Below, piece after piece: positions 1-32,494 of a stretch of 32,494 nucleotides of DNA. Below the pieces are notes generated by a model. The model was not told the DNA's origin. It worked only from the letters and a program-made list of their open reading frames with translations, and ran no database searches. How positions within the stretch are numbered: the first letter of the stretch is position 1; each line of letters opens with the position of its first letter. Origin of the DNA: Chloroflexota bacterium (GTDB lineage: Bacteria; Chloroflexota; Limnocylindria; Limnocylindrales; CSP1-4); contig JBDTOF010000392.1 in NCBI GenBank assembly GCA_039933375.1, positions 1 to 32,494 on the forward strand, read 5' to 3'. A program made the translations under genes and the position numbers.

Positions 1-39
1 TTTCAAGACAGGACCGTTAGACCACTCCGGCACCTCTCC
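1..39 (-). tRNA. tRNA-Ser(UGA), 5' half; truncated by the window start
   Basis: Reverse complement reads GGAGAGG-TG-CCG-GAGTGGTCTAA-CGG-T-CCTGT-CT-TGA-AA. This gives a Ser-type acceptor 5' strand GGAGAGG, a D-arm with GG, and anticodon loop CT-TGA-AA. Confidence 0.93.
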
Positions 40-46
40 GCCGCCG

Positions 47-52
47 AGGATA
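47..52 (-). promoter_or_regulatory. -10 box (TATCCT) for tRNA-Ser
   Basis: TAnnnT hexamer 7 nt upstream of the tRNA 5' end. Confidence 0.6.
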
Positions 53-86
53 GCGCGGACCGCGATCGGACGGGGAACGCATGTGG

Positions 87-857
87 TCAGGCGAGCGCGT
101 GCACCACCCACACATTCGGGTCGTGGTAGAGGCCGGTGTCGGCCTCGCGGTTGATCTCGACCGGGGCGGCCGCAAACGGCACGATGTATGAGCCCGAGCC
201 GGGGAACGAGAGCCCAGTCCAGGTCTCCCACTCGCTGACGGTCCCAGGAATCGTCATGGCCTCGGGGCAGCCTCGCACGATGCGACCGCCGAGCCGGACG
301 TGGAGGCGGATCCAGGCGTCGAATGGTTCGCCATCCGGATTCGTCCAGAACGCGTAGCGGTCGATCGGGATAAGGGGGTAGCGGTGCTTGTCGGTGGGGC
401 GCACACAGGCAATGACGCCGTCGAACCCGTGGCTTCGGGCATTGGCACGCATCGCCATGACCATGACCCCGGCGAGGCCGATCCCCCGGCGGGCCGGGTC
501 CACCACGATCTGGATGGCGCCGAGCGTGGTCGGGTCGACGCCCGCGTCGCGTTGCAGGGCGCTTCGTTCGAACTGGTCGTCCCAGCCGGCCGGCAGGCCG
601 TCGTCAGTGCCATCCCACGCGATCGGAGCGCTGTTGTTCGTCGCGGCAATCTCGCCATCAGGGTCGAGCAGGACCAGCTGGAACTCTCGCCACACCGTCT
701 CGAGCAGGTCCCAGTAGCGGTGTGTGTACGGGTCATGGAACAAGAACTCCGGCCACACGGCGCCGTTGAAGCTGCCGGCCGGGTCGATCAGGTCGGGCCG
801 CTCCTCGAGTGAGACGAGGCTGAATCCGGCCGGAATCTCGAGATCAAGATCCATCAC
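87..857 (-). CDS. GNAT-family N-acetyltransferase-like protein
   Basis: Acetyl-CoA motif A-like VVDPARRGIGLAG. Also WPEFLFHD and VRPTDKHRYPL...DAWIRLHVRLGG blocks, as recalled from an uncharacterised GNAT subfamily. Start is GTG 857 or ATG 854. Confidence 0.75.
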   Translation of the reverse strand: MMDLDLEIPAGFSLVSLEERPDLIDPAGSFNGAVWPEFLFHDPYTHRYWDLLETVWREFQLVLLDPDGEIAATNNSAPIAWDGTDDGLPAGWDDQFERSALQRDAGVDPTTLGAIQIVVDPARRGIGLAGVMVMAMRANARSHGFDGVIACVRPTDKHRYPLIPIDRYAFWTNPDGEPFDAWIRLHVRLGGRIVRGCPEAMTIPGTVSEWETWTGLSFPGSGSYIVPFAAAPVEINREADTGLYHDPNVWVVHALA

Positions 858-888
858 GAATGTCTTTGGGGGTGCGCCGATGCGGCCG

Positions 889-2256
889 TCACGACCCGGT
901 AGCTTCGACGGCCTCAGGCGCCGCGACCCGTTCGAGACCCATGTACGGCCGCAGCGGTGCCGGAACGTCCATCGAGCCGTCCGCCCTCTGATAGGTCTCG
1001 ATGACGGCGGCCACGATCCGGGCCAGGGCCAGACCTGACCCGTTCAGGGTGTGGACGAGCTCGGGCTTCGCGCCCGGCTCCGGCCGGTAGCGAACGGCCA
1101 TGCGGCGAGCCTGGAAATCCTTGAAGTTGGAGCATGAGCTGACCTCGAGCCAGCGCTCGACGCCGGGTGACCAGACCTCCAGGTCGTACTTGCGAGCCTG
1201 GGTGAAGCCCATATCCCGGGTCGCCATGAGGAGGACGCGGTACGCCAGCCCGAGGCGCCTGAGCAGGTCCTCGGCTAGACCGGTCATCCACTCCAGGGCC
1301 TCGGCGGACGCCTCGGGCTTCTCGAACATAACCATCTCGACCTTGTCGAACTGATGGACCCGCAGGATGCCGCGGGTGTCCTTGCCCGCGGCCCCGGCCT
1401 CGCGACGGAAGCAGGGTGAATAGGCGGCGTACCGAATCGGCAGCTCCGATGCCTCGAAGATCTCGTCCCGATGGAGGTTGGTGACCGGGACCTCGGCCGT
1501 CGGGACCAGGTACAGGTCGTCACGCGTGACGACGTACATCTGGTCCTCCTTGTCAGGGATCTGGCCCGTGCCGCGGGCCGAGGCCTGGTTGACCACCGCC
1601 GGCGGCCAGATCTCGGTGAACCCGTTCTCGCGAGTGTGGACATCGAGGAACCACATGATCAGGGCCCGCTGAAGCGCCGATCCAGCCCCCCTGTAGACGG
1701 GGAACCCGGAGCCGGCGATCTTGGCGCCGCGGGCCAGATCGATCATTCCGAGACGTTCGGCGATCTCCCAGTGTGGGCGTCGCTCCCAGGTGGCACCGCC
1801 CTGAGGTGCGTCTGCGCCGACTTCGCCCTCGACCGGTTGATCGTGCGGAAGCTGCTCCCCCCAGGTCCGGATCGTGACGTTGGCCTCCTCACCGCCAACG
1901 GGAACATCGGCTTCGGCGGGGTTCGGGATGCGCAGCATCAGGTCTTCGACCGTCGTCTCCACCTCGGCCAGCTCCGCATCGATCGCGGTCAGCCGATCCC
2001 CGATCTCGGTGGATCGGGCGCGGAGCTCAGCAACCTCGGGACCATCGGGCCGCGCGCCGCCCTTGATGGTCTCCCCGATCGACTTGGAGGCGGTGTTGCG
2101 CTCCGCACGCAGTGCATCTCCCTCGCCCTGGAGCGTCCGCCGGCGTTCGTCGGATGCGAGGGCGGCATCGATCAGCGTCGGATCCTCGCCCTTGTCGACG
2201 GCCCCCTGCCGAATGGCGTCCGGCTCTTCCCTGAGTCGTGCGATGCCGACACTCAT
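889..2256 (-). CDS. serS: seryl-tRNA synthetase
   Basis: N-terminal coiled coil, PTAEVP, FRREAG, RVHQFDKVE, EVSSCSN, HTLNGSGLA. ATG 2256 has a GGAGG RBS and an ATGA overlap with the lysS stop, so the track start at 2463 is too long. Confidence 0.98.
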   Translation of the reverse strand: MSVGIARLREEPDAIRQGAVDKGEDPTLIDAALASDERRRTLQGEGDALRAERNTASKSIGETIKGGARPDGPEVAELRARSTEIGDRLTAIDAELAEVETTVEDLMLRIPNPAEADVPVGGEEANVTIRTWGEQLPHDQPVEGEVGADAPQGGATWERRPHWEIAERLGMIDLARGAKIAGSGFPVYRGAGSALQRALIMWFLDVHTRENGFTEIWPPAVVNQASARGTGQIPDKEDQMYVVTRDDLYLVPTAEVPVTNLHRDEIFEASELPIRYAAYSPCFRREAGAAGKDTRGILRVHQFDKVEMVMFEKPEASAEALEWMTGLAEDLLRRLGLAYRVLLMATRDMGFTQARKYDLEVWSPGVERWLEVSSCSNFKDFQARRMAVRYRPEPGAKPELVHTLNGSGLALARIVAAVIETYQRADGSMDVPAPLRPYMGLERVAAPEAVEATGS

Positions 2257-3890
2257 GTCGTACCTCCTGCATCGCTCATGGTCGCACCGCCGGCCGATGC
2301 TTCGCTCAATCGCGCCCCGACGAAGGCCTGGTCGAGGCCAGCGAGTAACCAGCCCGCCCGGGGGCCGCTCGTCCGGCCCAGGAACGTGAGATACAGGGCG
2401 GCGAAGGCGCGACCCGGCGGGAGCCCGAGGCCGGCCGCGGTCTCGAAGATCGCCGCCTGCCATGCGTCGCCACCGGCAGCCCGGACGCCCTCCGCACCAT
2501 GACTCTCGGTCGCAGCGGGGGCCAGGGCACCGAGAAACGCCCGCTGCGCGTCGTCGAGGACGCTCGCCTCGCTCGGGAGCGTGTCGCGAACGGACATGCG
2601 GGCCCGATCCGGCGCGTAGGAGTCAAGCCAGGCCCGGGCGGCGGTGAGGCGCTCATCGAGGATCTCCAGCTCCCGCGCATCCAGGGTCGATCCCTTCTCG
2701 TCCGCCACCCGGGCGACAACATCGACCCCGGGGACCTGGGCGAGGAACGCGAGGTGAGCGAAATTCGGCCGGAAGGCCGCGGCTTCTGCGGCGACGTCGG
2801 CGTCCGCATTCCGGAGCGCATGGCGAAAGAGCGACTCGTAGCCCGGCGCGATCTCGCCCTTGATCGGACGTCCGGCGGTGGCATCGGCCAGCTTGTCGAA
2901 TTCGTCGAATAAGCGTGGGATCGCGTCCGTGCCCTCCGGATCGAACTCGATGGCCTGGTTCGGCTTCGGCCGGATGAAGAGGGTCCTGATCTGATCGGGC
3001 GGGATGACCTCCACGATCCGGTGCGCGGCGGCCCCTCGGCCCTTCGAGGTCGACATCTTGCGACCGCCGATGTTCAGGAATTCGTAGGGGACGTTGATCG
3101 GGGGTTCGCGCTCGAAGACCTCGCGCGCGATCGCATCCGACCGATCGCGTGAGCCGCCGGCCGTGGCGAGGTCCTTTCCGCACGGTTCAATCGTCACCCC
3201 GAACAGGCTCCACTGGGCGGCCCATTCCAGGTTCCACGGCAACTTCGCTCGGCCGCCGAACGGCGCCACCCAGCCCGAGGCGCCGCAACCGTGGGCCCAG
3301 GTCACGAGCTCCGCGCGACACTCGAAATACACGCGCTCGCCGTCCCATTGGGTGACGATGGTCGTGCCAACCTTGCCGCATTGTTCGCAGATCACGAGGA
3401 CCGGGTGCCAGATGTCCGGGTGCTGGACGTTCGAGACGCGTCGGTAGAGGTCCCGGACAATGTGTGCTCGATCAAGCGCCGTCCGGATGTACGCGTCCAT
3501 CGCACCCGTCGGATAGATGTCGCTCATCCAGTAGTAGCGATCGGGATGGACCCCGAGATCCGCGAACAGGTCGATGAAGGTCTGCGCATGGTGGCGGGCA
3601 TATGACGCATGGCCATCGGGTTCCTGATCAGGAATGTGGGCCAGCGGAACGCCCATGTAGCGCTCGATGGCATCCGGAGTCAGGAGGGCCTGGGCGTCCA
3701 TGGCATCGAGGTCGTCCACGCCGTAGAGCAGGGTCGTGTCGTGTCCGGCGATCCGCAGCGCACGCGTGATGACGTCGAGGATGACCGGGCCGCGCAGGCT
3801 CCCGACATGAACCGTCCCGGATGGCGTCTTGGAGTCGTTGATGACCTGCGGCCCCGAGACGCGCGAGGCCAGCTCGTCCGCCCAGTCCAT
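2253..3890 (-). CDS. lysS: class I lysyl-tRNA synthetase (LysRS1)
   Basis: TPSGTVHVG (HIGH-like), KMSTSKG (KMSKS-like), CEQCG Zn site, KLPWNLEWAAQW, C-terminal SGPRAG. ATG 3890 follows GAGGAG. Confidence 0.95.
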   Translation of the reverse strand: MDWADELASRVSGPQVINDSKTPSGTVHVGSLRGPVILDVITRALRIAGHDTTLLYGVDDLDAMDAQALLTPDAIERYMGVPLAHIPDQEPDGHASYARHHAQTFIDLFADLGVHPDRYYWMSDIYPTGAMDAYIRTALDRAHIVRDLYRRVSNVQHPDIWHPVLVICEQCGKVGTTIVTQWDGERVYFECRAELVTWAHGCGASGWVAPFGGRAKLPWNLEWAAQWSLFGVTIEPCGKDLATAGGSRDRSDAIAREVFEREPPINVPYEFLNIGGRKMSTSKGRGAAAHRIVEVIPPDQIRTLFIRPKPNQAIEFDPEGTDAIPRLFDEFDKLADATAGRPIKGEIAPGYESLFRHALRNADADVAAEAAAFRPNFAHLAFLAQVPGVDVVARVADEKGSTLDARELEILDERLTAARAWLDSYAPDRARMSVRDTLPSEASVLDDAQRAFLGALAPAATESHGAEGVRAAGGDAWQAAIFETAAGLGLPPGRAFAALYLTFLGRTSGPRAGWLLAGLDQAFVGARLSEASAGGATMSDAGGTT

Positions 3891-3913
3891 TCCTGCTGCT
3901 CCTCGGTGGTGGC

Positions 3914-3952
3914 CCGGAGGTCGGGTGCGAACGATGTCCGCCAAACCTCCGG
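3914..3952 (-). other. greA-lysS intergenic hairpin
   Basis: CCGGAGGT...ACCTCCGG 8-bp inverted repeat with further inner pairing; no U-tract. Confidence 0.45.
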
Positions 3953-3983
3953 CGGGCTGGCCGCCGCCAACGCCCCCGAAGGG

Positions 3984-4448
3984 TCAGGCGATGGCGAGAA
4001 CCGCGTAGCTGATGTCGCCGTCTGGAACGCGAACGGTGATCTTGTCGCCCTTCTTTCGGCCCAGCAGGGCTCGACCGACGGGGCTCTCGTTAGAGATCCG
4101 GCCTTCGGTTGGCCGGGCCTCAGTCGAGCCCACGATCGTGAACGACACCTCACCCTCAGGACCTCGGACGGTCACGGTCGAGCCGATCTGGACCATCTCC
4201 TTGGATGGGTGCTCGTCGATCAGGGTGGCGTTCTTGATCAGCGCCTCGAGCGTCTGGATCCGTCCCTCGACGAAGGCCTGTTCGTTCTTGGCGTCCTCGT
4301 ACTCGGCGTTCTCGCTGAGATCGCCATGCTCCTTGGCATCGTGAATCCGGCCGGCGACCTCGGGCCGCCGAACCGACACCATCTCGTCGAGCTCGTGCCG
4401 GAGTTGCTCCAGACCTTCCCGGGAGATATAGGTGGGTTTGTTGTTCAC
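3984..4448 (-). CDS. greA: transcription elongation factor GreA
   Basis: HGDLSENAEY signature and ISNESPVGRALLG; GTG 4448 follows GGAG. Confidence 0.97.
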   Translation of the reverse strand: MNNKPTYISREGLEQLRHELDEMVSVRRPEVAGRIHDAKEHGDLSENAEYEDAKNEQAFVEGRIQTLEALIKNATLIDEHPSKEMVQIGSTVTVRGPEGEVSFTIVGSTEARPTEGRISNESPVGRALLGRKKGDKITVRVPDGDISYAVLAIA

Positions 4449-4513
4449 GTTGGCTCCGGAAACTGAGCTGTCCGTTGCCGCGGGGTGCGGCGAACCGAGC
4501 ACGCTGCTCTCAC

Positions 4514-4565
4514 AGAAAACGAAGAACCCCAGTGCTCCCGGGGGCGACCCACGGGCCTGGAGTTC
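4514..4565 (-). terminator. putative attenuator/terminator in the greA leader
   Basis: mRNA GAACUCCAG...CUGGGGUUC stem with inner CCCG/CGGG and GGG/CCC pairs, followed by UUCGUUUUCU; lies between the promoter and the start codon. Confidence 0.6.
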
Positions 4566-4580
4566 CAAGGCCGGTGGCGT

Positions 4581-4609
4581 AGCCTAGCGCGACCCCGGAG
4601 GGGTGTCAA
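4581..4609 (-). promoter_or_regulatory. sigma70-type promoter of greA
   Basis: TTGACA-N17-TAGGCT. Confidence 0.8.
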
Positions 4610-4613
4610 AGCC

Positions 4614-5084
4614 TCAGCCGCCGGACGAGAGCCCTTCGAGTCGAGCGCGAACCTGTTTCACCGATGACCGGTCCACGACGGCTACGAAGACGGTGTCGTC
4701 GCCGGCGATCGAACCGGCAACCTCCGGCCAGCGGGCGCGATCGAGCGCCGCGGCAATCGCGTGCGCTGAACCGGGCAAGGTGCGGATCACCAGGATCAGG
4801 CCCGCGTCCCGGAACTCGGCCGGGAGCTCGCGCAGGAGCCGGCGCAGGCGTTCCTCGCCGGATGCCTCCGCCTCGATCAAGCGGGGCGACAGCGCGTAGG
4901 CCTTCGTGCCGCCCTTCGATGCCTTGAGGAGACCAAGCTCGGCAACGTCACGGCTGATCGTCGCCTGCGTCGTCTGGAACCCACGCTCACGCAGCGCAGC
5001 GGCCAGTTCCTGCTGCGTGCGGATCGGCCGCTGCTCCACCAGGTCGCGAATGGCCCGCTGCCGGAGCTGCTTCATGACATCCAT
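4614..5084 (-). CDS. argR: arginine repressor
   Basis: TQQEL, TQATISRD, TLPGSA and GSIAGDDT motifs; start 5084 or 5075. Confidence 0.96.
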   Translation of the reverse strand: MDVMKQLRQRAIRDLVEQRPIRTQQELAAALRERGFQTTQATISRDVAELGLLKASKGGTKAYALSPRLIEAEASGEERLRRLLRELPAEFRDAGLILVIRTLPGSAHAIAAALDRARWPEVAGSIAGDDTVFVAVVDRSSVKQVRARLEGLSSGG

Positions 5085-5098
5085 CGGTCGCCCCGCCC

Positions 5099-5938
5099 TC
5101 AGCGAATTCCAAGCCCAAGCCAGGCTACGACGACCACGGCCGCAAGCCCCACTCGGTACACGATGAAGAGGGTGGTGGGATTGGTACGCAGGAACCTCAG
5201 GAGGAGCGCAATCGCGAGGAGCCCGGAGACCGCGGCGGCGATGATTCCGACCGCCAGTTGGTCTCCGGTCGCGCCGAAGAGGTCCTGGCCGACGAGGTCT
5301 CGAGCCTTGAACAGGCCGGCGCCGGCGATCACCGGAACGGCCATCAGGAAACTGAAGCGTGCGGCGGCCTCGCGCTCAAGGCCGAGCAACAGCCCGGATG
5401 CAATCGTGATCCCTGATCGACTGACACCAGGGAACAGGGCGAGCGCCTGGGCGACACCGATCGTCGCCGCATCGCGCCAGACCATCCCATCGAGGCCCCG
5501 TCTGCGCTGACCACGGCGCTCGCCAAGCCAGAGCAAACCGGCACCAACCAGGATGAACAGGGCAATCCAGGCGTACTGATCCCGGAAGGTTCGGTCGAAG
5601 AAGCCCTCGAGCGCCGCCCCGAGGAGGGCTGCCGGCACGACCGAGACGAGCAGCAGCCAGGCTAGGCGCCGATCGGGATCCCCGCCGATCCGGCGGTCTC
5701 GAACCGAACCGATCCACGCGAGCAGCAAACGGATCAGGTCTCGCCAGAAGTACGCCAACAAGGCAAGGAGGGTACCCATGTGAAGCATCACGTCGAACGC
5801 GGCCGAGTCGATGAACGGATCCTGCCAGCCCAGGAGACGCGGGATGAGGATCAGGTGAGCTGACGATGAGATCGGGAGGAACTCGGTCAGCCCCTGGACG
5901 ATCCCCAGGATCAGGGCATGGAGGAGGCTCGTGTCCAT
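5099..5938 (-). CDS. uppP: undecaprenyl-diphosphate phosphatase (BacA/UppP)
   Basis: GIVQGLTEFLPISSSAH, PGVSRSGIT, AARFSFL. Confidence 0.97.
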   Translation of the reverse strand: MDTSLLHALILGIVQGLTEFLPISSSAHLILIPRLLGWQDPFIDSAAFDVMLHMGTLLALLAYFWRDLIRLLLAWIGSVRDRRIGGDPDRRLAWLLLVSVVPAALLGAALEGFFDRTFRDQYAWIALFILVGAGLLWLGERRGQRRRGLDGMVWRDAATIGVAQALALFPGVSRSGITIASGLLLGLEREAAARFSFLMAVPVIAGAGLFKARDLVGQDLFGATGDQLAVGIIAAAVSGLLAIALLLRFLRTNPTTLFIVYRVGLAAVVVVAWLGLGIR

Positions 5939-5986
5939 GGGTTCCTTGCCGGAGGCCGGGAGATCCCGGGCTCCGAGCGATACGCG

Positions 5987-8194
5987 TTACCGGATGAAGA
6001 GTGGGGCGAGGACCAGGGTGATTGTTGCAAGCAGCTTCACGAGGACGTGGAGAGACGGGCCTGCCGTGTCCTTGAACGGATCACCAACCGTGTCGCCGAC
6101 GACGGCCGCCGAGTGGGCGTCCGTCTTCTTGCCGAGGATGTTGCCGGCGACGTCCTTGAGATTGCCCGACTCGATGTATTTCTTGGCGTTATCCCAGGCC
6201 CCGCCGCTGTTGTTGAGGACGGTTGCGAGGAGGACACCCGAGATGGTCCCGACCATCAGCATGCCTGCCACGGCTTCCGCGCCGAGGAGCAGGCCGACGA
6301 TGATCGGGGTGGCGACCGCGACAAGTCCGGGCGCGATCATCTCGCGCAGCGCTGCGCGCGTGGTGATGTCAACGACGCGGGCGTAGTCCGGGCGGACGCT
6401 GTAGTCCATGATCCCCGGCATCTCTCGGAACTGGCGACGAACCTCGACGATGATCGCCTGGGCCGTGGTTCCGACTGCCCGAATGGCGAGCGAGGAGAAG
6501 AAGTACACCAGCATCGCGCCCATGAGGGCGGCGATGAAGACGTTGACGTTGGCCAGATTGACCGACTCGAGGAGGGGCTCTCCGCGGTTGGTCAGGATGA
6601 GATTGACCTTGTCGATGTAGGCGCTGAAGAGCAGGAAAGCGGCCAGCGAGGCCGACGCAATGGCATAGCCCTTGGTCAATGCCTTGGTCGTATTGCCGAC
6701 GGCGTCCAGGCGGTCCGTGATCTCCCGGGCGCCGGCCTCGGCACGGCTGAACTCGGCGATGCCACCGGCGTTGTCCGTGATAGGTCCGAAGGTGTCCATG
6801 GCCAGGATGTAGGCCGTCGTCATGAGCATGCCCATGGTCGCGACCGCGGTCCCGAAGATGCCGCCGACGTCCTTGCCGTCTGCGTTCACGATGCCGGCCT
6901 GGGAGCCGAGCCAATGGCTCGCAAAGAGCGCGAGTCCGATGGTGATGGCGGTGACGAACGTTGTCTCGAATCCGACCGCGACACCGGAGATGATGTTCGT
7001 GGCGGGCCCGGTTCGCGACGCTTCCGCGATCTCCCGGACCGGACGGTACGTCCCAGCCGTGTAGAACTGGGTGATGTAGACGAACGCGACGCTGGTCGCG
7101 AGCCCGACCACGCCGGCCGCAAAGAAGTAGACCCACACCGGCAGGCCGGACGGGGCGTTGCCGTTGGTCTGCATCATCACGTTGGTGGTGAAGAGCAGCG
7201 CGACTACTGACAGCAGGGTGGTCACCCAGTAGCCGCGGTTGAGCATGTTCATCGGGTTCTCGTCCTCGCGACCGCGGACGAAGAAGATGGCGACGATCGT
7301 GGACAGGAGTCCGAAGGCACGGACGACGAGCGGGAAGAAGATCCACGCCTCGGGGCTCGGCCAGCCGGCCGTCAGGGCGATGCCGTAGACCGCGACCCCC
7401 AGGATCATCGCGCCGATGTTCTCGGCGGCCGTGGATTCGAACAGGTCGGCGCCACGCCCGGCACAGTCGCCGACGTTGTCACCGACCAGGTCGGCGATCA
7501 CGCCGGCGTTCCGTGGATCGTCCTCCGGGATGCCGGCCTCGACCTTGCCGACGAGGTCTGATCCGACGTCGGCCGCCTTGGTATAGATGCCGCCTCCGAG
7601 CTGGGCGAAGAGCGCCACGAAGGAGGCGCCGAAGCCAAAGCCAACGATCAGGAAGGGTGCGTCCTTGGTGGCCTGACCCCCGCCGAGCCCACCGAAAAGA
7701 CTGAAGATGCCGTACACGCCGAGCAGCGACAGGGCCACGACGAGGAAGCCCGAGACCGCTCCGCCGCGCATCGCAACCTGGACCGCCTCCACGAGGCTGC
7801 GGCGAGCCGCTGCTGCCGTGCGCACGTTGGCCTTGACGCTGATGTACATGCCGATGATCCCCGAGGCCATCGAACAGGCGGCTCCGACGAGGAAGGCAAG
7901 TCCGGTCCGCCAGCCGAGATCGAGACCGAAGATGCTGGTATCGGCGACGTCCTTGGTCTCGAAGACGCTGATCACGGCGCCGATTCCGACCGCTCCGAGC
8001 AGGGCGAGCGCGGCGATCGTCGTGTATTGGCGCCGGATGAAGGCGACTGCGCCCTCGAAGATCATCGCAGCAACGGCTTCCATCTCAGCCGTCCCCGTGT
8101 CTCTCGCGAGGACGTCCCGGGCAAGCCACATGGCGAACAGAACAGCGATCAGCCCGGCGGGCAGGATGATCAGTTGCAGGGTACTTGCGTCCAT
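5987..8194 (-). CDS. hppA: membrane-bound H+-translocating pyrophosphatase, K+-independent type
   Basis: GGIYTKAADVGSDLVGKVE, EDDPRN, DNVGD, DTVGDPFKD. GNTTKA carries the Lys that marks K+-independent enzymes. Start is 8194 or 8215. Confidence 0.95.
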   Translation of the reverse strand: MDASTLQLIILPAGLIAVLFAMWLARDVLARDTGTAEMEAVAAMIFEGAVAFIRRQYTTIAALALLGAVGIGAVISVFETKDVADTSIFGLDLGWRTGLAFLVGAACSMASGIIGMYISVKANVRTAAAARRSLVEAVQVAMRGGAVSGFLVVALSLLGVYGIFSLFGGLGGGQATKDAPFLIVGFGFGASFVALFAQLGGGIYTKAADVGSDLVGKVEAGIPEDDPRNAGVIADLVGDNVGDCAGRGADLFESTAAENIGAMILGVAVYGIALTAGWPSPEAWIFFPLVVRAFGLLSTIVAIFFVRGREDENPMNMLNRGYWVTTLLSVVALLFTTNVMMQTNGNAPSGLPVWVYFFAAGVVGLATSVAFVYITQFYTAGTYRPVREIAEASRTGPATNIISGVAVGFETTFVTAITIGLALFASHWLGSQAGIVNADGKDVGGIFGTAVATMGMLMTTAYILAMDTFGPITDNAGGIAEFSRAEAGAREITDRLDAVGNTTKALTKGYAIASASLAAFLLFSAYIDKVNLILTNRGEPLLESVNLANVNVFIAALMGAMLVYFFSSLAIRAVGTTAQAIIVEVRRQFREMPGIMDYSVRPDYARVVDITTRAALREMIAPGLVAVATPIIVGLLLGAEAVAGMLMVGTISGVLLATVLNNSGGAWDNAKKYIESGNLKDVAGNILGKKTDAHSAAVVGDTVGDPFKDTAGPSLHVLVKLLATITLVLAPLFIR

Positions 8195-8351
8195 CGGGGT
8201 AAGCGGATCCTCCATCGTGCAAACGTAAACGCGGGCCCGCCGATGGACGCGCGCTGCCTGCTGGGCGCAGGCCCGAAAGAGCGGACATGGACTCGGACCG
8301 CGTGCGGGAACTCAGGGCGCACCACGGACGGGCCGTTTGAGGGTGGCCGCG

Positions 8352-8381
8352 AGTGTATCAACCGCCGTTCGAGCGGGTCAA
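8352..8381 (-). promoter_or_regulatory. sigma70-type promoter of hppA
   Basis: TTGACC-N18-TACACT with extended TGn. Confidence 0.65.
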
Positions 8382-8419
8382 ACGCGTGAACCCCTTTCCG
8401 TCCTGGGCCGGCCGAGGCC

Positions 8420-10477
8420 TCACGGAATCCAGCGGCCGTACGTCCCGAACGGGGTGATCTGACGGGCCATGCCGGAGCCGAGGTCGATCCGCCAGATGCC
8501 CAGCGACACGGCCGCCAACGATGATGGCGAGCGACCAACCAGGACCGAGCGGCCGTCCGGGGCAAACGACGGCGATCGATCATCCGCCCCGCGACTCGCG
8601 TCGAGGTCGACGCTTCGCCCATCGAGCGCCAGGATCCGGAGAGCCGTCCCGCCGTCAGCCAATCGGACGACGACGGCAATCGAGCCGTCGGGCCCGACCG
8701 AGACGGACCCAACCGCACCGTCCGTGCCGGGCAATGCCACGAAGGATCCGCTCGGACTCACGACATACAGTGCCGTCGACGTGGACCCGGTCGACGCCGA
8801 CACGACGAAGGCGCCTCGTCCCGGCACCCACGAAGGGCGCGTACGGGCGGTCAGACCCAGTCGAACTGGCGCAGCCGGCACGTCCCCGAGGAGGGTCGGA
8901 TCGGCGAGGTCTAGGAGCCAGACCTCATCCGTGGCCGTGCCCATGAGGGCCATCCGTCCGGCAGGATCGAACGCGACCCGGGCCATCCACGCGGGATCTC
9001 CCGAGACCTCTCCCAGGCCCGTTGGGTCCATCACCGTCGACGGGGCCGTCGGGGCCCCGTGGTCGACGACCTGTCGCTCGGGTCCCGAGGTTCCAGGAAG
9101 CGGGACGAGCCAGTACCCCAGGTCCAGGCCGGCAATATCCGTCCGGGCCACCAGTGCCCGGGTTCCGCCCGAGGCGAACGCGGGGGCGGACTCGCGTCTC
9201 CCGTCGTCCTTCGTCAGGCGCTCGAGACCGGATCCGTCGATCGCCATGACCCAGACGGATCCGCCCGATACGTATAGGAGCCGCCCCCCGTCGGTCGTAG
9301 TATCGAAGCTGCTGACATGCTCGAGCTCGGTCGTCGCCGCCCGCTGGTTCGTGCCATCGGGATTCATGACCCAGACGTTCCGTACGCCACCGCGATCGCT
9401 GAGGAAGCCGATCTGGTTCTGCCCGGAGGTCGGCGGCGCACCAGTGGTGAAGCTCCAGGTCCGGGCGCCGTTGACTGCTCCCGGGTCGCCGAGGCGTGCG
9501 ACGACCGGGTCGAGGGAGATCGTGTACGTGGTGTGGGGCGCCAATGGGCCTGCCGGAGTGAAGACGAGTGCATTCGGCGGAACCACCGCGGCGCTCTCGG
9601 TCGCACTGCTCTGATCGGCGGGCAGAGCGACGACTCGGATCCCGCCTGCCACGTCTGGAGTGACATGGAGCGCCCCCGGGACCGAGTCCGGATCGATCGG
9701 ACCGTCAAACCGGACCGCGATGGACGTTTGGACCCCGATTCCAGCGATCCCGTCTGCGGGGACCACCTGCGCGATACCTAGATCGGTGCCGACCGTTGTG
9801 AAGACGACCGCGAACGGCGTACCGAGGCGGCTGCCACCGGTGTCCGCCGCCGACACGCCAACGGTGAGGTGATAGGTCAGACCCAGTCGGAGTCCGCCAT
9901 CGAACTGCAGCGTGACCACGGACCCGCGCCATGTCGCAGAGACGGGACCGGCCGGATCCAGGGTGATCGCCGCTTCCACCGAAGCTGTGTCCATGAGCCG
10001 GTCGAAGACGAGCTCGACGGTGCTATCCAGGGGCACGCCCGTCGCGCCATCCGCCGGAGCCGCGCGCAGCACGACTGGAGGTCCAACCGTCGCGAATGAC
10101 CACGCCTCGAAACCAGCCACATCGACGTTGCCCTCGAGATCCTGAGTTCCGGGGTCGATGACGATCGTGAAGGACGTGTTTGAGGGCAGCTTCCGGGATG
10201 GCGTGAAGATCGCCGTCGAGCCATTCCAGGCAAACGTTCCATCGACCAGCGGGTTGATGTGGAATCGGGGTTCCGCGGTCTCGGGCCGCACTGGCTCGCT
10301 GAACTCAACATCGATCGCCGTGAGTGTCTGGGCCAGTTGTGGATCGCCGGCCGTGGCACTCAGCGTGATGGCCTTCACGACTGGTGGACGTCGATCGACC
10401 GTCGTCGCGTTGATCAAGACGAAGCCCAGCGCCGCCAGCGCCACCGAGGCACTGAAGATCGAGATCAGGCGCCGCAT
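8420..10477 (-). CDS. secreted or membrane-anchored protein with three Ig-like (Big_5/SbsA-type) repeats and a TolB-like beta-propeller
   Basis: N-terminal hydrophobic helix. Repeats PADGATGVP...VELVFDRLMD and PADGIAGIG...AVRFDGPID end in WSF(A/T)T or VFTT. Propeller-type segments FLSDRGG..VWVMNPDG and PSFAPDG. Confidence 0.8.
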   Translation of the reverse strand: MRRLISIFSASVALAALGFVLINATTVDRRPPVVKAITLSATAGDPQLAQTLTAIDVEFSEPVRPETAEPRFHINPLVDGTFAWNGSTAIFTPSRKLPSNTSFTIVIDPGTQDLEGNVDVAGFEAWSFATVGPPVVLRAAPADGATGVPLDSTVELVFDRLMDTASVEAAITLDPAGPVSATWRGSVVTLQFDGGLRLGLTYHLTVGVSAADTGGSRLGTPFAVVFTTVGTDLGIAQVVPADGIAGIGVQTSIAVRFDGPIDPDSVPGALHVTPDVAGGIRVVALPADQSSATESAAVVPPNALVFTPAGPLAPHTTYTISLDPVVARLGDPGAVNGARTWSFTTGAPPTSGQNQIGFLSDRGGVRNVWVMNPDGTNQRAATTELEHVSSFDTTTDGGRLLYVSGGSVWVMAIDGSGLERLTKDDGRRESAPAFASGGTRALVARTDIAGLDLGYWLVPLPGTSGPERQVVDHGAPTAPSTVMDPTGLGEVSGDPAWMARVAFDPAGRMALMGTATDEVWLLDLADPTLLGDVPAAPVRLGLTARTRPSWVPGRGAFVVSASTGSTSTALYVVSPSGSFVALPGTDGAVGSVSVGPDGSIAVVVRLADGGTALRILALDGRSVDLDASRGADDRSPSFAPDGRSVLVGRSPSSLAAVSLGIWRIDLGSGMARQITPFGTYGRWIP

Positions 10478-10530
10478 TCGATGCTCAGTCTGAGTGTGCC
10501 CGTGCGAGGGCGGCGCGAGGGCCCAGCCCC

Positions 10531-10536
10531 TATACT
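10531..10536 (+). promoter_or_regulatory. -10 box (TATACT) of lepB, near-leaderless
   Basis: TATACT-N9-GTG; no SD sequence. Confidence 0.6.
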
Positions 10537-10545
10537 CCCGGTCCT

Positions 10546-11145
10546 GTGAGTCAACGTCCCGCCTTTGGCTGCCTTGTCGAGGTTCTCGAGACCCTCGTCC
10601 TGACTGTCGTTATCTTCTTCGGGATCCAGGCATTCGTCGCGCAACCGTACAAGGTGCAGCAGGGCTCGATGGAGAACACGCTGCTGCCCGAACAGTACGT
10701 GCTCGTTGACAAGCTCTCGCCGCACTGGGATACGTATTCCTACGGCGACATCATTGTCTTTCGCCCGCCCGAGAGTTGGAGCGGCGGTTCCGACGTTCCG
10801 TACATCAAGCGAGTCATTGGCCTCGCTGGTGACACGGTCGAGCTGGGCGAGGGGGTGGTCCACGTCAACGGCGTTGCGCTCGACGAGCCGTACATCTTCA
10901 CGGCAGCCGACGGCACCCAGCAGCAGAGTTATCCGACCCCTGGCGGAGCCGCACGCTGGGTCGTGCCACTGGGCGAGATCTTCGTGATGGGCGACCATCG
11001 AGAAGACTCGGCCGACTCGAGAAACTTCGGACCGATCGAGACGTCGAATGTGATCGGTCGCGCCTGGCTGCGCTACTGGCCGTTCGACCGGCTGGGGGTC
11101 CTTCCGGTGCCGGCGCACCCGGAGTTGGCCTCGCCGGCTCCATAG
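10546..11145 (+). CDS. lepB: signal peptidase I
   Basis: TM helix, GSMENTL (catalytic Ser), YIKRVIGLAGD (catalytic Lys), MGDHREDSADSR. Confidence 0.96.
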   Translation: MSQRPAFGCLVEVLETLVLTVVIFFGIQAFVAQPYKVQQGSMENTLLPEQYVLVDKLSPHWDTYSYGDIIVFRPPESWSGGSDVPYIKRVIGLAGDTVELGEGVVHVNGVALDEPYIFTAADGTQQQSYPTPGGAARWVVPLGEIFVMGDHREDSADSRNFGPIETSNVIGRAWLRYWPFDRLGVLPVPAHPELASPAP

Positions 11146-11155
11146 GTATCCGGGC

Positions 11156-11872
11156 GTGAACCCGCTGGTCGCCGTTGTCGCCGTCGTCGTGACGGCGGGC
11201 GCGGTCCTGGCCGTGTCATCACGCAATGGGCGCACCGCGCTCCTCGGGCTGGTCATTGCCGTTGCCGCGGCGCCCTTCATCGACCATCCGCTCCCCCAGC
11301 CGGCGACTCTCGCGATGCGCGTCGTTGGGGCAGCCCTGGCCGCGTACCTGCTGCGGTCCGCGCTGACAGCCGCGAGTCCGACATCCGTCGATCAGCGCGA
11401 GTCGGTGGTCCGCGGGGGGTCGCGCCTCGGCTGGCCTGCCGAGGCTCTGATGGCGCTGGCCGCATGGCTGGTCGCGGTCGTCCTGTCTGCCCATCTCGCA
11501 AACCTCGAGCCGACCGGCCCGACTGCGTCCGCGGCGGACCTCCTGGCCATGTTTGGACCGGCCAGCGTGACGACCGCCGCGGGGTTGGCGTCGATCGTGG
11601 TCGGTCTTGTACCCGCCCTGGCGGGGCAGGACGCGCTCCGGACGGCCGCAGGGTCGCTGATCCTGGTCCAGGGTGCGCTCATCTTCCGGTCTGGCATCGC
11701 TGGCGCGCCCGGTGACCTCGAGCAGATCGCCGGAGTCGCCCTCTTCGTCGCGACAGCCGTGGCCGGCGCGGTCCTCATCGGGATCGAGGATCGGCCGGAG
11801 TCGGCATCCGTCTCCAAGACAGGCACAGCTGGACCTCGCCCGCCGGCCACTCGCCGTCGAGGCGGCGCATGA
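11156..11872 (+). CDS. multi-pass membrane protein, possibly HyfE/NuoK-like
   Basis: About 7 hydrophobic segments; ATGA-coupled to the next gene. C-terminal GLVPALAGQDALRTAAGSLILVQG resembles the HyfE GL......A..Q..G.L..ENG pattern as I recall it. Confidence 0.6.
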   Translation: MNPLVAVVAVVVTAGAVLAVSSRNGRTALLGLVIAVAAAPFIDHPLPQPATLAMRVVGAALAAYLLRSALTAASPTSVDQRESVVRGGSRLGWPAEALMALAAWLVAVVLSAHLANLEPTGPTASAADLLAMFGPASVTTAAGLASIVVGLVPALAGQDALRTAAGSLILVQGALIFRSGIAGAPGDLEQIAGVALFVATAVAGAVLIGIEDRPESASVSKTGTAGPRPPATRRRGGA

Positions 11873-13314
11873 GCGTCCTGCTGCTGGCCGCACTGGCCCT
11901 GCCGGGCGGCATCGCAACGACCCTGCTCGTTCGTCGAGGAAGCCTCGCCTTTGGGGTCGGGTTGGCAACGGCCGTGGCTACCCTCGTGGCCGCCATCTCC
12001 ATCAATGCCGCCGATGTCGTCCCGCTGGCCGGCTCGCTGATCGGGGGGTCCGATGGTCTCCGCGGGCTCGCCGTCGCCTGGGCTGCCTCCACACTGCTGT
12101 TCGGTGTCATCGATCTACTCCTGGACGACGGGCCCACGGTCCTCGGTCCCGCGCTCGTGGGGCTCGCCTTCGGTGCGATCGGCCTCGGCGTTCCCGATCC
12201 CGGAATCGGAATAGCCCTGATGACCGCAGGTGGTTTGCTCACCGCCGTCGTACCGCTGGTCGGTCGAATCGAGGTCCGCGAGGCCGCCCCACGCCTCGGT
12301 CTGCGAACGCTGCGGCCGGTCCTCGCCGCCGGGCTCATCGGCCTGCTGGTGGTCACCTGGGGGGCATCGCCCGTTGGACCGCTGGGCGCGACCGGACCGC
12401 TTGATCAGCTCGACCCTGGCCTGGAGCGGGCGATGGGTCTGGCGCTCCTCGGGATGGCGATCGCGGTCACGATCCGGCTCGGGGCGATACCGCTCCACAT
12501 CTGGGCGGCACGGTATGTGGAGGCCATGCCGGCATCGGCAGTCCCGCCGATGCTTGGCTGGGGCGCCGCCGCCTTCGTCATCGTGGCGCTTGGCTGGGTC
12601 GACGTGACGATCGCCCCGCTGGGAGCACCGCTCGGAACAGAGCGTTCGGTCATCGCCCTCCTGGCGGCGACGAGCATCGTCCTCGGCGGGGTCGCCGCGA
12701 TCCTCCACGATGACCTCGATCACATCCTCGCGTATGCCATCGTCCAGGACGCCGGCGTTGCGCTACTCGCCTTTGCGGCCAGCGGCTCCACGGTCACGCC
12801 GGCCGGACGCGACTGGATCGTTGCGGCCGTCGCGGTGAAGTCCGGTCTGGCGGCCTGGGCCCTGGTCACCCGCGCCACGTTCGGTGTGGCCCACCGGGCC
12901 GAGCTCCGCGGCTGGATGCGCCGGGCGCCAATTCTTGGTCTGGCATTCACGCTCGTGATCGTCGGTGCCGTCGGGCTGCCGACCTTCGCCGGATTTGAGG
13001 CGCGTTCGACCCTCATCGGGCTTGCCCTGCCGGGGCCGGTGGCCGTCGTCGTCCTCATCGCGGCGTTTGCCCCGTTGATCTTCCTCGGCCGTCTCATCAT
13101 CGATGGACTGGGCGCCATGAGCGACCACGTTCGATCGGCCCCTGGGGTCCAGTTGGCGTTCGGCTGGGCCACGACCGGCGGCTGGGAAGGCGACCGCTCG
13201 CTGTGGCGCGCCGTCCCGGTCACGCTGTGGGCAAACCGATTGCCACTCGCCGCTGGAGCCGCGGTCCTCGTGGCCGCCGTCGGCCTTTCGGTCGCGATCG
13301 GTGGGATGGGCTAA
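11869..13314 (+). CDS. degenerate NuoN/HyfF/MrpD-family antiporter-like membrane subunit
   Basis: IRLGAIPLHIW (cf. KxGxxPFHxW), DLDHILAYAIV (cf. KRLLAYSSI) and VGLPTFAGF (cf. GLPPxxGF); about 14 TM segments. Confidence 0.75.
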   Translation: MSVLLLAALALPGGIATTLLVRRGSLAFGVGLATAVATLVAAISINAADVVPLAGSLIGGSDGLRGLAVAWAASTLLFGVIDLLLDDGPTVLGPALVGLAFGAIGLGVPDPGIGIALMTAGGLLTAVVPLVGRIEVREAAPRLGLRTLRPVLAAGLIGLLVVTWGASPVGPLGATGPLDQLDPGLERAMGLALLGMAIAVTIRLGAIPLHIWAARYVEAMPASAVPPMLGWGAAAFVIVALGWVDVTIAPLGAPLGTERSVIALLAATSIVLGGVAAILHDDLDHILAYAIVQDAGVALLAFAASGSTVTPAGRDWIVAAVAVKSGLAAWALVTRATFGVAHRAELRGWMRRAPILGLAFTLVIVGAVGLPTFAGFEARSTLIGLALPGPVAVVVLIAAFAPLIFLGRLIIDGLGAMSDHVRSAPGVQLAFGWATTGGWEGDRSLWRAVPVTLWANRLPLAAGAAVLVAAVGLSVAIGGMG

Positions 13315-13380
13315 GGGAACAGCGCGGGCGGCTCGGTCGGCGCCAGGGGCTGGACGGGGCCGGCCCTCCGGCCGGCCCGC

Positions 13381-13401
13381 GGCCCTCGGCCCTCGGCCCT
13401 C
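13381..13401. repeat. short tandem repeat (GGCCCTC)x3
   Basis: Three exact copies plus a fourth at 13362-13368, in a convergent intergenic gap. Confidence 0.7.
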
Positions 13402-13407
13402 GCAGCG

Positions 13408-13869
13408 TCAGTCGGCTGGGGCAAGTACCCAGCGGTCGATGTCGCGCCCGTAGTCGAGCAGTTCATCGGCGCCAAACCACATCGCGACTTCGCCTGCGGC
13501 GCTCTCGGTGCTATCCGAGGCATGAACCAGGTTCTGGGCTGTCTCGAGCGCGAAATCACCGCGGATGGTGCCCGGTGCCGCCTCGTTGGGACGAGTCGCG
13601 CCGTTCATCGCGCGGACGACGGCGATGGCATTCGGGCCTTCGAGGACCGCGGCGACCAGCGGCGCGCTCGTGATGAAGTCCACCAGACCGCGGAAGAAGG
13701 GTTTGGCGCTGTGGGCCGCGTAGTGACGCTCGGCAAGTTCGCGGCTCACGCTCATCAGCTTCAGGCCAACCAGGCGCAGGCCACGCTCTTCGTAGCGCGC
13801 GAGGATCCGGCCGGCCAGCAGGCGCTGGACGCCGTCTGGCTTGATGAGCACGAGGGTTCGTTCAATCAC
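13408..13869 (-). CDS. ndk: nucleoside diphosphate kinase
   Basis: [28 protein letters not shown] (phospho-His). GTG 13869 is preferred because of the AAAGGA spacing; the alternative is ATG 13881. Confidence 0.97.
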
Positions 13870-13906
13870 GGGGCGAGTCATCCTTTCGACGATCTTGGCG
13901 AGCGGA

Positions 13907-13915
13907 ACGATAGCA
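13907..13915 (-). promoter_or_regulatory. extended -10 of ndk (TGcTATCGT)
   Basis: TGn-TAnnnT about 40 nt upstream of the start. Confidence 0.5.
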
Positions 13916-13969
13916 GGGCGGGCTGCCTTGGCCCGAGGAGGACCGAGGGCGACGCACCCCGCCGACCGG

Positions 13970-14767
13970 TCAAGTCCCCTCGGCGTCGCCTGTCTGGAGC
14001 GCGGCCGAGGCGGCGAGGTATGCCGCCTCTGCGTCGAGCGCCCGTCCCATGATCCGGAGCGAATCGCCCCGGATCAGGTGCGCGCCGGGCTCACGGCGCC
14101 GCTGGAGGAGATCCACGACCTCGGGGGCGCGCCGGGGGTCGAGGCGGAGCGCGAGCGTCAGGCGATCCAGGCCCCTCGATCGACGGGCCGGATCTCCACT
14201 GGCCAGGTCATCGACGGCCCGGGCGAGGAGATCCTCCGCGACCGGCGGCAGGGCCTCAGGCTCGGGCGTTGCACTCGCGTCCGGACGACTCGGCCGGGTC
14301 GACCCACGTGGCGCCCGGGTCGGGGCCTGGTCGGCGGACTCGACCGCGATCGTCTCGTCGCCTTCGGGCTGGGCGCCGGGGGACGGCATTTGCCACGGGG
14401 CGCGCTGGGGCATGCCGGCGAACAGGGCCTCCAGCTCGGCGGCCGGGAGATCCCGGAGCGTCTGAACGTGATTGCCAGCCTCGACCGTCCGCCCGGCAGC
14501 GGCATCCGACTCCGCGAGGACGATGCGGGCGATCGGGTGGTTGCCCCCGGCGGCGAGATGGGCGGCCGCAGCCTCGCCAGCCCGCTCGATGTCACCCGAG
14601 CGCCATCGCAGGTCGGCCAGATCGGCCAGACCGTCTGCCGGCAGGGCGTCCCGGGAGGCGAGGGACTCGAGCTCCGCTCTCGCCAGCAGGAGCGACCCGA
14701 GTCGGACGTGAATCGCAGCGAGCCTGAGCTCGATGTCGAGGTCCGAGGGGGCGACTGAACGACTCAT
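13970..14767 (-). CDS. hypothetical alpha-helical (TPR-like) protein
   Basis: ATGA-coupled to the M16 gene; two Ala/Leu-rich helical-repeat blocks joined by a Pro-rich linker. Confidence 0.65.
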
Positions 14768-16038
14768 GCTGGCAGCCGGAGGCGTTTATCGAGCCCGCGC
14801 AGGTGGCGGGCAGGCGCGACGACGGCAAGCCTGAGGTGGTCGTCGACGAAGAGGCTGGCCGCCAGCCGGTGGATATCGTCGGCCGTCACCCCGTCGATGG
14901 CAGCGAGCGCCTCGTCGAGCGTGAGTACACGGGCGTGGAGGGCCTCCTGACCGCCGACCCAGGACGTGAGGTGACGCGTTTCGTCCATCCGGAGCTCCAG
15001 GCCCCCGGCAAGATATGCCTTGGTCTTGGCCAGTTCGTTTTCGGGGACGGGCGTGTCGCGGAGCCGGCCGAGCTCGACCAGGATCGCCTCGAGGGCCGTC
15101 GGCAGGCGGGCAGGATCCACGCCCGCACTCACCTCGAGGGCGCCCGCATCCGCGTACTCCACCAGGCCGGAGCTCACGTCGTAGGCCAGGGCGTCTCGAT
15201 CGACAAGTGACAGATAGAGGCGGCTGCTCATGCCATCGCCGAGTACCGCATTGAGGACCGACAGCGTCCACGCATCGGGGTGATCCCGCGGCAGGCCAGG
15301 GACTCCGACGGTGAGCTGCGCCTGGGTCGTGTCGCGACGCCCGACGAGGACCCGTTCGCCGGCCGGCAACGACGGCGCGGGAGCGACGGCGCCGAGCCCC
15401 GCCGATGCGGCCCCTCGACCGAAGGCGGCATCCACGAGCGCTACGGCGTCCCGATGAGTGATGTCGCCGGCCACCGCGACGACGGTGTTGCCCGGCTGGT
15501 AGCCGGCAGCCCAGAACTCGCGAATCCTGTCCGGGGCCAGGGTTCGAATGTCCTCTTCCTCGCCACAGATCTCGCGGCCGAGTGGCCCGTCGCCATACAT
15601 GGCGCGCTGGAACAGGATCTGACAGTACTCCGCGGGCTCATCGAGATAGCCCCGGATCTCCTCCACGATCACGTCCCGCTCCCGGTCGATATCACCGTCG
15701 GAAAGGGCGGGTCGCCGGATCAGCTCGCCGAGGACGTTCACGGCCCGCTCGGCCTCCCGCCGTGGGACCCGGGTCCAGTAGACCGTCGACTCGCGATCGG
15801 TCGCGGCGTTGAAGGAACCGCCCACGCCCTCGATCGCTTCGCTCAGGGCGCGAGTCGACGGATAGGCGGCCGTGCCCTTGAAGGTCAGGTGTTCGAGGAA
15901 ATGGGCGCCGCCGACCTGGCCGTTCGATTCAATCCGGGAGCCGGCAAGGACGTAGGCCGCCACCGAGATCGAGCGCGACCCGGGCAGGGCCGCGCTGATG
16001 ACCCGTGGCCCATCGGGCAGCACCGTCCGTTCGAACAT
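14764..16038 (-). CDS. M16B-family Zn peptidase
   Basis: HFLEH inverted zincin motif, GGSFNAAT, C-terminal LGDGMSSRL...LAY. True start is MFERTVLPDG at 16038 (TACCAT-N7-ATG). Confidence 0.93.
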   Translation of the reverse strand: MFERTVLPDGPRVISAALPGSRSISVAAYVLAGSRIESNGQVGGAHFLEHLTFKGTAAYPSTRALSEAIEGVGGSFNAATDRESTVYWTRVPRREAERAVNVLGELIRRPALSDGDIDRERDVIVEEIRGYLDEPAEYCQILFQRAMYGDGPLGREICGEEEDIRTLAPDRIREFWAAGYQPGNTVVAVAGDITHRDAVALVDAAFGRGAASAGLGAVAPAPSLPAGERVLVGRRDTTQAQLTVGVPGLPRDHPDAWTLSVLNAVLGDGMSSRLYLSLVDRDALAYDVSSGLVEYADAGALEVSAGVDPARLPTALEAILVELGRLRDTPVPENELAKTKAYLAGGLELRMDETRHLTSWVGGQEALHARVLTLDEALAAIDGVTADDIHRLAASLFVDDHLRLAVVAPARHLRGLDKRLRLPA

Positions 16039-16145
16039 CGGCCCGATGGTACCCGCTCGGAGCCCGATGGGACTCCCGGGCTGGGCGCGGAATCGAAAAC
16101 GGCCGGCACCCGATGGGCACCGGCCGCCTCGATCCGCGTTGCCGA

Positions 16146-17519
16146 CTACTCCGGCAGGAACTGCGGGATCCAGCCCTGGAGGAAGAACACGAGGAAGCCG
16201 CCCGCCACCAGCCACATCAGCGGGTGAACTTCGGCCATCTTGCCGCGAGCGACCTTGATCAGGACCCAGCTGATGAAGCCGGCTCCGATTCCGACCGTGA
16301 TGTCGTAGGTCAGCGGCATCAGGACCATGGTCAGGAGGGCCGGGAGGCCCTCGTCGAGATCGGCGACGTCGATGTCCTTGACCTGCGTGAACATCAGGTA
16401 GCCCACCAGGACCAGGGCCGGCGCGGTGGCCTGGCTCGGGATGATCCCCGCGAGTGGCGCAAGGGCGATCGCAAGCAGGAACAGGATGCCGGTGACCACC
16501 GATGCGAAACCCGTGCGGGCGCCATCGGCCACGCCGGCTGCGCTCTCGATGTACGTGGTGTTCGACGAGACGCCGGCCAGGCCGCCGATGACCGCTGCGA
16601 CGCTGTCCACCATCAGGACCCGTCCTACGCCGGGCACTGATCCGTCCGCCTCCGCGAGGCCCGCCTCCGCGGCGACCCCGGTAACGGTGCCCATGGTGTC
16701 GAAGAAGTCGGTCAGCATGATCGCGAAGATGATCAGGATCGCCGTGAGGGGTCCGAGGACGGTGAAGGCGTTCCCGAGGTCGAACGAGCCGAGCGTCGAG
16801 AAGTTCGGCGACCACGTGAGGTTCGGTGGAACCGACGTGACCCCGGCCACGAGGGCGACGATCGTCGTCGCGATGATTGAGATCACCAGGGCTGCCCGGA
16901 TCTTCATCACCCAGAGGATGATCGTGAGCGCCAGGCCAAACAGGAAGACGAACTGGGCGGTCGTCGTCGGGAAGGACGGGGCGACCAGCGTTCCGGCGCA
17001 CACCGGGAGTGGCACGAACGGCGAGCAGCCGGACTGGATCAGCCCGCCGTTGGCGAAGCCGATGAACAGGATGAACAAGCCAATGCCGGCTCCGATCGCC
17101 CGCTTCAGGGACAGGGGGACGGCATTCATCACCGCTTCCCGGAAGCCGACCGCCACCAGGATCACGACGACGAGGCCTTCGAGGACGATGACGCCCATCG
17201 CTCCGGCAGGCGAGAGTCCGCGAGCGGTCAGCGAGAAGGCGACGATGGCGTTGATACCGAGGCCTGCGGCCAAGGCGAACGGATAGTTGCCAATCAGGCC
17301 CATGGCGATCGTCATGACGCCGGCGACCAGGGCGGTGCCCGCGGAGAGCGCGATCCGGCCTGGGTCGTCAGCCGCGAGACCAAACCCGTCGCCGAGGATG
17401 CCCGCGTTCAGGAACACGATGTAGACCATGACCATGAAGGTCGTCAGGCCAGCTCGAGTCTCCGTCGCGAGGCTGGTACTCCGTTCCGAGAATTTGAAGT
17501 ACCGCGCAATTGCGTCCAC
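16146..17519 (-). CDS. NCS2/AzgA-family (PbuG-like) guanine/hypoxanthine permease
   Basis: AGLTTFMVMVYI, DFFDTMGT, TTYIESAAGVADGARTG, MPLTYDITVGIG; GTG 17519 follows GGGAGG. Confidence 0.92.
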   Translation of the reverse strand: MDAIARYFKFSERSTSLATETRAGLTTFMVMVYIVFLNAGILGDGFGLAADDPGRIALSAGTALVAGVMTIAMGLIGNYPFALAAGLGINAIVAFSLTARGLSPAGAMGVIVLEGLVVVILVAVGFREAVMNAVPLSLKRAIGAGIGLFILFIGFANGGLIQSGCSPFVPLPVCAGTLVAPSFPTTTAQFVFLFGLALTIILWVMKIRAALVISIIATTIVALVAGVTSVPPNLTWSPNFSTLGSFDLGNAFTVLGPLTAILIIFAIMLTDFFDTMGTVTGVAAEAGLAEADGSVPGVGRVLMVDSVAAVIGGLAGVSSNTTYIESAAGVADGARTGFASVVTGILFLLAIALAPLAGIIPSQATAPALVLVGYLMFTQVKDIDVADLDEGLPALLTMVLMPLTYDITVGIGAGFISWVLIKVARGKMAEVHPLMWLVAGGFLVFFLQGWIPQFLPE

Positions 17520-17722
17520 GTGCTGAGGACCCTCCCTTCCCTTCCGGCGGACCAGCCATGGAGGCTCGGTCGACGCCCCTCGACCTCTCGGCCGAGGCCG
17601 CACCTCTCGGGGGCGTCAGGCGAGCAGCCGCGGCCTTCCCTCAAGGCCCGTTGACCTACGCCGCGATCGGCGCGATCGGTAGCTGCAAGACACGCGACGC
17701 CCGCGTCGGGAGCAATGGAGCG

Positions 17723-17749
17723 ATGGTAGCGCGCACGACCCGCCGTCAA
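17723..17749 (-). promoter_or_regulatory. putative promoter of the NCS2 permease
   Basis: TTGACG-N15-TACCAT (short spacer); implies a leader of about 200 nt. Confidence 0.5.
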
Positions 17750-17794
17750 ACAGCGAATCCGCAGGGCTCCCGGGCGCTGTGCGGACGTCCGTCG

Positions 17795-18226
17795 TCAGTC
17801 CTCGGAAGATTCGAGCCCCAGGAGCTCCATCTGAACGTAACCGGTGGTGTCGAACGCCAGCTGCCGCGGCTCGAACCCCGATCGCTCGGCGACTTCGCCA
17901 GTCGGCGCATATTCGACGATCACCTTCTCGTCACCCTGGACGAGGGTGTAGACGAGCAACTGGTCCGGGCGGGTCTCGAACTCCAGATGCTCGAAGGAGT
18001 CGACGTTCAGGGTCACGGCGATCGGGGTGAAGAAGGTCGATACCTCGGGCTCATCGACCACGATCCGCTCGACCCAGCCAGTCCCATGCGAAACGAGCTC
18101 ACGACCCCGCAGATACCGGTAGGTGACGGTCTGCTTGAGCAGAGGGCGGAGGAGGTTCAGCATGTCCTCGCGGCTCGAGACGACGCCATCGTTGACGAAG
18201 AACTTCGCCGGTGGCTCGATGCTCAC
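17795..18226 (-). CDS. hypothetical beta-rich acidic protein (143 aa)
   Basis: GTG 18226 follows GGAGGAG; -10 TACCAT at 18271-18276; protein-like composition only from VSIEPPAKFF onward. Confidence 0.8.
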   Translation of the reverse strand: MSIEPPAKFFVNDGVVSSREDMLNLLRPLLKQTVTYRYLRGRELVSHGTGWVERIVVDEPEVSTFFTPIAVTLNVDSFEHLEFETRPDQLLVYTLVQGDEKVIVEYAPTGEVAERSGFEPRQLAFDTTGYVQMELLGLESSED

Positions 18227-18377
18227 GAGACTGCTCCTCCGATGGGCACGGGGCGGACGGAACGGTGTCGATGGTACCGCACCCGATCGGCCGGGACCAC
18301 TCCGAATTCGGTCGACGCGTGGCGACCACGCCCAGGTGGCGATGAGGGCGAAGGACGGGCGCGCGTATGATCGGGCC

Positions 18378-19229
18378 ATGCTGCTCGCTCTTGACATCGG
18401 CAACACGAATATCACCCTCGGCTGGTTCCGCGCCGGCGCCCTGACCGGCAGCCGTCGTGCGGTGACCGCTGCGCGAGCCACGACCGACGAGATCGAACGG
18501 CTCATCGAGGAACGATTGAGCCTGGATGGGCTGGCTCTCTCCGACGTCTCCGCGATTGCCGTGGTGTCGGTGGTCCCGGCACTGACGAGTGCCATCGACT
18601 CGATCTCGCGACGTCGCGGCGTCCCGCTTCTCGTCGCAGACGCACGAACGATCCCGATTCCGATCGAGGTCGATCAGCCCGACGACGTCGGACCCGATCG
18701 ACTGGTCAACGCGCTGGCGGCCGCACGGTTGTATGGCGCCCCGGTCGTCGTGGCCGATTTCGGAACTGCCACCACGGTCGACGCAGTCGGATCGGACGGC
18801 GCCTTCCTGGGTGGCGCCATTGCACCCGGCCTGGACCTGGGGCTCGAGGCTCTGGCCGCCCGGACCGCGCGCCTGCCGCGCGTCGAGCTGCGGGTGCCTG
18901 ATCGAGTCATTGGCCGTGACACGATTTCGGCGATCCAGGCAGGCACCGTGATCGGCTATCAGGCGCTGGCCTCGGGTCTGATCGATCGAGTCCGGACGGA
19001 ACTGGCCGGAGCGGAATCGGTCGATGCCAGCGCGGTTCGGGTCGTCATGACCGGGGGCCTGAGCGCTGCGAGATGGGCTGACGGCGTGACCGGGTATGAC
19101 GTGATCGACCCAGCGCTGACGCTGAAGGGTCTGGCGCTGCTCCATGCGGAAGTTGCCGGCGGCCATCCATTTGTCCAGGGCACCGAGGATCCGGCTCGAC
19201 GGCACCAGTTCGCCGGCGGTCCCGGCTGA
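18378..19229 (+). CDS. coaX: type III pantothenate kinase
   Basis: LALDIGNT, SVVP, GPDRL, DFGTATT, GGAIAPG, MTGG; leaderless TATGAT-N6-ATG. Confidence 0.96.
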   Translation: MLLALDIGNTNITLGWFRAGALTGSRRAVTAARATTDEIERLIEERLSLDGLALSDVSAIAVVSVVPALTSAIDSISRRRGVPLLVADARTIPIPIEVDQPDDVGPDRLVNALAAARLYGAPVVVADFGTATTVDAVGSDGAFLGGAIAPGLDLGLEALAARTARLPRVELRVPDRVIGRDTISAIQAGTVIGYQALASGLIDRVRTELAGAESVDASAVRVVMTGGLSAARWADGVTGYDVIDPALTLKGLALLHAEVAGGHPFVQGTEDPARRHQFAGGPG

Positions 19230-19234
19230 CGTCG

Positions 19235-20629
19235 ATGCCGGAGACGCGCGCTCCCCGCCTCGCCGGGCGCCTGATCGCACTCGGCGTCACCGGCTCCATT
19301 GCGGCCTACAAGGCCGTCGAGTTACTGCGTCTCCTGGCCGCGGAGGGTGCCGACGTCGTCGTCCTGTTATCGCCGTCGGCGACCCGGTTCGTCGGTCCCC
19401 TGAGCTTTGCCGCCCTGTCCCGCCATCCGGTCGAGAGCGACCTGATGGAATTGCTGCCCGACGGCCGAATCGGCCACATCGTCATCGCCGACAGCGCCGA
19501 CGCCCTCGTTGTTGCGCCGGCCACCGCCCATTGGCTCGGAGCCATGGCCAACGGGCTTGCGGGAGACGTGGTGACGGCCGCCTGCCTGGCCAGTTCGGCG
19601 CCCGTCATCGTGGCACCGGCGATGGACGGTGACATGTGGGCGCATCCCGCGACCAGGGCGAACGTCCGCCGCCTGCACGACGACTTCGGCTATTCCGTGG
19701 TGGGACCGGAGATCGGGCCGCTGGCCTCGGGAGCTTCTGGCATCGGACGCCTGGCTGAGCTGGACTCGATCGTCGATGCCGTGGTCCGGGCTGTCGAGGA
19801 CCGCCCGATCCGCCAGCCCGGCGCGGTAGAGCGGCCGCCGCTCGCCGTGGAATCCGTGCGCGAAGCGGATCTGACCGGCCGGCACCTCGTCGTGACCGCG
19901 GGCGGCACCCGCGAGCCGATCGACCCGGTTCGCTTCATTGGCAATCATTCCAGCGGCAAGATGGGCGTTGCGATCGCCGAGGCAGCCCTGGACCGCGGGG
20001 CCGCTGTGACCCTCATCGCCGCCGCCGTGAGCGTGCCCCTCCCGGAGGATCGAGCGCAGGTTGTGCGGGTCGAGACGGCGGCAGACCTGCGGAGCGCGAT
20101 CCAGGGTGTGTTGTTCGGAGGGTCGATGCCACCCTCAACGGCCCGATTTGATGCGCTCGTCATGGCGGCGGCAGTCGCGGATTTCGTGCCCGCCAGCCCG
20201 TCATCAACGAAGCTCGCCCGCGGGGACGGACTCACGTTGCACCTGGAACCAACACCGGATCTGCTCGCCGAAGTCGCGAGGACCGTGCACGGGCTCGACG
20301 GCAGCGGAGCAACGACTCACCAGCCGGTCCTGCCTCGTCCGTTCCTCGTCGGCTTCGCGGCCGAAACCGGGTCGCTGGCACGCGCCGGCGACAAGCTTCG
20401 GCGCAAGCACATCGACCTCCTGGTAGCCAACGACGTCAGCGAGACCGGTTCCGGGTTCGGGACCGACACGAACCGTGTCGTGCTCCTCGGCGCAGACGGG
20501 ACCGAATCCGCCCTGCCACTGCTCCCCAAGCGTGTCGTCGCCGATCGGATCCTCGATCGGATCGTGGCGGCATTGGACGCCCGGGAGCCAGCCGGGCAGA
20601 CTGCAGCCATGCAGGAGCAACCACGATGA
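19235..20629 (+). CDS. coaBC: bifunctional phosphopantothenoylcysteine decarboxylase/ligase
   Basis: GVTGSIAAYK, APATA, TAGGTREPIDPVRFIGNHSSGKMG, AAVADF, VGFAAET. Confidence 0.96.
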   Translation: MPETRAPRLAGRLIALGVTGSIAAYKAVELLRLLAAEGADVVVLLSPSATRFVGPLSFAALSRHPVESDLMELLPDGRIGHIVIADSADALVVAPATAHWLGAMANGLAGDVVTAACLASSAPVIVAPAMDGDMWAHPATRANVRRLHDDFGYSVVGPEIGPLASGASGIGRLAELDSIVDAVVRAVEDRPIRQPGAVERPPLAVESVREADLTGRHLVVTAGGTREPIDPVRFIGNHSSGKMGVAIAEAALDRGAAVTLIAAAVSVPLPEDRAQVVRVETAADLRSAIQGVLFGGSMPPSTARFDALVMAAAVADFVPASPSSTKLARGDGLTLHLEPTPDLLAEVARTVHGLDGSGATTHQPVLPRPFLVGFAAETGSLARAGDKLRRKHIDLLVANDVSETGSGFGTDTNRVVLLGADGTESALPLLPKRVVADRILDRIVAALDAREPAGQTAAMQEQPR

Positions 20630-21549
20630 GTGCATCGAACGAGACCATTCGCCGCCTGACCGTCACCGACATCCTGCGGATGCACGCCGATGGCGAGCGG
20701 CTCCCGATGCTGACGGCCTACGACTACCCGACCGCCCAGATCCTCGACGAGGCCGGGATTCCACTGCTGCTGGTCGGCGACTCGCTGGGCCAGGTTCTGC
20801 TCGGGTACGACTCCACCGTCCGGGTGACGATGACGGAGATGCTTCATCACACCGCGGCCGTCGTGCGCGGAACGAAGCGCGCCCTTGTCATCGGGGACAT
20901 GCCGTTCCTGTCGTATGCATCCGTCGACGAGGCCATGGAGAATGCCGGCCGCTTCCTACGCGAGAGCGGCGCCACGGCCGTCAAGGTCGAGGGTGGGGTG
21001 CGCAGCGCTCGGACGGTCGAGGCGCTGGTCCGCGCCGGTATCCCCGTTATGGGGCACATCGGCTGGACACCCCAGTCGCAACATGGACTCGGTGGCAAGG
21101 TGCGCGTCCAGGGCAAGAGTCGCGAAACTGCCCGCGCCCTCCTGTCCGATGCAAACGCCATCCAGGAGGCAGGCGCCTTCTCGATCGTTCTCGAGCTCGT
21201 TCCAGAGCAGCTCGCGTCGATCATCACTTCGCGCCTGCGCATCCCGACGATCGGAATCGGTGCTGGGCCGGGCTGCAGCGGCCAGGTCCAGGTCATCACC
21301 GATCTCCTTGGCCTGGGGTCATTCACGCCACGACACGCCAGGCCATACGCAGACCTCGCGGGGACGATCCGGGCTGCTGCCGTGGCCTGGGCATCCGATG
21401 TTGTCGGCGGTACCTTCCCTGGCCCGGCCGAGACGGTCAGGATGGACGATGCGACACTCGACGAGGCGCTCGGCCGCACCGTCGACGACCAGGCCGGCGC
21501 CAACTCGGGCGCCCTCCTCGCGGGGATCCCGCTCGACCGCGACCTCTGA
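20626..21549 (+). CDS. panB: 3-methyl-2-oxobutanoate hydroxymethyltransferase
   Basis: LTAYD, LVGDSLG, DMPF, VKVEGG, GHIGWTPQ, IGIGAG. Confidence 0.97.
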   Translation: MSASNETIRRLTVTDILRMHADGERLPMLTAYDYPTAQILDEAGIPLLLVGDSLGQVLLGYDSTVRVTMTEMLHHTAAVVRGTKRALVIGDMPFLSYASVDEAMENAGRFLRESGATAVKVEGGVRSARTVEALVRAGIPVMGHIGWTPQSQHGLGGKVRVQGKSRETARALLSDANAIQEAGAFSIVLELVPEQLASIITSRLRIPTIGIGAGPGCSGQVQVITDLLGLGSFTPRHARPYADLAGTIRAAAVAWASDVVGGTFPGPAETVRMDDATLDEALGRTVDDQAGANSGALLAGIPLDRDL

Positions 21550-21556
21550 GCCGGCG

Positions 21557-22393
21557 TTGACGCGAGTCGTTCGGACTCGCGCGGCCCTCAGGGCCGCGCT
21601 CGCCGAGTGCCCCCGCCCGATCGGACTGGTCCCGACGATGGGCTGGTTGCACGAGGGGCATCGCACACTGATCGCCCGGGGGCGGTCCGAGAACGCCACG
21701 ACGGTCGTCTCGATCTTCGTCAACCCTCGTCAGTTCGGGGATCCCGGCGACCTCGAGCAGTACCCTCGCAATGAGCGGCGGGACGTGGCCATCTGCGAGG
21801 CCGAGGGTGTCGACCTCGTCTTTGCCCCGACCGTGGACGAGATCTATGCGCCGGGATTCGACACGGTCGTGTCGGTCGGCGAGATCGCTCGTCCACTTGA
21901 GGGTGCGGCCAGACCAGGCCATTTCGAGGGCGTGGCCACGGTCGTGGCGGTGTTGTTCGGGCTCGTCCGAGCCGAGCGAGCGTACTTCGGGCAGAAGGAC
22001 GCCCAACAGGTCGCGGTGATCCGGCGCATGGCCATCGATCTGGCCCTCCCGACCGAGGTGATCGCCTGCCCCACCGTCCGGGAGCCGGACGGGCTCGCCA
22101 TGTCGTCCCGCAACGTCCACCTCGATCCAGGTGAGCGCGTCGCCGCGTCGGTCCTCCATCGCGCCCTGACTCGGGCCAAGGACGCCTGGGCCGGCGGCGA
22201 GCGTGGGGGCGACGCACTCCGAGAGGCCATGCGGGCCGAGTTGGCAGCGGAGCCCCTCGCGGCCGTTGACTACGTTTCGTGCGCCGACCCAGACACGCTT
22301 CGCGAGCTCTCGTTGGTCACGGGGCCGGCCGTCCTGTCGCTCGCGGTCCAGATCGGCTCGACTCGCCTCATCGACAACGAGCCGATCGGCTGA
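21557..22393 (+). CDS. panC: pantoate--beta-alanine ligase
   Basis: PTMGWLHEGH, SIFVNPRQF, RPGHFEGV, FGQKDAQQ, GLAMSSRN, RLIDN; TTG start 8 nt after the panB stop. Confidence 0.96.
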   Translation: MTRVVRTRAALRAALAECPRPIGLVPTMGWLHEGHRTLIARGRSENATTVVSIFVNPRQFGDPGDLEQYPRNERRDVAICEAEGVDLVFAPTVDEIYAPGFDTVVSVGEIARPLEGAARPGHFEGVATVVAVLFGLVRAERAYFGQKDAQQVAVIRRMAIDLALPTEVIACPTVREPDGLAMSSRNVHLDPGERVAASVLHRALTRAKDAWAGGERGGDALREAMRAELAAEPLAAVDYVSCADPDTLRELSLVTGPAVLSLAVQIGSTRLIDNEPIG

Positions 22394-22438
22394 CAGGACA
22401 CCCGGCATGAGTCCGCGCGTTGTCGCAGGTGCCTGGAA

Positions 22439-23599
22439 CTACGGTTCGGTTGCGACCTCGAGGATCCGTTCCACGTCCAGGTACCCGGCGACGAGCTCCT
22501 TGATCAACTCGATCTTGACCAGGTCCGCTGGGTGCGTCTTGACCAGCAGGTCGTGGATCTCGGATGTGACCGCGTAGGTGTCCTCGGCCACGAGCGTGGC
22601 GAAGAGATCGGCGCGCCGGATCGCGTCGATGACGGCGGGTCGCGGGCGATAGCCGCCAGTCAGGACCAGCCCGATGGCCGCCCCCTCGTGGGAATCAATG
22701 ACATCGATGAGGGCGGCTGCGGATCGTGGATCCCGGTCTTCCGGGTCCGATTCGCCGGACAGGCCCAGCTGATGGGCTGTCGTCAGGGTCAGGATCACGT
22801 CCTCGCGGTCGCCCGGCACGATGACCAGCGTCCCCGGCCCGACTCGCTCCAGCATGTGCCGGGGCTCCATCGCCCCGACCGCCACGCCGTCGATGACGCG
22901 CTCGAGATCCGGTCCCTCGTGGAGCAACTCGCCGCGAACACCCTCGAGAACCATCTCGAGGGTCGGGTTGGACAGGATCGGGCGGACGGGCAGGACGCCA
23001 AGGAGCGGGATCCGGTATGGCTCGAGACCGCGAGCAATGACCTTGGCGATGCCCGGCTGGGCATCGATGTCGACCTTGTTGACGATCGCCCCGGCCACCT
23101 CGACGCCGTGGGCCCGGAAGAGCGCCGCGTTCAGCACGATCTCGTCGATCGGGCGGCCAACTCCGCCCTCGCTGACGATCACCGTCGGCGCCCCGAGCAT
23201 CGCCGCGACCGCCGCATTGGACAAACCGATGACCGCGCCAACGCCAGCGTGTCCGGTCCCTTCGATCAGCAGGATGTCGTGATCCCGGTAGCTCTGACGG
23301 GCATCGACGATCCTTCCGCCGAGATCGTCGACGACCTGGCCCGCGATGTAGGCCTTGGTGAACCCGCGTGGGATATGGATCGGACTCATCACGCGGTAAG
23401 GCTCGGGCAGCCCGAACGTCTCGTGCATCAGGACCGCGTCTTCGTCCGCGGGCTCACCGTGGTCGATGACGGTCCGCTGGCCGACCGGCTTCATGAATCC
23501 CGCACGCAGCCCGCGCGAAATGAACCCGTCGAGGAGGCCGAGCGAGGTCGTGGTCTTACCGCGGTTCTGCCCGGTCGCGGCGAGGTACAGCTGTCGCAT
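22439..23599 (-). CDS. BioD-like P-loop plus DRTGG domain protein (Pta N-terminal region without the acetyltransferase domain)
   Basis: GQNRGKTT, FMKPVGQ, LLIEG, GAIVNK, VIVPGDREDV. Confidence 0.85.
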   Translation of the reverse strand: MRQLYLAATGQNRGKTTTSLGLLDGFISRGLRAGFMKPVGQRTVIDHGEPADEDAVLMHETFGLPEPYRVMSPIHIPRGFTKAYIAGQVVDDLGGRIVDARQSYRDHDILLIEGTGHAGVGAVIGLSNAAVAAMLGAPTVIVSEGGVGRPIDEIVLNAALFRAHGVEVAGAIVNKVDIDAQPGIAKVIARGLEPYRIPLLGVLPVRPILSNPTLEMVLEGVRGELLHEGPDLERVIDGVAVGAMEPRHMLERVGPGTLVIVPGDREDVILTLTTAHQLGLSGESDPEDRDPRSAAALIDVIDSHEGAAIGLVLTGGYRPRPAVIDAIRRADLFATLVAEDTYAVTSEIHDLLVKTHPADLVKIELIKELVAGYLDVERILEVATEP

Positions 23600-23647
23600 G
23601 GGTCAGGCGCTCAGCCGGCGGGCCTGACGAGCCGGTGCCACCGATCG

Positions 23648-24253
23648 TCAGGAACGAGCAGCGGTCTTGCGCTCGATCAGCTGCACCCCATCTCGAAGCC
23701 GGGACAGCGTGTCTGCGTCGACGGCTTCTGACTCCAGGTAGGGCCCGAGGCGATCCATCACGTCAGCAACCAGGCTGAGGAATACCACGGCGTCCGCGAC
23801 GAAGAACTGCGGCTCGTTGTTGTAGCGAACGAGCGTCAGACGGCCCTGCAGGACGCGGCGCTCCTCGACATGCGCAATCTGGGTCGCGAAATTGTGGCCC
23901 TGGATGCCATCCGGGTTGTTGAGGAAGTTCAGAGCGTTGTCGATGGCCAGACCGAATCGGGCCCGCCAGGCCACGAGGCGTTCGTGAACCTCGGGCGGGA
24001 TGCGCACCTCGGCCACTTCGTCGAACACCTCGGGCGCCACGGTGAGCAGGCCGACGAGGGTGGTGCCGGCTCGAGCGCCAAGCATGACCTGCAGGCTGCG
24101 CTCAAGGGTGAAGACCTCGGAATCGAAGCGCGGGCTCGTGATGACGTCCGTCAGGAGGTCCTCGACATTGTCGAGCGTGCCCGGTTCAACGACCGCGTTG
24201 GCCAGGTGGCTGATCTCTTCCTTGAACAGGAACTTTTCTTCGTGGTCCAGCAT
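23648..24253 (-). CDS. hypothetical protein (201 aa)
   Basis: Start reassigned to ATG 24253 from TGc-TACCAT-N7-ATG; helical N-terminal part, three-strand-plus-helix C-terminal part. Confidence 0.8.
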   Translation of the reverse strand: MLDHEEKFLFKEEISHLANAVVEPGTLDNVEDLLTDVITSPRFDSEVFTLERSLQVMLGARAGTTLVGLLTVAPEVFDEVAEVRIPPEVHERLVAWRARFGLAIDNALNFLNNPDGIQGHNFATQIAHVEERRVLQGRLTLVRYNNEPQFFVADAVVFLSLVADVMDRLGPYLESEAVDADTLSRLRDGVQLIERKTAARS

Positions 24254-24310
24254 GTCGGCGATGGTAGCACTCGATTTCGCCGGCATCCCAGTCATCGAAG
24301 GGCTGGCCGT

Positions 24311-24352
24311 GAATCAGTAGGCCCCGACCAACGACCGGGGCCTTTCTGACTC
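24311..24352 (-). terminator. hairpin downstream of gdhA
   Basis: AGGCCCCG...CGGGGCCT perfect 8-bp stem extended by GAGUCAG/CUGAUUC; no clear U-tract on the minus strand. Confidence 0.55.
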
Positions 24353-24367
24353 AGTACGTGGCGCAGA

Positions 24368-25633
24368 TCACGGGTACAGGCCGCGGAGCTGCATCACGTC
24401 CGCCACCCGCTGGACGGCGAGGAGATAGGCCGCCGTTCGCATGTCGCACTGCTCGCGCCGCGCAATGGCCAGCACGGAGACGAACGCCTTGACCATGATC
24501 TCCTTGAGCTTCTCGTTGACGATCTGCTCGCTCCAGTGGTCACGGTTGAGGTCCTGGACCCACTCGAAGTACGAGACCGTGACGCCGCCGGCGTTGCACA
24601 GGATGTCCGGGATCATGAACTTGGAGTTCTTCCAGAGAATCTTGTCGGCTTCCGGCGTCGTCGGCCCATTGGCGGCCTCGGCGATGAGGCGCGCCTTGAC
24701 GTGGGGGGCCACTTCCTTGGTGATCTGATTCTCAAGCGCGGCCGGGATCAGGATTTCACAATCGACGGTCAGGACATCGGTGCTGGAGACATCGACTGCG
24801 CCGGGGAAGCCCTGGACGGTTCCGTGCTCCTTCTTCCAGGCGATCACCCGTGCGACGTCGAGACCCGCCGGGGCGTGGATCCCGCCAGTCGAGTCGGAGA
24901 CCGCGACGACCGTCGCGCCCTCGGCCGAGATCAAGGTGGCCGCAATCGATCCGGCATTACCGAAGCCCTGAACGGCGACGCGGGACTTCGCCAGTTCCAT
25001 TCCGAGGTGCCGGGCAGCCTCCACGATGCAGTAAACGGTTCCGCGGGCAGTCGCTTCGTTGCGACCTTCAGAGCCGCCCAGGCTGATGGGCTTGCCGGTC
25101 ACCACGCCCGGCACGGTGTAGCCGGCATGCATGGAGTACGTGTCCATCATCCAGGCCATGATCTGCGAGTTGGTATTGACGTCGGGAGCGGGAATGTCCT
25201 TCTCGGGCCCGACGAGGACTTCGATCTCGGTGAAGAAGCGGCGGGTGAGCGCCTCGAGCTCCCGCATCGAGAGCTTCTTGGGGTCAACGATGACGCCGCC
25301 CTTGCCACCGCCGTATGGGATGCCGACGACGGCGCACTTCCAGGTCATCCACATGGCGAGGGCCTTGACCTCGTCGCGCGAGACGTTCTGGTGGTACCGG
25401 ATGCCGCCTTTGGCGGGTCCCCGGCCGAGGTTGTGCTGGACGCGATACCCGGTGAAGACGCGGACCGAGCCGTCATCCATGTGAACCGGGAAGTTGACGG
25501 TCAACTCCCGGCGCGGCTCGCGGAGGACGGCCCGCATGCCGTCATCGAGGCCGAGACGCTCGGCGGCGAGGTCGAATTGCTCCTTCGCCACCGTCCATGG
25601 ATTGATCTCGACGGTGGCTGATTCGGTGGTCAT
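24368..25633 (-). CDS. gdhA: glutamate dehydrogenase (Glu/Leu/Phe/Val DH family)
   Basis: YRVQH, KGGIRYH, MTWKC, GGGKGG, PAPD, VQGFGNAG, GGVTVSYFEW; ATG 25633 follows GGAGG; -10 TATACT at 25757-25762. Confidence 0.93.
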   Translation of the reverse strand: MTTESATVEINPWTVAKEQFDLAAERLGLDDGMRAVLREPRRELTVNFPVHMDDGSVRVFTGYRVQHNLGRGPAKGGIRYHQNVSRDEVKALAMWMTWKCAVVGIPYGGGKGGVIVDPKKLSMRELEALTRRFFTEIEVLVGPEKDIPAPDVNTNSQIMAWMMDTYSMHAGYTVPGVVTGKPISLGGSEGRNEATARGTVYCIVEAARHLGMELAKSRVAVQGFGNAGSIAATLISAEGATVVAVSDSTGGIHAPAGLDVARVIAWKKEHGTVQGFPGAVDVSSTDVLTVDCEILIPAALENQITKEVAPHVKARLIAEAANGPTTPEADKILWKNSKFMIPDILCNAGGVTVSYFEWVQDLNRDHWSEQIVNEKLKEIMVKAFVSVLAIARREQCDMRTAAYLLAVQRVADVMQLRGLYP

Positions 25634-25833
25634 GTGCTCGGAGTTCCTCCGGTTCGGGCCGGCGCCTACCGGCTCGATTCTGAGCCGTCTCCCGGACGAC
25701 CCCACGGTGCGCAGGCTCCCGACCAGCGGGACACCTCACGCGCGGAATGCGTTCGGAGTATAGCCGCAGGTGCCCGGGCCCGACACCGTCCGGAATCCCG
25801 GTTGTAACCGTGCCGCAACCCGGATTACGGGGG

Positions 25834-26688
25834 CTATTCGGCCCGGTACAACGCCACGGCACCAACACAGCCAGGGCCGAGGTGGGGACCGACGGACGGC
25901 CCGACGAGGTCGATGGTCACGAGGGAAGGATCAATTCCGCCGGGCACTCGCGCCACGAGAGCGTCGCGGAAGATCTCGACTTCGGCGCCAGTGGTGTGCA
26001 AGACAGAAAGTCGTTCCATGGGCCTGATCGAGACGAGGTCGATCAGGCGCTCTCGGGCCTTGCCGCGGGTCCGGACCTTATCGATGGTCTCGACCTTGCC
26101 GTCCTTGACCTCGATGATCGGCTTCATCGACAGGAGCGTCCCGATGGCCGCCTGGGCGCCGCTGATCCGTCCGCCACGCTTCAGATACTCGAGCGTGTCG
26201 AGCGCCACCATCATCACGACGTCGCTCCGGCGCGCTTCGCAGGTCCGAGCTATCTCAGCAGCCTCCGCCCCCGCCGCGGCCATCTTGACCGCAAGTTCTG
26301 CAAGGAGCCCCTCGCACATTGATGCGCCCAGGGTGTCGACGATGTGGATCTCGCGATCCGGCAACATGCCCTTCGCGATCTCGGCGCTCTTGATCGTTCC
26401 CGACAACGTCCCCGCGACGTGAATCGAGACGATGGAAGGTGCCCCGGCATCGAACGCGGCCTGATATGCGGCAAGGAAATCCCCGGGCGCCGAGGCAGCC
26501 GTCGTCGGAAATGGGGCGGCCGGCGCCGTCATCCGGGCCCAGAACTCAGTCGTGCTGAGCTCGACGCCGGCCCGGAAGCTCTCTTTGCCGAAGGTCACCT
26601 CGAGTGGCACGACGGTGATCCCGAGCGAGGCAGCGTGGGCAGGGTCAAGATCGGACGCCGAGTCCGTTACGATCGCGACGTGGCTCAC
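25834..26688 (-). CDS. DegV family fatty-acid-binding protein (FakB-like)
   Basis: IVTDSASDL, LSGT, YLKRGGRI, HLGPG; GTG 26688 follows GGAGG; -10 TATGAT at 26742-26747. Confidence 0.93.
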   Translation of the reverse strand: MSHVAIVTDSASDLDPAHAASLGITVVPLEVTFGKESFRAGVELSTTEFWARMTAPAAPFPTTAASAPGDFLAAYQAAFDAGAPSIVSIHVAGTLSGTIKSAEIAKGMLPDREIHIVDTLGASMCEGLLAELAVKMAAAGAEAAEIARTCEARRSDVVMMVALDTLEYLKRGGRISGAQAAIGTLLSMKPIIEVKDGKVETIDKVRTRGKARERLIDLVSIRPMERLSVLHTTGAEVEIFRDALVARVPGGIDPSLVTIDLVGPSVGPHLGPGCVGAVALYRAE

Positions 26689-26830
26689 TGGCGGTCCTCC
26701 GAAGGTGCCGGGCTGTCTGGCGAGCACCAGTCCTGCCGTCGATCATACGGGGCATCGAGGCCGGAGGGAACCAAAATCGGCGGAGCGCCCTGTCGCGCGA
26801 CGGGCCTGCTGAGCGGATACCCTTCCCCGC

Positions 26831-28129
26831 ATGGATCGATCCCTGAAGGCCGTATTGCTTGGGACGTTCACGCTGCGATTCAGCACCGGCCTGACCGGCG
26901 CCATGCTTGCGTTCTATCTCGCTGACCTGGCGAAGGCCGGGACCAGCGGCGTCGATGGCAAGGTCGTCGGCATGCTCGCGGCGGCATTCTTCCTGGCGGA
27001 ACTGGTCCTCTCCCCTATCTTCGGCGTGCTGGCGGATCGACTTGGGCACCACCGGGTGATGTTGTTCGGCCCGCTCTTCGGCGCGGTCGCCGTAGTCATC
27101 ACGGCCTTTACGAGCCATATCGGCATGCTGGGCGGGACGAGGGTTCTCGAAGGGGCCTCCACAGCTGCCTCGGTTCCGCCGATCCTGGGCTTCATCGCCT
27201 TCGCTACGGCAGGCGATGAGGCGCTCCGAGGCAGGGCATCCGCTCGCTTCGAGGGGGCCACGCTGTCCGGGTTGGGCGCCGGCTTCATCGTCGCTCCGCT
27301 GCTGTTCCAGACGCTCGGCCAGACGGCGTTTCTCCTGAACGCGGTCATCTACATGGGCTCATACGCGATCTACCGCTTCGGTGTGGCCGACCGCGATCAG
27401 CCCAGGCCCGAGGAGGCGGCGACCGGCCCTGCCATCGGCCGCTACCTGGCGCTGGTCAGCCACTCCCACGTCCTGCTCCTGGCTCCGACCTGGATCGCGG
27501 TCAATGCCTCCATTGGCCTGTGGTTCAGTCAGTCGCTCTTCCAGTTCTCCAAGTCGAACCCGGCGTTTCCCGGCCAGTGGCTGCTGCAGGGGTTCTCGGC
27601 CGTTCAGATCACGATCGCGGCAATCGCCATTGCGATCGTCTTCGGCGCCGGCATCCTGTGGTGGGGCAACCGGTTCGACCAGTTTCGGCGCACGACCATC
27701 ATTGCGTTCGGGGTGGCTGGTGGCCTCGGCCTCGTGGCCGCCGGACTCGTCGTGAACCATGCTGCATTCAACGCGGCCGACTCGGTGGTGTTTGGCCTCA
27801 TCGTCGTGGGCGCGGCGGTCGGGTTCGGGGCCGGCCTGTTTGTCCTGGCGGGGGCAACACCGGCGGCAGTGGGTCTTCTCGCCGACGTGAGCGAACGCTT
27901 CCCGACCGACCGTGGAGCGATCATGGGGCTGTACTCGGTCTTTCTGGCGATCGGCCAGATCACCGGCAGCCTGGTGGGCGGCGTCGTGGCCGACGCCATG
28001 GGCATGGATGGGCTGCTCCTGGCCACGGGCGCGCTCCTTCTCGTGGCGCTGGTTCCGCTCTCGAAGCTTCGAACCGTCGAGCACTACCTGGGCCCGGGCA
28101 TGCCTTCCGTCCTTGGTGAAAAGGGCTGA
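26831..28129 (+). CDS. MFS transporter
   Basis: Motif A GVLADRLGHH, about 12 TM segments, RGAIMGLYS; leaderless TACCCT-N7-ATG. Confidence 0.9.
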   Translation: MDRSLKAVLLGTFTLRFSTGLTGAMLAFYLADLAKAGTSGVDGKVVGMLAAAFFLAELVLSPIFGVLADRLGHHRVMLFGPLFGAVAVVITAFTSHIGMLGGTRVLEGASTAASVPPILGFIAFATAGDEALRGRASARFEGATLSGLGAGFIVAPLLFQTLGQTAFLLNAVIYMGSYAIYRFGVADRDQPRPEEAATGPAIGRYLALVSHSHVLLLAPTWIAVNASIGLWFSQSLFQFSKSNPAFPGQWLLQGFSAVQITIAAIAIAIVFGAGILWWGNRFDQFRRTTIIAFGVAGGLGLVAAGLVVNHAAFNAADSVVFGLIVVGAAVGFGAGLFVLAGATPAAVGLLADVSERFPTDRGAIMGLYSVFLAIGQITGSLVGGVVADAMGMDGLLLATGALLLVALVPLSKLRTVEHYLGPGMPSVLGEKG

Positions 28130-28222
28130 GGGCCGCGGTCCGGCGCCCGGTTCGGCAACTCTGAGCAGGTCGGTCCTTATGCGATACTCGATCCAACATC
28201 CAGATCACTCCCGGAGGACCCG

Positions 28223-28495
28223 GTGACCTCGAACGTCGGCCAGAGTTACCCGTACACGAGCGAGTCCGAGGCTGAGCGCTCCGCCGCGATTGCCGCCCTC
28301 ACCGCTTCGCGGGAATCCCTCGGCGGCACCCTGGCCGCTGATACGACGCCGCTCGACGAGAACGATCGCTGGTGGGTCTGGAAGTGCCCGACCTCGGGGT
28401 GCCGTGGCCTGCTCCATGCAGCCGGCTATGCTCGCGACCTCCACGCAGTCTTCGTCGTTTGCGACGGGACCTGCGCACGCACGTTTCTCCGCTGA
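28223..28495 (+). CDS. small hypothetical protein with four Cys (putative Zn ribbon)
   Basis: GGAGG RBS; WKCPTSGC...VCDGTC. Confidence 0.75.
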   Translation: MTSNVGQSYPYTSESEAERSAAIAALTASRESLGGTLAADTTPLDENDRWWVWKCPTSGCRGLLHAAGYARDLHAVFVVCDGTCARTFLR

Positions 28496-28560
28496 TCCCG
28501 CGCTCCGATCGCTGGGTTCCGCAGCTCACCGTGAGAGGCAGCCGGAAGGTGCCCGGGGTC

Positions 28561-29346
28561 GTGGCTGAGCGCGGATCCATCTTCATGGACGTCCGCGCGT
28601 CCCGGCGACGCCTCCGGATCGATGGGCTCGGGATCATCGCCTCGACGGCGGGATTTGGTCTGGTCTATGGACTGGCAGCCCGGGCCGCCGGCTTTTCGCC
28701 GATCGAGGCCAGCTCGATGTCGATCATCGTCTTTGCCGGAGCCTCACAGTTCGCCGCCGTCGGGTTTGTCCTCGGCGGGTTCTCGTGGCTGGGCGTCGTA
28801 CTGCTGACGGCGTTCCTGAATGCCAGGCACTTGCTCTACAGCGCGGCATTGTCCCCCTACCTCGCGGACCAGCCGCGGCTGGTTCGGGCGGCTATGGCGC
28901 ATGTCCTGACCGACGAGTCGTTCGCCCTTTCGATCGCCCACTTTCGGCGCATCGGGCGGGCCGACATGCCCGGCTACTGGTGGGCGGCGATCATCACCGT
29001 CTTTATCCCGTGGAACCTGTCCACGCTCGCCGGGGTGCTGATCGGGGGCCAGATCCCCGACCCGTCGCGGTTCGGACTGGACGTGATCTTTCCGGCGGCC
29101 ATGGCAGGCCTGGCCATCGGTCTCGTCACGGGTCGTCGGGAGCTGGTCGCAGCCTTGGCGGGCGCGGTGGTCGCGGTGGCGGTGGCCCTCGCCTGGGACC
29201 CGGCGGCCGGCATCCTGGCAGGTGGGCTCCTCGGTCCCCTGCTCGGAGTCGCCGTCCCGCGCGGACCGCACGAGCATCCACCCGAGGCGCTCATCGTGAC
29301 GAGACGAACGCCCACCGTCGAGTCAGACGAGATCGTGCCCGGATGA
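28561..29346 (+). CDS. azlC: AzlC family branched-chain amino acid exporter, large subunit
   Basis: VFAGASQF, LNARHLLYS, LTDESFA, GLDVIFPA; start GTG 28561 or ATG 28585. Confidence 0.9.
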   Translation: MAERGSIFMDVRASRRRLRIDGLGIIASTAGFGLVYGLAARAAGFSPIEASSMSIIVFAGASQFAAVGFVLGGFSWLGVVLLTAFLNARHLLYSAALSPYLADQPRLVRAAMAHVLTDESFALSIAHFRRIGRADMPGYWWAAIITVFIPWNLSTLAGVLIGGQIPDPSRFGLDVIFPAAMAGLAIGLVTGRRELVAALAGAVVAVAVALAWDPAAGILAGGLLGPLLGVAVPRGPHEHPPEALIVTRRTPTVESDEIVPG

Positions 29347-29675
29347 GCACGCAGCTGATCTGGCTCGCCATCCTGATGGCAGGGGCGACCTATCCGTGGC
29401 GAGCCGTCCCTCTGCTCGTTCCAGGCATTCAGCGACTACCCGGCGTCGCCCGGGAATACCTCCGCCTTGTCGGTCCCGCGGTGCTAGCCGCCCTGGCAAT
29501 CGTCAATACCGTGGTTACCGTCGGCGCGGCTCGTAATCCGTCGTTGCATGTCGGCATCGAGTGGCTCGCGGTCGGCCTGTGCGTCCTCATTGTCGTCGCC
29601 CGGCGTGGCCTGTTGCTCGGCCTCGTGGGTGCCGCTGCCCTCGCAGCGCTGGCCCGCGCCTCTGGACTGGCCTAG
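29343..29675 (+). CDS. azlD: AzlD family small subunit
   Basis: ATGA overlap with azlC; TYPWRAVP and LVGPAVLAAL; 110 aa, hydrophobic. Confidence 0.85.
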   Translation: MSTQLIWLAILMAGATYPWRAVPLLVPGIQRLPGVAREYLRLVGPAVLAALAIVNTVVTVGAARNPSLHVGIEWLAVGLCVLIVVARRGLLLGLVGAAALAALARASGLA

Positions 29676-29713
29676 ACCGCCGACTCAGAAGCGGACCGCG
29701 TCAACTCGATCTC

Positions 29714-30985
29714 CTAGACGGTGTCGGTGGCCACTGACCGGGGCGAAGTGCGCCACGAGGCGACCATCGGATCGCGGCCCGTCGCCAGCAGGAGTCCGGC
29801 TACGAGGGTCGTCCGCGGAACGATCGAATCGACCTCCAGGTATTCGTCCGGCGAGTGATCGCGACCGCCGATCGGACCGAGACCGTCGATCGACGGCACG
29901 CCCATCCCGGATGTGGTGTTGGCATCGGAAGCGCCGCCAGTCCCAACATCGATGGTCGCGAAGCCGAGGCGTGCCGCGGTTGCGACGGCATGATCCGCCA
30001 GTCGGCCGGATCGCTCGAGCTTCTCCATCGGCAGCCAGCCTGCCATCTGCTCGACATCGACGGTCACGTCAGGTACCCCGGGGTCAGATGCGATCAGGTG
30101 GATCGCGGCGACCGCCTCCTCGAGCTCCTGGCGCGTGACCCCTCGGACATCGACCTCGAGGTGGGCGAGATCCGGGATGACGTTGGGGCGCGTTCCGGAC
30201 TGGAACACCCCGACATTGGCGGTAACGCTGGCCCATCGCCCGTTGAGCGACTGAATCCGTTCGACCATCCGGGCACCGGCGACGATGGCGTTCCGCCCTT
30301 TGTCAGGTTCCACCCCAGCGTGAGCGGCCCGCCCGTGGATGGTCAATCGGAGATCGGCGATACCCTTCCGGGACGAGACGAAGTCGCCGTTCGCTCGGGC
30401 GCATTCGAGTACGAACGCGGCGTCGGCGCGAGCCGCAATCTCGCGGATGTGCGGCGTCGAGCTGGGAGAGCCGATCTCCTCGTCCGGGTTGGCGACATAC
30501 ACGATCTCGTCGAAGGGCAGCGCATCCCAGCGACCGCCCCCGAGCGCCCGGAGCGCTCCCAGCGCGTGGATGCCGGCCAGGAGTCCGCCCTTCATGTCGG
30601 TCACGCCGGGCCCCCGGGCGATCCCGTCGTCGACCCGGAAGGGACGAAGCGCGACGGTCCCATCGGGAAAGACCGTATCCATGTGTCCGATCAGGAGGAT
30701 CCGGGGCCCTGCCCCGACCTTTCCCGAGAACGTACCGATGACTGTGTCGCCGTACCGGCCTGATGGATCAGGGCGGCGTTCCACGCTCCCGCCGAGGGTG
30801 CTGAAGGCACCCGCAACCCAGTCCGCCACCTGGTTCACTCCACTCGGCGAATAGCTCCCGCAGTCGATGCTGCAGAGTTGGGCGAGTTCGTCGAGAAACC
30901 GCGGGAGCCCTTCAGCGACGGTCTGCTCAAGCTGCTCCAACTCGGACGGTGTAACAGTGCCCGCTGGGTCGATGTTGGTGTCCAC
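29714..30985 (-). CDS. M20 metallopeptidase (glutamate carboxypeptidase/ArgE-DapE-like)
   Basis: GHMDTV, DMKGG, DEEIGS, HAG, GGASD, HSPDEY; leaderless TACACT-N6-GTG 30985; no signal peptide. Confidence 0.92.
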   Translation of the reverse strand: MDTNIDPAGTVTPSELEQLEQTVAEGLPRFLDELAQLCSIDCGSYSPSGVNQVADWVAGAFSTLGGSVERRPDPSGRYGDTVIGTFSGKVGAGPRILLIGHMDTVFPDGTVALRPFRVDDGIARGPGVTDMKGGLLAGIHALGALRALGGGRWDALPFDEIVYVANPDEEIGSPSSTPHIREIAARADAAFVLECARANGDFVSSRKGIADLRLTIHGRAAHAGVEPDKGRNAIVAGARMVERIQSLNGRWASVTANVGVFQSGTRPNVIPDLAHLEVDVRGVTRQELEEAVAAIHLIASDPGVPDVTVDVEQMAGWLPMEKLERSGRLADHAVATAARLGFATIDVGTGGASDANTTSGMGVPSIDGLGPIGGRDHSPDEYLEVDSIVPRTTLVAGLLLATGRDPMVASWRTSPRSVATDTV

Positions 30986-31059
30986 GGACAGAGTGTAGGG
31001 CCCGTCGCGCCGGAAGCGCCCGGAGGTCACACCGGCGACGCGCCCGCGGGGTAAAGCGT

Positions 31060-31068
31060 TGCTATCCT
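31060..31068 (+). promoter_or_regulatory. extended -10 (TGcTATCCT) of the CphA-like gene
   Basis: TGn-TAnnnT-N9-GTG. Confidence 0.6.
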
Positions 31069-31077
31069 CCTCGGACC

Positions 31078-32494
31078 GTGCGACTGATCGAGATCCGCCT
31101 GCTCGAAGGGCCCAGCGTCTATCGGCTCGAGCCGGTGGTCAAGGTCGAGGTGTCCCTCGGGCGCCGCCGAAGCTGGTATGGCCAACGTACGCCAGGCCAG
31201 CACGATCTGATCAAGCTTGGGGCGACGGTGCCGCGACGAGACTGGCCCGAGCCCGTCCTGACGATGGCCGGCTGGGCCCGCCGCCTGCGTTCCGAACACG
31301 GTGAGGGGGTTGGTGGAATCCGCGTCCACCGTTCATCGGACCCGGGTCACTGGATCATCACTTGGCCGTGGAGCGGTGCCGAGCGCGCCCGGATGATCGC
31401 CGAAGCCTCCGTGGCGCTGGTTGAGCGGTCTGCTACGCCGGTGCGGCGCGCGCGGCTCACGGGGTCCCAGCAACGACTTCTCGACTCCTGGTCCGACAGG
31501 ATCCAGCGCGCGAGCGCAACACCGCCAGCGTGGATCCGTGACGCGGAGCGGACGATCCCGATCGTTTCGATCTCCGGCACGAACGGGAAGTCAACGACCA
31601 CACGTCTGCTCACCCGGATCCTGCTCCGGATGGGGAGGCACGTCGGAACCACGACATCCGACGGAATTCTCGTCGACGAGCGGATGATCGATCCCGGCGA
31701 TTGGACGGGCCCGGGTGGCGCGCAGGAGATCCTGGGTCGATCGGATATCGACGTGGCGGTCCTCGAGACGGCCCGCGGGGGCCTCGTCCTCCGTGGAGCC
31801 GGCTACGAGTCGAATGAAGCGAGCATCCTGACCAACGTCACGTCCGACCATCTCGACCTCCAGGGCATCCACACCCTCCCGGAATTGGCCGAGGTCAAGG
31901 CAACGATCTGTCGGATCACGAAGCCCACGGGCTCGGTCATCCTGAACGCTGACGATCCGCTCGTCCGTGCCGTCGCCCGCCTGGTTCGCGGAACAGTCGT
32001 CCTCTTCACCCTCAGGGGCCACGCGTCGGCACCGGTCCGTCGCCACCTCGCGGTCGGCGGGCGAGCCTATATGGTCCAGCGCGGAGAGCTCGGCGAGGCG
32101 AACGGCGAGGACTGGACGCCGATCGTGCCGGTCCACGAGATCCCGATCACGATGGCCGGTCTGGCGCGCCACAACGTGGCCAATGCGCTGGCCGCGGCCG
32201 CCGGCGCTCGGGCACTGGGTGCCACGATCGAGCAAGTGCGGAGGGGTCTGCTCGACTTCCGACCGACCCAGGACGAGTCGCCGGGCAGAACCAACGTGTT
32301 CCGAAACGGCAACCGGATCGCGATCATCGATTTCGCCCACAACGAGGCTGGACTGGGCGCCATCCTCGATCTGGCTGACGGAATCGCCTCGGGTGCTGGA
32401 GGCAGGGTCACGCCCATCACGGCCATCATCGGGACGGCCGGCGATCGACCCGACGACACGCTGCGCGGCATGGGCGCGATCGCCGCCGCCCGCG
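31078..32494 (+). CDS. cyanophycin-synthetase-like Mur ligase (N + M domains, no ATP-grasp); 3' end lies outside the window
   Basis: Absent from the ORF track because there is no in-window stop. Hand translation is open for 472 codons: MRLIEIRLLEGPSVY..., ISGTNGKSTT, DWTGPGGA, AVLETARGG, TNVTSDHL, LNADD, HNVANALAA, PGRTN, DFAHN, GDRPD. Confidence 0.88.
   Translation, partial: MRLIEIRLLEGPSVYRLEPVVKVEVSLGRRRSWYGQRTPGQHDLIKLGATVPRRDWPEPVLTMAGWARRLRSEHGEGVGGIRVHRSSDPGHWIITWPWSGAERARMIAEASVALVERSATPVRRARLTGSQQRLLDSWSDRIQRASATPPAWIRDAERTIPIVSISGTNGKSTTTRLLTRILLRMGRHVGTTTSDGILVDERMIDPGDWTGPGGAQEILGRSDIDVAVLETARGGLVLRGAGYESNEASILTNVTSDHLDLQGIHTLPELAEVKATICRITKPTGSVILNADDPLVRAVARLVRGTVVLFTLRGHASAPVRRHLAVGGRAYMVQRGELGEANGEDWTPIVPVHEIPITMAGLARHNVANALAAAAGARALGATIEQVRRGLLDFRPTQDESPGRTNVFRNGNRIAIIDFAHNEAGLGAILDLADGIASGAGGRVTPITAIIGTAGDRPDDTLRGMGAIAAAR

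Follow-up and report, generated by a model that had tools for sequence, protein, structure and literature searches.

A cyanophycin synthetase paralog without the ATP-grasp domain, found beside cphA in Chloroflexota and other bacteria, is a candidate extra enzyme of cyanophycin metabolism

Gene organization of the locus

The analysed window is a stretch of 32,494 nucleotides from a Chloroflexota bacterium and comprises the entire contig C392. At its right end lies an open frame (31078..32493, plus strand) with a GTG start and 472 intact codons, which is cut by the contig end. The last 55 bases of the window are shared only with contig C386, and the frame joined across the two contigs reaches a stop after 111 further codons, giving a protein of 583 aa. 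The tail read from C386 is identical at 122 of 129 positions to residues 455-583 of P0002, a homolog of 583 aa. The encoded protein joins an N domain like that of cyanophycin synthetase (CphA) directly to an M domain, and is called the N-M protein here. The features are collected in Table 1.

Table 1. Features at the N-M locus in the window and on contig C386
Feature	Position	Strand	Basis
M20 metallopeptidase, carboxypeptidase-G2-like	29714..31030	-	Peptidase_M20 + M20_dimer (Pfam)
Spacer between the start codons of the M20 gene and N-M, 47 bp	31031..31077		
N-M gene, first 472 codons (CphA paralog without G domain)	31078..32494	+	frame; homolog lengths 546-638 aa
N domain, residues 1-157	31078..31548	+	hhalign homology to CphA1 N domain; invariant columns; charge
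Mur-ligase central domain (Mcore of CphA)	31570..32202	+	PF08245, 73.6 bits; alignment to 7wac, 7lg5
P-loop G167-S172	31576-31593	+	within Mcore
D257-H258	31846-31851	+	within Mcore
Mur-ligase C-terminal domain (Mlid), beginning only	32284..32494	+	PF02875 at 403-471, 21 bits
N-M gene, last 111 codons and stop	C386:56-390		55-base overlap with window end

The M20 peptidase gene and the N-M gene stand head to head in 79 of 80 related loci. The peptidase scored 271.5 bits with NCBIfam PRK06133, below the cut-off of 349, and its closest solved structure was 1cg2 (2.4e-42). M20 HMM matches on antisense frames of high-GC loci were discarded as compositional artefacts, and only that of L143 (472 bits) was kept.

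An earlier sequence-only reading of this DNA had proposed extending the contig in search of cphA and cphB. On C386 a complete cphA1 (1076 bits against a cut-off of 850) follows just downstream of the N-M gene in convergent orientation, and cphB probably lies beyond it. No terminator or promoter was found when the convergent C386 spacer was scanned. Among the short contigs of two soil runs, one (X2, record 10) spans the position equivalent to the window end, and none bridges the N-M/cphA spacer.

Absence of the G domain and comparison with known ligases

The same reading had described an open frame at 31078 with CphA-type motifs and no ATP-grasp (G) domain. All the motifs it named were found in the translation: GTNGKS (167-172), GDWTGP (207-212), LETARGG (229-235), NVTSDHL...VK (253-274), PGRTN (402-406) and DFAHN (418-422). 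No ATP-grasp family of Pfam matched the N-M protein of the window. Among the homologs listed, the best 120 measure 546-638 aa, and Pfam finds only Mur-ligase domains in them. Because of these homologs and the joined frame of 583 aa, the C-terminus beyond the window has no ATP-grasp domain. Our own G-domain HMM likewise matched none of the members scanned (0/6 in X1, 0/24 in X2, 0/24 in Y).

For CphA1, the references were TIGR02068 and the structures 7LG5, 7LGJ, 7LGQ, 7TXV, 7WAC and 7WAE; CphA1 structures were reportedly described by Sharon et al. in 2021 in Nat Chem Biol. The M domain of N-M aligns to CphA1 at E 8.5e-64 to 7e-61 (Foldseek identity 26-39%), and it shares with CphA1 the P-loop, Mg ligands, DH pair, conserved Lys, NxDD, DxxHN, GDR and LRGR. 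It differs in the loss of the entire G domain (about 325 aa) and of the Cx19HxxEH primer-generating site. With TIGR02068 (cut-off 850) the window protein scored 331.7 bits and full-length P0002 355.6 bits (range 332-408); the match of the window protein is confined to the M part of the profile (positions 474-783 of 862).

CphA2 is a reduced CphA paralog that acts alongside CphA1 and CphB and keeps its N domain (PMC10273328). N-M is likewise a reduced CphA paralog with an N domain, but CphA2 (PDB 7TA5, 8FXH) has an active G and a truncated inactive M, and N-M is the opposite, with no G and a full-length conserved M. The view of N-M as a mirror of CphA2 thus stood as far as the lost G and the complete M are concerned; it did not stand as a one-off, since the family is large and old.

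MurE (e.g. 1E8C) shares the Mur-ligase central and C-terminal fold and the ATP site (Foldseek 1.4e-19; hhalign 100%). N-M lacks the N-terminal UDP-binding domain of MurE (no match to N-terminal Mur families of Pfam), has GDWTGP and ETARGG, and carries YLR with the D and N of DNPR replaced (DNPR aligns to xxYLR). The window protein scored 85.1 bits with the MurE model TIGR01085 against a cut-off of 257.3, and 41.8/162.65, 22.2/222.7 and 39.7/800 with folC, PgsB and MurT, respectively.

N domain

Residues 1-157 aligned with 17 CphA1 N domains over 155 columns (hhalign probability 96.8%, E 3.7e-10), and this supports the claimed fusion of N to M, as does the grouping of the M domain with CphA1. 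The Pfam check proposed earlier gave Mur_ligase_M and no ATP-grasp, but the N-domain family PF18921 had no match at E<=1 in the window protein. A search of the ESM Atlas with the N domain gave no usable match. From profile homology and full-length Foldseek alignments, the fold of this domain is predicted to be CphA1-like.

Within residues 1-157 there is neither any Cys nor an HxxEH motif, so the Cx19HxxEH zinc site is absent, as the sequence-only reading had noted; in the hhalign alignment, this region does not line up with conserved residues. With a net charge of +9, where CphA1 has -2, the domain is strongly basic, and it contains a clade-invariant motif, HRSSDPGHW (residues 84-92).

M domain and catalytic residues

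Residues 158-583 form a CphA-type M domain in which each mappable catalytic motif is kept. Mur_ligase_M (PF08245) matched residues 165-375 (2.7e-20; 73.6 bits, cut-off 24). The 21 bits with PF02875 are below the cut-off of 28.4, probably because the domain is cut by the contig end; with the same model P0002 scored 25.1 bits, and 14 of 16 family members scanned passed the cut-off with 34.5-59.8 bits.

Residue roles of Mcore were taken from PMC9427784 and PMC9262961. In TeCphA1, K499, T500, T522 and E558 bind ATP and Mg (PMC9427784), and K171, S172, S194 and E230 of N-M align to them. D257-H258 align to D585-H586 of SuCphA1, whose double Ala mutant served as the M-dead control (PMC9262961). The window also keeps K274, N290, R404, H421, N422, D456 and R457, and R486-G487-R488 are present on the C386 tail and in homologs. 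Of 83 M-domain columns conserved at least at 90% among 25 CphA1 sequences, 46 are occupied by that residue in at least 80% of the sequences of each of the three N-M clades. The CphA-specific GD(W/M)TGP and ETARGG are kept by N-M, and the residues of MurE differ there.

An AlphaFold2 model of P0002, which is 94% identical to the window protein, had a pLDDT of 80.8, and in Foldseek its best matches were CphA1 structures (E 1e-34 to 7e-36), followed by MurE (1e-19), an outcome in favour of the earlier assignment. Judging from the residues kept, N-M is apparently active and catalytically competent.

All N-M clades have x..YLRGR with one extra residue in place of ED.NLRGR of CphA1, and R239 and A454 are common to the clades; both are present in the window, and the signature with Y484 is located on the C386 tail. 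The amine side was compared through homology with the DNPR motif of MurE, since ED.NLRGR of CphA1 aligns to SDNPR of MurE. The DNPR motif of MurE binds meso-DAP. Because of the YLRGR replacement and the shared R239 and A454, the amine pocket or acceptor geometry of N-M is probably unlike that of CphA1, and its amine substrate may differ.

Phylogeny, distribution and selection

The N-M family comprises proteins of about 530-600 aa with a CphA-like N joined directly to M and with R239, A454 and Y484-LRGR. The window protein carries this whole signature, with YLRGR read from the C386 tail. The family is large and old, with good support for each of its clades X and Y. Members are annotated as 'Mur ligase family protein'. 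One, P0226 of clade Y, passed the cut-off of Pfam DUF4938, and this model had no match in the clade of the window.

In the tree, N-M M domains group with CphA1 M domains and MurE is separate (SH-aLRT 100). What was found is a C-terminus free of ATP-grasp, an M domain apart from MurE and an N domain homologous to that of CphA1, all in line with the sequence-only reading. A recent deletion of the G domain from the adjoining cphA1 was considered as the origin of N-M and rejected, since the two M domains belong to different deep clades. In four cluster representatives nested within clades of CphA1, no more than the first 34-58 positions of the G-domain model are left.

Against 11 orthologs, dN/dS was 0.07-0.33 in both domains, which indicates purifying selection. 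This bears on the idea that N-M is a functionless, decaying remnant of a duplicated cphA. The gene of L142 is split over two overlapping frames and the copy of G301 is partial, as a remnant would be, but the dN/dS values, the complete frames in 76 of 80 related loci and the invariance of the catalytic columns across deep clades all argue against decay, and we consider it extremely improbable.

Linkage to cphA and cphB

Of the related loci of Chloroflexota, 54 have 5 kb or more of downstream sequence, and cphA was present in 51 of them. In metagenome loci, 12 of 17 N-M-type ORFs had cphA in the same locus, in convergent or operon order. Operons of the order cphB-cphA-NM were found in Ruegeria sp. 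AD91A, Shinella zoogloeoides ATCC 19623 and Roseateles sp. XES5; the first two are cultured carriers. Altogether N-M adjoins cphA/cphB in three different gene arrangements and in several phyla. Synteny within the Chloroflexota clade reflects common descent, because the conserved order includes about 10 kb with unrelated genes (GDH, DegV, MFS, AzlD).

In 121 genomes of the window's family, including the unpublished genome G463, both genes occur in 72, N-M only in 5, CphA1 only in 1 and neither in 43. CphA1 is thus present in 72 of 77 genomes with N-M and in 1 of 44 without it, counts that overstate the support, because one deletion can remove both adjacent genes and because genomes that are related are not independent observations.

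The strict co-occurrence and adjacency of the two genes would also fit an accessory subunit, docked on the CphA1 oligomer and adding or regulating M capacity with little or no independent role. PMC9427784 describes contacts of the TeCphA1 Mcore with three Gcore modules that build the tetramer, which is in favour of such docking. However, full conservation of catalytic residues argues for enzymatic activity, and the M domains of N-M and the neighbouring CphA1 are only distantly related, which makes an accessory subunit quite unlikely.

In the partner CphA1 on C386 the N (Cx19HxxEH), G and M sites are all intact, so there is no missing activity for N-M to complement; complementation of a dead M or N site of the neighbour was rejected for this reason. 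The primer-generating HxxEH is kept in partner CphA1s from metagenomes (4/4 and 6/6), Chloroflexota (50/52) and plasmids (3/3). These counts weigh against a ligase of small substrates, which would couple free Asp or a short peptide to Arg or a different amine and give beta-Asp-Arg or a minimal primer. Linkage to cphA/cphB fits this equally, a small substrate could be accommodated by R239 and Y484, which are specific to N-M and lie close to the active site, and the minimal primer of CphA1 is (beta-Asp-Arg)-Asp (PMC9262961). But a small substrate does not need a polymer-tethering N domain under purifying selection, and we regard a ligase of this kind as unlikely.

The sequence-only reading had favoured another acceptor (polymer, protein or cofactor). 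A Mur-type ligase for a cell-wall precursor, a folate-like cofactor or a protein, with an adjacency to cphA that is only historical, would agree with the DNPR-equivalent motif unlike CphA1. It would also agree with L033, L064 and L093, in which N-M has no cphA within 6.6-10 kb of downstream sequence, and with G301 and G485, which have N-M but no CphA1 match. Against it, N-M of G301 is partial and the G485 genome is only 81% complete. Furthermore, cphA linkage recurs in three gene orders and several phyla, the motifs on the carboxylate side resemble those of CphA and not those of MurE, and scores for FolC, PgsB and MurT are far under their cut-offs. Because cphA1 and a probable cphB lie downstream and the linkage recurs in unrelated arrangements, cyanophycin is the likelier acceptor, and we give a non-cyanophycin acceptor a low probability.

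Proposed function

N-M is probably a further enzyme of cyanophycin, a nitrogen-storage polymer, that has so far been overlooked, and we lean, if only slightly, to a stand-alone ligase that forms isopeptide bonds on cyanophycin chains. From its architecture, homology, conserved catalytic residues, purifying selection and cphA/cphB linkage we infer what N-M acts on, which reaction it catalyses and what its role in the cell is; that role may be side-chain filling, repair or diversification. In CphA1, the N and M domains jointly keep the end of the chain in the M active site. The chain bound by N-M, cyanophycin or poly-Asp, would come from the complete CphA1 encoded next to it, and with ATP N-M would phosphorylate the beta-carboxylate of an Asp without side chain. 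An amino acid would then be joined to the activated Asp by an isopeptide bond, with Arg as the default amine, although the amine pocket is probably unlike that of CphA1. It would be unable to extend the backbone. Two observations count against this reading, the intact sites of the partner CphA1 and the YLRGR replacement with the shared R239 and A454.

It is possible, but doubtful, that cyanophycin is a polymer remodelled by N-M as a free-standing ligase of side chains, in one of two versions. In the first, a residue other than Arg would be installed, as the changed DNPR-equivalent pocket hints. In the second, which concerns the present Chloroflexota clade, N-M would oppose the CPG2-like M20 hydrolase, so that side chains are stripped from and reloaded on a persistent poly-Asp, while the naked polyanion would stay bound to the basic N domain. 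As a corollary, G-less forms would have arisen more than once, in keeping with the four representatives within CphA1 clades mentioned above.

Significance

In the literature search we found no paper describing the N-M architecture; the supplements of PMC10206079 may bear on the class. In PMC3646047, 'cyanophycin ligase-like proteins' appear only in a supplementary figure and table, which may include it. Literature matches to 'CphA3' were Aeromonas beta-lactamases and not cyanophycin enzymes.

As a natural, separable M module, N-M may be useful for engineering cyanophycin-like polymers, and it is relevant to the evolutionary assembly or dismantling of the three-domain synthetase. Its role is directly testable in the cultured Shinella zoogloeoides ATCC 19623 and Ruegeria sp. 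AD91A. Cyanophycin metabolism is thought to require CphA1 or CphA2, CphB and a dipeptidase. N-M would be a fourth enzyme type, widespread, conserved and apparently active, which occurs with cphA/cphB in Chloroflexota, Alphaproteobacteria and other lineages. It points to an unrecognised step of cyanophycin metabolism, which may be side-chain completion, repair, diversification or turnover.

Completion and domain content of the N-M frame

The N-M gene encodes a CphA paralog with the N domain fused to a Mur-ligase-type M domain, without the ATP-grasp (G) domain found in the N-G-M architecture of CphA1. All motifs listed by the sequence-only reading are present in the translated frame. Pfam identified the Mur-ligase central domain at residues 165-375 (2.7e-20) and, as the other domain, the start of the Mur-ligase C-terminal domain; there was no ATP-grasp family in the window's frame and no match to the CphA N-domain model at E<=1. 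TIGR02068, the NCBIfam cyanophycin synthetase model, matched the M part alone (positions 474-783 of 862), scoring 331.7 bits where the cut-off is 850.

The assembly is 72% complete in 439 contigs, and the window is the entire contig C392. Among the contigs of the assembly, its last 55 bases occur on C386 only, and reading through from C392 to C386 meets a stop after 111 further codons, giving an N-M protein of 583 aa. The tail is identical at 122 of 129 positions with residues 455-583 in P0002, a homolog of equal length (583 aa) with 94% identity to the window's protein, and a contig of a close relative (L016; proteins 93-99% identical) carries the same genes unbroken. Therefore no ATP-grasp domain lies downstream, and the earlier claim that the whole domain is missing holds for the completed frame including its then unseen C-terminus.

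Coordinates of the N-M gene and of features discussed with it
Feature	Location	Strand	Remarks
N-M frame	window 31078-32493	+	GTG start; 472 open codons up to window end
N domain of N-M	window 31078-31548		contains HRSSDPGHW
Genes upstream of N-M, GDH to M20 peptidase	window 22439-31030		also L016-L095
Cyanophycinase N-terminal fragment	C28:4688-4987		at contig end; 91.5 bits, model positions 1-100 of 250
Genes around metagenome N-M, L105	L105:204-8680		one direction
N-M gene of L142	L142:9437-11682		two overlapping frames

The N-M family and its N domain

A word-indexed search with the window's N-M protein scored 8000 candidates, 5487 of them at E<=0.001. The best 120 of these 5487 homologs are 546-638 aa long, 69-94% identical and have Mur-ligase Pfam domains only; their sources name them "Mur ligase family protein", "hypothetical protein" or, in the case of JGI, "cyanophycin synthetase". 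An exhaustive search of 50%-identity representatives gave 8436 proteins at E<=0.001 (1078 at E<=1e-30), and the best 150 were a mixture of 530-600 aa proteins, with M from about residue 150-200, and CphA1-type proteins of 870-894 aa. No NCBIfam model reached its cut-off for any of four N-M members tested. In 16 members neither the CphA N-domain nor ATP-grasp was matched by Pfam at E<=0.1; one of the 16, P0226, has its N region covered by DUF4938 (5.1e-29). Literature searches of article text found no description of the N-M architecture. Against 11 orthologs, the window's gene has a dN/dS of 0.13-0.34 for N and 0.07-0.31 for M (Nei-Gojobori, with dS near saturation in distant pairs).

A profile of 36 N regions matched 17 CphA1 N domains with 96.8% probability (E 3.7e-10, 155 columns), which bears out the earlier view that the N part is CphA-like. 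The N-M proteins form clades X, including the window's X1 and also X2, and Y. X2 matched CphA1 at 97.7% over 139 columns, while X1 matched X2 at 98.8% and Y matched X2 at 97.4%; Y against CphA1 directly gave no more than 82% over 30 columns. By these profiles, the N regions of the remaining two clades are linked transitively. The CphA1 stretch bearing Cx19HxxEH, the primer-generating zinc site, is unconserved in window-type N regions, and the window's N domain contains neither a Cys nor HxxEH, as the sequence-only reading had noticed. The motif HRSSDPGHW is invariant in and specific to the window's clade. The N domain of this clade is strongly basic, with a median net charge of +9 and pI 11.3; the corresponding charges are acidic or near neutral elsewhere, at -7 for X2, -10 for Y and -2 for CphA1.

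The structural comparison proposed earlier gave CphA1 first. An AlphaFold2 model of full-length P0002 from alignment A1 (mean pLDDT 80.8, pTM 0.77) had as best PDB matches in Foldseek the CphA1 structures 7wae, 7txv, 7lgj, 7lgq and 7lg5 (E 7e-36 to 5e-34), three CphA1 structures aligning across 603-604 columns, that is N plus M. MurE ranked behind them (1e-19).

Catalytic residues and signatures of the M domain

K171, S172, S194 and E230 of the N-M protein align with K499, T500, T522 and E558 of TeCphA1, described as ATP and Mg residues (PMC9427784), and D257-H258 align with D585-H586 of SuCphA1, whose double mutant served as M-dead control (PMC9262961). We compared M-domain columns of 25 CphA1 with 15 X1, 24 X2 and 24 Y sequences, omitting nine rows nested in CphA1 clades. 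CphA1 conserves 83 of the columns at 90% or more, and at 46 of these the residue is shared by at least 80% of the sequences in each of the three N-M clades. GD(W/M)TGP and ETARGG are common to CphA1 and N-M, whereas MurE differs at these positions.

Four positions, A185, R239, A454 and Y484, set all N-M clades apart from CphA1, which has Pro in place of A454 and Asn in place of Y484. The latter lies in the motif x..YLRGR, one residue longer than the ED.NLRGR of CphA1, which aligns on MurE SDNPR in the profile alignment. The DNPR-type motif of MurE reads the incoming amino acid. Since the YLRGR change falls at this position, the amine pocket of N-M is, judged from sequence, probably not that of CphA1.

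Linkage with cyanophycin genes

Looking beyond the contig, as had been suggested, revealed cphA and probably cphB. A bona fide cphA1 lies on C386, convergent with the N-M gene and with its 5' end cut by the contig. TIGR02068 gives this gene 1076 bits (cut-off 850); it has Cyanophycin_syn, ATP-grasp, Mur_ligase_M and Mur_ligase_C domains, and retains Cx19HxxEH and every M-domain motif. The cyanophycinase fragment on C28 is probably the cphB preceding this cphA, though no overlap joins the two contigs; in L016 cphB is immediately upstream of cphA.

Genome-contig loci were the best 80 of 473 relative-encoding stretches, out of at least 594 pattern matches, and all 80 are Chloroflexota or Limnocylindria-type. 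The divergent M20 gene is present in 79 of them, the remaining locus being cut there. Of the 54 loci that extend 5 kb or more downstream, 51 have cphA (absent in L033, L064 and L093). The upstream order GDH, DegV, MFS transporter, AzlD-like protein and M20 peptidase is kept in most of the 80, which within the clade reflects common descent. As the whole neighbourhood is syntenic, linkage in Chloroflexota represents the history of one lineage.

In 80 loci on metagenome contigs, 17 ORFs read as N-M type. Twelve have cphA in the same locus, nine of these with cphB too, and the other five are on 2.3-5.6 kb contigs; the search patterns match cphA as well, so this sample is biased towards cphA-bearing loci. 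N-M is convergent with cphB-cphA in L096, L098, L142 and L143, follows cphA in L103, and forms an operon cphB-cphA-NM with touching or overlapping frames in L105, L114, L123, L126, L129, L131 and L147 (cphA-NM in L123 and L126, where the contig begins within cphA). Flanking genes beyond the cyanophycin cluster vary. The order in L105 is an Amidohydro_1 protein, possibly isoaspartyl dipeptidase, then cphB, cphA, N-M and an amidase-signature protein. In L142 the N-M gene, which adjoins intact cphA and cphB, is split by a frameshift or through faulty assembly.

The order cyanophycinase, cphA, "Mur ligase family protein" (578-601 aa) also occurs on plasmids of the cultured bacteria Ruegeria sp. 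AD91A, Shinella zoogloeoides ATCC 19623 and Roseateles sp. XES5 (record flagged UNVERIFIED_ORG). These three proteins carry the catalytic motifs, ARGGILRRG and YLRGR, and two of three have AGDR.

In 121 genomes of the window's taxonomic family, including its own (G000) and unpublished G463, those with the N-M N domain had CphA1 over cut-off in 72 cases and none over it in 5; those without had 1 and 43, respectively. The N-M-only genomes comprise two with cphA in pieces at contig ends (G401, G445), one with partial cphA adjoining N-M (G349), one with a partial N-M alone (G301) and one 81% complete (G485); the CphA1-only genome, G423, is in 340 contigs. Within a phylum sample of 401 genomes, the window-type N domain was found in that family only (12 genomes). 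Because relatives are non-independent and adjacent genes are lost jointly, these counts show a unit, not a mechanism.

Two other arrangements were seen. In tandem CphA-like pairs (L104, L108, L109, L110, L111, L116, L124, L127), the first gene codes for about 745 aa comprising N, G and a weak, short M part (66-86 bits), and the second is a full cphA without the N-domain HxxEH; this is a distinct two-synthetase arrangement outside the N-M family. On the Deinococcus sp. KNUC1210 plasmid (L180, NZ_CP092194.1), cphA is followed by genes for isoaspartyl peptidase, cyanophycinase, a 693-aa "Mur ligase family protein" and a 144-aa fragment named "cyanophycin synthetase"; the final two resemble a second cphA split into two parts rather than an N-M gene.

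N-M could be thought to make up for a primer site that its partner lacks or for an inactive partner M domain. HxxEH is kept in the CphA1 partners of X-type (4/4) and Y-type N-M (6/6, where the Cys stands at x21), in 50 of the 52 from Chloroflexota (loci from the best 80 of 473) and in the three encoded on plasmids. Where a locus has cphA but no N-M, 15 of 24 cphA genes carry it. With HxxEH kept in these partners, and the M motifs in the window's own neighbour, this explanation is ruled out.

Phylogeny and other G-less forms

A FastTree tree of 99 M domains (70 labelled N-M, 27 labelled N-G-M and two own-genome Mur ligases, after dropping 20 rows of other architectures or fragments) contained two N-M-only clades, X with 39 rows (support 99; two rows mislabelled N-G-M owing to over-extended ORF calls) and Y with 24 (support 96). 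In a short IQ-TREE search (62 chosen rows, outgroup of five MurE sequences from metagenomes), CphA1 plus N-M separated from MurE with support 100, so the clustering with MurE considered by the sequence-only reading was not seen. Support was 99 for X, 90 for Y and 100 for X1, which has a long stem; all N-M rows fell on one side of a branch with SH-aLRT of just 29. The M domain of the neighbouring cphA1 is in a CphA1 clade distant from the window's N-M, which rules out that N-M is a recent deletion derivative of this neighbour.

Nine proteins of 533-670 aa nested within CphA1 clades vary in G-domain content. P0247 and P0208 are plainly 5'-cut cphA fragments; P0238, P0268, P0182 and P0205 have the N domain, the first 34-58 positions of the G model only, then M; in P0255, which also has the N domain, G is reduced to its last quarter (the final 75 model positions); and two of the nine have no G-domain match. 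The five G-stub proteins, which are cluster representatives with full M domain, may be independent, more recent G losses or gene-calling artefacts. Should the nested G-poor proteins be encoded by real genes, G-less forms would have more than one origin.

Possible function

The M20 peptidase lies head to head with the N-M gene, 47 bp apart. Among solved structures, carboxypeptidase G2 is its best relative (1cg2, 2.4e-42), and the poly(aspartic acid) hydrolase 7ljh matches weakly (7.4e-9). This partner was seen only in the window's clade and L143. Beta-Asp-Arg is an N-acyl amino acid, and the M20 protein may be a dipeptidase for it; alternatively, the M20 protein might counteract N-M on the polymer.

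In CphA1, N and Mcore are described as the two parts that keep the end of the chain in the M site (PMC9427784), and a loop of the N domain touches the M domain (PMC9262961). By this analogy N-M would amount to the whole M-reaction module of cyanophycin synthetase, released from the polymerase. Its acceptors would be chains that the neighbouring CphA1 has built, and N-M would join an amino acid to their free Asp beta-carboxylates in an ATP-dependent reaction; such attachment to CphA1-made chains is the best-supported mechanism for N-M.
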